A stretch of DNA of 56,038 nucleotides, counting the filler, from Ionaspis alba (Eukaryota), in assembly GCA_964255285.1 (NCBI GenBank). It is 3 parts of 3 records of this genome, joined end to end, with 100 filler letters (N's around TTAATTAATTAA, not from the genome) between each part and the next. Parts side by side here need not be neighbours in the genome. Positions count along the whole stretch, not along the records: positions 18,815 to 37,468 come from CAXUUL010000286.1; 2 more parts are not named here. The stretch is one strand, 5' to 3'. Numbering within the stretch: position 1 is the first letter of the stretch; every line of letters starts with the position of its first letter. The position numbers and the translations under genes were made by a program. Of the stretch, positions 1 through 56,038 are shown one piece after another. The notes under the pieces were generated by a model. That model made no database searches and was not told the origin of the DNA. It saw only the letters and a program-made list of their open reading frames with translations.

Positions 1-296
1 TGGTTTTGCACACAAGGATAACCCCTGACTCAACAGCCTTATCAGATTTTACCGAGTCCAAGCCCTAATTATTGACGAGGCCATCGGACGACTCAGAGGC
101 GAGAGAGCCTAGCTTCGATGGTGCTAACACTGCTCTTACCTAATTCCAATGATGCAGTGATTGAACCGTTCTCAGGATTGAATTGAGTGGAGACAATTTT
201 CTACAGAGCTTGCCCCTGCGGATGCGGTTTTCTAGAAGACAAACGATCATAAAAGCCCACAATCTGGGGCAGAGCTTGTCCCACCATGTGGAGCCA

Positions 297-1589
297 TCAC
301 TTCTCAATTGCTTCCAAGCCTATCGGACAATTGCGAGTCCCCACAGATCTGACCTCGTCCTTCGCCTCGTCCCAATCCGCCGTTCCCATGTCGGGTGAAG
401 GTCCTAACTCCGAGGTCTTGTACCCACGTGGAAAATACTTACTTCCATCAATGCCCGGAACTGGTAACCCCAAGCACCTACCCAGCCATGTGCCAGGTGT
501 AAATCGGTTCCAGAGAGTGGGTTCGACATAGTATGGTAACGCCGCATATTTGGTCGTATGGAAATTTCCCTCCGGAGACTTTTCCTTCGAAACAAGACTA
601 ACCTGGCGCCACTTCGGTCGCGGGAGCGCCAGATACCTCAGTACGAATTGCCTGAGGTAGAGACCCGTGTGGACAATGCCCGTCAACCACTTCGGTGGAT
701 CCTCATACATCATCGCCCGCCTCAACCGTTCATACAGCAGCGTATTCACGATCTTCTTCCCCCAGCCCTTGGCCCAAACCGGTGTATGCCAGAGCAAAAT
801 CGCAACCGTCTGCTCCGCAACATCCGCATTAGTCCTCGCCGGCACCATCTTCACCTTCTCGTATTCTTCCGCCCAAGTCCGCACATCCGCCAACCACTCC
901 TTACCATTCCGCCATCCCTTCTTCCACCCCGGTAACTCTTCATAGGAGATACCCATCGCATCACCAACTCCCTTCCAATAAACTCCCACCGCACAAATCT
1001 CCACTTCGGTCAAGGCTCTCCACTCCCAATCCCCGATCCACTTCACCGGCTCCAATGCGAACAAGCTGAGCGTGTACAACAAATCCTGCTGACTTATCTT
1101 CCCAGCTTTGACATACCCAGCATGCAGTGAGTTAATTCTCGCCAACCCCTCGACCCACCTCTCCCCACCCCAATCCTGACCGATGAACTCAGCAACTAGC
1201 ACTTCGGTATCAACATAACGCTTGCATGCTGTTGACGGGGAAGAAAGCTGGGTCGTCTGACAGAGGAGCGAGGAGATGCTGGGGATACCGTAAGTCCGGA
1301 AGAGGGCGAATTGCAAGGCTTTCTCGTAGGTGAAGGGAAACTCAAGGGTGGAGATGGTGTGGTTGATTCTATGCGCTTGCTGCGGTGTCATGTCGGTGAG
1401 CGAGGCTGCGGTTGGGAAAAGGGAGGTGTGGTTCTTGGCGCGCTGGTTGCGGAGGTATTGGACGAGGATGAGGTAGAGGGAGATAAGGGTGAGGAGGGCG
1501 GTGAGTGGGCTTTGAAATCTTGTGGCAGAGAGGCTCAACATAGAGTAACACAAGGTGTGATTTGGTGCTGGGTCCGATGAGTTTGCCAT
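297..1589 (-). CDS. ER-bound oxygenase, MpaB/MpaB'-like (DUF2236 / latex-clearing-protein-like), 430 aa, single exon
   Basis: N-terminal TM anchor (LTALLTLISLYLILVQYL) and family motifs LEFPFTYEKALQFALFRTYGIPSISSLL, KRYVDTEVLV, ARINSLH and KISQQDLLYTLSLF. Confidence 0.85.
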   Translation of the reverse strand: MANSSDPAPNHTLCYSMLSLSATRFQSPLTALLTLISLYLILVQYLRNQRAKNHTSLFPTAASLTDMTPQQAHRINHTISTLEFPFTYEKALQFALFRTYGIPSISSLLCQTTQLSSPSTACKRYVDTEVLVAEFIGQDWGGERWVEGLARINSLHAGYVKAGKISQQDLLYTLSLFALEPVKWIGDWEWRALTEVEICAVGVYWKGVGDAMGISYEELPGWKKGWRNGKEWLADVRTWAEEYEKVKMVPARTNADVAEQTVAILLWHTPVWAKGWGKKIVNTLLYERLRRAMMYEDPPKWLTGIVHTGLYLRQFVLRYLALPRPKWRQVSLVSKEKSPEGNFHTTKYAALPYYVEPTLWNRFTPGTWLGRCLGLPVPGIDGSKYFPRGYKTSELGPSPDMGTADWDEAKDEVRSVGTRNCPIGLEAIEK

Positions 1590-4550
1590 GGTTGGATAGC
1601 GTGCCGTTGGGATTGTGAGAGGTGAATGAGGCTTTGTAGTTCGATCCCTAGGGTGTAAAGAATACGTTTATTATCATGATTGGCACGGTAATGTGATCGA
1701 TCTTCATGTGGACTGTCTGTGGTGATGGGGCCGCATATGGGATGATGTTGTACGATGTCGAATGAGGTAGATTAGTAAAATCCCTGTCCAGCGAACCCTT
1801 AATGAGCTTGGCAAGGCTGATTTGAAAGGCTTAATATTGTGTAACCATCGTTCGACTGTGATTGAGTCATTGCTGCACAACACTTCAAGCTTTGTACACA
1901 TCACGTTGACAGTCTTCTTATCAATAGTATCGTGTAAGCTCTAATATACAAGGTTGCTCCTCACAAGACCCAATCAGGTCATTTGTGAACCCTTACGATG
2001 CATCAAGATCATCGCACCGAGCCCCTTTCGTCGCCTCATCATGCCCTCATTGCTGCAGGACAATCTGGACCAAGGTCTGCTGACTGATCAAGCAAGCGCG
2101 AGGCTTTCTTCGGGGCTTGCGGCTGCAGCAAGAAGGTCATGAGCATCGGATGGACAAGGCCGAGGAGTTGGACAAGTCACAGGGTGAAAAATACCTGCGT
2201 GCGTTCTTGAGAAGGCGCTCGACAGCAAGGCTCCAGCTTTTTGTGTGGCCAATTTTTCATGCGTCCATGGTTGGGAACTACCGGGGTAGCCTTGAGACTA
2301 TCGGAAGGCTTGATATGTATACTCTCCCGACTCAGGAACGGAGCCGTGAGTCCTTTGATTGTCGAAGAGATTGAATGCACGTAGTCAATAGTAGAAGCAT
2401 TGAAGTAAGAGAAAGACACATGCTGGGAACGCCATTAGCTGAAGCGGGAGAAAGAAGTTCTGGGTAATCGAAGTCTCTGCAAGAGGTTCTTGACAGTATA
2501 CGACTAGCTATGGTAGAAGCAGCAGCCCGCGACTCCTCCGCTATTTCACTTTCGGAGCATATTAGGCAGACCAGGAACAGAGGGTGACAAAGCCACAATG
2601 TGTGGTCCACGACAAAGTATCATTGCAAGCGTTGACAGCCTCCTCGTTCTTTATTGTCGTGAACTGCCCTTTGCGAGATGTAAGAGCTTTTGATGTCCTC
2701 GGTCTACCTTGTGACAATAGAAGCCGACGAAGACGAAGACTATCGTTTTCTTAGAGCGGAGCAGGTAGTGAAGTCGGTCCTAAAGCAGAGGCTGTTAGAG
2801 CACAACAAGTTACATCTGCGTACGGCCGAATGCTCATAACTCAGAATCTGCTGGACATTGGTATTTGGAGTTATCCAACAGAATGCCTGATCAGCATTGA
2901 TGGATAGCCAATCGTCGTCTACTGCTGGTCCTCGAACATCAGACGTAACACACCGGCATGTCGCGCTCGACTTGCGGACGCAGAAACGACATGACCATTC
3001 GCAAATTGAAGGATTGTATCCTCTGGGTGACGAGAACCTTGAGACAAAGCATAGACATGGAAAGCAGACCCATCACACCTTCGAGAGGATGAGTTTTGAG
3101 GAGACGCGTAAGTTGGATTCTATTAGTGTCACTGGGGCAGGCAGTGCTTCAGCTCTACCGCTTTCATAGAAGGTGATCGGCGCTGAAACCCAGGAAAAGT
3201 ACAAAACCCCGATCCAATCAGTGTCGGATCGGAGTCGCCCGGCACTGTGAGCGGTCCAATAGCTTTCGTTTGTTCTTGCATACTTGAAAGTTCCTCCTCT
3301 AGCTCCAGGCCTTCAGTGAGATGTATTCGGGGTAGTGACACCTGCCATTCTTTGATCGACATGTCCCTGAGGATCCAACAAAACAAGCCAGGAGACTAGA
3401 CGAAGCTGAAGTACAACGATACAGACTAATGGCCGTTAGATCCGCCATTGGTCTTAGTCCACGCAACAAACAACGTGCTTTTGCCAAATGACTCGCGGAC
3501 TTGTCCGTTGGTACACATAAAAAGGCTCGGCCGCTAATCATCGATCCCTGAACAAGCCATCAGCACATCATGACAAAGCTCGGTACGTCAAGCGAGCGAA
3601 GCTGTGTCCCAGACCCATGGTCCAGGTGACGGGCTTCAGGGGAAGACAGGGCTAGCTGCCAAGTTGCCCGTTATCAAGTACATGTTGAGGGTAGAGAAGA
3701 TGGCAGCGCAATGATGTGAAGGACGCGTACAGCTTACTAGCTGAGCATCTATGAGAGACTTCGGGGTTCGCTTGACGTTTTTTCGCTTGTTTAGGGGTTG
3801 GGTAGATCTGGGTTCATCAACAGAAAGCGATTGGCTTGAAGCATTCGAAGTCAACAGGCAAGGTTGTGAGCGCTGGGAGGTCTCTTGACCTACGGTGCAT
3901 TGGAGATCAATGAATCGCATGTAATTGAAAGGTCTTGATTACCCATCTCTACGCAAAGACAACGACAACAAATTTGCAATGCTAGATTTCGTAAAGAGAA
4001 ATGACAACACGATGTGGCAGATTTGTCATGCTGCATGTAGTGAACAACATAGAGTCCCCGAAGTCAAGGAAACGAGTGACAGACTTATCTAGCATGCCTG
4101 TCGGCCATGGAGAGTCCGAAGAGTACACAGGCAATTATAAAAGAGCGGTGGATCTCATTGTCTTCAGCTTCGGCCGACGAATTCTTCTGTTTCCCAGAGA
4201 GCCCGAACAGTTCGGGCTTTTGCGGTGAAGTAGCCTGCGTTGCAGCCAGTACTGTCAACAGATATTTTGATACATAAGATCTAATGTGCATAGCCATTCC
4301 TGTCCGATGCGTTTTTACCGGATTAGTTTTCAGCTCCGAAATCGCTTCAAGGCAGAATGGTACATGGTGATGGTAACGGATGAATGAATAAATGGCAAGC
4401 ATAAAACATGTAGGACAAGGATCAGGACCTATCGACGGACCTGAAGGGTTCCAAGAGTCCTGCTAACGCGTCAGGAGAGAGTCAGCCAGCCTGCAGCTAT
4501 CCGGACCTACCCATTCAGCCAGAACTGACCTCCGACAGGGGATCTCGATG

Positions 4551-4590
4551 ATTAGCGAGAACAAGCGAGGATAAGCGAGAATACTCGAGG
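4551..4590. repeat. Degenerate 10-bp tandem repeat x4
   Basis: attagcgaga/acaagcgagg/ataagcgaga/atactcgagg read directly. Confidence 0.55.
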
Positions 4591-6476
4591 AGTAGATGTG
4601 AGAAGAACCTGGGGCTTACCCTTGGTCCCTGTGATTTCCATGTGGTTGTATGAGTAATAACCCAAAGTCCTTTATAAGCACGTTTGACTCTGCAGTTGCA
4701 CTAATGCGGCGGTTGTGCTGACATCCTTCAAGGGGCCATGCCCGCCATTGTGTCCCTGCCTCCAATAATCACTTGGCTTTGGTTGGTATCCGCATCCGTT
4801 TTCCTTTTCAGGCCAATGGCCATCCTATCTTGAACACGACGAGGGTGGCGCACGGGGACAAGCGGCGGTAAGACACGTGAGATCTTGTCAGATAGCAACC
4901 CTTCTCGAAGTTTTCGAAGGTACACTTGATCAGTAAGCCTGCAGCAGAGGAGATGCACAGCGAGATGTCAAAAGAACACCATGACATCCGGTCACCGCTT
5001 CTATGATGTGTCCTGCGATGTATCCTGCGATGTGCACTTCCTGGAGGAGATCGATGATGGGGGCGACTCGGGGTCGTGCACATGCTCAACAGGATTTGGG
5101 GAATTAGATTGCGATCTCTCCAGCCGCACGGCGAAGTACCACCATGGTGGAGGAAAGTTCTGGAAATGACGTCTCTCACCGCCAAAACATTACAAAATCC
5201 AGCCCACCGTCCACCAGTCAATTGCGTTGGCTGTTCTGCGCGATCAGTAAACAACAATTTCACGAGAACCTTTTGGTGGACACCACTATCAGTCATGGGT
5301 ATTTTGCCATCTATGAATCACAGGTGCATGTGTCGACAGATAATTTAGCTATCGTGTTGGCGATGGCAGTGGCCCGTAAAGAAGTATCGGTCTAATCTAA
5401 TTTCAGCGAGCGGTGGCCAAGCCCGCCGCACAAGCCGCGGGGTGAATGAGGTGATCTTCAACCAGTAAAGGCTTGTTGTCTCCGTGGCCAGCTCGTCCCA
5501 CTGCAAGAGAAACACGCGCAAGATGAAGGAGACGCTGGAATCCTCAACACGTACGACCTTCTCCTGAGCCTTCTTAAAGGCTTGTAAGAGGGGTACTTCT
5601 TGTGTCGCCAACGAGAGACAACTGTGTGCAACCTGAGGATTGACCGCCATTATCCTTCACAACGCGCCCTTTTACAAAGTGCACAGCCCAGCAGCAGAAT
5701 TGGCGAATAGCCTCGGCGCTGAACCCTCCCGGAGATGCACACGAGGGCGTGACTCCTCAGTGTGCTGCAGCCTTGTGTGGGAGGAGCAACGGTACGAAGT
5801 GCATAGAAGGTTGGGACGCTTCTTCTCTGCTGCACGCCCAGCCAATCGTCGGTCTCATCCGACACTTGGTGCTCGAGAGCCTGTCATCCCACGCGGACTC
5901 TCAGGGATTATCTGCACCAGGCTGACCATCAGTCCTACCCTTGAAATAGAGAACCCTCCCCTTCCCTGCATCAGCCATCCCCTATCTCCGATAGGTTCGT
6001 ATGCGGCGAAGGCTTGGGTGCTGAGCTCGAAGATGCTGGGCAAGTGCAACGCAACGAGCTTCGAATGCATTGGTCCCATCCAAATTTGGCTCCCACACGA
6101 GGGCACTCGATAGCCAACATGGGAAAGCGGTCGACCGTTTCTGAAACTCAAATCTGCTGCGCGTCAAGGCTGAATAATAGTCATTAATCAAAGGCCGTAT
6201 GCAAGCATGGGCTGCATATCAAGTCGATCCTTTCACCGACAAGGGATGACAACCGTCGGGATTCTGGCACGCCGCCGTGGCTGTCCTAAGGGGAGCTCGC
6301 GAGGTTCTTAAATAACTACCAGGCATCCGCCGAAAGGTTCCGTTTGTTTTTTTGGGAAGCCGTGCAATACGACACCAATAGCGAATCCTACCTCATCCCT
6401 TTGTTGCAGTGTATTTCATCCGAGGATCTTCTCCTCCTTCTTGACTCGAGCGTTCCCCCCCTCTATCAATATCAAC

Positions 6477-7575
6477 ATGCATCGACAAAGTTCTTATACC
6501 TATCCGTTCCCCACGGGGCCAACGTCCCCCAGATATACCTCAACCCACAGCACCAGTAGTGCCCAAAGTGCAAGTGCCAATCCAGATGAGGACTGGACCA
6601 AGATATCAGATCTAGCAGAGAGGCGGAGAATACAGAATCGTATTGCTCAGAGGAACTACCGTCAGTATTCGCTCTAAATAGTCGTAATGATTATCGTGTA
6701 CTGAACAAATATGATAGGCAAGAAGCTCAAGAGACGCCTTGAAGACCTCGAGAGAAGAGCTGGTTCATCATCTGCTTCGCCTGAGCAATCTCATGCAGAG
6801 CTTGTACCAGCCTACCAGCCTCAAAGACAGGATGATGATGCTGGGAAGAAGCGAAGAACGAAGAATGAGGCTTTAGTTGCAGGTCGAGGTCGTTCTCCTA
6901 TTTCCTACTCTGGACAAGCTTCTTCTGCTCGAGAGGATGGCTCGAGTATGTTCTCGCGTCAGTACACGCGACAGCTTTCGGCATCGCCGCCTCCAGCATT
7001 CACCTACTCTTATCCAATGCCAGATCCGCCAGCCCTTCATCCGGCACCGTACCCTCAGCACGCACCATATCAGAGTCTCCCATCGCCCTACTCCGATTAT
7101 CAGGGCCAGTCAATGTATCTGCCTCCATTACCGACCCTGCCTAGCATGTCAGGGTACGACAACGCGCCCATGAAGCCTGACAACTCATTCATGGACGACG
7201 AGATGATCAACCACTTCAACATGAGCTATTCATCAATGGGCGGAATGGAGATACCGACTACTCAGTCGTACTCTGATTCAAACGCATATGTAAACAATCC
7301 CAACCATCCTGAGTACAGTTTCCTTATTTCATTGCTTGTCATTTTCATTATCCGAATTGGCTCTCTGTTGTCTCAATCTCCTACTCCAGATCTAATACAC
7401 CCAGCATGAAAACCTGAACAAACAAGCTAACGAGGCATTTATTTGACAGACACCACCGCTATCGCTCTCGCATTCCTTCGAACATTCAAGGGCCGGATCG
7501 CCGTCAGAGCCGTCGCTGATGTGCCCGGGAACTCCCATTTCAATTCCAGTCTCTCCTCATTTCATCATGGGTTGA
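6477..7575 (+). CDS. bZIP transcription factor, 3 exons (6477-6660, 6718-7289, 7450-7575)
   Basis: Basic region and zipper DEDWTKISDLAERRRIQNRIAQRNYR|KKLKRRLEDLERRA, split by intron 6661-6717 (GTCAGT..TAG). Intron 7290-7449 (GTAAAC..GCTAAC..CAG) keeps the frame to TGA at 7573-7575. Confidence 0.9.
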
Positions 7576-10500
7576 TTGCAAATACACGCGGCCAATCGAC
7601 AAAAAACATTTGTTTCAATAGGCGAGACGGGGAATATCAAATTCTCGGAGAATACCAACAAGGCTACAGTATACACTTATTAGGCGAAGGAACGGCAAAA
7701 GCGGGAAGATTGGCGTCGTCCCTCAGGAAGCCCAAAATCACGGCATTTGGTCAAACCGACAAGGAGTTGCAACTTTCTAATTGGTCCAATCGCATAAATC
7801 CTGGCGTCACTCTTTTTCTATGTATTGTACAAGGGGAGTTTCCGGCGAAGGAGTAGGAAGGAAGGAGACTACGATTTCCGCACGAAATTCGTTGGATCGT
7901 TTTCGCGACTCGGCGAATGAATTCATCCGAAGCACTCGCTTTTTCTGTTTCCAGCTCCGGGGTTTTGCTGGGGGGCCACGCAGCATTTCCCGCAACAGAG
8001 CAAATCGTTCGTCTCGGGGTTCTTCGGTGGTAGCCCTTTTGCCAGGGGTGTGTCTGAAGTACTGGCGTTACGGCTGGGGAGGGCTGGCAGTGGGAAACGG
8101 CGGCGCGGCGGATTTTCTAGTAGATACCGTACTTTAAGTTAGGCCCCCAAACTTATTGCACAGGGCTTGGAGATGGGACGAAGGATGGGGAATCTCAAAT
8201 CCATTCATCTTTCTCAATTCCAGCACACTTCATTCGTTGTATTTGACAATACTATTGCAGTTAGCCTTGAGTTCTGCCTTGTCATGCGACACAGGAGCCG
8301 TGTTTTCCGCCGGGGATCCCGTAGGAATCAATGCCTTCTGGGACGACAATCTTTCGGGATTACGACAGCCTAGAAGTGACGGTGAGGAAGGGTGGGGATA
8401 CTGTAACACTCACTCGTGCCGTCAAATGCACATGTGCAGATCACCACGCAGCATCTGCAAACGAGCCTTAAGAGGCGTCCTTCAGGTGGTTGCCTTCCGG
8501 TGCCCATTTGTGCATAAGTCACAACAACAGCATCTCATGGCTGAACGGCGCAAATTTGCGCATTTCGCAAGTCGGCCCCTCGGGTGAGCGAAACCTACTC
8601 TAATCGCCGAGTGAAGCATCCCTACTTTGCACGTGCCGGACGGCAGGGTTGCTGGGTGTCGGTGTGGCTTGCCTGAGGTTGGAGAGCTTTATCTGGATTT
8701 GGGGAAAACGTGGTCGCCGTGCCGCGTGGATCGTGAGCAATTTGGGTAGGGATGTCTGGGTGGGTGTGGGCAAGGAAGACTTGTGACCTAGGAGAAGCAG
8801 GAAAGGAGGCTGAGTGCGCTCCTTAAGGCGGCAATAACCCATAGACAAGGCAGAAAAGACCGACTAAGATATAGATTAAAATGTTTACCTCCTATGCATT
8901 GGTAGTACGAGTCACAGTTTTTGGATCGCGGCTGGTAGAACGGGGAATGACTGGGAGGCATATTTGGGGTCGCATTGAGGATTCGTGGTGTAATTACTTG
9001 GATGGCTGTACCCGGTGGAAGTGGAGGGAAGGTCCTTGCGAGGGAGTGTGGTACAAAGAGGCTCGAGAGCTTCGAGCACGAGGTCGGCGGTCTCAATGTT
9101 ACTCTGCCAACAGGTTTGCCTGAGAGGGTAAGTGTCATGTATGATCGTGTACAGATCGAGAGGTACAGCCAAGGCGTGCCGTATCTATATGTTCGGCCAT
9201 GTGCAGGAATTGGAAGTGCTGGACATGCTAATATATGTCATTGTTATACTGAATACCCATCGTACGCCGCTCATGTGAGTGATTGCAGGTCTCTGCGAAT
9301 ATCGAGGTACATTACTACCGGGTCCATCTCGAGGGGTCGACTTGCTGATCATGTGTAACTCTGCGGGTTGATGCTTGCATAAAGAAAGTACTCTGGTACC
9401 ATATGTGGCCATTTCCAATTCACGTGCACTAGCATAGTCTTGGCAAGCCTCCTTTTGCGTTACCTAAAAATAAGAGCCTATTCTTGCCAGAGATGCCCGC
9501 TGCAGAGAGAAACTCTTGGCTAGCATAAACCGTAGCACGTTCTCCGACATGGATGATGAACCATTCTCGCAAAAGCTCGACCGCTTCTGATAACCGGATC
9601 TGATTTTGTTCCGCAATTATGCCACATCAGAGAACACCGATAGTGCAAGCCCTTGAGATGACAGAGGATCAATTGGTATCTCTTGCTCGCGTGCCCCTAC
9701 AAGTCTTCCGGTCAGCATGGGAAAGCTCATCCGACCAGCCACGAGTACACGGAAAATAATTTTGAGAGATTCAAGGACATAGGTATCTTGCGGTTCTGAG
9801 ATTACGATTGCCAGAGATCTCAAGACTTGAGAGGAGGAAAGCTGTACTAAGAGGCCGAGCTTTGATGATAGTAACTGTGGGAAGCAGGTCGCTTCATTTC
9901 TCAGCCTCTCTTTGTGGGTGAGCCTGCTGCCAGTGATGTAAAAGTATTCAACCCGCTCGCATCCTCAGGTGTCCGACCTGCAAGATCAGCTTCAGTTGCA
10001 ATAAGACACAAATTGATTACGCCTAACGGAAACATCCTCCAGTGTATCATTGATCCATCAAATTAACCGGTCAAGGAAAACGTGGAGCTCCCAACCTCGG
10101 TCGTTCTAAAGCGAACCCAAAGGGCCGATATTTAGCTGAATACAGTCTTTGATCGTTATGCCGAGACGCCCATCAATAGCAATGAAGAGCCTCGCAGCGC
10201 CTGTGAGATCTTCAGAGCAGGTGCTAAATCCTCTGCTGGGCTCAAGAAGCCAGGCGACGAGTATCGTAAGTCTTGGCAGTTTGTCTTTTTGTCGGCTTCG
10301 CTTAGAATACTACGGGTACGCTCCGGGCTTTGACTGAACGAGAGTAGGCTGGAGATATAGTGACCTGGAAAAGGGAGACAGGAACAGGGCCTTGATGAGT
10401 CGCCACATTCCGAGAGCCATATCCAAAGCTCGGTACTTGTCCTAACGATCAATGGTAACAGATGAGTAGAAGAGCTGACCAGCAGGCGGGCCAAAAAGAG

Positions 10501-11271
10501 GCTCGGGCTCCACAACAGTGCTCAAATTAGAGTTGAAGTACGAGGTGAGCTCATAAGAGCGCATGCTGTTGCAACAATAGGTTAGGAAGGGGCTAAAGCA
10601 CAGAGTCAGAAGACATCCTGCTCTGTGGGATAAACAATGGATCGGTTGGAGAGCCACTTGACTCTGAATCCGCACAAAAGATGGCGGAAATTTCTAGTAG
10701 ACCAGGCAGGTGCAGTTTGCTCGTCCACTAAACAAAATTTGGCCACAGGAACCCAACTCTCAAATCTCATGAGAGACAGCCAATCGATTTGCACGATGTT
10801 AGCGACTCATTGCCTTATGGAAGAGGGTTTTGACACTTGGTATTGCTTAGACCGATTAACTCGATGCTCGTAGACACAAATATCGTTCTATCTTTCCAGA
10901 TCCCAACGACGCCGGGACTCGGTTAGGAACAAATGGTGGTCAGTTGCGGGCGCCTACCAAGGGCGGTGCACAGACCTAGTGCCGGCCTCAAGGGACTTAG
11001 CGATCAGAATACTGCAACGATTGGTGGAACTACCTCGCACGACCAGGCGTCTAGAACGTCAATCGTTTAATCATAAGAAGGGCGCCTGTGCCCTCAACTC
11101 GGCGACAGTATCCAAACATTTCCTAAGGACTCTGACACACTCAGAAGGATTATACCTGTGGGTAATACAATTCTCAGCATATCTCACGTACGAGGGTCAG
11201 CTTCCTGAGTGGCTGGCCTTGACGTCGGGAGATCAGCGTCCCAACATTTTGAGCCACTCGTTTCAAAAGTT

Positions 11272-11358
11272 TGACACTTCGGTGCATAACAGTTGACTGT
11301 GGTAGCTGCCATCCTGCTGTTGGATGCTGGCGTTGAAATCATGGCTTCAGATCCAGAC
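11272..11358 (+). pseudogene. Possible decayed ankyrin-repeat fragment
   Basis: One frame reads *HFGA*QLTVVAAILLLDAGVEIMASDPD, resembling the ankyrin consensus LHxAAxxGxxxxxxLLLxxGAxIxxxD with in-frame stops. Confidence 0.3.
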
Positions 11359-12067
11359 ATGCTGAGAATCTTGTATAGATGAGCAGCATATATAAGATCG
11401 ATATCTTTTCTTGTAGCATTTGCAACAAGTTCTACACGTTGTCCCGTTTTTCCCCTATCGATCGGTCTGCAAACTTTACTTTTATCATACTCCAAAGTGA
11501 ATCGCTTGAGTACTTACCTCCAATTATTTCACCCCGAGGCAGCTCCGAGACACAAACATGCTTTTCTCAACACTGTGTTTTGATTCTCGCAGATAGTGCT
11601 AATGCCGCCAGCCAATGGTATACCATATGGCCTAACCTCTGTAGCTCCACAATCAATGCCTTTCAATTTGTGACTCTCAAGCCACTTGTTCGAACACGGC
11701 CAATGTAAGGACAGACACAGGAAGTGCCCGGCCAAGCGAGAGAGCATCCCCTGCAACAAGCAGAGGCGGGAGATGAGCAGAGTTCGGCAAACACGGTCGT
11801 TAAACTCGTTGTGGGCAGATACATGTGCTATCTTACCAAGAAGCTTTTACCGAGTAGCTTGCAGGTGATCTGACGGCAAATAGCACTCTACCAATCTAAT
11901 ATCATCAATACAAAGTCTTGAAGTCTTTCGAGGTTTGAATCTGGCACGATTGGGTCAAGCCATTCCCAATGCAAGCCACATCGTGGAAAGAAGCATCATT
12001 AGAATTGAAGTAATCTATCAGAACCACTAAGCTCTACAAAAGAAACGACTGCTACCTCTCCAGAACA

Positions 12068-12083
12068 GATCGATCGATCGATC
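12068..12083. repeat. (GATC)4 microsatellite
   Basis: gatcgatcgatcgatc read directly. Confidence 0.8.
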
Positions 12084-12193
12084 ATGACCATCTCAGCTCC
12101 CATTACAAACTCTACAGTACACAACATCTTCCCACCTAGCTCAAACACCCCCGCTATGCACTGACAAGAAAGACTGCCCTAAGCTCCCGGACC

Positions 12194-13533
12194 TCAAATA
12201 CCATTCATCCCATGCGGAGCTCTGTTATCCACGGGAGCACGATTATTCATCGGCACACGGTTATCCATCTGCACACGATTGTCTACCGGAATATGATTCG
12301 GCATCATCCCTCCATCATGACGGCCCGTTCCCCGTTCCAAGTCATCATTCCTCTTCAATCCCTCGTCCCCAGCATACCCTTGCACACCGAGACCGACACC
12401 GAAAGCCTTGGCCGGGCTTCTCGGTCCCCAACTCCATCCTGCACCCTGTCTGATCGGAGCATGATACCATCTGAAAGCACCCCAGCCAAGCAAGAACCCC
12501 ATGGTCGATCCGAAGAGGATGTCGAATCCGCGGTGGCGAAAGTCAGAATATCGCGAGGAAGAGATGTAGATCGCGGCACCGATCGGGATAAAGACTAAGA
12601 CGAGGAGGAAGGTGGGAGGAGCAGCTGCTTGGGAACGGAGGACTTTGCTCTCGGACAAGGGACCGTCAGAAATTGCTGGAGCCTTGGAGTCGGAGCTGGA
12701 TGTCTCGTGTTGGTGCATGCGCGATCGTGATGGGAATGCGGTCGAGGAGTAGGAGCCTGGAATCAGGTAGGGGAGTGTGATGGCGAATTTTGAGCAGAGA
12801 AAGAGAGTTAGATAGGTCAGTCCTGCCCAAGAGACTGAGCCATTTTGTCAGCATTGCGTAAGATGGAGCTTGAGAGCAGGGGACTCACAGGATGAATGTC
12901 CACTTGGGAAGGCGGCAAATCCATCGTTGAGAATAGCCTGATCCTTTTGCTGACAGATTTGCCATGTTACGAGAATGCCTTCTTGGACGGTATTGACGAA
13001 GCCCCCAACAGTGTACTTCGCAATGTTTGCGAGATCTGGTTCGCAACGGCTCAAGAGGTCAGGTCGCGGCTTGCCGTAGAGATTCTTCATGCCATCCGTA
13101 ATCAAGAACGCAGAAGCCAGCGCCAATGCAAGACCCATCCATCCTGTATTCAATTCCCAGAGCTTGCGGCGCCAGATCAAAGACTTGGGAATCTCTTTCG
13201 AGACTGTGGGTCCCGGAACAAAGATCGCGCAAACGATGAAAATGATGACAGCTGGAGCGACAAGTCCGACGAGGACAAGAGTTCCAGTGGAGATGGTCTC
13301 CTTCGTGGTGAAAGGGAATGAGATTTCCGGATCATAGAGGAAGAATGGACGATGATTTGGTTTGATGAGCGCGAAGAGCCCGCCGACAATCGCGATCAGG
13401 CTGGAGCCGAGTTAGCGATGTCAATGGGTGAGTTATTGGAGACATGCATGATGACAATCCAGTCGAGGATGTAAGAGAAGATGAGGCGCTTCGAGATAGT
13501 CGCACGACCACCTGAACGGAGGTCTGACTGCAT
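12194..13533 (-). CDS. PAP2-family lipid phosphate phosphatase (Dpp1/Lpp1-like), 3 exons (13533-13448, 13400-12889, 12834-12194)
   Basis: All three PAP2 catalytic motifs (KNLYGKPRP, FPSGH, SRYSDFRHRGFD), several TM segments, N-terminal SYILDW. Intron 1 needs a GC donor (GCATGT at 13447) to keep the frame. Confidence 0.9.
12216..12287 (-). repeat. 18-bp coding tandem repeat x4 in the PAP2 C-terminal tail
   Basis: Encodes VDNRVQ/MDNRVP/MNNRAP/VDNRAP. Confidence 0.8.
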
Positions 13534-14323
13534 GATCGCAACCTTTCAAATGATTGAACGACAGCTATCACAATGAATTCAGGTAAGCGCAGGACAGTAG
13601 ATAGTCGTGACAGATATATGGATCACTGATGGTTGGAATTAACTGCAAGAGTTGAGGTTGTGGATAATGATTCAAATAAATCCTGAGGGAGGAGTTGTGT
13701 TTGGAAGGTGAAATGACGACGTCAAGGGGCTTGGCTAGTCGCTCACACCAATTCGCCCCAACAGGCGAAGCATTTCGGCATTTCAAGCATTTGCAGTGGC
13801 GCCAATCTAAAGTCGGCATTGGCTGCGAAGGAGAATTTCCACGGCCACGTAAGCTTGGCAAGCAGGGCAATGAGTGACGAGGTAATAATAGACACATTTT
13901 CGGGCCAATGGGATACTCTACATTACCTATCGAATATAAGAGTCGTTTACAATATTTGTTCCTTATGTTCCTTCGTCCTGTTCGCGCGGTTCTAGAGCAG
14001 GGCTTGGAATCACGGCACAGTATTTCTCCCCTACAAGGTTCCAAAGGCTCAGTTATACTGCAATCCCTCCAGATGATCCGACTTTCTCTGTGTTTTTGAC
14101 TCGAGATCTGGTGATGGCGCGGTGGTTGCTGGTGCACTCAGAATTGTATGTCATAGACCTAAACGTTCTTTAAACCAGTTTCTTCGACGCAACCTTGCTC
14201 GCACATCAAGGACTTATGCAACATATTACATGAACTCGTTACACAGCTGGTCCGCTGCACGTCAGACATGTCCAGCATAAGGGACTACCTCACACAACAT
14301 ATTCCAACCGAAACTAAGTGTAC

Positions 14324-14929
14324 CTAATCCACATACACCCCATGCTTCTTGTGCCACTCCTCAATACTATAGCTTCCAAAGTCTTCATGTACCTCTTTCG
14401 CCCCCTCCGGCCACCTCACCCATTTCGGCTTCGAGTCACCCTTGACACAGACCATCTCTTCCGGCGGCGGCAACTCTGTGTCGATGGCGGACGCGAAAGG
14501 ATGAATTAGTTCTGGCCAGTGGTGATCCCAAAGCCACAGCATGGTCGAGCATTTCGAGCAGAAGGATCGCTGGGATTCGCATTGTTCTTCTTTGGGAGTG
14601 CCGCGATCTTTGACGCCCTGATACTTCCTATAGATTATAGTCAGGGCTAGAGTGCGAAGGTAATTGAACCATCAATGGATACTTGATCATGTCTTTTCCC
14701 TTGGTGATCTTCAGGCTATCTGCTATGCCACCAAGATTGACAGAGCCACTGTACCCACCTACCTTCCGGCAGATGCTGCACGCGCAGAGTTGGTATGGAA
14801 CGGGCGTGTGAGATTGTAAAGTAAACTCGACGCTGCCGCATTGACAGCTTCCATCAAGCTTCCTGTGATGGGTGTTAGTTGTTCATTGAATCTGAGGAGC
14901 TGGTATCCTCTAACGGCTCACATGGGCAT
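14324..14929 (-). CDS. GFA/CENP-V (Mss4-like) zinc-binding protein, 3 exons (14929-14922, 14862-14683, 14627-14324)
   Basis: Spliced product MPMKLDGSCQCGSVEF...LCACSICRK...RSFCSKCSTMLW has the GSCxCG, CxCxxCRK and RxFCxxC signature. Introns are canonical GT-AG. Confidence 0.88.
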
Positions 14930-15222
14930 GTTGCTGGGATGAGATGAACGAAGATGTAAGCAATATCTTCAGAAGAATGGCCGATAGGCTTCACGGTCCG
15001 ACAAAAGAATTCAATATCACAAACAATATTGAAGCTACTCCGACGCCCCGCAAGGACGCCCAGGCGTCATCCACCAAATAAGCATTTTAGGGCACTCGGC
15101 TGCCGAACTCCCCGGGAAACCTCCGTTAATCCATGCGTGCAGTATGACGGAACACTCCATTGATGATGAAGTTGTACGTTTTGCAATATTGGGGCCCACT
15201 TCGATAGTCATTTTCAGAGACA

Positions 15223-15857
15223 ATGAGCTTCGGTGGACCTGGTGGTCGTCAGATCTCTGTCAAGCCCACCCCGTATGCTATTTACTCTCATCATTCAGTT
15301 CTGGTCTTGCAGCAGCTGACTTTCCACTTCAAAGACCGGAAAGAGGCTCGTTCCCTCTTGACCACGATGGTGCGTTCCCAGCCTCTTTGCCCGATACCTC
15401 CTTCAACATATCCGTAAAGAGAAGCTCATCTTCCCGGACGTAAGGAAGATTGCTGATGTATTGTGGTTATTGCAGGCGAGTGTAAACCCATCGTCGCCGA
15501 CTACCTACGCTGCGTGCGCCGCATGAAAGGAACCAACGACAATGAGTGCCGAATGATAGCGAAAGAATATCTGAGATGCCGGATGGAGCAGTATGCCTCC
15601 TTCAAAACACTTCTCGAGCACTAGGACTTCTCCCCGCTCGAAGCTCTCGAGCATAAAAAGCTCGAAAACGTCGAAAGCTACAAATATTGTTCTAGAATTC
15701 GAAACTGATATTGTGTTTTCGTGACAGTAACTTAATGGCGCCGGACGAGTTCAAAAACCTGGGCTTCGCAGATGGAGACAAGGTGGAGGCAATTCCAGGA
15801 CATGCTGGAGGTGCGACGAGGAGGAGTGTCAGGGATGATGGGAAGAAGATCTCATGA
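15223..15857 (+). CDS. COX19: Cytochrome c oxidase assembly protein Cox19, 4 exons (15223-15272, 15335-15369, 15476-15590, 15728-15857)
   Basis: PTPPERGSFPLDHDGECK...YLRC...ECRMIAKEYLRCRMEHNLMAPDEFKNLGF: twin CX9C plus the Cox19 signature. Confidence 0.95.
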
Positions 15858-16353
15858 GGGCGAATGAAGGCGTTGGATAGCTGAGGGAGAGGGCTGGAGA
15901 AAAAAGGTCCTGGCAGAACGTGGAGATGAAGGCATGAACTTCGATATCACGAAAGCATGTGTGGCTCATATGCAAAGGCTATCACACACACGACAACCTC
16001 TGATTGTTACTGTCTTCACGTGTCGTTGGAATAACCCAGAAATATTGGAGCTTCATCTAGGAGGTCGACTCGACGACTGATGGGTGTTGGCAATGAAATA
16101 TGGGTCTGGCTCAAGTATAGTGGACATACGGTAAAGAGTCCGAGTTCATGAGCAACTGCAGATGATAATGACTACCATGCTGTACGACATGTCCTCTACA
16201 AAACCCCCATGCTTTCCCCGAGAGCTGCCAATATGCACCCAAGTCGTCTACAAAGCAACTGCCCAAGTCCTCGAGAAGAAAAGAAATTCCTTGCAAAGGC
16301 CACTACTATCCACCTTGCCCGCGGAATTGAGAGCTCCTCCTTCTAGTACCAAG

Positions 16354-16548
16354 ATGACAATCGAAAAGCAGACGTCGACTGCCTGCAACCGACACTCCAA
16401 ATCCGGCATTGACGGCCAAATGTACGACTCGAGAGTCCGACCCGAGAATTACTGGAAATGCCATCAGTGTAGGTTCGTCAACCTGTACTACACGTCCAGA
16501 TGCAGCCGCTGCAGTCATGGTTATTGTGTGTTATGTCCTAGAGCGTAG
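16354..16548 (+). CDS. Small Cys-rich RanBP2-type/double zinc-ribbon protein, copy 1 (about 64 aa)
   Basis: WKCHQCRFVNLYYTSRCSRCSHGYCVLC = W-x-C-x2-C-x3-N-x6-C-x2-C-x-H-x2-C-x2-C. Start codon uncertain (the frame is open from 16162). Confidence 0.6.
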   Translation: MTIEKQTSTACNRHSKSGIDGQMYDSRVRPENYWKCHQCRFVNLYYTSRCSRCSHGYCVLCPRA

Positions 16549-16905
16549 GCGGAGGGCTTCGAAGGGACAAGATATCGCATCTTCGAAAACAGAAGCTCGC
16601 TAGCCGAGCTTTAGGAACGAGGATGACTGTTTTGTTGCCAAGTTTGTGTTTCTGGGAGATGAGCCTGTTAGAGCTGTGCATGCGAGCTGTGAAGAGGTAA
16701 AGATTAGGTTGTGCTGAAATGAAGAGTATGCATGACTCAATCTGAACACAATTGATGTGTTGAAACGCGTGAATGATTGCCAATTTGTGCAAACGTAGCG
16801 TCTATAAAACACTACAATCTCTGTGATATTTTGTCCTTTCAATTCGCAAAACTCCGCGAGATACAACGTTATCATTCTCAAGACAACTCCAGAATTCTTT
16901 GCTGA

Positions 16906-17145
16906 ATGGACAGCCAGAACAGCAAGGAAACCACCTTGCATGAAAAGTCCAACATGAATGCGGCTTGTCAGACAGAAGCTTCTTGCCAGCAAAACTCGTG
17001 GTCGTCTCCAAAGAGTCTAAATCATAACTATCGACTTCTGACCAGTCAGTGGATATGTCATGAATGTCGAGCACATAATGACTATGTCGCAAGCCCTTGC
17101 AAAGCCTGTACCCACTGTTGGTGTCTCTTTTGCATTCGCAAATAG
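16906..17145 (+). CDS. Small Cys-rich RanBP2-type/double zinc-ribbon protein, copy 2 (79 aa)
   Basis: WICHECRAHNDYVASPCKACTHCWCLFC has the same ligand spacing as copy 1. TATAAA at 16803. Confidence 0.65.
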   Translation: MDSQNSKETTLHEKSNMNAACQTEASCQQNSWSSPKSLNHNYRLLTSQWICHECRAHNDYVASPCKACTHCWCLFCIRK

Positions 17146-17503
17146 AAATCTTACGGGCAGTGCGAGGTCCAGAAGAAATGGCATACATAGAAGTCTTGAG
17201 ATATGCAGTGGCAGGTACATTTCCCACGAGGGGACTGGGGATGCGTCCTTAGCATTGTCTTACCTTGAAGGTAATCAGGGAGATAGGAAAAGGCCAACTA
17301 GGAAACTTCTAGTTGACAGACAACTTTGATAGAGGAAAGGCACATCGAAGCAACGCCTGAGACAATTCAGCTTCCTCATTACCTCTTGTGTCCTCCTGCT
17401 TCGAACAGTGTTGATATGCTTTCCTCTCCCTTTGAGACTTCTGCATCACCTGACACATCCTCAATCTAGCAAAGCTGAGCACCACATAAATAAACACATA
17501 ACC

Positions 17504-17721
17504 ATGCATACCTACCGATATATCTATCGCCGCGGTTATCAAAGCCACCACCACCACCTCTATGTCAGACGTCGCCTCTTCTTCAAACGCCGACGGCACA
17601 TCAGCCTTTGCGATGGACAGCTCTGCTGGCACTGTCATTGCTGTAGTACCTTCTATACGTGGGCAGACCCTATTGCTGCAAACCTCTAGCTTGCGATCCA
17701 CGCTGCTTTATGTGGAGTGTG
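17504..17721 (+). pseudogene. Degenerate zinc-ribbon copy 3
   Basis: CWHCHCCSTFYTW at 17624 keeps W-x-C-H-x-C. The distal Cys-rich half (CCKPLAC..., CGV*) falls in shifted frames. Confidence 0.4.
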
Positions 17722-18228
17722 ACCGGGGAAATTAGTGAAACCAGTTATGGCACGTCGAATGGAGCTGAGCATGAAGCAGAAGATTAGTATTGATATCGGA
17801 AGAAGGCTACCCTCGTGCCTAGATGGCTTTCTCCCAATGCCTGTAAAGTGTCGTCATTCCTCGTAGGCACTTCGAAGTAGGCTCAGGGCGATGATCTGGT
17901 GTAGGGAGAACATTCGATCTTCGTCTCGACAGAGTATGAATGACGTCGTCAGGGGGTCATTTCAGATCACGAATACTAAATCTTCTGTTGTCTCTCATGT
18001 GAATATACAATCATTCTGATACAGAAACACAGTGGAGAAATAGGTGGCTCTGACTATAAAATTATGGCCATCCACATGTGAGCCTGGAGGCTCCATCCCC
18101 CCAAGATTGACTAGCCCACAACCAGGAGTAGCAAGGATTTAGGGGATGGTTGGAATAGCTCGGCTAATATTGCACATGGCCACGCGTGGGCGGCCGCCGC
18201 GCATAGATTTTCTGAGAAAGTAAACACC

Positions 18229-18425
18229 ATGATATCGGAACAATCAACATTCGGCGAAAGCACAGTATCAAACCACGCAAAACATGTGCACATGTGAAAG
18301 TAAGGACAAAATGACACTGCCAGAACATGAGAGACGTGAACCGACCCTTGATCACATCGTGTACCAAAGTCGGCAACAAACCAAACACATCGGTGACCGG
18401 ACCTGTTGCAAGTTGTGTTTGAGGT
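18229..18425 (+). pseudogene. Degenerate zinc-ribbon copy 4
   Basis: At 18312 a frame reads *HCQNMRDVNRPLITSCTK (TGA in place of Trp). After a frameshift it reads CCKLCLR, like the CVLCPR/CLFCIR ends of copies 1-2. TATAAA at about 18055. Confidence 0.3.
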
Positions 18426-18714
18426 GGCTGAAGCCATGAGAAGTGACATCATCCCGATGCAAAGGATTGAGCACAACTGTTGTTTGTGCCTTTATTATTC
18501 GAGCCTCACCAAGTCGGTCTTTTGTCGTCGGCAATAACATCCCATGAAGGTGCCTGAAAAAAAAAAGGGAGAAAAAGAAAGTGGTGTTCCCATGATTGTG
18601 CAACCGGGTCAATATTTACAACGGGCGTGCTCCAAACCCGGTCCACCTAAGATCTCTGTAATTCAGGGGACTAAGAGGTGGGCGTGCTGAATATCTTGTC
18701 AGGTGTATCATTCA

Positions 18715-18814
18715 NNNNNNNNNNNNNNNNNNNNNNNNNNNNNNNNNNNNNNNNNNNNTTAATTAATTAANNNNNNNNNNNNNNNNNNNNNNNNNNNNNN
18801 NNNNNNNNNNNNNN
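18715..18814. other. Artificial contig-joining spacer (44 N + TTAATTAATTAA + 44 N)
   Basis: Exactly 100 nt, with a palindromic 12-mer giving stops in all six frames. Identical to the second spacer. Confidence 0.97.
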
Positions 18815-20237
18815 TGAAGAGAATGTCAGAATGAGCGAGATTATCGAATTTCGATACTCGGAAATTCGCGGCGAGCCAAGCAAACTGTTGTGTTACTTCG
18901 ACCAGTTGCTCCATGGAGCCTGAGACATGAACAACGGTAGTGCTAGTATTCTTTTCCTTCTGCTCACCATTCAGCTCGATGGAGATACTTAACCCTAGTC
19001 TCCTAGGTGTCGCTAGCAAGAAAATTCAGTAACTGGTGGAATAATATTTATTCGAATAAATACCAGCTTTGCTATGTCTGATAGCTGCCTCTAGCGCTGC
19101 CAGCGTTGTTACGCTGGTCTGCGGCCAATGCTCCTTCATGTATTCTCCACACATTGTTGCATATGCTTGTGATTCAGTCCCAGTGACAGTGAGCAAAGAG
19201 GTAAATTCCCAATCGTCATCCAACTCTTGCTCGCAGCATTGCGGAAGTTCCCATGCGACATGCAGAACGGTGTAATGCGGGCCGAGATGTTTAGTCCTAC
19301 TTACCATTTCTTTCTCGATATACTGGAGGACATTAGGAGATACCAAGAGATACATTTTTTGTCTCATCGACGCGAAAGCCCTGCTCTTTTTAATGTTTGT
19401 CATCTCAGTCGTCCAATTCTCATCCTTATACTCGTTGTCTCCATCCTCTCCGTTCAAGGTTTTGTTGCTATGGTCAGCAATTGTGCGTTGAACCAATTGC
19501 TCTGACCGCTCCAACAGGTTACGATGTGTAAAACTGGTGTCTCCACCTATTCGAGAAGAAACCACGCTATCTGGTCGTCTTTGGCGGAGCTGCATCACCT
19601 GCGGATGACCTTCCACTTCCAAGTTCTCCGCCTGCTCTGCGACATCGCTATCTTTTGTGGTAAGAACTTCTCGAATGCCAATTGCAAGCTGTTTTGCATG
19701 AGATCTAACGAGCCGGGGAATGCAAGCGTCTAAGTTTAGATCCTCTTCATCCAAAAGCTGAGTAGAAAGTGCGCTAATCAAGGGCACAAAACACCGCTCC
19801 AGCCTGCCAGCGTCGAAACTATCGGTCCTTGAAGCCGCCGTGTATGACGGCCGAAGCACTCCATCGTCAGCAAATAACAACGGCTACTTTCTAACGACAG
19901 CTAGGAAAGAGCAAGAAGAACTTGTTTTCTCAAACTTCGGTTTCGGAGAACCAGTGATAGAATCGTCCTGCAGATTATCCGAAATGAACCGAGACGTAAC
20001 AGTAACTGGATGAGGTCTCGATTTCTGTTTGACTGATGATGACCCTGGGATTTACTGTGGAGCTTGTTGACGTTTTGCAAAATCTGCCTGCCTGTCTGCT
20101 TCATATGGGAGAGACTGGTGTGATTCGCAATAAGAACATCTTATATGCTGACATATCACGCACCTTGGTTCCAAAACTATTATTTTCGGACCAAAATGGC
20201 ATTTACACCACCAACAATATTGATAATCTGTTGGCAT
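18815..20237 (-). pseudogene. Large uncharacterised fungal protein (N-terminal zinc ribbon plus conserved blocks seen in Pfs-associated fungal proteins), two in-frame stops, truncated by the gap
   Basis: ORFs 20237-20052 and 19880-19026 share one frame, separated only by TAA (20054-20052) and TAG (19886-19884). Blocks LFADDGVLRPSY, WELPQC..LLTVTG..AYATMCGEYMKEHWP and, after intron 19063-19013, GSMEQLVEVTQQFAWLAANFR. Confidence 0.6.
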
Positions 20238-20695
20238 TGAGGCGCGACCAAGGTCAGCGGAAACTCCACTTGCTGCTTGCTCAGTGATGAGCGGACTCGT
20301 TTGAGGCGTTGGACAGAAACAGTGGTCCGTGTGTTCATGACTCTTGGGGTTCCCCTCCCTAGATTATGGGGAACACAGGGATTTGAGGACCACCTCCTTC
20401 AGTAATTCCCCACGACGAGATGCGTGTGTGCCAGCTGGCTTGTCCACGCTCCGTCGATTTTATGAAGATGACGGGTCCTTGTCACGGTAATAGCATCTCT
20501 TGTGTCTCACCTCCTCATCGACGTCCGAGATAGCAAGCGTACCAAGTGGTTGACCACGTTCAATTTGTATCGGAATTGGCGATGATTTGCTGGCGAGGAG
20601 AATCATCGGAGAGTGCCAGCGATAGATCCGAGTAGATTGTTAAAACAAGATTCAACTTGCGAGAAAAGATGCTAGGAACAAGGAGGTCTGCGAGC

Positions 20696-20715
20696 ATATA
20701 TATATATATATATAT
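20696..20715. repeat. (AT)10 microsatellite
   Basis: Read directly. Confidence 0.9.
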
Positions 20716-20915
20716 TCTGTTCAGCCTAATGTGCTAGTGTGCATAATTCTGGCATGCATCACAGCCGCTCAAATTGCCCCTCTTCGGGCAGCGTACGGAA
20801 CGAGGATGGACGCCCTCAGTGTTAGTCTTCGGAAATTCTCATACGCTTATAGATAGAGCATCGGTACTAAGTCGTGACAAATTATACTGGATTGGCTAAG
20901 AATTTGGAAGGGGTA

Positions 20916-23852
20916 CTACAGTATCTCAAACTCGAGTCTCGACATCGCCAGGATATCCAAGCTCCCCACCTCCTCAATCCCTTCGAACCCCATTTCCATT
21001 CCAAAGTGATCAATATCCCAGTCCCAGTCCGTCCCGTCCTGCGACCAGCGCCCTTCCAACGGTGGAACATGAATAGCAAAAGCTGCGGCTCTTGGTCGTT
21101 CCTCGTCATCGTCCCCAGACCAATAACCTTCATCCTCCACTCTCCAGGTAGCTTCCGGAATGGCCTCGACATAACGCTCGGCGTAGCCAACCATGTTTGC
21201 AGGATGCAAGGCTAGCGTATCGCTTGTGCGCCGACTGGGTAAGAAAGATGATGCGCCATCAAGGTCGCGTTGCCATAAAGGCGGAGCGTTTCGCATTATG
21301 ACATCTCCGTCGGGGTCCTCGAGGTCAACGACTGCGCCATCTCGGAGCACAGCCCTCTTTCTTGCTCTTCTCATATATCCACTGTTGATCTGCCATGCAT
21401 AGGCAATTCCGTGACCTACGAAGGCCCAGACCGTGGAGTGACTAGGCGAACTCTCAATGGCGAGGTCTACCAATCCTTCAGCCTTGCCGATCTCGACCCC
21501 TCTCAGCCTGATGGGTTGAGCCTCGTCATCCGAGAGATGTGTCACTGTTGTGGCATTGTACTCATCCTTCCATGCCTCTCTATCTCCATTCCCATGGTGA
21601 GCGAAGACATCCGGTGGGATGCAGAAAAGCCAGATACTGGAACCAAACCCTGCAACGACTCTGACTCCCCAACTAAGCTCTCCGCCAACGGCATAGACAC
21701 TCGGTAGCATCCTAAGAGCTGCATCGCCAAGCTCATACGTGTCGGCGTTGGGACCCAATAGCGTGAAGCGCCTCCTCAGCTTCCTGGGGCCACCACTGGG
21801 AGCATCGTTGCCTAAGCAAAGACAGCCGCTGATTGGATCAGTGAAGAGAACATGGTAACCATCACTCAGCGGCACAGCCTTGAAGTGATCACTGCCCTCT
21901 CCTGCCCTCTCTTCTCCACCCCGCCACCCCTGCGAACTCAGCCCTTCCCATCTTCCGCCTCTAGATGCAAAACGGCCGCTGAGACCTCCTTTCTGTCCAG
22001 GGCAGCCGGCACTGCTGATCAAGCGTAGTTTCTTTGCACTGTCAACACCTACTCTGGGGGGCAAAAAATAAAGAAAGTCGCTTGGTGCTGTCAAGGGAAA
22101 CCAGCGATTGAGGTCTTGTCCTGTGAGGGCGTCAACCCAGTGCAGCTCGATACCAGCCGAGCAGCCGAACGCAACACAGCGCCTTTGAGGGCAGATTGCG
22201 ACACTGAGAGGAGGATCGTCGGGTGAGCACAGAGCGCGATAGATACTTCGAGGACCAGTCTCGACCGGAATTCCTGAGAAGTCTTCCGAAAGTACTGGAG
22301 AAATTGGTGACATGGAAAAATTAGGATCGATAATTGGTTGGAATGCTGCCGCTCGGGCGTGACGGGCTTGTGATCTGAGATAAGACTGAGCGGAGAGATG
22401 TTCTGCTTCAGAACGAGCTTGCTCTGTAACAATCCTCTCGCCCGAGTTTTGAGACGAAAGGACCGAAGCTCGATAGTCCTGTCTCTCCCAACAGTCAGGT
22501 TCTGCTCGCTGACTCGAAGCTGGTCGTCCGTAAGTCAAAGGGTTGATATCACAGACCAGTCCCATCCGGTCATTTAGTAGTGCAGCGACGGCGTACCGCT
22601 GAGACGAAGTATCCATGCTGACTGCCAAGACCCGACGAGGACAGATAATGCTGGTGAGAGGCTCAAGATGACCACCATATGGGCATTGACGCTGATCGAG
22701 ACTCGATAGTCGGTAGACGTAGATAACGCAACCCTCAGCAACAAGCACAAACTTGCCACACACACTAACTGTGAAGTGAAGCGCTGCACCATCGTCATCA
22801 GGAGAAGCCGCATACCCATTACCAAGCTCTGAAAAATCAGTTTCCGAAGTTAGCACGAGACTTGACGCTGCGACCAACTTCTGGTCAACCCCATTGCCAC
22901 CCCAACCCGGCCTCAATGAGCACTCCACCGCCAATCGCTTGCTCATCGCCCACTCCTCCCCCACGACACTCTCCCTCTTCCCCAAACTCCCTCTCTTTCC
23001 CACACCCAAAACCTCCAAATCAGCCTCCCAAGCGCTCCACCACCCACCAACCCTCAACATCCTCCCGAGCACCCCTGTCTCCAACCCGGCCGCAAACCAT
23101 CCCCTACAAACCCTCCTCGCAGCATCAAAATCCCTCGGCCCAAGATACCCCCACACAAGCATCAACACTTCCGTCGGCAGCCTCCTTGCCGCTCTTACCT
23201 TCACAGGCCGCACACACGTCAGCGCCGCAGACCAGCACCGACAGATGAGTCGCATAGCTAGATAGCTCTCGCCATCCAGGAAAGCAGCCAAACGCGCGAA
23301 GATCTCGAGTGGGAGTTCGGGCGCATGTCTGCGACACGGTCGAAACTCTAGCAGTGCGAAAGTATCGCGGTGGCCGCCGAAGCGGTGGGTGTCGATGGGG
23401 GAGAAGGTTGAGGAGCGGGTGAGGATTTCGGAGAGACTGGTGTTGATGTGGTCGAAGGGGAGGGGTTCGAGGAGGGTGTAGTCTTGGGCGGGAGAGGAGG
23501 ACGCCGTGGAGTAGGTGCCGTGATCGATCGAGCTGGGACGGGCGAGGCGCCGTGAGGTTGCGCGTTTGATGAGGGCGTTGGGGTGGAGATTGGTTGTGTG
23601 GGTGCGGGGCCGACCGCGGGAGTGGGAGTCGGGTGAGGCGTGGATTTGTGAGAAGGATGTTGGAGATGTGGGGGATGGTGGTGATGGAGAGCGGGAGGAG
23701 GGAATGCTTGGCCAGGTTGGGCTTGGGGCTCGAGGTCGGATTGGGGTATAGTCGCTAATGGCCGGTAGTGAAATTGGAGGCTGAGTTGGTATGACTTCGT
23801 GATGGGAGAGTGTCCAGCGTACGTGTGCGGGCGCATCATCGTGCGAGGCCAT
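20916..23852 (-). CDS. F-box protein with two tandem F-box-like motifs and a beta-rich C-terminal region, single exon
   Basis: LPLEIFARLAAFLDGESYLAMRLICRCW and LPTEVLMLVWGYLGPRDFDAARRVCRGW; later blocks SVAICPQRRCVAFGC and GIELHWVDALTGQDLNRWFPL. Start placed at ATG 23852 (alternative 23984). Confidence 0.82.
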   Translation of the reverse strand: MASHDDAPAHVRWTLSHHEVIPTQPPISLPAISDYTPIRPRAPSPTWPSIPSSRSPSPPSPTSPTSFSQIHASPDSHSRGRPRTHTTNLHPNALIKRATSRRLARPSSIDHGTYSTASSSPAQDYTLLEPLPFDHINTSLSEILTRSSTFSPIDTHRFGGHRDTFALLEFRPCRRHAPELPLEIFARLAAFLDGESYLAMRLICRCWSAALTCVRPVKVRAARRLPTEVLMLVWGYLGPRDFDAARRVCRGWFAAGLETGVLGRMLRVGGWWSAWEADLEVLGVGKRGSLGKRESVVGEEWAMSKRLAVECSLRPGWGGNGVDQKLVAASSLVLTSETDFSELGNGYAASPDDDGAALHFTVSVCGKFVLVAEGCVIYVYRLSSLDQRQCPYGGHLEPLTSIICPRRVLAVSMDTSSQRYAVAALLNDRMGLVCDINPLTYGRPASSQRAEPDCWERQDYRASVLSSQNSGERIVTEQARSEAEHLSAQSYLRSQARHARAAAFQPIIDPNFSMSPISPVLSEDFSGIPVETGPRSIYRALCSPDDPPLSVAICPQRRCVAFGCSAGIELHWVDALTGQDLNRWFPLTAPSDFLYFLPPRVGVDSAKKLRLISSAGCPGQKGGLSGRFASRGGRWEGLSSQGWRGGEERAGEGSDHFKAVPLSDGYHVLFTDPISGCLCLGNDAPSGGPRKLRRRFTLLGPNADTYELGDAALRMLPSVYAVGGELSWGVRVVAGFGSSIWLFCIPPDVFAHHGNGDREAWKDEYNATTVTHLSDDEAQPIRLRGVEIGKAEGLVDLAIESSPSHSTVWAFVGHGIAYAWQINSGYMRRARKRAVLRDGAVVDLEDPDGDVIMRNAPPLWQRDLDGASSFLPSRRTSDTLALHPANMVGYAERYVEAIPEATWRVEDEGYWSGDDDEERPRAAAFAIHVPPLEGRWSQDGTDWDWDIDHFGMEMGFEGIEEVGSLDILAMSRLEFEIL

Positions 23853-24415
23853 GATCTGGTTGTGCTGGACGGCTGTTGGCGTAGCTGCATCGGTTGTGAA
23901 CGGAAAGGCGGTGACGGCGTTGTTTTCGGTGGGAATGCGGACGTAATGGATGCCTATGGAGCGAGCGGGAGACCCAAGGGTCATGATATGGATAGAGTCG
24001 GTCTCGAAAATTGTTACCACGGGAGTCGCCGGAAAGAGAGCAGGTGAAGGAGGTGGAGAGTCGTGACCGGCGACCCCGCGAGAGAGGAGGATTTGGGAAG
24101 ACGTGGTTGCGGTATTGTAGTCTCAGACTGGTGGAAAAGAATGCAATCTAGAATTTCTAGTGGTACAATAGTGAAAGAGTGGTTAGTAGGTGGAGATGGA
24201 TGCGCACCGATGGTGCACAGCGAAACGGTTGCAAAAGCATTGACGTTGAATATATGTTCTTTCTGCCGCTAAGGAGTAACTGTAGAGGAAGCAGCGACTG
24301 ATATACCATGCAAACATACACAATAGAAACCTCTCGGACCGGTATCTCAAAAGGAAGTCACAATAAACGCCCGCCACGCGCTATGCAGAATCGTAGTGAA
24401 AGACCAAACCATCAT

Positions 24416-27159
24416 CTATACATTCTCGTCACCATCTCCATTTGCAGGATGACCTGAACCATTTGGCCCCTTCTTAGCGAGCCACACATCCTCCAGCGGA
24501 ACAATCAGATTCGGATTGATAAACCTCAGCCCCGTCTCCTCGCTGTCATCCACTATTCTACCGTTGCGAGTCTCGCTTTCATAGCGCGGCTCGTTGAGCG
24601 ATGGAGCATCGTCATCTTCGTCGCGGTAGAGACTGCGTAGAGCGATGAACTTCATCAATGGCTCGTACGTGCGACGATAGAAGATGGCAAACCAGAAGGT
24701 ACCGATGAGCAGTGGTAGAATGATGACAGCTCGTTTGTATGCCCCTCGCAAAGCCAGCTGGCCAGCCATGGCAAGTTGGAAGACCAGGATTCCAACGACT
24801 ACTCTGTTACAGATAATCGGCCAAGCTCTGCCTGTCGAGTGCTGGCGGTGATCCATGGCGTAAAGTAGCTGGTATTTATGGACAAAGCTACCAAAGAGAA
24901 AGTAGACCAGTCCGAAAAGAGTCACGAGTTCCGATTTCGGAAGAACGCTATAGACAATACAGATAATGAATATGAGTAGAGTCTGAGGTAAGTAGAAGCC
25001 GTAGCTGAAAATCGGAGGGTGTCCAAGCTCGGCATGGTCTAGAGTTGGGATTAGCATACTTAAATCTGATACTGCTGACCAACATCTGACCTCTAGGTGT
25101 CTTGGCTCCCATCAAGCCGATGGGATACATGAAAAGTGGACCAAACTCCAGAAGTCTGAAAGGGAAGAGGCCTAAGCCTTGTAACACGATGAAATTGACG
25201 TAGAATGGCGCAAGCCGGCCTAACGATTCTGCCAGGATACCTGTGATCCTAGGCAGATCTTTGAGCTTCTCTCCCAGTTCATTGTAAAAGGTAATGAAGT
25301 TTGATACCGTGCCGAACACCGTCAGCAAAACGAAGAGGTTGAAAAAAGTAAAGAAGAAGTTCTTCGAGATGAGTGACATCTCGACATCACTTTGCGATAT
25401 CATTCCTTGGAGATTGGCAAGCCCTGGGAGGTCAATTTAGCTTCTTGTGGACCAAATCTCAGGTTTTACCCACAATCGTAAAGATATGGCACAGCAATTG
25501 TCAAGAGAGAGACTACCAGGGTAGGCAGAGACGTCTGGACCAAAGATTTGGCAAGCGGACTCTTCGATAGCGCATCGGCGAGCGGCGGGAATACTCGGCG
25601 AATCGTCTCTAAATTGAGCAGACCAGCAACTGGAAGCAGAACAACAGTCCAAAGCACGGACAAGATGGCGATGACGAATGTAATAACCCAAGCTCTCGTC
25701 ATCCGCGTTGAACGAGGAAGATATGTATGCTTCCAGACGACGTCTACCGGAGCTGGCGCCGCCTTGGCCATCAGCTGCATAGGTTCTGGATCTATGATGG
25801 CTTGGACGGCCATTTGCTGGATGAAGTATCAGCTACATGTCTTTGATAGATTTACCTTTGGGCACTTACACAGGCGGCAATCGAATCCATTGTCACAAAC
25901 GCGAGAGGCGTTGGCGGATAATTCTTTTTACGAGCTGCTTTAATCCTCTCGTCCAGGTTCTTCAGCTTCTCCTCGTAGTAATCAATAGCATCTACTCGAT
26001 GACTTTGTAATCCCATGAAGCCGTACCAGATTCTTGTCGTAGGTCGATCTCGTTCATATGAAGAAACGTGCGCCCGTCCGGTATGGCGGCCACTCAGGAG
26101 GCCAGCTTGTTCGTCGTCGCCATCATCGTCGCCACCTGGCGGAGGAGAGGAACGTCTAGACATGAGTAATTCCTCGGGGCTTTGCTTGACTCCTCCGGAT
26201 CCAAGATGAGCTGTCCAAGCTGTTTCGAGATTTCTCAGTACTACCATGCGCTCCTTCATCAAATCGTCCAACTCTTTCCACACCTTACACAGCATCACGC
26301 TTTCGACCTTGCCGATCTCTAGATTCTCAATCGTCTCCTTGATCTTTTCCTCATTCTGCAGATGCGGGGGTATCCCCGAGAGCTTGATTGTGCGGTCTGT
26401 CAGGGAGGAATGAGTGCCCAGGTATTTCTGGCGAATGCGAATTATTCTTTTCGTCTCTGAAACGATCATTGACATAAGGACACAGCTGAAAAGATAGACG
26501 AAGACTACATATATCCAGAGAAAGTCCGTGGACGTTTCGAAACCCATATCCCAGGATCTAACGTGCAGTTCTCCGGACCGAGTCTCATTGTGCGGAACTG
26601 TGCCATTTTTTCCATCATGTTCGCCACTTGGAAGGCCATCGGATGTGTCGAAATTCTTATGTACCGGATATATGACTGTAAGTGAGAAGAAGAGAACGAA
26701 TGCGAGAAATTTAACGGCCATCTTGAAGAATGCTAAAAACTAAACCACAGTCAGTGCCTCGATCGACCAAACTCAGACCCAGGGCATGCGTCAACTGACC
26801 ACAAAGGCATCTAAACCGGCAGAAGCAAGGACTTCATCTTCTGTAATACTGTATAGTACAGGGATCCATCCAAGAAAGGTGTTTGGTAGATCAGGCAACT
26901 TGGAAGCCGAACTTCTTTGCCTCTTTCGTGCTGCGTACAGGGAGGTCCATCTTGGTCTGAGGATCTATCAGCTCACCCGAGGATTAGCATACGAGTATTT
27001 GTCGGCCATCACATTGCGACTCACGCAAAAGGCAATGAATGCGCTTAGGCCCAGGACAACCGATATTGTAGCTTGAGTTGCAAGGTCTCTTTGATCATGA
27101 GTTTGTTTATCGACGCCACCATCCAGCTTGTCCTTGTGCGAAGCCCAGAAGTCATCCAT
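24416..27159 (-). CDS. CSC1/OSCA/TMEM63 (DUF221, RSN1-like) stress-gated cation channel, 6 exons (27159-27025, 26964-26800, 26739-25870, 25816-25474, 25423-25091, 25038-24416)
   Basis: Motifs ILRPRWTSLYAAR, EVLASAGLDAFVFLAF, AFVTMDSIAACQMAVQ, APAPVDVVW, KYQLLY and HSTGRAWP. All five introns are GT-AG and frame-consistent. Confidence 0.93.
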
Positions 27160-27396
27160 ATTGTGAAGCGACAATGGCAAGAGAGGTGGAGAACGGTCGG
27201 TATCGTAATGCGATCATGAAAGTTGTCGTTGTTGGAGTTGGAGCGTGACTGCCTTCCTCAAAAAAATGGCTACGTAGTTGCGAGAGCTTGATTTGATCCG
27301 CCTGTTTCTAGCGGCAGATCTTCATCCTTCATTGTCAATATCGAGTTACCCCCACGCTAAGGTCTACAGCAGCGTTTCCCCATATTTAGAGCCAGT

Positions 27397-28815
27397 ATGG
27401 AGTCATCTAGTAATATTATCGAGCGGGTTCCAAACCTTCATATAGATATCTGCACTTGCATTCCACGAGAATTGCACACGGAGTTGGTAGGATTTATTAT
27501 TGCGAAGAATTCAATCCATATAAGAAGCTAACGTCCATCACCAGGCCGCAGCTGTGGAATCGTACTTGAATACGCTTGACACACTGCCAACCAAAGGCAA
27601 CGTCCCTCTTCCACGTAAAGGTACCCCTCCTTTGCTGTCCTCCTCTCATCTGACTTCGCCATAGCGGATTTGGAGACCAGATACAATATCGACTTCGTTC
27701 GGGTGAATCGTTTTGGGAGACCCGTCGACATAGATATCGAAATCCACCCTAGAGAGCATCGTCTGGTTTGCAAGACCTTCTACCTGCGGAACCTCCTAAT
27801 AGACCCCTTCAAGGAGCTTCCGGCTGACACGAGATGCATTGCGCTTCCGTCGAAAGAAATCGACGACTTTGCCTTATTCGATCGACCTTTCGCTTTCGAT
27901 ATCTTTGCAAGCCTTGTGAAGAAGTTGCGTTTGCCAAGCACGATCGACAACCTTGCAGCAGCATCTAGAAAGAATGGTGACTGCATCGTGGTCCGTGGTG
28001 CATACGGTAGTCATAAAACGAGATTGTGCCTGAGTCTAGCACAAAGTCTTTCCATTCGCTTCTGCCATTTATACCGGTCGTTCCAAGCCATCGAACTGGA
28101 CGCTAAGGACCTGATCCGTAACCGAGAGGAGCTGGCGTGTAAACTCATAGAGGACACCTTTATAGCTATCGACCGAATGGTGGAACGTGGCAACTCGACG
28201 ATGTATATCATCCTGGTCAAGAACCTCGACCAGTTGAACTATGCACCATTGCTCCAAGTCGCGAAAGGAACGACTTGGATCAGTGAACGAGGTAATGCCA
28301 TTACAATGTGTACAGCCAGTGAAGAGTTGGCCCATGACGTTATCAAGTCACTTTATACCGATTTTGACCAATGGAACGTTGAAACACCGAACACAGAGAG
28401 AGTCTATGGATATCTTCGAGATCTCTACTCTTACTTTCCAGAGAGGTTCCGTGATGTGCCTATTCCGGGAATGCCAATAGATGAACTTGCAGAAGCCAGT
28501 CCGTATGAGAAGGGCGAATTTCCGGTATGGGATCCGTCAGGGGAAGGGTTGAGCAAACTCTCGGAGGACGAAATGTCTCTGGCTTCAAGGCTCGTGAACG
28601 TTGCTGGTAGGGCTAAAGAACACAACTGGCATGAGATTGAGCGTATGGTCCATCTTTCAAGGAGATTCATTGACGGTGCCTGTTCAAGAGATCAGTTCGT
28701 TAAAGTCCTCGAGCGAGGTATGAGCTGGCTGCACAGCGGACGAACATCTCCAATGCCTGAGCTTAGTCGGATGGAGTCATGGCTCTCAAATATCGAGCCT
28801 GGGAATCCTTACTAG
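27397..28815 (+). CDS. Highly diverged Pch2/TRIP13-like AAA+ protein with degenerate catalytic motifs, 3 exons (27397-27486, 27545-27620, 27665-28815)
   Basis: CIVVRGAYGSHKTRLCLSLAQSLSIRFCHLYRSFQAIELDAKDL...KLIEDTFIAIDRM...YIILVKNLDQL parallels the Pch2/TRIP13 stretch [24 protein letters not shown]...Y...LIEINSHSL...KLV..MF..I...VFVLIDEVESL. Two frame-preserving introns link it to ATG 27397. Confidence 0.72.
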
Positions 28816-29245
28816 GGCCATATAACGACGTCACGAATGCAGATGCGGACAATGATCGCAGACAGAATTCCTGTCTTGTACTGCATTTCGCTGCTTTGAG
28901 GAAGGAAGCAGAGAAGATGGAAGAGATTGTGAGACTGTCTTCTGCATAACATGTATGATATAGAAGAGATGTTCATCAGGCGTATACGGTTAGGATTACC
29001 GAGTATCGAATTTCAAATTATTGAAGAACATTCACGTAATCCCAGCGATTGTGTGGGCAGCGTTGCAGATATCAGATGAGTAAGTCGCGTTGTAAGGATG
29101 GAAATGATCTCGGTGCTGGAAACAAGCTTTACAGAACCTATGCTAACCATAACAGTATTAGCTCGATATTTTATAGAAAGGTTTAGCCTCTCGAGTCGCC
29201 GAGCTCGATATAAAATGTTCAACTGCTCGATTTGACATACATAAA

Positions 29246-30999
29246 ATGGTAAGAGCCTTGAAATCATTATGCTACGTTCATCGCATGCTGATTGGGGCTA
29301 GGCCGCTTTCAACCCTACTCAGATATTCGGCGACGATGTCACAGAAGAGAAGGGAGAAAATGCGCGTCTATCCGCGTTCGTGGGAGCTATCGCCGTGGGA
29401 GATTTAGTCAAGAGCACGTTAGGACCAAAGGGAATGGACAAAATATTACAATCAGCGTGGGCACAACTTGTCTCTCTTTGACGACTTTCCCTTACTAATC
29501 CACTTTAGATCTACTGGTGAAGTAATGGTCACAAATGATGGAGCCACGATTCTCAAAGCCATAGCCCTTGACAATGCTGCCGCCAAAGTTCTCGTCAATA
29601 TCTCGAAGGTGCAAGACGATGAAGTTGGTGACGGGACAACCTCCGTAACAGTCCTAGCAGCCGAACTTCTCCGGGAAGCCGAAAAGCTCGTCGACAAGAA
29701 AATCCACCCCCAAACCATTATTGAAGGCTATCGGATAGCCAGCCATGCCGCCCTTTCTGCCCTCGAAAAAACAGCCGTCGACCATAGCAAAGACACAGCC
29801 GCATTCCGCAAAGACCTTCTTGCGATAGCCCGCACGACCCTTAGCTCTAAAGTCCTCAGTCAGGATCGAAACCACTTCGCTGAGCTAGCCTGCAACGCCG
29901 TCCTACGGATGAAAGGCTCCACCGACCTTACACACATTCAGATCATCAAGAAAGCAGGCGGCAAGCTCGTCGACTCTTACCTCGATGAAGGATTTATCCT
30001 GGACAAACGGATTGGCGTGAATCAGCCGAAACGGCTCGAAAACGCCAAAATACTCGTCGCAAATACAGCTATGGACACGGACAAGATCAAGATATTCGGT
30101 GCCCGCATCAAGGTCGAGTCGACGGGGAAGTTAGCGGAGCTAGAGAAAGCGGAAATAGAGAAGATGAGAGGCAAAGTTGAGAAAATCAAGGCACACGGGA
30201 TAAATTGCTTTGTCAACCGACAGCTCATCTATAATCGGCCAGAGCAGCTGTTCTCGGATGCTGGCATCATGTCCATCGAGCATGCGGACTTTGATGGTAT
30301 CGAGCGACTCGCGCTTGTCACGGGCGGAGAAATAGCATCGACGTTCGATCATCCCGAATCTGTCAAGCTGGGTCATTGCGACCTGATCGAGGAGGTCATT
30401 ATCGGCGAAGACACCCTGATTAAGTTCTCCGGTGTGGCCGCGGGCCAAGCCTGCACGATTGTCCTCCGCGGTGCCACGGAGCAGCTGCTGGATGAAGCAG
30501 AGCGTTCTCTACATGACGCGTTGGCCGTGCTGTCTCAAACTGTGCGGGAGCCAAAGACCACTCTTGGAGGGGGCTGTGCGGAAATGGTGATGGCCAAGGC
30601 AGTCGACCAAGCCGCAAGGAACGTCGCAGGAAAGAAGGCCATAGCGGTAGATTCATTCTCGACAGCTCTGCGGCAACTGCCGACCATCCTGGCGGACAAC
30701 GCAGGGATGGACTCGAGCGATCTGGTGGCGAGATTGAGAGAGGCTATTTACAAGGGGATGACGAGTTCAGGGCTCGATCTATCGACGCCCGGTGGCGGGG
30801 TTGCGGATATGAGGGAATCAGGTGTGATTGAGAGTTACAAGCTGAAGAAGGCGGTTGTCTCTTCAGCTTCAGAAGCTGCGGAGGTAAGTTCTCCTCGATC
30901 CCTCGATCTACGAGCGCTTCAAATGCTGATCTGAGGTAGCTACTACTGAGGGTGGATAACATAATACGAAGTGCGCCAAGAAAACGGGAGAGGATGTGA
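29246..30999 (+). CDS. CCT2: T-complex protein 1 subunit beta (CCT/TRiC chaperonin), 4 exons (29246-29248, 29302-29456, 29509-30883, 30940-30999)
   Basis: [76 protein letters not shown] and [15 protein letters not shown]. Confidence 0.97.
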
Positions 31000-31935
31000 G
31001 GATGTCTAGTCCGTGGCGACTCAAGTAGAGGCAGCTGCAGCACCGAACGGTGTTTTGAGCATAGACTGGCGTCCTGGAGCGACGGCAGAGCTTAGATTTG
31101 GGCCTGATGGTAGATGCAATACACGATCAGTCGTGAGTAACAAACCATACCCAAGGAGGCCGGAATACTGTGGCCAATCATTTGAAAAACAATTGGCTCT
31201 CTAAGTGGGGAATGACAAGAAATCCTCGACCTAAATAAGCCAGCGGCATGACCCACCACTATCACTATGAAATTTAGCTAACTGTTGCACGTGCGTTTCA
31301 TGGCTTCGGTGTGGGATATTTATGTCACCCGTCTCAACATGATCGATCACTCGTGTACCAGAAAGGATCTCCCGCAAAACAACGGAATCTGACCAAAGCG
31401 GCCGATTTTCATATTAAGAATGATTTTTCCGTTGCCTTTTTATTAATTCTTGAACCGATCAAATGGCGTTCTGGATCCCAAAACATCCAATTCAGTGGTT
31501 GAAATGTTTCGTTATGAAGTTTCTCACAACCGCAGCTTTGATCATCGGTCATATTCGATTTAAACAGCACTATGGAGATATCATGGGACTTGTGGTAAAT
31601 TGATAATATGTGAATACCTTCGATACATTCTAACAATGTATCATGAAGTCTTGGCATATTAGTGGGTTAAATTCCCCACGCCTCGCACGGTTGCCCATAT
31701 CGATATGCTCCAAAACCCCGCAGTACCCACGAGCATCACTCACTCCCTCGTTCCGCTGAATGGCCTCGTCTTCAATGTAGATTGAGTTGCTCCACTGTCC
31801 CCTCAATGGAACAATGAGTCATAGATCACCGTTGAAACGGCACGCAATTTCAAGAGCAGAGATGTGAGGATAGCTGCGCGAAGCTACCCAATGCTTCGAA
31901 AGGAAACCTACGGGTCAAAAATACGTAGATTCACC

Positions 31936-32952
31936 ATGTTTACACCACGTAACACAACAAGCAATTCCTTTCAAACCCTCAGCAACATCCGACTCGAAGC
32001 CGCTGGACTTGTCGCCCTCGCCGACCTGACCTCAATAGCCAAATGGACCGCCATCACGGGCACCGCATCATGGCTCGATGTCTTCTTTCTCGCACCGGGC
32101 ATGCACCGGCAGCAATCCGCGTCCGAGCTCAACGGTGGAGAATATCCCCCCACAGCCGCAATGACCACGGGGTATGTCTTCCGCGTCGAGAACCAAGCTA
32201 CCGTTCGCTATCTGCAGACAATGGGCAAGCCGGGACATCTTGTCAACATCTTCGTGGAAGCAGAGCCGTCCAGTGCTCCGCATCCGGGTCTGGGTGTTCT
32301 GATAAAGCATCTCTTTAGCAACCCATGTATGCCCGCAGCGTTCCTCTATCTCCTAGGACCTTCCGCGACCATGGCTGCGCTTGTAATGCTCGGTCTGCTG
32401 GGCGATTGGTGGGCGATGGGTATCCTGGGGATGCTGATGGTCGCCCGACTGTGCAACACCATCGTTGTGCGGCGACGGAGGGAACGCGGATGGAAGGGCG
32501 CACTCGAGCCCGGCGTCCGGGGCGATCTGCTAGTGCTTGTGAGCCAGGATCGATGGTTTCGGATCCGGGGACTGGTCGACGACCTTAAAGCCGTTACGTC
32601 GGGACAGTGGCTCCGGGAAATGAGTGGGCCGGAGGAGTTTGCGGTGAGTCTGGCTACGGTCTTGGTCTTTGTGGCGGCAGCGTTGGCGACTAATGTGTCG
32701 ACGGAGGGGAGTTTGATCATTCTATGCTTGCTGCTTGTGTCGGCGGGGATTTTGGGATTGTGCAATAGTATGGCGACGAGGCTTCATATGCATGGGCGTA
32801 TTATGAGGGTGGAAGGGCGGATGAAGAAGTACTTTCGGCGGACGGACTTGGTGGATGAACTTGTGAGGGAATCGAAAAGGAGGGATTGGGCGGAGCGATT
32901 GGGGATGGTTTCCAATCCAACAAAGGATGGTGGGAAAAGCGCTCTGTTATAA
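31936..32952 (+). CDS. Uncharacterised fungal multi-pass membrane protein (about 338 aa), single exon
   Basis: Long ORF with an ATG in good context (CACCATG) and two pairs of hydrophobic helices. Blocks GLVALADL, LAPGMHRQQ, WKGALEPGVRGDLLVLVSQDRW and DDLKAVTSGQW look conserved. Confidence 0.8.
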   Translation: MFTPRNTTSNSFQTLSNIRLEAAGLVALADLTSIAKWTAITGTASWLDVFFLAPGMHRQQSASELNGGEYPPTAAMTTGYVFRVENQATVRYLQTMGKPGHLVNIFVEAEPSSAPHPGLGVLIKHLFSNPCMPAAFLYLLGPSATMAALVMLGLLGDWWAMGILGMLMVARLCNTIVVRRRRERGWKGALEPGVRGDLLVLVSQDRWFRIRGLVDDLKAVTSGQWLREMSGPEEFAVSLATVLVFVAAALATNVSTEGSLIILCLLLVSAGILGLCNSMATRLHMHGRIMRVEGRMKKYFRRTDLVDELVRESKRRDWAERLGMVSNPTKDGGKSALL

Positions 32953-33137
32953 CATTTTCATGCGCGCGCAATACAATTCTTTTCGCACGCGCTCCTAGGG
33001 AGAGAAACAGTATATGGATATATATTGGATGTACATGGCAATTTGATCAAGAAGACGCAAGGTCGATAGCGCGTAGAGGGATGAGTCTTAACTCCGCAAT
33101 CATAGGGGCGACGGCCAGACTCTTTCCCCTCATCAAC

Positions 33138-34282
33138 CTATTTGGCTCCCACGTCGTCAAATTCACCTCTTATCGCAGGTGTACTGTACTTCTCTGGCCG
33201 AGCCTCGCCCATTTCAAGCACCCCAGTTTCTCTTGCCCGTCGAACGTGTACATACCACCAAAGCGCGGCAACCAGGTAGATCAAGAGCATTATCCCCGCT
33301 ACACTTCCATAGATGATCTCACCCGCTGTAGTGTTAGCGGCGAGCTGCAGTCCAAGACCACCATTGATAATGCCGAGTAGGATGAGAAGGCGTCCATACC
33401 AGATGTGCATGAACGTGCGGTAGCTGGATTCGTGCTTTTGTCGGTAGTGGTTATGATGAAGGACTCCGAGTAGGGGTTGGATGAGGAAGAGAGCGATGAT
33501 TATGGTGCCGAAGATTTGGTGGGAAGTGTTCCACATCTAAGGGGGAAATGTCAGTGGTAGGAAAATACCGATCATACCCGTGGAAGGAGGAAAGACTTGG
33601 TCAGTGTTTCAAAGCATCGCTAGCAAAGGGTCGAATAGAAGGTAAAGCAGAATCTGAAGGGAGGATAGTAAACTTGCCTCATTGTGCAGAACACTAAGCC
33701 AGATACCCAATCCAAATCCAGCCAACATCAGAACCATACCAACCATCTGCCACCCAATATGCAACCATAATAAGCCTGGAAAAGAGAACAGCTTCATCAT
33801 GATTGCACCGATGGGGTAGAAGAGCACAATGGCCATGGACATGACGGTACCATGGGCGATATGAGCAACGTTTCGAGTCTCGGGGTCACCCTTCAGACCA
33901 GGTTCTTCTTCGTCTGTATCTCCATCGCCATGTCGTCTGACAAGGCTCTTTTGAGAATGTTCATCGATCAATTGGAAGATAACATCATGCTTGTTTGCTG
34001 CTTTAACGTTTGGGGGAGAAAATGCGGTTGTCGTTTCGTGGAGTATCTTTACTCCAGCCGCACTCGGCTTGTCGTGGTGTTGAGGAGATGGTGATATGGT
34101 AAACTTGGTTTCACTAACCTCCAAAAGTTGATCATTGGTTTCACGGATGGTAGAACCCCCTAAGATTAATGAGGAGGCTAATGAGTAATATCAGTACTTT
34201 GGATCACATTACAATTAGCACCGGTAACAGCAAACTTACTGGCACAGAGTAGCAGTATAGCACTCTTAGCGTATTGCTTCAT
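33138..34282 (-). CDS. Cytochrome b561 (CYBDOM-type ferric-reductase-like) membrane protein without a DOMON domain, 3 exons (34282-34240, 34177-33678, 33536-33138)
   Basis: Signal peptide MKQYAKSAILLLCATSSLILGG; candidate heme His in IAHGTVM, WLHIGWQ, SHQIFG and MHIWYGR; family motifs IQPLLG and GIINGGLGL. Intron 2 has a GCAAGT donor. Confidence 0.85.
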
Positions 34283-35608
34283 GATGAGGGACAAGTCACA
34301 GAGGTATCGGGAACTATATCAATCGAGATCCTCAAGGCAGAGTGACACCAATATTGGAACAAAAAGTGAAGAGCGACAGACGAGGTGATACACGGAGTAG
34401 ACTTGTAGAAAAGTAGACATGATACAGTGTTCTATTCTTCTATCTTGAACAGCCCTCACTATCAAGAAGGTTCCAAGTCCAGAATTTGCATTGCGAACAA
34501 CCGCATCCGGAAGGCACAAGCAGGGGTGCCTCGTTGATTCTCCGAAGCCTTGTACTGCAATATTGCGGACCACACTCTTGTAGTGGGCGTCAAGTTTGAT
34601 CTGCATATCGCTCCGCCGTCGCTCCGCCAATTGCTGTACGGCATGTGATTTGCAATGGTAGAGGACGTGCCAAAGTATCAAGGACTTCTTTGGCAGGTGG
34701 TTTGAGCGCAGATGTGATATGCAGTCCTCGCCAAGAGAAAGCAAATAGAAAAATGATGCCCAGAATGTGCGGTACCACAAAGTGAGAGCCGGGCCAGGAT
34801 GACGAATCTTGGTCGAGGGAATTGAAAGAAAGTACAGGGAATCATGGCCGGCATCAAAGCGTAGTGTAACGACTGCATGTGCCCTGTGGGGTATGTTCAA
34901 CTGGGAGGAATATCCATTGACGCCAATTTGAATCCTACAGGGCCGCGTAAGCAATTTATGGTGGTAATATCTCCTTCGCAGGGAGTCCCAGAAGCTGTTG
35001 CCTACATCTGTTGAAGATGCAATACTGTTGGCCAAACCGATTGAACAGAGCTAGTAGATGCCCTGGTAGCTGCGGCTAGTCCGAGCACGGTTAAAGAAGC
35101 TGGGGCGTCCCCAGTCCGGGGCGAAACCGCAGATAATGCACAAGATGTTTATATGCGAGTTTCATGCTATGCCCCTAGCACAACTCCCCCGAGGCGATGG
35201 TGACTGAAAGCGATCTTTGATGGTTGGCTACGGGCCCCCTTCATCTTCCATGCTCACTACTTCGCCCAGACGACCTGCGCGGCTCAGTACGTATGTAACG
35301 ATGTGATCACATGAGGCAAATATTTGTGAGGCTGCCATTGCTGCTGATCAGCCTTTACTGGCTCTGCGATTGGCAGAACCATTGCGAATGGACTGCTTGT
35401 TGTGCTGCCTCATGTCAGGGTGATCAGCCATTGGAACTCCAGTCATGATATGGAAGCGGCCTTCCCTTCGTCTTCATTTCATTACCGCCGATTTTGGTAT
35501 TCGCCTGCCACTACGACTGTACCATCACACTCACAAGGTTCTATGTGACCGAGACTTCATATAGCCAAAGATCAACGACTGCTTATCTCCTTTGTATCTT
35601 GAACAGCC

Positions 35609-36938
35609 ATGAATTCTATCCTGACCTCACTCCTTGCATCAGTCATTCTTCTCCTTGCTGGAGAGTCTCTCGCACATGGAGATGATCCCGGCAATGGCAT
35701 GCCTGAAAGACGCGAGTCTTCGATCCAAGGTCCTTGCCATCACTACTGACAGCTTCGTAGCATCGAACGCCTCCAACATCACCTCTCTAGATCCTCAGTA
35801 CTTCACCGATCTAGGATCCAAAAGAGTCAAGATTGACTACGGACCTTATCCTATTTTCCCCAGCAACGTCCACGATGGCATGGCAACATATTACGAACTT
35901 GCTGTCAGGAAACCGTGCTCAGATTGCATCATCACATGGATGCAGGCTGGACTCGAGTATCCTAACGGCACGTATGCCAACGCCAATACTGGTATGTGGC
36001 TTCACCACATTCTCTTGGTGAACACAGAGAGACAGTCTTCTCTTTGTGGGTTGCAGTACCGAGGTGACCGCTTCTTTGCTTCGGGCAATGAACGTACTGC
36101 TGTAAATATTTGTGTGAACGGGTGAGGTCGTTCCTTATCACAAAGCTTTCAAATTGCGGAAGACTAACGGGTCTCTAGCACCGAGAAAGCTGGCTACTAC
36201 GTCGGACCCAACGACAACTTCGCCATGCTTGTTGAACTGATGAACGAGAACAAAGAGACTCGAGACGTCGTACCAACCATCACCTATGAATTCATCCCTA
36301 TTGTACCACCTGCCTTCAACAAGGTGGCAACGGTCTGGCTCGATATCGGTGGCTGTGATGGTTCAGAAATGCCAGCGAAGAATGGAACATTCGAGTATTC
36401 TATGGAACCGGCATGGAAAGCCAATTTCTCGGGTCGAATCACCACAATGATTACCCATCTCCACGATGGCGGCACTCATCTCGAGGTGAAGCAGAACAAC
36501 AAGACTATATGTGACAGCATGGCTGCTTATGGGCAGTCGGCGGGCTATAACGAGTCCATGAACAGTGGTATGGATATGAGTGGCATGGACATGGGTATGG
36601 CAATGACGCATATCTCATCTATGACAACCTGCGATATGATCGGTCAAGTCAATGTGGACGACGAATGGTCCGTGACGGCTCATTACAACATGACGGCTTA
36701 CACGCCTATGATGAGTAGTAACGGCACATTGGAGCCTATCATGGGCATTGCTCTCTTCTATGTTGCGAAAGGAGAGAATGCTACGACGAATGGCACTGCT
36801 ACGAGCACGGGAGATGGGAGTTCTGTTAGCGGGGCGGCATCGACGACGTCACCGACGGCAGTATCGACCGGGTCGTATGTTCAGATCGGGACGTCTCTGC
36901 TGGCCTTGTGTTTAGGCCTACTTGCTTCTTTACTGTGA
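35609..36938 (+). CDS. Secreted, probably GPI-anchored protein with copper type II monooxygenase (PHM/DBH)-like ligand motifs, 3 exons (35609-35696, 35761-36121, 36179-36938)
   Basis: Signal peptide ending SLA|HGDD; motifs WLHH, RFFASGNERT, HLHDGG, HISSM, AHYN and PIMGI; Met-rich MNSGMDMSGMDMGMAM; Ser/Thr-rich stalk and hydrophobic C-terminus. The exon 1 donor is inferred. Confidence 0.75.
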
Positions 36939-37155
36939 TGTGGGAGAGGCTTACGATATGTGGGATTCTGTCCAGGTACGTAAGCTTTCTAGCACAATGA
37001 GATATACTGCCGATAGAGGAGAATGGTGGGGGGCCTCATGAGCAATTCATAGCTGATGCGGAACCAAGCATTGCCAACTTCAATGCTCTATCACTATAAC
37101 GAACCATAATCCTTATGATGAAGTCAATTATCGTCCTTACCCCAACGTCCCCGAA

Positions 37156-37468
37156 CTACCCCTTGCTTAGCCACAAATCACCCCACATGCACTGTGCCGC
37201 CAACGAAAAACATGACGCGAGGGATGCGCCAACAGTGAAAAGGACTTGGATCGCCTGTATTTGCATCGCCATCGCAAGATGTAAGCTCGAAGCTGAACCG
37301 TGCAAACCAAGCCGCGAAACGGTGCTGATACAGATGCGAGCCGTTGGCCCGTGGGGCAAGTACTACCATTGTAGTTCCGGCTGAATCATGGACGTTGAAT
37401 TTGGGATTTGGAGCAGATCTCCATCCAGCGGGAGCGCCGGGGGATCGGCTGTTAGAGGTAGCCGAGAA
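37156..37468 (-). pseudogene. Decayed ankyrin-repeat fragment at contig end
   Basis: Minus-strand frames give KFNVHDSAGTTMVVLA and SSLHLAMAMQIQAIQVLFTVGASL, both ankyrin-like, in different frames. Confidence 0.4.
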
Positions 37469-37568
37469 NNNNNNNNNNNNNNNNNNNNNNNNNNNNNNNN
37501 NNNNNNNNNNNNTTAATTAATTAANNNNNNNNNNNNNNNNNNNNNNNNNNNNNNNNNNNNNNNNNNNN
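37469..37568. other. Artificial contig-joining spacer (44 N + TTAATTAATTAA + 44 N)
   Basis: Identical to the spacer at 18715-18814. Confidence 0.97.
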
Positions 37569-38222
37569 AAAGCAAAGATGTCGAAGCTTCATCCACTCGT
37601 CTTTAACACATTTACTCGTCCGGCGTGGAAGGGTTCCAGAACTATTGACTACAGCTCAGACAATGGCAGGTCTACTCCCTAAAGCGAAGCACTTACTGTT
37701 ATCTCGAAAGATATGTTTTGCTATATCGACCATGTGTACGTCGTCCTCGATGCTCTGAACACGAGTGGGGAACAAGAAGAAATGTTGAAATTAATTGAAG
37801 ATGTGACCAAATAGAATATGTCAACAGCCTTCATATTCTCGTTACAAGTCGTCGCGAAAGGGACATTGAAGTTGCCTTGGATCCTTTAACAACGGATCAA
37901 ATGTGCATCCAACATTCACCCGTGGAAGCGGATATTCGGCTGTACATTCATGACTGTCTTGAACATGAACCGAAGCTGAATTGGCCCATCGAAGTCAAAA
38001 TGGAGATCGATGAGAACGTCATCACGGGATCTGACAGGATGTAGGGAAGTTATTGATAGATGCTTCGTTCGCATCAGAATGTACGCTGACAGCTTCTTAA
38101 AGGTTCTGGTGGGAATTGTGCCAGCCTGATGCGCCTTGGAGATGTCTTATCGTGTACGATGTGCGTAAAACACTACGTTCATTGCCAAGGACTTCGGAGG
38201 AAACCTATCAGAGGATATTAAC
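37569..38222 (+). pseudogene. NACHT-domain (fungal NLR-like) pseudogene fragment
   Basis: Ordered motifs HVYVVLDAL (Walker B), LHILVTSRRERDI, VEADIRLYI, GSDRM|FWWELCQ (split by an intron) and PRTSEETYQRIL, broken by a stop and frameshifts. Confidence 0.8.
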
Positions 38223-38887
38223 AGGCATGAACGAAGACCATAAGGACTCTGGCATTTGAAGATGTCACCAGCACTACGCTGAGTATCAGATGAGAATGGG
38301 CGCGCTTGCACGTTCTTGATTGCATGTCTTGCACAGAACGTCGGGAAGGTATCTGTTTCTGTCATGCTCGGGACCCTATCGGTGTGTCCACTGTAGTCGT
38401 TAGTCGCGGAATCCTGCAATCCCTTCAATATTGATTGATACGGATTGGGGAGATGAGGAGGAAACGCGGATGCTCATATTGCAAAAGCCACAAAGCGAAT
38501 ACCAATGGGCTGGACCCCTAAATTACGACTCAGGTGACTGGGCATCAATGTCATAGGACTTTTGCACCGGATTCCTCGTTGATCCTACAAATGACCACTT
38601 TTGGATGTATCGTATGTTCCTGTCCACTTTATTCTAGCTTGGTACATCTTGCACTGATTACAATAGACGCGGATTTCGTCGTAGAATTTGATTATCTCGA
38701 GGAACTACATCCTATCGATTCACAAGTCATGGCCATCTTCAAGTTGTATGATGCAACAACATTTCCAGCCCCTTGATGGTCAATCTGGTGTCATCTGTCT
38801 CCAGTTCATGAAGGCACCACTCCGAACAAACAGAAACGACAACTCCACCAATCCCCTCTCGTTCTTCCCAAGGAGTGACTTCAAAAG

Positions 38888-39325
38888 TCAGTTACCGCCA
38901 ACCCTCGTCTCGATATCAGCTCTCATCGCGTCCTCCCTCCTTTTCAAATCCTCTGTCATCTCCTCTCCAAAATCACTCATTTCTCCAATTCGTCTCACCT
39001 CGATGACACCGGCCTCATCCTCAATTGGACACTTGCGAGCCCAATCTACAGCCTCATCCAAATCCTTGGCTTTGATGATCCACCACCCACTGATAAGCTC
39101 ACTAAGAGGCTTGAACGGACCTTGCGTAACAGTTTTGTCCGGGAACGCAATGCGTGCGCCAGCATTGGGCTGGTTTGTTGCGACGAGACCTTCACCCCCA
39201 AGTAAGATGTTGGCGGAGTTGAGGCTACTGGAGTAGGCCGTCATGGCTTCGATGATCTCTCGACTTGGAATAGCACCGGATTCGCTGAGTTCCGTTGCGC
39301 GGAGAAAGAGAACGAATCGAGGCAT
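38888..39325 (-). CDS. YCII-related / DGPF-family protein, 145 aa, intronless
   Basis: MPRFVLFLR...MTAYSSSL...ILLGGEGL...VTQGPFKPLSELISGWWIIKAKDLDEAVDWARKCP...IEVRRI. Confidence 0.88.
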   Translation of the reverse strand: MPRFVLFLRATELSESGAIPSREIIEAMTAYSSSLNSANILLGGEGLVATNQPNAGARIAFPDKTVTQGPFKPLSELISGWWIIKAKDLDEAVDWARKCPIEDEAGVIEVRRIGEMSDFGEEMTEDLKRREDAMRADIETRVGGN

Positions 39326-41491
39326 GGCTTTGAGAAGATAGCGAAGAAGAGTTGTGGTCTATTACGAAGAAGAACTTGGATTCGATTGTTATATAGGTTG
39401 GTCGAGACACACTATGATGATCAATAATCCCAATGGGAGTTGTCAATGGGAATTGTCGATGTCTTTTCGGGAGCATTGAGTCCGTATTTTATATTAGTTG
39501 CGGACAACCGAATCTTGCGATCCAAATAGGCAACAACATGAACATCGTGATCGATTATCAGGGGTACGTGATCACAAAGGTCCTCATCAAAGAGTAGATT
39601 TCGCAGAATTCTCGATGGCGTGCCTCCCGGTACAGCCGCCAACCTGAGAATTATTGGGTTATGGAGCTGTTGGAGCCTAAGTGGCGGTCTTGGCCGTCGA
39701 CTCTGAGTCACAGCCAGCAATCTTTGTGAGTATTGATCTACAAGGCTCCTCTCAGGCTATCAAGGATCGAAAAAGATCATGGAGCTGCTGCGTTCCGTAG
39801 CCTGTACTGCTTTTGCTGCATCTGCATGGCGACAACTTTGAAGTACAGATTTACGTATGTAGTACCTAAAGACGCGACCTAGTACGCGGATAATCCCCCT
39901 AAAGCCAACTAAAGTCTAGAGCATAACCTGAAAGTCGGTGGGTCACTTTAGAAGAGTTAGAGGGCCTTGTCCCGGAACCACAGTACGAGGGATGGAAATT
40001 AAAGTCGTGGTCGACTTTGCACCCCAAATCATCAGATATCAATTACATCCATTACCATGGGGCCCTTCATAAGCGTCGAGATTTCACTTTGATATGATGA
40101 AATTTTCTAGATGATATATACGCATCTTTTAATAGAGTAGATATCATGACCACTGCAAAAATTAATCCGTTGTGGGTGTATTTTGTTATTCCGGCCACGA
40201 CTTCAATTTCTGTGGCTTGGTGCGACCTTTTCGCTCGTTTGATTGGATTAGCTGATGCTCCGGCCATGGTTCAAAGTGGTTTCACGATCAACAAAGGCTG
40301 TGATAGATGCTCGGTTGGACTTCCCTGTTGAGCGACCTCTAGCTCATATCAGACTCGATTGGCCGCTCTTACTTGATCGACACATATATTTGCTTGTTCC
40401 AGTGGCTCATCGAGCGACTCACTGGCATCTGGCTCGTATTCTGTTTCCGCTCGACGTGCTCCAGAAGCCTCTTCGACTGCGGGAGGAGTCTTTGTCTGAA
40501 TTGGCTTCTTCATGTTCTAAAATGTGATACTGGGGGAGCTACCGAAACACCTCATCGCTCCTCTACTTCGTCAATTGAAGCATCCAGTTGTCGTCGAGTT
40601 TCAGCCCTGCGCTTTAGCCTTGGAGTGCTATTCAAAATAATGTCTACAACTCGAGCACTTCAGTGATCACATGCGACTCCACCAACACCTTGCGGACCAT
40701 GAATCAACAATCTGTCGAGATACCTAGACTTCTCCGCATTCCCTCACGCTCGAATCAATCTCTGACCCACCAACCCGACACACGCGTCCCTCCTTCAGCC
40801 ACCAGGGAATTGAAGGAAATCTTCCTCGGCTGCATAGAAGCGCACCACACAATTTTACCCGCATGACGGGTCAGGCACCCAACAGTGAATGACCCGATGG
40901 CAGGGCTGTTTCCCGAGTGACCAGACCAATTGCTGATCCGGAGGGAAAGGCAAGCAACATGTAACATTAATCACCACATCCTTTTGGTTTGGATTCGTGG
41001 CCGGCGTGGCGTTTAAGGGGACTTAGACATGTCTGACGCTCATGAGGCGGTGATATGTAAGGCTTTCAGGCGTCTCTGGTGAGTGACTGGATGGGCTGAG
41101 CTTTATGAAGATCTTGACTCTGGACGAAAATTATGTAGCTTCATCTCATTTTGGATCGTTTCTGTACATCTTGCGGCCCAACTTTAATGATTATTCTTTG
41201 CGATAAATATCTAGCCATGACTCTAGTACTTCTTATTCATTGCAAATCTTTACTCGTAAGAGAATTGATATACGCCATCCCGGGGTGGACGAAGTTTCCG
41301 TAGTCCCTGAACAGGTCCTCATAATACCAACACCGACATCAAGAACTCAAAAGTGTCCTGCGGCAGACATGATGTGCCGCACCTAGACGCTCCCCCCCCC
41401 CCAGGAAAAGAGACCATGTTTCATACAAGTCGGAAAATGCCGTGCACAATATTAGCCCCCAAGGCAAAGGCGCTACTTCGCGTACATGGAG

Positions 41492-42502
41492 TCAAACCCA
41501 GGTGACATGATTCCAGTGCCCTGGTATCCTTTGACGACACTTCTCACAATCAGCTTTGAACCCCATACTGAAGAGCACCTTTCTTTTCCCCCCTTCTTTG
41601 ATCTTGAGCGCGCTCAAACCACGATCAACATCCACGGCGCCCCGCCTCGTGTTACGCCACCCGCTTTCCAAGGAGGCATCGGGGGCCGGGGATAGGGGCG
41701 TCATCATGTTGGTGTCGCCGTCGGAAGGGAAATGGGCGGTGGATGGCGTGGCACTCATGTCAAGCTTTCGTAGGAGAGTGTGCGTGGTGCTGGTGGGAGA
41801 TGCCATATCTTCGTCCTCCGAGATGGGCGAGGGAAGGCGCCGACGTCGGTGGAAGAGGTCGTGTTGAGTGTCGTGATCGAATCTAGATTTGCTCGGTTCC
41901 GGTATCGAATAGCTTGTCGGAGTAGTCATAAGCGTATCATTCGAGACGATGTTGAAATGGCCGTAGATAGGAGTTGGAATCCGCGTGCTATTCTCCGAGA
42001 GACGTGGGACTTGAGGAAGCGCAGCGTGCGGCGGCATTCCGACCGGATTCTGCGTAGCCGGTTGCCAGTAGTTTGGCTGTGCAGAGTGTTCGTCTAAGGA
42101 CCAGGGTGGAAACTCGGTATCGTCCATAGCGAGATCGGTGTCCTTGTCCGTAGGAAGATAAGGTAGAATATGGTATGACGGCGATGGGCCGTAGCGCATG
42201 GGGGATGGTTCGTCGGATTCGTCTTCTGAAGAGTCGGTGGGAGTGAGAACGGGAGGCTTGGAGATTTGTTCTCGGTGCTGAGAGAAGAGGGACGTATGTT
42301 TAGTTGTGGGTGAAGTGCGAAAAGGAAGAGTGCGTGGTTTCTATAAAGATATTAATAATTGCTATTGATAACGTTTCTGGATTCTGAGATGGAAACCATG
42401 GCTCACCTTGCGGTCTAGTCTCAACTTTTCGATCTCATCCTCATCCTCTTGCCTCACTCTTTTGCCAGAGCTCAAAACACTGCTTGAGAATATCGCTGCC
42501 AT
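41492..42502 (-). CDS. Hypothetical low-complexity protein with C-terminal CxxC...H..H motif, 2 exons (42502-42407, 42340-41492)
   Basis: Frame-consistent GT-AG intron 42406-42341. Motifs RLPSPISEDE and SMGFKADCEKCRQRIPGHWNH. Confidence 0.75.
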
Positions 42503-43221
42503 AATCAAGGACTGAGTAAGGCTAAGGAAGCCCCAGACTGATGGTAAATCAATGTGTAGATGCCGAATAGAATTAAATGGATGAAGTCAGCAATAAAAGC
42601 GCCTCGTTGTCAATGTGGCAAGAAGATTCTGAAGCTCGAAGTAGGTGAGAGGTAGGCGCGGGAGTGAGGCAGGCATGAAGGAAACAGCAGAAGAAGCCGG
42701 TAGGTAGATGACGAACCGGAGATTTCTAGCATTTCGCAGCGCATGAACGAGAGCCTACGAGTCGCTGCATGCATTATTCTTTGGACTCGTATGAGACGGC
42801 ACGTTGTTTCAGCCACCCGAAACGACAAGGCTAGACTCCGTGCAAGGACTGGAACAACTATCTGCCATGCTTGACTGTCTGGCTTCCTTGTGGCTGTGAG
42901 TGGGTACTATTCTGCACAAACTGAGACCGGAGAGACTGTCCGAAAGTCCCGACATCGGCCCGTCCATGGAATTCATTCCTGCACTAATAATGCAATCGAG
43001 GCACATTATCCGTAATTCAGCCTCGTCAAGCCCTAAACATTTTTCTTGGATATAACCCAAACGATCCTAGAGAAATTTCCAATTATCAGTCACACCATAA
43101 CCAAAGACCATCACCTAGCAACTGTGGACAGTAGATTCTGCGTCTTCTCCACTGACCGCTGAAAGAGTCGAGGTACAACGAGATCCCGGCAAACATCAGT
43201 GGGCACCAGCGGGTCACGGCC

Positions 43222-44657
<1,436 letters not shown>

Positions 44658-45922
44658 CAATGTCCGAACGCGGCATATGTGAGACAGCAATTGAGGAAAA
44701 CAGGAATGATGATTGTTTGAGGCTGGCGTTACTCCGGTGTTGTGCGGGGGCGAGGAAAAGCTTACATGAATGTACATTTGTATATTTCCAATATACGAGA
44801 CATAGATGGCTCTAATTGGCAAAGCCTTGATTACATGTTTGGCACGAGGAATTCAAGTATCCACGTATTTGTGACAAAATCTGTTCTGCTAATACGATCA
44901 GCTTCTGACCTAACATATCAGTGTGAAACAAATGTGCAATATATGTTCAAGGAGCTGATCCATCAGCAGAACGAAACAATAGAGTGCGTGACTTCCTGGG
45001 CTTCAGTATTGGATGCTGAGTGCCTACTGCCCAGCCTAGTTCGAAGAGAAACTTCGCCGATTGCATCTAAACGCTCACTATCCAAGCCCTACTCGATTTT
45101 ATGGTTTACAGCCGAAGAAGGCATTATTCTGTCCATTCCAAAGCAAAGCTATATGTAGACCGACGCTATACTGAACTTGTCTCGTCGTGCAAAGACAGTT
45201 ATGCGCATGGTAACTGGTGATTCCCAATTCGTGGTCGGTCTTGTCTGTCCGCAATGGGAAGGTTTTTGCATGTAACACGCAGCGGCGTAAGTCGTAAACC
45301 GTAACCACAATATAGCAAGACTCTAAGCGTCAGTAGTTGCTGGCTTACAGAATAATATTGCATACCTTCACCGTTGACTAGTTCCTCACTTCGGATCTTT
45401 GGACAGGAAGAAAGATTAGATGATAAGTAAACAAATCTGTCTGTCGTTCTAAGGGAATGTGACGGCGTATAAACGCTCGATACGAAATGAGGTTCTCTGA
45501 AATCTGAAACCTAGACCACATGTTCCTTCATGTGCATTGAAAGGCAAGACTGTTACGGCATCGATGCAGACACGTGGCCGTTGAAGACGATTGTAGTACA
45601 ACTGTTCAATAGTTCTTATCGGGAGACTATCTTACAATTCTACCATTCAAATCGAATCTCTGTCGCATCTCCCAATAGCCAAGCCTGTAACAACCCTCAA
45701 AGAACGGGACGTAGCATCATAAACTGGAGGGTATCAAAGGCCGTAGCTCATCCCCTTATACATAGGACACCACGCAAGCTGACCGAGATTGAACGACCAA
45801 AGATATAAAGCACGAGCTGACCAACTCACCAGATTACTATTTCCCATCTACTAACACGTCTCCCACAAGTATGCGTGGCACTGCCCATGAATTTCAACAC
45901 ACTCATGACTACCCGGAACTCC

Positions 45923-48900
45923 TCACCAGAAAGAGCACCAACCAATATAATGCTGGCACAAGTTCTCGACACTGGTCGCCTGTCCAATGAGCTTAGCGAC
46001 CTGCTCCTCAACGTCCAGTTCGCGCTCCGGCCGGAAATCCCTTCCAGTCAGTTTTTCCTTCACTCTAGCTAAAACCTGAACGGCTCTAGCATTCTGGATC
46101 TCTCGGTTGTCGTCCCCACCATTAGCTGCCTCGGCCGCCGCAGCCGCAGCACTAGATCGGTTCCGCGCACGGTAAGAGCCGCCTCCTGTACTTCTCGTTG
46201 AGGTTTGAGCACCCTCGAGCTCGCCCATGAGGGATTGACGACGCGCCGAAGGGTACGAGGGCTCGGGTGGAGAGTCGCGATTTGTCAAGCGCCAGTTGAG
46301 TAGCGGATCGTGAATGAAGGCTTCAAGGACGGCCATGAGAGATTCCTTGTTGTCGCGGATGACCCGCATAACTGCCTCGCTGGAGATTTTGTAGGAGCCA
46401 TCAATGTTGGAGACTTCCATTGCGAAGGTGAGCATGCGGGTGAGACGGAACGGGACACGTTCTGGGTATTTGTCACGGTGCATGGCCACTTCGAAACAGT
46501 CACCAAAGTCGATATGAATGATCTTACCAGTTACACGATCGAGCATCAGGTTTGAAGGGTGTCGGTCGCCGAGACCTAGAATATAGCCCACCATGGACAT
46601 GACCGCTAAGGAGCGTGTGTAATTGGTACGACGCTCGAGCCAGGACTCCGATGATTTGGACTTGAGCCAGAGCACGCGGTAGAGATCTTTGCCTGTAGTG
46701 TTGTCCATGGCATAGCTGAAGACCTCAACCTTCTGCATGAGAGTCAAGTTGTCATAGTCCGGAGCCATCTGGAGCATGATTCTATGCTCAATGTTGAGTA
46801 GAATGCGTCGATTCTCACGATAGTCCTTGATGAGATTATGCAGAGTATCGCTATTAGGCACCCATCCAAGTAATCCCGAATTCTGCGATAGCGGAATGGC
46901 AGGGAACTTCTGTATACTAAGATGGCGCTTGAAACTCTCGGTATCATTGTTCAGTAGAGTGTTGACAAGACCAAACAGCTGCATCACACGCTCATCCTGA
47001 CGGATATCTTCGTGCCCCTTCAGTGCATACGTATATGCCTGTCCGTCACTTCCCTTCAGAGTCATCTTCCGCGGGCGCTGTTTGGAAGGTATGACGGTTA
47101 AGACCTGATCAAAGCTCAAGATTCGAATAACAGGTTTGCCGCTCTGATACGTCCCAGGCACGGCCAATTCCAGATCGCGAGCCTCTTTCAATGAAGGTGA
47201 AATATACGTGAGATCAAGTGTCATGAGCTGAGAGAGCTGTTTAGCAATCCGACGGAAGACAGAATAGTAGAGATCCCAAGCTTGATTAAGGTCTCCCACC
47301 TCTTTCGTTCGACGATAAGTATCGCACCACTGTTTGGCTTCGTCGAGATCTCGACCAAACGCCTGCGCAAAAGATATTTCTCGAAGTGTTTGAGGCCCCT
47401 AGGCAAGTTAGCGGGCGGCCTATGATTAGTGAGAGTAAAGTAGGTACTTACTGCAGCTAGAAGCTCGTGCAAGGGAGCCAGAGTTGCAAACATACCATCG
47501 ATGTTGTGATCGCCAAAATACCTAGGCAGAAAGTCAGCAGGCGGTACCTTATTGATGAGAATAAGGGATTTATACAGTCGTGATGCTTCTTCTAAGCCTT
47601 CGTGCCAGAGCTCATGCCACAACACCGCAACACGAATCAATTCTCTACTGACCAGCTCCGCCTGCTCAACCAGGACTGGACTGTGTTTGCTCAGAGACTG
47701 CATGATTAAAGTCGCCGATTGTGCACGGCGAGGTACATTGGATTTCATTGCCACTGTCAACGGGTACACCAGAGCTTGGGGATGTGCCTTTCCCACGTCA
47801 CCAAGTAGTCGATGAATAGTCCCTCTGACTCGGGCATTGGGCTGGTTTATGCGTGCAATGAGCTGTGGAATGACTTCAAGCCATGTATCTATGCTGACTT
47901 CAGGGAATCCAGCGGTAACTGCTGCGTTCACATCGTGATCTCCACCATGGGCAAACCATAGGGTCAGGAGACGTAGTGTATCTTGTAACGAGCTGGATGT
48001 CGAAAGTGAAATTGATTTGATGAATCCTTGGATAGCAGGTACGACATGATCATTGATGATATTCTGAGGCAGTGAAGCGGTTCCACGGTCTGCTTGGGAG
48101 GTGATGGCGGTGACCACTTCGAAATTGGCAAGCGCCCATGCGTGCCATGCTTTATAACCGTCAGGGTTATACTGTGTCGCGGCTGAATAAGATGCTAGAA
48201 CGTCATGGACGTGGCCCGACTCCCAGTCCCCTCGTTTGAGCCAGGTTTGCCACTCTCCTAGCTTGAGGTAGCACTTGGCTAGGAGGGTCTTCATGTTCGC
48301 AACCTCGACAGACTTCTGCTTGTTGGCGTTTGGGTCATAGAAGGCATTAAGTGGGTTTGGTTGGTTCCTAGAAATCATAACAGCCAGCGAGGCCGCTTCA
48401 GTCGCTAATTGTTCAGAGAGAACCACAGTAAAATCCCGCAGCTTTACCAAAGAACTTTGATATTTGCCTGTGGTCCATGCGTATTTGAGCTGGGCGTAAG
48501 TTACCTCCGGAATAGATGAGGTGACCGTTAAGGGATCCGCATTGGGATTCTCGAGCTGTATGTTTTGTAAGGATTTGAGAGATTTCTCTGCCAATCCAAT
48601 GCGGCCTGACTTGCGGCAGAGATTCGCAAATTTGATCCACATATCGATGTTCTCCTTTGGTGTCAGAACGAGAGCCCGAACTTTGAGCATGCGCTGCCAG
48701 GTCTCGACGTTCCCTTCACAACCCTTCAGACGCTCGTTCCACGTAGCCCGCATTGTCTCCTGCCTGACCGGATTTCCTTCACTCTTCTTGTATGTAATGA
48801 TCTCTTCCAACTCAGCCAGCATCTGCACCCGTACTACGACACTGTATGCACGAGTGTAGGACTCGCCCAGTAAAGCACTCAGCTCTGTATCGAGACCTGC

Positions 48901-51900
48901 CCTAGCATTCTCAATGTTTTTGATAGCATCTGGAAAGTTGTCTTGATGCAGTGACAGAATGGCACCGAAGAAAAATCGATCAGTAGATTGCTCTTTCATG
49001 GCACTGACATAGTTCTCCATAAAATTCCATTGACCTAAGCCCCAAGCAGCTGCGGCAGCCAGTGGAGCAATATATTTCCTCTGACTTGGAAGCGTTAAGT
49101 TCCACTTTTCCTGTGAGAGATTGGAAAGCAAATCCCATTCTCCAAGGGCGTGCAGACATCTCATCTTACCCATGGTGATCTCGAACGATGTAGGATCCTC
49201 ACGTTCCCGGACCTGGTATGCCTGCAATGCTTCATCCCATCGTCCAAGCTTCTCAAACCATGTCTCTTTGAGCTCAAAGTCGCGGTATTTCTGAGCGTTC
49301 CGGAGAATCCCTACCGCAGCATCTGTCTGCTGAAGTTGATTATTGATGCTGATGAGTGCTTCGACAACACTTGGAGTCTTTTCTTCCTCGAATTCAAGCT
49401 CTTTGTAATGTAACGCTTTGGCATAAGCGTGACATTTCCCGGCATAAACTCCGAGTGTACCAATATCAATAGGTAGTGGTTTGTCGTCGTGCTCCATGAA
49501 TTCGGCAAGATTGAGGAGAACTTGCAATATTTCCGGAGGAATATTTGGGGACGTTAGTGCAAGCTCCAATGATCGGACAAGCTCTTCCTGATAGTGATCA
49601 TATAGCTCTGTCCAGCAAGAGACAAATGCGGCGTTGAACAGATCTTTTGCCAAAGGCTGATAAACAGTAGCAAGCCCAGCGCAGGCACGCAAAGCGTTCG
49701 AGGGAGACTCCTTGAGAAGTTCCACACTAAAGCGTCGCATCCATTCCTGCCAGTCCTCACGAGTGGTTTTCTGACCGGCCTCCCAGGAGCTTTTCAAATG
49801 TATCTGGTTGACCGGTAGCTTCCGTTGCGTGACCTCCGTGTACGCATTGCCATCGATAGGGGCATTGAAATTGTCGCTCGAGTTGAGGTCCTGTGGTAAA
49901 GATGCGCCACTCCGAAGCCGACTGATAAGATTATCGTAGTTCGTGTGACTAATACCACTGCGGACCAATGCCTTCTTCACCGAATCGATGTAAGGTTCAA
50001 AATCTTGTCCCACATGGGAGAACAGAGCACAAATGCAGTCGTAGGCGGCACTTTTTAAGATTGGCTCCTTGACCAGAAGAACATCGGTCAGGTTGTGAAT
50101 CAGAAGTCCCGAGTAGTCCGAAATATTGACTTGTCTTGTGATCTTACTAATCGTGTCAATGGCTACTTTCCTCACGCTACTGGGATTCGAGGCTTCGTGG
50201 AACGTTTGAACAAGTTTCGGGAGTATGAGCCACATGCACTCCTCAGCAGCAGGTCCGAGAACAAGCAGAGAGTGCATTACCTTCTCCGAAGGTGTTCTTC
50301 TGGCCGTAGTGTCGGTTTCGAGAACCTGCATCATCAAAGGGAGGATTCTGTCGATCGAAGGTCTAAATTCAGCTTCAAGAGACCTTGATAATGCTTCGAC
50401 AAGAGAGAGCACAGTGGCCTGCACTTGATACGATACCTCCCAGAACTCGATTGCAAGAGTCACAAGCTCCTTTCTGAATGGCCGAATATGTTGCCGCACT
50501 ATTGTTACCAGTATGGACAGCTGGTTGAAGTAATTTTCGAGTCGATTCTGCGGTGCAGAGCGGATGATGGTCACAAATGTGGGGATGATCTGCCCGAGGA
50601 AAGGGACACATTTCAAGCCAAGAGTTTGGAAGATAAAGACGACAGCTTCGATGACAGCGGAATGATACTGAGAAAGCGAGTTATCTCGGAGAACATTATA
50701 CATCAGCGTGTTCATGACCACTGTTGGATAATATTCTTCGTTAGAGGGTGTTAGACCTTGCATTATGAGGGCCACATCTGATACTGCATGCACTTCGTGG
50801 TTTGGATGGAAGTCAGAAGACTCTTCCGTGATTTGCTATGGAAGTTAGTACAAAGCTTCAAGAGCCAAAGAACGTGGTGGACTACCTGGTGCTTGTATGG
50901 ATCTAGAGCGCCTAGAATACCTAGCAACTTAATGGTCTCTTTCCTCAGTGCTCCTTGCTGTTCAGTCTTGATGATGTTGACCAACAAGTCCAATAGCTCA
51001 GGATGATCCAGATAAGGTTTGATCACGTAACCAGAATTACTAGCCAATTGCCCAAGCGCTCGGAGGGCAGAGCTGCGCTTCGATAGCGAACTGAGATCCT
51101 GTAATGCACTGAGGATGATGGGCATCAACTGTGGGATGAATGGCAGAAGCTCTGTTCCTCCCACTGTTGAGAGATCACCGATTGCACATATGACCGCTGA
51201 TGACACCGCGACATTTGGATCCGACGCTTTGGGCATTAACGTTTTGACCAAACTGCCGACGTAGGGCCTGACGAGTTGTGAAGCACTCATGATACATAAA
51301 CTGATCAACTTTGCCCCTTCCTCTTCGTGCGTGGGGTCTCCCGAGATTCGTACTCCACGCATGAGGTTGAGTAACAGCTTTCGCAGGGGCGGAAAGACAT
51401 AGGCAGGGTTGACGCCAGTGAGGCGTCCAAGAATGACCATGGCAGCCTGTCTGACCTCATAGTCGCGCTCATTTGTAGCCATCACAATCGAGCGTATGTT
51501 GTCTGGATGTGCTAAGTGCCGGTCAAAGGAAGTATCCAGAGCCTGCAGCACGGTACGACGAATATCAGGATCCGGGTCTCCAACACCGACCGTCAGAAGT
51601 TTAGAGATGACTTCACCCACAACTTGGATGGAATGTGAGCTAACTTGATTGATGATTGGATCGTGGACGAAAAGCTGGCAGCATGTCAAAGCAGCTGCTT
51701 TTCGTATCGTCGGACTGTCATTGCCCACGTAGCGAATAGCGACGTCACGAACGAACTCGTTAAGAGTGTGTCCTATTCATCGTAAGCGCAGACCGGAAAG
51801 GGCTTCAGATGGTTGGGAACATACCTTGAAAATCAAAGCTTCCGAGCGTATTTAGTGCCAGTGCAATTTCAGGATCTTTGTGCTCTATACCATACAGTGA

Positions 51901-53380
51901 CCAATCTTTCGCGAAAGCTGGAGTGGGCAGAATCCGATTTGGAGGGCTACCAACTGGCCGGTATGGTCGTGAGGCAAGAACAAGGCTTAGAAGATCGAGC
52001 AATTTCTCCTGAATCACTGGTTTGATAGGAGGGATCTTATCAACCATCACCACAAGTGCTCTCACCAAGGAGTCGCTCAATCCACAAGCAAACATAGGAT
52101 CAATCAAAGCGTCCATATACTTGGTCAACGTCTGATCCGCAGCAGAGCAGAGCATGCTGATGAGCTCAAACACGGCACCGTCCTTGTTCTTGCTTTTCCT
52201 AGTAGCTCATCAGTCAATTGATAGAAGAGGACAGTTATGCCGTGGATAGCCTACGCTCTAATACTCAATCCTTCACGAACGGAGATAATGATGCCATTCA
52301 AGTATGGGGTGATTGCGCCTTCGACATGGCTAGCGACTTGGCCAACTGCGAGAAAAGCGGCACTTCGTTCCTTATCCTTTTTGACCAGCCCTTGCAGAAA
52401 TGTCATGAATCTGTGAAGATATTCGAGAGAGAACTCTCTGGGCGCAAAACGGGCGAGAGCTGGAATCATGACAACAGTCTCGGAGCGGATCCTAGGCTCC
52501 CGATGGTCCTTCAAGCGCATCACAATATCACAGGCTTCTCGAAAGTGGGCGTTCATAAACATGCCACTATGAAGTATCAGTTCCTTGATGACAAGAAGAG
52601 AACCGTGTATCGATTCGACACTGTTGACTTTCAAGCCCTGCACTGCCTCGACGTGCATTCGAGGAAACCACTGTTGGCGAACCACAGTATCGCGGGCAGC
52701 CATGACTTCGAAACATTGTGCTACAGCTTCAGCTGCAGTCTCACGAATTAGCACTTTGGGATCACGAATGCCAGTCCATATGCTATCCAGAATTTGAGGG
52801 ACGTAGGTGAAGAGGAGCGTCGGAGAGTTGTGAGCGAGCTCACGAATGATGAGTACGGCAGCAAAACGCCGACTCTCTTGTCCAGGTCTGTCAGATTGCA
52901 GCCATTCCAGAGCGGACTTGACTTCGCTTTCCACAAGGTCTGCTGTGAGAGCTCCACCTGGAGTAGCAAGGTGGCCCAATGCGCGAGCTGCATAGATGAG
53001 AACCTCATTATCATTACTGCGCAAAGCAGCTCGTAGATATCCCGAAAACCGTGTTGTTCTTTGAGCTGCATCATCACCTTCAAAGGTGATGAGTTGCTCT
53101 ATAGCAATAATGCCTCCGATCTTTTCATTCGTTTCGTTGCTGGTGACAACCAGACTGGCAACGCGATGGTTGAGGCTGGAGTAGAATTCTTGAAACTTGT
53201 CTGTTGAGAGATCTGTCGAAGTGTTAGTTATACAATCCTAGTATCATCAGGATACTTACCTCTTTGAGCAAGGTGAACCTGATTTAATAGCTCATGGCAA
53301 GCTCTCTGACGAGCGTCCTTACTTCGTCCTTTGAGGTCAAGGAAGATCCGGTTCAGTGCATCAGCACCAAAAGACGCCAT
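45923..53380 (-). CDS. TOR: TOR serine/threonine kinase, 7 exons (53380-53260, 53212-52255, 52198-51825, 51772-50886, 50835-47576, 47521-47452, 47398-45923)
   Basis: HEAT repeats, FAT domain ([10 protein letters not shown]), FRB ([18 protein letters not shown]), kinase ([30 protein letters not shown]) and FATC ending [12 protein letters not shown]. Confidence 0.98.
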
Positions 53381-54003
53381 CTCGTTCACATCCTTATGCT
53401 GGCTACTAGTGCTGTTCCAGTCGATGTTATTGACACTTTTACCATTGAGGCTCAACTCTGTCACAAAGACGTGGTTGAGGCTGGGCGAGGAGCGACGCCA
53501 ACACCGAAACACCGGCTACGCTAGTGTTCGTGTAATACTAGCCTACCAAACTGCCGGGCTCATGATGAAGGGCCAAAGGCGACGTCGGCAGACTAGTAGG
53601 TTATGCTAAAGCTAGAATGAGACTTCTATTTACTGTGAACATGTTCCATCAAGACCCCGAATGTCCTTCCCATCCAGATACCATAAGCAATGATTACATC
53701 GTAACCAGCACTATTTGCCATGTACTCCAGGCATATCTTAGACAGAGGTTCTATATGCTTACACAGATGTACATAGAGAGATGGCTACTGTAGGCGCAAG
53801 AAACTCAACAAGTCTGAGACATTCACGTGCTCAAATTTTGTCTTCGCAAGCGCGTTGCTTCACCGTACTGTCGAAAAAACTCAGATAGGATGTTGAAGAG
53901 AAATAACGCGAGGAAGACTGGATATCAGTACACCGAGCAATCGCATTTTATGCACCTCTTGTCTAATTTACCACATCTCGCTCCTTTGCTAAGGATTCCT
54001 CCC

Positions 54004-55999
54004 TTAAGCAATCCAGAACCAGACCCTCTGTAGAAAGTTCTTTGGAACAGGCGGAATGTCTATTTCTTCGAGACGGTCTGCCTCATCCTTTCCTGTAAAA
54101 ATGTCCACATCTTCCTTCCTGTATACCCACGGCGTCCTGAACCAGACCTTGTGGCCTAGGTAGAGTACCAGGAATATTGGAATAGTGATATACGCTACAA
54201 CATGTGTCAGCCTGTAGCCGTCAGTGTTCAGATCATTCAACGTACCTGCTAGGAAGGACGCCGCAGAGAAGCTTCCAGGGAAGAAAACCTGAAAGCCGTT
54301 CGTCAAGGATAGCAGAACAAGCATGAAGATCGCAGCATATGTTGTATATGGCTGTAAAGGAGTCTTGTAAGGACGCTGCTCAAGCGTGCCGTTGTATTTA
54401 AGAGCTCCTCGAAAGCGCTTAAATTGTGTTAACAGAGCACAGCTCACAGCATAGATGAGAGGACGTACGAGATAGGCTAGAAGTAGTGTTATCCAAGCGA
54501 TGAAACTGCGCACAACAGTAAGTACAAGAGTGTGGTATGATTATGGAAGAACTCACCCCGAGATGGTCGTCAGATTCAGGAACCAGGTGAACACAGTGGC
54601 TGACCCTGAAGAAACGGAAAGATATACCAAACAAGCAAGCGCGGCGGAAAAAAGAACCGCAACGTAAGGGACACCTTGTTTGTTACAAGTACGGAAAATC
54701 CTCGGCGCTTGGCCAGTAATGGCCAGAGAGTAGAGACTTCGACTGCCTGCAAACAAGAAAGAATTTCCGGCACTGCTTGCCGAAGTAAGAATAACAGCAT
54801 TGATGATGTGATTGAGGACAGGTATTCCCGCTCGCTGTATTCCCAATACAAACGGACTGGCTCCGGCGTTGGTAGTCCCGGAGCTCACGGCACTCAAGAG
54901 GTCGCGATCGCTCGAAGAGACAATGACGGATATGACCAGGGAGCCAAGGACATAGAAGAAGATGAGACGGTAGATGAATCGACGTCCAGCTTTTGGAATG
55001 TTTCGACGGGGTGCTTCACTTTCTCCAGCCGCAATTGTAATCAGCTCCGGACTGAGGATAAATGCAAATCCAGACCGAACCAGTGCAGTCCAGAAGCCCA
55101 GGAACTCCCCAGTCCTTCCAGAAGTAGCATAAGGCTTGAATGGACCAGGATCCTTCCAGTACCGGAAATAGAGAGGGTCGTGATTCGGACCTCCTCCGAA
55201 GAAAAGAACAATGCCAAGTATTATAAGGCCCACGATGGCAATGATCTTGATGCTTGCAAACCCTTACTCAATGTCAGCTCTGTTCTGCAGCTGCAGCTGA
55301 ACAGCACTTACAGAACTCAGACTCTCCATAGATGGAGACAACGAAGATGTTCAGGGTAAGGATTAGGACCAAAATGATCGTGATCCAGACAGCGACAGGG
55401 ACTTTCTCTGTCCAGTATTCGATGACGACAGATGCAGCAGATATCTCGGCTGCTATGAGCATGGAATAGGTATACCTATGTTCTTAAACAGTCCATACGA
55501 TAACAGTAGAAGGATAGGTATCACATACCAATAATTCCAGCCGCTGGCGAATGCTAGACTCGGTTCGAAGAAGCGATTGATATAGTATGGCGGCGAAGCG
55601 CCTGACACGGGGAGGTAGGTGGTCATTTCGGCAAGCGAGTTCATCACCGACCAGATAACAGCAGACATGACGATAAAGGCCAGTACCAAAGAAACTGGTC
55701 CGACCAAAGAGAGCGTTGCGCCGCTACCAACGAAAAGCCCAGTACCGATACCTAAGCAACCATTGTCAGATTGACGTGGAGTCTCGATCGCAGGGTAAAC
55801 ACCAGGGTAAACACAAACATCCTCCCAAGGCGATCAGTTGAACATGGCGACTTTTCAGTCCTCTGCGAGTATTCCCGTATTTGTCCTCGGCGACAAGTTG
55901 CGCACTCAGAACAGCAGCCTCATCGCTCCGCTTCTCCGCATCGTACGGAGCCGGGTCATCAGCGCCACCTTCACCCCCGAACTTCTCGTGCCGGTACAT
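54004..55999 (-). CDS. Amino-acid permease (APC/YAT family, proline-permease-like), 7 exons
   Basis: RGLKSRHVQLIALGGCIGTGLFVG, LAEMTTYLP, GESEFWFASIK, AAGESEAPRRNIPKA and PYKTPLQPY; six frame-consistent introns. Confidence 0.94.
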
Positions 56000-56038
56000 G
56001 TCAAATCGATTTAAAGATGCGATGAGCTCTCAGTCATG

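Follow-up and report, generated by a model that had tools for sequence, protein, structure and literature searches.

In meiosis, the spindle checkpoint and DNA repair, HORMA-domain switches are reset by TRIP13/Pch2, an ATP-driven unfoldase that forms nucleotide-dependent hexamers and whose ATPase is stimulated by HORMA clients. Adaptors and HORMA clients are recognised by its N-terminal domain and by the top face of its AAA+ ring. How strongly this activity depends on individual residues has been studied by mutagenesis of PCH-2. In the sections that deal with these variants, Ye et al. report that T186A, N300A and R385A show no measurable ATPase kinetics, that Walker A, sensor-1 and R385 mutants do not bind nucleotide, and that W221A abolishes MAD2 conversion (Ye et al. 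2015, PMC4439613). The numbering of functional residues in the following is taken from those same sections of the study.

In the part of their survey that concerns the distribution of TRIP13, van Hooff et al. describe the protein as kept solely in genomes that also encode a HORMAD or p31comet (van Hooff et al. 2017, PMC5579357). Among the matches listed from the supplements of that study are TRIP13 orthologs of budding yeasts, basidiomycetes and early-diverging fungi. Neurospora crassa, Yarrowia and S. pombe have no TRIP13 entry among the matches listed, though these species belong to the study, and for N. crassa the matches listed hold Mad1 and Mad2 and no HORMAD (PMC5579357). Sordaria macrospora has Hop1, according to the relevant passage of PMC11244814. 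As far as the entries listed go, at least one filamentous ascomycete is without a recognisable Pch2. In this context, we analysed a gene of Ionaspis alba whose product resembles TRIP13 in sequence and predicted fold and carries altered residues at the sites of catalysis and substrate gripping.

The locus and its neighbourhood

The gene occupies positions 27397-28815 of the window, by which we mean the whole 56-kb stretch of DNA that was analysed; like all features described below, it lies on the plus strand. Three exons make up the coding sequence. Exon 1 (27397-27486) begins with the ATG at 27397 and contributes 30 codons, including the first strand of the N-terminal domain, NLHIDICTC. Exon 2 (27545-27620, 76 nt) ends in ...TKGNVPLPRK plus one base, a peptide whose counterpart in the relatives, TIGN(V/I)QLPRK, opens their reading frames. 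Exon 3 (27665-28815) adds 383 codons and the TAG stop, and the protein encoded by this exon (382 amino acids, 27667-28812) is referred to as P0001. Both introns are predictions from the sequence: intron 1 (27487-27544, 58 nt) reads GTAGGA...GCTAAC...CAG, with GCTAAC as a branch-like site, and intron 2 (27621-27664), which at 44 nt is very short, reads GTACCC...CTGAC...TAG and is required because read-through runs into a stop. Joining the exons in a script yields a coding sequence of 1317 nt for 438 amino acids with 0 internal stops. The coordinates and the uninterrupted three-exon frame of the original prediction were therefore right, and the series of motifs it had named (LPSKE, KTRLCLSLAQSLSIR, IELDAKDL, KLIEDTF, PNTERVYGYLR, SRLVNVA) is present in full in the translation. 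Frames on the strand opposite the gene are short, at most 92 amino acids.

Sequencing run X1 spans the stretch from end to end and differs from it once. In sequencing run X2 neither a second allele nor a relative of the TRIP13-like gene was found, only short, low-depth identical fragments.

The gene neighbourhood consists of ordinary eukaryotic housekeeping genes. Upstream lies a divergently transcribed gene for an RSN1/PHM7-type channel, and the downstream neighbour encodes a TCP-1/CCT chaperonin subunit; unlike pieces of this chaperonin gene also occur in run X2. Farther off in the window are genes for an F-box protein, PAP2, DAHP synthase, TOR kinase and an amino-acid permease. This set of genes, together with the short introns, points to a filamentous ascomycete. 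A search of the open reading frames in the 56-kb window turned up no HORMA domain, and the window contains no second TRIP13-like stretch: tblastn with four canonical TRIP13s finds this gene only, all remaining matches having E values of 0.25 or above.

Relationship to TRIP13

Sequence comparison points consistently to one family. In a phmmer search of the PDB with P0001, the best 5 of 74 listed matches are TRIP13/PCH-2 entries (E 1e-4 to 2.3e-4), namely human TRIP13 and C. elegans PCH-2, with residues 106-191 aligned to 174-258; after them comes a decarboxylase, an unrelated protein, with E 0.014. A profile built from the family finds TRIP13/PCH-2 only in the same database (E 2e-7 to 9e-7). 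Comparison of profiles by hhalign gives a probability of 97.6% and an E value of 4e-12 against three TRIP13s, over the region from the LPS..DDF linker through Walker B, and reaches 98.0% and 2.3e-13 against 116 TRIP13s with greedy extension. The hhalign alignment is colinear, pairing residues 13-423 of the spliced protein with 3-428 of a 430-residue TRIP13, and in phmmer residues 13-249 align with 5-243 of an oomycete TRIP13. Among the shared elements is the linker between N-terminal domain and AAA+ module, LPSKEIDDF (27844-27870), which corresponds to TRIP13 LPAKEFDG(M/I)W and is conserved in the family.

Larger searches agree with this picture. HMMER over 1.84 billion representatives returned 14 hits, one of which is the window's own open reading frame. 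The other 13 comprise two relatives, P0003 (51% identical to the window protein, E 1e-119) and P0004, one repeat protein, and ten AAA/TRIP13 proteins or fragments. The repeat protein, P0005, has 700 amino acids of tandem repeats and was hit at residues 289-328 with E 1.9e-6; we discount it as a repeat artefact, because a local search resolves the similarity into 9 weak stretches, each with an i-E value of 0.25 or worse. A language-model search with the whole protein retrieves TRIP13 clusters at 0.95, and with the C-terminal half alone it retrieves generic AAA+ proteins, the first TRIP13 cluster standing at rank 25 with a score of 0.89. Searching a word index with this protein by itself led to nothing beyond the window's own open reading frame. 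Collections of family models are equally silent: at E <= 10, P0001 matches 0 Pfam families, and at E <= 1 the relatives P0003, P0016 and P0017 match 0 as well, generic AAA included; 0 NCBIfam and 0 PADLOC families were found. As a control, the basidiomycete TRIP13 P0141 matches the Pfam models PF23563 (TRIP13_N), PF00004 (AAA) and PF23242 (TRIP13 lid). The resemblance to TRIP13 as read from the sequence exceeds chance, and the Pch2/TRIP13 descent proposed originally is supported by the PDB search, the family profile and hhalign alike. Significant sequence similarity spans only about 85-130 residues, from the linker to Walker B; for the N-terminal domain and the lid, it is colinearity and the structural model that suggest the relationship.

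A single-sequence AlphaFold model is uninformative (pLDDT 39). The second model was computed from a 57-row alignment, made up of 7 family rows and 50 canonical TRIP13 rows, and has a pLDDT of 72.7 and a pTM of 0.70, with values of 74-91 in the AAA+ core, a weak first stretch of 50 residues and a disordered loop at 260-281. In a Foldseek search with this model, the first ten places go to TRIP13/PCH-2 entries (E 6e-15 to 6e-12), and other AAA+ proteins begin at 3e-9. In VIA-align, six TRIP13/PCH-2 entries reach Z scores of 21.4-23.4 over 282-318 aligned residues, N-terminal domain included, and residues 10-364 of the model superpose on TRIP13; all other chains score 16.8 or less, headed by bacterial Trip13. 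It is the additional match of the N-terminal domain that lifts TRIP13 5-6 Z units above other AAA+ proteins. Since the alignment behind the model is mostly TRIP13, the fold match shows compatibility that is in part built in and is no independent proof. With this reading, the modelled protein keeps the TRIP13 layout: a beta-rich N-terminal domain is followed by the LPS..DDF linker, the large AAA+ subdomain and a lid of helices, the last being the small AAA+ subdomain, which model and alignments place at 28387-28812 with four to five helices.

Erosion of the ATPase and pore motifs

The sites that drive the TRIP13 motor are almost all altered in the protein. Walker A, at 27997-28020, reads GAYGSHKT where TRIP13 has GPPGTGKT, so that the Gly before the Lys has become His while Lys and Thr are kept; the relatives read GPHGSKKV or GPHGSKKA, with the Thr replaced by Val or Ala. 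Walker B (28210-28230) is ILVKNLD in place of VLIDEVE, which puts a Lys (Lys185 of P0001) at the position of the Mg-binding D252 and Asn at that of E253. In the relatives this motif is VLVKDID, with Lys and Asp at these two positions, and a Lys in place of the Walker B Asp is common to the window protein and all five of the full-length relative sequences. This Lys may fill the former Mg/phosphate site. The equivalent of pore loop 1 (28117-28128) reads RNRE instead of SKWF, replacing W221 by Arg and F222 by Glu, and the relatives have DKRD or HKRD. Closely behind Walker B, a deletion site at 28243-28251 marks the loss of about 19 residues relative to TRIP13 (...ARKAALSGSEPSDSIR...), a gap that measures 19 residues in hhalign and 29 alignment columns in MAFFT and that the relatives share.

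Similar changes appear farther downstream, in alignments that are of low confidence for sensor 1 and the arginine finger and are mutually consistent. The sensor-1 strand (28309-28320) reads CTAS in place of TTSN, with N300 replaced by Ser (Cys in the relatives). The arginine-finger region (28348-28368), AFVDRAD in TRIP13 with R312 as the finger, has become SLYTDFD, and GLYSNHG in the relatives, neither of which contains an Arg. Around sensor 2 the window protein has NWHEIE and the relatives have NWREIE. MAFFT places His (window protein) or Arg (relatives) in the column of R385 and hhalign places Trp there, the two alignments lying one column apart, so that the relatives' Arg is at or beside this column.

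The original prediction had described these features accurately: its position and reading of Walker A, the altered Walker B, the unrecognisable SKW pore loop and AFVDR arginine finger, and the shortened segment after Walker B, on which the hhalign and MAFFT gaps agree, all recur in the alignments. Because nearly all of these critical sites are changed at once, we strongly infer from the sequence that ATP hydrolysis is lost. Nucleotide binding is likely lost as well, residual binding being conceivable because the window protein keeps the Walker A Lys and Thr. Threading of substrate would be lost since the aromatic pore loops are gone.

Conservation within a small fungal family

The gene has four to five relatives with open frames, all of them fungal and from ENA assemblies, which represent two lineages besides that of the window protein. 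They are P0003, P0016 with the near-identical P0018 and P0019, P0017, and the fragment P0004. Identity between the window protein and the clade of P0003, P0016 and P0017 is 49-52%, and within that clade it amounts to 78-85%; P0004 constitutes the third lineage, with 43% identity to the window protein and 54-55% to that clade. No relatives were found in JGI metagenome contigs among 183 pattern-matching stretches. Degenerate motifs and open frames are common to all full-length sequences, four of which are distinct. Since open-frame relatives share the degeneracy, a maintained pseudo-ATPase is favoured over a recent pseudogene.

Two further analyses bear on maintenance. Among the 3942 single-base changes that the coding sequence permits, 166 create a stop, and at an assumed neutral divergence of 26%, an estimate derived from the 51% protein identity, about 14 stops would be expected under neutrality, giving a probability of about 6e-7 for finding none. 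Inside the relatives' clade, identity is 82-90% in the core as against 55-72% in a disordered Pro/Ser-rich loop (Fisher p 3e-4 to 8e-8), a 75-residue insertion of that clade which the window protein does not have. The stronger conservation of the core indicates that the gene is maintained rather than decaying. Between the window protein and the clade, identity is spread across all domains, at 38-62% per region.

The history of the family was examined in a maximum-likelihood tree of 13 of 141 proteins (4 family members and 9 canonical TRIP13s), which leaves aside most near-identical plant rows, fragments and one tandem oomycete protein; the underlying set of TRIP13 homologs numbers at least 120 and is nearly all plant. 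A branch with 100/100 support separates the family from canonical TRIP13s, at a length of about 9.5 changes per column that is saturated and thus qualitative only. End branches measure 0.07-2.1 among the canonical proteins and 0.003-0.85 inside the family. The placement within TRIP13 is unreliable because the branches are long. As far as sequences can tell, the pattern is one of a burst of change followed by constraint. The core of the original description, a predicted pseudo-ATPase of Pch2/TRIP13 descent with degenerate catalytic and pore motifs, is borne out, and the open-frame relatives sharing that degeneracy, which it did not include, strengthen it; the roles it proposed, adaptor or dominant-negative subunit, are conjectural.

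A probable binding protein and its alternatives

We regard the gene as a TRIP13/Pch2-derived pseudo-ATPase, selectively maintained in a small ascomycete-type fungal clade and acting by binding rather than by remodelling, and assign this reading a probability of roughly 65%. The protein would be unable to hydrolyse ATP, would probably not bind it, and would be unable to thread or unfold a HORMA-domain substrate. Without hydrolysis and threading, it would have to act stoichiometrically through the surfaces it retains, most likely as a binder, adaptor, decoy or blocker directed at a client or partner of TRIP13, much as dead paralogs of other oligomeric enzymes do. Based on the recognition surfaces of TRIP13, and by analogy, the likeliest partners would be a Hop1-type HORMAD, Mad2, Rev7 or canonical Pch2. 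Co-assembly with active Pch2 appears less likely than simple client binding, because TRIP13 assembly is nucleotide-dependent and the arginine finger and nucleotide site are gone.

A more specific form of the preferred reading supposes a canonical PCH2 at another place in the genome, with the dead paralog tuning or blocking remodelling as a poison or regulatory subunit that either co-assembles with this PCH2 or competes with it for clients. Dead paralogs that regulate active counterparts are well known, judging by the relevant parts of PMC5201418 and PMC3663545, and the alpha-1 helix and the AAA+ core strands are what remains most TRIP13-like here; however, the window holds no canonical PCH2, the nucleotide site and arginine finger of the interface are lost, and assembly of PCH-2 is nucleotide-dependent, the E253Q variant being hexameric and the wild type mostly monomeric in the assembly data of PMC4439613, which makes this version unlikely. 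The sole-copy version, in which this gene is the only member of the TRIP13 family in the genome, a dead version having replaced active Pch2 and capturing a HORMA client (Hop1, Mad2 or Rev7) stoichiometrically through its N-terminal domain and remodelled AAA+ surface, we hold as a tentative, minority possibility. The ascomycete without a recognisable Pch2 leaves room for such a sole, diverged copy. The same survey entries (van Hooff et al. 2017, PMC5579357), in which some ascomycetes lack a recognisable Pch2 among the matches listed, also favour a different sole copy, namely a fast-evolving Pch2 ortholog, an unusual motor in working order whose nucleotide is handled by non-canonical residues. 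That the window protein keeps the Walker A Lys and Thr and the relatives an Arg in or beside the sensor-2 column fits such a motor, yet Walker B acids, sensor 1, arginine finger and pore-loop aromatics are all lost together, the Walker A Thr is lost in the relatives and the segment behind Walker B is deleted. Single substitutions at several such sites abolish PCH-2 activity, according to the mutant data in PMC4439613, and we consider a working motor distinctly unlikely.

Two remaining explanations question function or origin altogether. The extreme divergence from TRIP13 would suit a decaying relic, an unexpressed or functionless PCH2 remnant whose frame is open by chance. Such a remnant is very improbable in view of the open frames in four of four distinct full-length sequences at 49-52% identity, the absence of any of the roughly 14 stops due under neutrality, the significantly higher conservation of the core than of the loop, and the short branches inside the family after a long stem. 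A chance resemblance, with the protein belonging to a different AAA+ clade or having an unrelated P-loop fold, could draw on the missing match to any Pfam TRIP13 model and on a C-terminal half that is only generically AAA+-like; but the significant sequence hits are all TRIP13 and none comes from another AAA+ clade, the match extends upstream of Walker A into the LPxxxFDG linker, which is specific to TRIP13, and the modelled fold lies closer to TRIP13 than to other AAA+ proteins by the Z-score difference given above. This explanation is largely refuted and deserves hardly any weight.

If the binding-only pseudo-ATPase is indeed maintained without catalytic or gripping residues, the TRIP13 scaffold would be useful apart from remodelling, and a natural binding-only form would offer a tool for asking what TRIP13 recognises. 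Should the gene moreover be the sole family member in its genome, it would be the first TRIP13-family pseudoenzyme and a natural split of binding from remodelling. Because no Pfam model matches, surveys of the fungal meiotic toolkit would score the lineage as Pch2-less or overlook the gene.

Comparison with known systems

Catalytically dead AAA+ members or partners include LAP1 and LULL1, which work with torsinA, and the delta subunits of clamp loaders. They embody the same concept, an AAA+ fold kept non-catalytically in a structural or regulatory capacity, and belong to different AAA+ clades. For TRIP13 itself, no description of a pseudoenzyme was found among the matches listed in the literature searched, which was of limited coverage.

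Within the clade of TRIP13, the bacterial Trip13 (Cap6) of type III CBASS (PDB 6p8v, 6pb3) matches the AAA+ module of the window protein at Z 16.1-16.8. The bacterial proteins are active ATPases encoded beside HORMA and CD-NTase genes, whereas the window gene sits among eukaryotic housekeeping genes. The best and only significant homolog is Pch2/TRIP13, represented by human TRIP13 (PDB 5vq9, 5wc2, 6f0x) and C. elegans PCH-2 (4xgu). Like these, the window protein has the domain order of N-terminal domain, LPxxxFDG-type linker, large AAA+ subdomain and lid, and a conserved alpha-1 helix after the P-loop (..LC..LAQ.LSIRF..Y). Unlike them, it is without the Walker A Gly, the Walker B Asp-Glu pair, the pore Trp-Phe, the sensor-1 Asn and the arginine finger.

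Genes and open frames around the predicted pseudo-ATPase gene

A gene at 45926-53237 on the minus strand encodes a TOR kinase, with HEAT, mTOR_dom, FAT, FRB, PI3/4-kinase and FATC domains in a coding sequence that introns divide among several frames. An open frame of 1068 aa (20919-24122, minus strand) carries an F-box near residues 270-345, and no other domain was recognised in it. The GC content of the window peaks in the same region, at 0.57 between 22 and 24 kb. No Pfam family matched (E <= 1e-5; for some, 1e-3) any of six long open reading frames, which range from 243 to 456 aa: 31825-32949 and 36168-36935 on the plus strand, and 300-1667, 19029-19883, 34322-35050 and 41495-42340 on the minus strand.

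Sequencing runs covering the gene

X1, the sequencing run that best covers the region around the predicted pseudo-ATPase gene, yielded a contig that could be compared with the window over 4201 bases. The sole mismatch is at 28650, where the window has C and the contig A; it turns a Val codon from GTC into GTA, a third-position change that is synonymous. A second run, X2, is labelled as a different organism than that of the window. Between 26400 and 30600 it gave contigs of 151-242 nt, at a depth of 2-4, whose sequence matches the window exactly, and diverged pieces restricted to the TCP-1/CCT chaperonin gene downstream. Together, the short identical contigs and the diverged chaperonin pieces suggest that the X2 sample contains a trace of the window's organism along with the chaperonin of another fungus.

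Comparison with fungal relatives

In the relatives P0003, P0016, P0017 and the fragment P0004, the first loop of the lid, the small AAA+ subdomain, contains an insertion of 75 residues rich in Pro, Ser and Val (columns 301-375 of the alignment); this insertion evolves faster than the core. The window protein lacks this insertion, the equivalent site being at ~28465.

The database ORFs of the full-length P0003, P0016 and P0017 start within the equivalent of exon 2 (..TIGNVQLPRK) and continue with ~18 residues (IAILPHMSVSNAVPAHLY) unmatched in the window protein. This stretch is probably an in-frame, stop-free intron located where intron 2 lies, which a prokaryote-style gene caller translated as coding sequence; the true protein lengths therefore probably differ from the listed 493-494 aa. 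In the window, intron 2 (27621-27664, plus strand) has an atypical donor, GTACCC, and its 44 nt are close to the lower limit of fungal introns.

Follow-up and report, generated by a model that had tools for sequence, protein, structure and literature searches.

In the open form of PHM and DBH the two metal sites, CuH and CuM, are uncoupled and lie about 11 Å apart. Whether PHM and DBH react in the open form or in a closed binuclear form is disputed, as set out in the available text of PMC12164859. Transcripts of plant Nod19 fall under copper deficiency, as does CSD1, according to the accessible portion of PMC3882225, the pattern of a copper consumer. A first-pass annotation of the window, the entire stretch of 56,038 nucleotides from Ionaspis alba analysed here, had proposed a surface monooxygenase module comprised of a PHM/DBH-like copper protein and a divergently transcribed cytochrome b561 as the electron donor. 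The results presented here partly support that reading and suggest that the head-to-head pair likely forms an oxidation module at the cell surface in which a metal site is altered.

Organization of the divergent gene pair

The head-to-head arrangement was confirmed, with start codons at 34282 (minus strand) and 35609 (plus strand) flanking a shared divergent upstream region of 1326 bases (34283..35608, assigned to neither strand). Searches for copper- and iron-response motifs, based on consensus sequences, revealed no enrichment in 34283..35608 and no excess over shuffles across six regions. The contig ends approximately 530 bases past the stop of the plus-strand gene.

The minus-strand gene (33138..34282) encodes a cytochrome b561-type protein of 313 aa in three exons (34282-34240, 34177-33678 and 33536-33138) that, when spliced at the predicted GT-AG (34239-34178) and GC-AG (33677-33537) introns, yield an open reading frame with no internal stop. 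The predicted layout is an N-terminal hydrophobic segment followed by an extracellular stretch of ~95 aa and five more hydrophobic segments. Four putative heme-ligand His codons (33405..33854, minus strand) fall within, or next to, four consecutive hydrophobic segments, H123 at 33854-33852, H154 at 33761-33759, H187 at 33521-33519 and H225 at 33407-33405, in agreement with the four b561-type positions previously noted. The same four motifs are present in the b561 of a homologous locus, L003, and in the proteins P0048 and P0049. The last exon scored 16 bits against PF03188 (cut-off 23), a domain split here by an intron, and the homolog P0048 passed at 25 bits; the window protein matched the b561 part of P0048, a CYBDOM, with E 1e-22. 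The absence of a DOMON domain also held, no Pfam family matching the N-terminal exon at E ≤ 1, and the protein, with only ~95 residues ahead of the membrane part, lacks the fused DOMON or CDH-cyt domain of a CYBDOM.

The plus-strand gene (35609..36938) encodes a predicted secreted protein of about 400 aa with a PHM fold, a relationship to SURNod19 and a GPI-like tail. Intron 1 lies between 35665 and 35760, where four in-frame candidates give 395-412 aa with the stop. Intron 2 is predicted at 36122-36178 (57 bases), a position common to four of the seven homologous loci checked, the other three giving no match to the pattern. Comparison with one homologous locus over 198 codons revealed 111 differences at third positions, exceeding the 60 at first and 44 at second positions, results indicating that the gene is under purifying selection. 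The signal peptide and GPI-like tail described earlier are consistent with hydrophobicity and a Ser/Thr-rich spacer; the Ser/Thr/Gly-rich spacer and hydrophobic end occupy 36780..36935 (plus strand), and homologs have the same type of tail. Judged from the sequence, the protein is likely GPI-anchored at the fungal surface. An N-terminal His brace was considered and rejected: a His follows the predicted signal peptide in the window gene only and is absent from 11 homolog N-termini.

Relationship to SURNod19 and bacterial proteins

The plus-strand gene is a member of a large ascomycete family that carries no name and is related to Pfam SURNod19. SURNod19 (PF07712) was the only recurrent Pfam match, found with 70 of 123 aligned rows at E ≤ 0.1 (best 1.7e-8). 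Exon 3 of the window gene alone scored 14.6 bits against the cut-off of 25, and 10 of 14 bacterial relatives scored above the SURNod19 cut-off. A type-1 copper cupredoxin terminates 8 of 22 bacterial relatives and is interpreted as carrying electrons, not as supplying copper.

A search of NCBIfam with the family gave no match, and no relative was found on plasmid and viral contigs. Longer fused forms (alignment A4) were absent from the 8,000 candidates scored, which is weak evidence. For expression data, the identifier of a Cenococcum geophilum member was sought in 12 of the 16 supplements of PMC5023957 and was absent from them, and the Pfam names were absent from all 16. In the Atlas, SURNod19 clusters are counted in one family or clan with those of Cu2_monoox. 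The link between SURNod19 and the PHM fold is probably already familiar to database curators.

Predicted fold

The fold was evaluated with a metal-free AlphaFold model of the homolog P0009, 53% and 56% identical over two exons (pLDDT 84.9, pTM 0.80). Foldseek, the check recommended with the original proposal of a PHM/DBH-like protein, returned PHM/DBH at the top over both domains, PHM being the best match (E 1.6e-8, prob 1.00). VIA-align against 48,161 chains likewise placed PHM first (Z 15.2, 243 aligned), with lower matches to DBH (Z 11.4) and PNGase F (Z 9.2). The predicted structure of the homolog therefore bears out the two-domain fold. The model fitted closed conformers (6ala_C, Z 18.3, rmsd 3.4; 4zel_A, Z 16.5, rmsd 3.2) more closely than open conformers (1phm, Z 15.3, rmsd 4.9; 4zel_B, Z 11.4, rmsd 5.2), with overall rmsd ranges of 3.2-3.4 and 4.9-5.5 respectively.

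In the window itself, exon 3 retrieved Cu2_monoox_C in 26 of 30 Atlas matches (score 0.90) with PF07712 clusters excluded. PF01082 and PF03712 matched neither the window exons nor any of the 123 rows at E ≤ 0.1, the connection to them being limited to indirect links by profile comparison and the Atlas. When the PDB was searched directly with fungal family sequences or profiles, PHM was not matched. Profile comparison of the N-terminal domain alone with PHM-like proteins was not significant (prob 0.5), and global hhalign with a mixed fungal-bacterial profile gave prob 0.04.

Putative metal-site residues

The His-His (36003..36008, plus strand) and His-Leu-His (36456..36464, plus strand) motifs read as first described. 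Profile alignment matched the former to the His-His of PHM-like proteins, the equivalent of CuH ligands H107/H108 in PHM, and the two residues are kept in 113 and 115 of 117 rows. The His-x-His is equivalent to CuM ligands H242/H244 and its residues are kept in 119 and 116 of 121 rows. The later Met reported in an IMG motif was found within PIMG (36735-36746); this putative CuM Met (36741..36743, plus strand), kept in 115 of 119 rows, was matched to M314 of PHM by order and by the last strand (327-337), since the profile alignment stops just before it. The CuM ligands His, His and Met are intact and 96-98% conserved.

The suspected replacement of the third CuH His proved correct. In the register of the full-length profile alignment, the Glu (36234-36236) of an E-L-M-N sequence (36234..36245, plus strand) occupies the position of PHM H172, with a Met (36240-36242) on the same strand, modeled as strand 156-164 in the homolog. 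A first guess of Met at the H172 position was superseded by this register. The third CuH position holds Glu in 94 and Asp in 23 of 122 rows (117/122 in total) and His in none, and none of the 113 complete rows has a His at +2. The Met at +2, conserved in 104 of 122 rows beside an Asn in 117 of 122, is still a candidate ligand. In bacterial rows (n = 22) the third position is occupied by His (8), Met (8) or Glu/Asp (6).

A Met-rich loop and an extra conserved His lie at 36558..36611 on the plus strand (loop 36558-36605, His 36609-36611). The His is kept in 109 of 121 rows, and the loop, of low pLDDT in the homolog model, has a mean Met count of 8.4 across the 12 GPI-tailed rows but 1.9 across the other 109. 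The ligand set HH/(E,D)/M/H/H/H/M is whole in 82 of 113 complete rows, and the non-ligand residues G130-N-E-R, W195, D197 and D238-G-G are conserved at 91-97%; conserved ligands combined with invariant non-ligand residues are as expected of a catalytic pocket. The protein likely binds copper. In terms of strict PHM/DBH membership, the fold and CuM site were found, and a three-His CuH site and PF01082/PF03712 were not. With Glu/Asp in place of the third CuH His, a Met close by and one His more, the protein falls outside that membership yet likely works like PHM/DBH.

Linkage to transmembrane reductases

In the subclade of the window gene, defined by a GPI tail and Met-rich loop, all three other lineages with readable flanks adjoin a transmembrane reductase, one a b561 and two a ferric reductase. 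The b561 at L003 is head-to-head with the family gene; the ferric reductase is head-to-head at L010 and L015 and downstream at L008, L009 and L028. The predicted protein P0072 is a family member fused to a ferric reductase. All five reductase-linked rows and the window fall in one 24-row clade (SH-aLRT 90). The window b561 is 58% identical to that at L003, and these linked b561s are mutual best matches, identity to paralogs being 33-35%; the linked FREs form their own group, joined by 0 of 7 own-genome FREs. If 14 of 6,000-10,000 genes are taken to encode reductases, a reductase neighbor is expected by chance at ~0.3-0.5% per locus. The finding in 3/3 lineages, the P0072 fusion and the 8/22 bacterial cupredoxin fusions indicate that the linkage is not due to chance.

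The microsynteny comparison thus sustained a conserved transmembrane reductase as the neighbor, but not b561 as the usual one, ferric reductase being the commoner partner, a result indicating linkage to some source of electrons in the membrane and not to b561 and ascorbate in particular. Most members outside the clade are without a GPI tail, and 0/5 such lineages, only one with both flanks fully read, show a reductase, which suggests that a linked reductase is not required for the family to function. L004, 95% identical to L003, has no b561 in 3.8 kb upstream, where transposon-like DNA fills the stretch to the contig end.

Discussion

On balance we lean toward the plus-strand protein functioning with its neighbor as a reductase-fed surface copper oxygenase. 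The b561, by analogy with its family, would take electrons from a cytosolic reductant and pass them outward, where they would reduce the copper of the enzyme either directly or via a small mediator. Loading may involve capture of Cu(I) by the Met-rich loop. As in PHM, activation of O2 would take place at CuM, where His-His-Met is intact; the second site appears from the sequence to be remodeled to His-His-Glu, accompanied by a Met close by and one further His, and coupling of the sites may come about through closure of the two domains, as predicted from one model. The enzyme would oxidise an extracellular or wall substrate with O2, the electrons likely coming from the neighboring b561. A dedicated NADPH-type ferric reductase would replace b561 in other fungi, as would a fused cupredoxin in some bacteria. 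The presence of a separate Ctr adjoining an FRE on another contig of the same genome counts for an oxygenase. Counting against it, none of the nine upstream ORFs scanned is a biosynthetic or other substrate-hinting gene, and PHM that has lost H172 is inactive or slower by orders of magnitude in the accessible text of PMC6123673 and PMC12164859.

The main and serious rival, although rather unlikely, is that the protein captures or loads copper and is not an oxygenase; in this view the reductase makes surface Cu(I) that the Met-rich loop and a merged His/Met/Glu site hold and hand on. Published work offers several points in its favor: b561-domain proteins can reduce Cu(II) (available text of PMC10784544), closed structures of PHM/DBH contain a single copper and were interpreted as loading intermediates (excerpts of PMC6123673), and Bim1 has an LPMO-like fold that hands on copper (excerpts of PMC12113139). 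Plant relatives are nevertheless repressed and not induced by copper deficiency in the accessible portion of PMC3882225. The Met-rich loop is specific to GPI-tailed rows, and the linked FREs are also Met-rich at the start, their best-scoring own-genome match being the FRE beside Ctr (30% identity); however, this Ctr-adjacent FRE was not resolved as sister in the tree, and Ctr was found neither on the contig of the window nor among the 25 flanking ORFs scanned. Also at odds with capture are the lack of any excess of CuRE-type motifs, the many invariant non-ligand residues and the bacterial cupredoxin fusions, which point to electron supply.

It is improbable that the protein is a reductase-fed redox enzyme other than a copper monooxygenase, whether with a His-His-Glu site binding Fe/Mn (mixed-metal or non-copper) or as an oxidase, peroxygenase or reductase. 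Sets of 2-His-1-carboxylate commonly bind Fe/Mn, the third CuH position is variable in the 22 bacterial rows, and ferric reductases are among the partners. Against this stand the soft, Cu(I)-type ligands of the His-x-His..Met site and Met-rich loop, the occurrence of His or Met at the third position among relatives, and the cupredoxin fusions. Most improbable is that the genes are neighbors by inheritance or shared regulation without electron flow, the protein perhaps being a non-redox binding protein or hydrolase of the PNGase F fold: the linkage is inherited, so the loci are not independent, PNGase F has the same fold (Z 9.2-9.6) and reductase-free members exist, but two unrelated reductase families occupy the neighboring slot in three arrangements at a chance of ~0.3-0.5% per locus, PHM/DBH far outscore PNGase F, and the metal ligands follow the PHM order.

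The surface oxygenase reading can be extended, speculatively, to a widespread SURNod19-like copper oxygenase class of fungi, bacteria and plants on a naturally closed PHM fold whose two metals would form a coupled site, possibly bridged by Glu, in which the third ligand of the H site, whether His, Met or Glu/Asp, would be tuned to the electron donor and one fungal clade would be surface-wired to its own b561 or FRE. No description of such a module, of the Glu-for-His ligand swap or of the reductase linkage was found in the full-text literature, searched mostly without subscription papers. The results offer a testable biochemical job for a large family of no known function, which comprises 1,200 clusters at 50% identity and has plant Nod19 stress genes as named relatives, and point to a redox module at the fungal surface that is distinct from LPMO/CDH, laccase and Fet3/Ftr1. 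With CuM kept, the third CuH His changed to Glu and the homolog modeled closed, the protein would be a natural variant and direct test case in the open-versus-closed dispute.

Comparison with known systems

The protein resembles PHM (1phm, 6ala) and DBH (4zel) in the order of its two beta-sandwich domains, His-His in domain 1 and His-x-His plus Met in domain 2, a secretory location and, presumably, the need for an external electron source. It differs in its 8-14% identity, Glu/Asp in place of the third CuH His with Met at +2, the extra His, the Met-rich loop and the GPI-like tail; it has no DOMON, PAL or dimerisation domain, the electron donor is encoded next door, and the homolog model fits closed conformers better than open ones. 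Relative to SURNod19/MtN19, a comparison made with no plant sequence in the alignment, the window gene represents a fungal branch in which the third CuH position carries Glu, and a subclade with a GPI tail and linked reductase. Bim1/Cbi1 (X325) is analogous as a GPI-anchored, enzyme-like copper fold beside metal-reduction machinery (Ctr/FRE modules), but the window protein has a PHM fold rather than an LPMO-like one, no N-terminal His is conserved in 11 homologs, and no Ctr is nearby. The window b561 shares four His on successive helices with CYBDOMs (HYP1 and fungal CDH-cyt-b561 fusions such as P0048), but has a short extracellular stretch in place of the DOMON or CDH-cyt domain. By analogy, the place of the DOMON acceptor of CYBDOMs may be taken here by the separate protein of PHM fold.

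Organization of the gene pair

Both genes were found where the first-pass annotation had placed them, the cytochrome b561 gene at 33138..34282 on the minus strand and the PHM-like gene at 35609..36938 on the plus strand. Splicing of a GT-AG intron and a GC-AG intron (33677-33537, minus strand) from the b561 gene gave a product of 313 residues with six hydrophobic segments (Kyte-Doolittle) and the four expected b561-type histidines at residues 123, 154, 187 and 225. In Pfam the last exon matched b561 weakly and the N-terminal exon matched no family, in agreement with the earlier statement that the protein has no DOMON domain. The longer relatives of the product are CDH-cyt/b561 fusions (E 1e-22), and at least three other b561 and at least nine ferric reductase (FRE) matches are present elsewhere in the assembly. 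His-Gly-Asp occurs near the predicted processing site of both proteins, after Arg-Arg in the b561 (33935-33920) and after the signal peptide in the PHM-like protein (35675-35686), and is not conserved across homologs of the latter. An intronless 375-codon frame with hydrophobic segments (31825-32952, plus strand), convergent with the b561 gene, has no Pfam family at E <= 0.001. The contig also encodes an F-box protein, an RSN1/OSCA channel, a TCP-1 chaperonin and further frames without assignment; a 398-codon frame (27619-28815, plus strand) gave no Pfam match.

Conservation of the PHM-like protein

The PHM-like gene, single copy in the assembly as searched, encodes in order HH, ELMN, HLH, a Met-rich loop, HIS, PIMG and a Ser/Thr-rich hydrophobic tail. 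Intron 1 of this gene is probably also of the GC-AG type (candidate 35697-35760). The position of intron 2 is common to four of seven loci checked, and codon differences from a homologous locus are predominantly at third positions. Close relatives were 47 of 476 candidates, those named being ascomycete 'hypothetical proteins', and a search with a full-length homolog contributed the best 150 of 1,200 clusters at E <= 0.001. The family alignment comprised 121 near-complete proteins from both searches and the two exons of the window, with residues numbered by P0009, a homolog 53% and 56% identical to those exons. His105 and His106 are kept in 113 and 115 of 117 rows; Glu/Asp161, Met163 and Asn164 in 117, 104 and 117 of 122; His235, His237 and His284 in 119, 116 and 109 of 121; and Met328 in 115 of 119. 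The whole set of ligand-type residues is present in 82 of 113 complete rows, and all are present in the window. The sole recurrent Pfam match was SURNod19 (70 of 123 rows at E <= 0.1), a family that appears to have been grouped with Cu2_monoox by Pfam already. A search of openly accessible literature revealed no paper on SURNod19-like proteins as PHM-fold copper enzymes and no description of this gene pair. Relatives encoded at loci L023, L024, L006 and L036 differ in their anchoring, with a membrane segment at the N or C terminus or with no anchor; one locus adjoins sugar transporters and another is a tandem pair.

Predicted fold

The two-domain PHM/DBH fold proposed earlier was supported by an AlphaFold2 model of P0009, confidently all-beta and two-domain (pLDDT 84.9, pTM 0.80), for which the top structural matches were PHM (E 1.6e-8), DBH and then PNGase F. 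Re-alignment gave Z 18.3 (rmsd 3.4, 239 aligned) with 6ala_C, Z 16.9 (rmsd 4.0) with 5wja_D and Z 16.5 (rmsd 3.2) with 4zel_A, all above 1phm (Z 15.3, rmsd 4.9); 4zel_B gave Z 11.4 (rmsd 5.2). In PMC6123673 and PMC4846438, 6ala and chain A of 4zel are closed conformers, and the fit to the closed form comes from one metal-free homolog model, of a kind in which hinge angles are unreliable. The fold, closed form and GPI anchor of the protein are all predicted.

Direct PDB sequence searches with the fungal family gave no PHM match. An alignment of seven bacterial Cu2_monooxygenase proteins matched PHM (E 3e-8) and DBH (2e-7), and a bacterial SURNod19-like profile matched six of those proteins over 239 columns and both domains with a probability of 90.5; a mixed fungal-bacterial profile matched the same six over 223 columns (probability 55.7). 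Scores were 0.1-0.2 for reversed controls and, among 20 block shuffles, at most 10.4 (bacterial) and 3.6 (mixed). The C-domain alone scored 92 against the Cu2_monooxygenase profile and the N-domain alone just 0.5. Atlas assigned Cu2_monoox_C to exon 3 of the window (0.90, 26 of 30 hits, SURNod19 clusters left out), a score reached or passed in 4-10% of shuffles.

The H site and bacterial relatives

The ligands of DBH are His262/263/333 and His412/414/Met487, as given in PMC4846438. An ungapped register of the fungal D-x-F-x-x-L-V-E-L-M-N with D-F-F-V-I-Q-V-H-Y-H-Y places Glu at the third CuH position, in support of the suspected replacement of this His. Starting from one actinobacterial relative, a search of 401 genomes from its phylum found matches in 46, and 22 of 25 loci returned were used after three partial or interrupted loci were dropped; 10 of 14 relatives scanned passed the SURNod19 cut-off. 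The genomes of the first match (L052/L053, G001) and of row L062 (G034) are flagged unpublished, and those of the cupredoxin-fused rows are not. Across the 22 rows, the residue at the third CuH position is His in 8, Met in 8 and Glu or Asp in 6, and the one at +2 is in every row Met, His or Asp, results indicating that the H site is remodelled and not lost. A C-terminal cupredoxin with a C-x2-H-P-x-M motif is present in all eight Met rows and in none of the 14 others; since the fused rows form just two clades, they represent two events at most.

The bacterial relatives nearest the fungal family (actinobacterial L069, L072, L073, L076 and L077) have Glu at the third H-site position and, at the N terminus, a membrane domain of several helices that contains His residues and is followed by a His-rich linker. 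Pfam gave no convincing match for this domain, which may serve as an additional partner for metal or for electron transfer. Two canonical bacterial Cu2_monooxygenases (L057:1489-3201 and L060:1480-3219) are fused to a cytochrome c domain, a parallel case of a built-in electron donor.

Linkage to transmembrane reductases

Among 37 metagenome loci encoding relatives, 13 extended 2.5 kb or more beyond the gene on one side and represented eight lineages by DNA identity, L010 and L015 (76% identical) being counted as one. In L003 a b561 gene is head-to-head with the PHM-like gene across 1,675 bases; in L010 and L015 a ferric reductase is head-to-head at about 0.7 kb, and in L008, L009 and L028 a ferric reductase lies downstream on the same strand. 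One 1,018-residue sequence, P0072, is a predicted fusion with ferric reductase, in which the gene caller may have joined two neighbouring genes. In a rapidly built tree of 160 rows, a single clade of 24 rows (SH-aLRT 90, unstarred) contained the window, five reductase-linked rows and 11 of the 13 rows labelled GPI. A reductase adjoins the gene in all three readable lineages inside this clade vs none of five others, of which L024 was read for 8 kb on each side and L023, L006/L030/L031, L027 and L036 (absent from the tree) in part. Thus, the linkage reported earlier holds for a transmembrane reductase in general, the partner being b561 in one of these three lineages and ferric reductase in the other two.

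Each linked b561 has the other as its best match (58% vs 33-35% to paralogs), and the three linked FREs form one group (92/98) separate from seven FREs of the window's own genome. No member of that group was found in the lineage of the window, where b561 occurs instead. The pattern indicates that the neighbouring slot has been filled by transmembrane reductases of two unrelated families. With assumed gene counts, a reductase would adjoin any one locus by chance in about 0.3-0.5% of cases; because the loci are related, two independent recruitments were counted and not five. No b561 was found in the 3.8 kb upstream in L004, where transposon-like DNA interrupts the region up to the contig end; this AT-rich, degenerate DNA (L004:1-3330) is inserted where L003 has its intergenic region. 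The 9-mer TGCATTGCG is common to the upstream regions of the window (34283-35608), L003 and L008, and those of L010/L015 keep CGG-rich blocks.

Proposed function

The motifs, their conservation and the gene linkage lead us to favour, by a small degree, a reductase-fed surface copper oxygenase. The b561-type donor would pass electrons outward to the PHM-like protein, which would bind copper and perform O2 chemistry at the cell surface. Animal b561 serves DBH and PAM, and erythroascorbate is used by fungi. The linked FREs have Met-rich N-termini and a Ctr-adjacent FRE as their best-scoring match, features that would also suit a protein capturing copper and not an oxygenase, as would the Met-rich loop of GPI-tailed rows (mean 8.4 Met in 12 rows vs 1.9 in 109 others) and the single copper held in closed PHM/DBH structures. 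Copper capture is nevertheless considered less likely given the cupredoxin fusions of bacterial relatives, the distinct Ctr-FRE pair on another contig of the genome and upstream regions with no excess of CuRE; further, bean Nod19, a miR398 target and a distant relative outside the alignment, falls in copper deficiency according to PMC3882225. A Ctr copper transporter is head-to-head with a Met-rich ferric reductase at G000:C78:19763-22231 (L045 and its upstream side), likely the ordinary copper-uptake pair of the window's genome.

According to PMC10784544, b561-domain proteins carry electrons from ascorbate in the cytosol to acceptors on the outside, among them Cu(II), and NADPH is the donor for FRO-type reductases. 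Loss of H172, the third CuH His of PHM, abolishes or strongly slows catalysis, as stated in PMC6123673 and PMC12164859; therefore, canonical PHM chemistry is not to be assumed for the fungal protein. Judged from the model and sequence, it probably works like PHM and DBH, which it resembles in fold and CuM site; however, PHM and DBH have a three-His CuH that the fungal protein does not have, which places it outside their membership.
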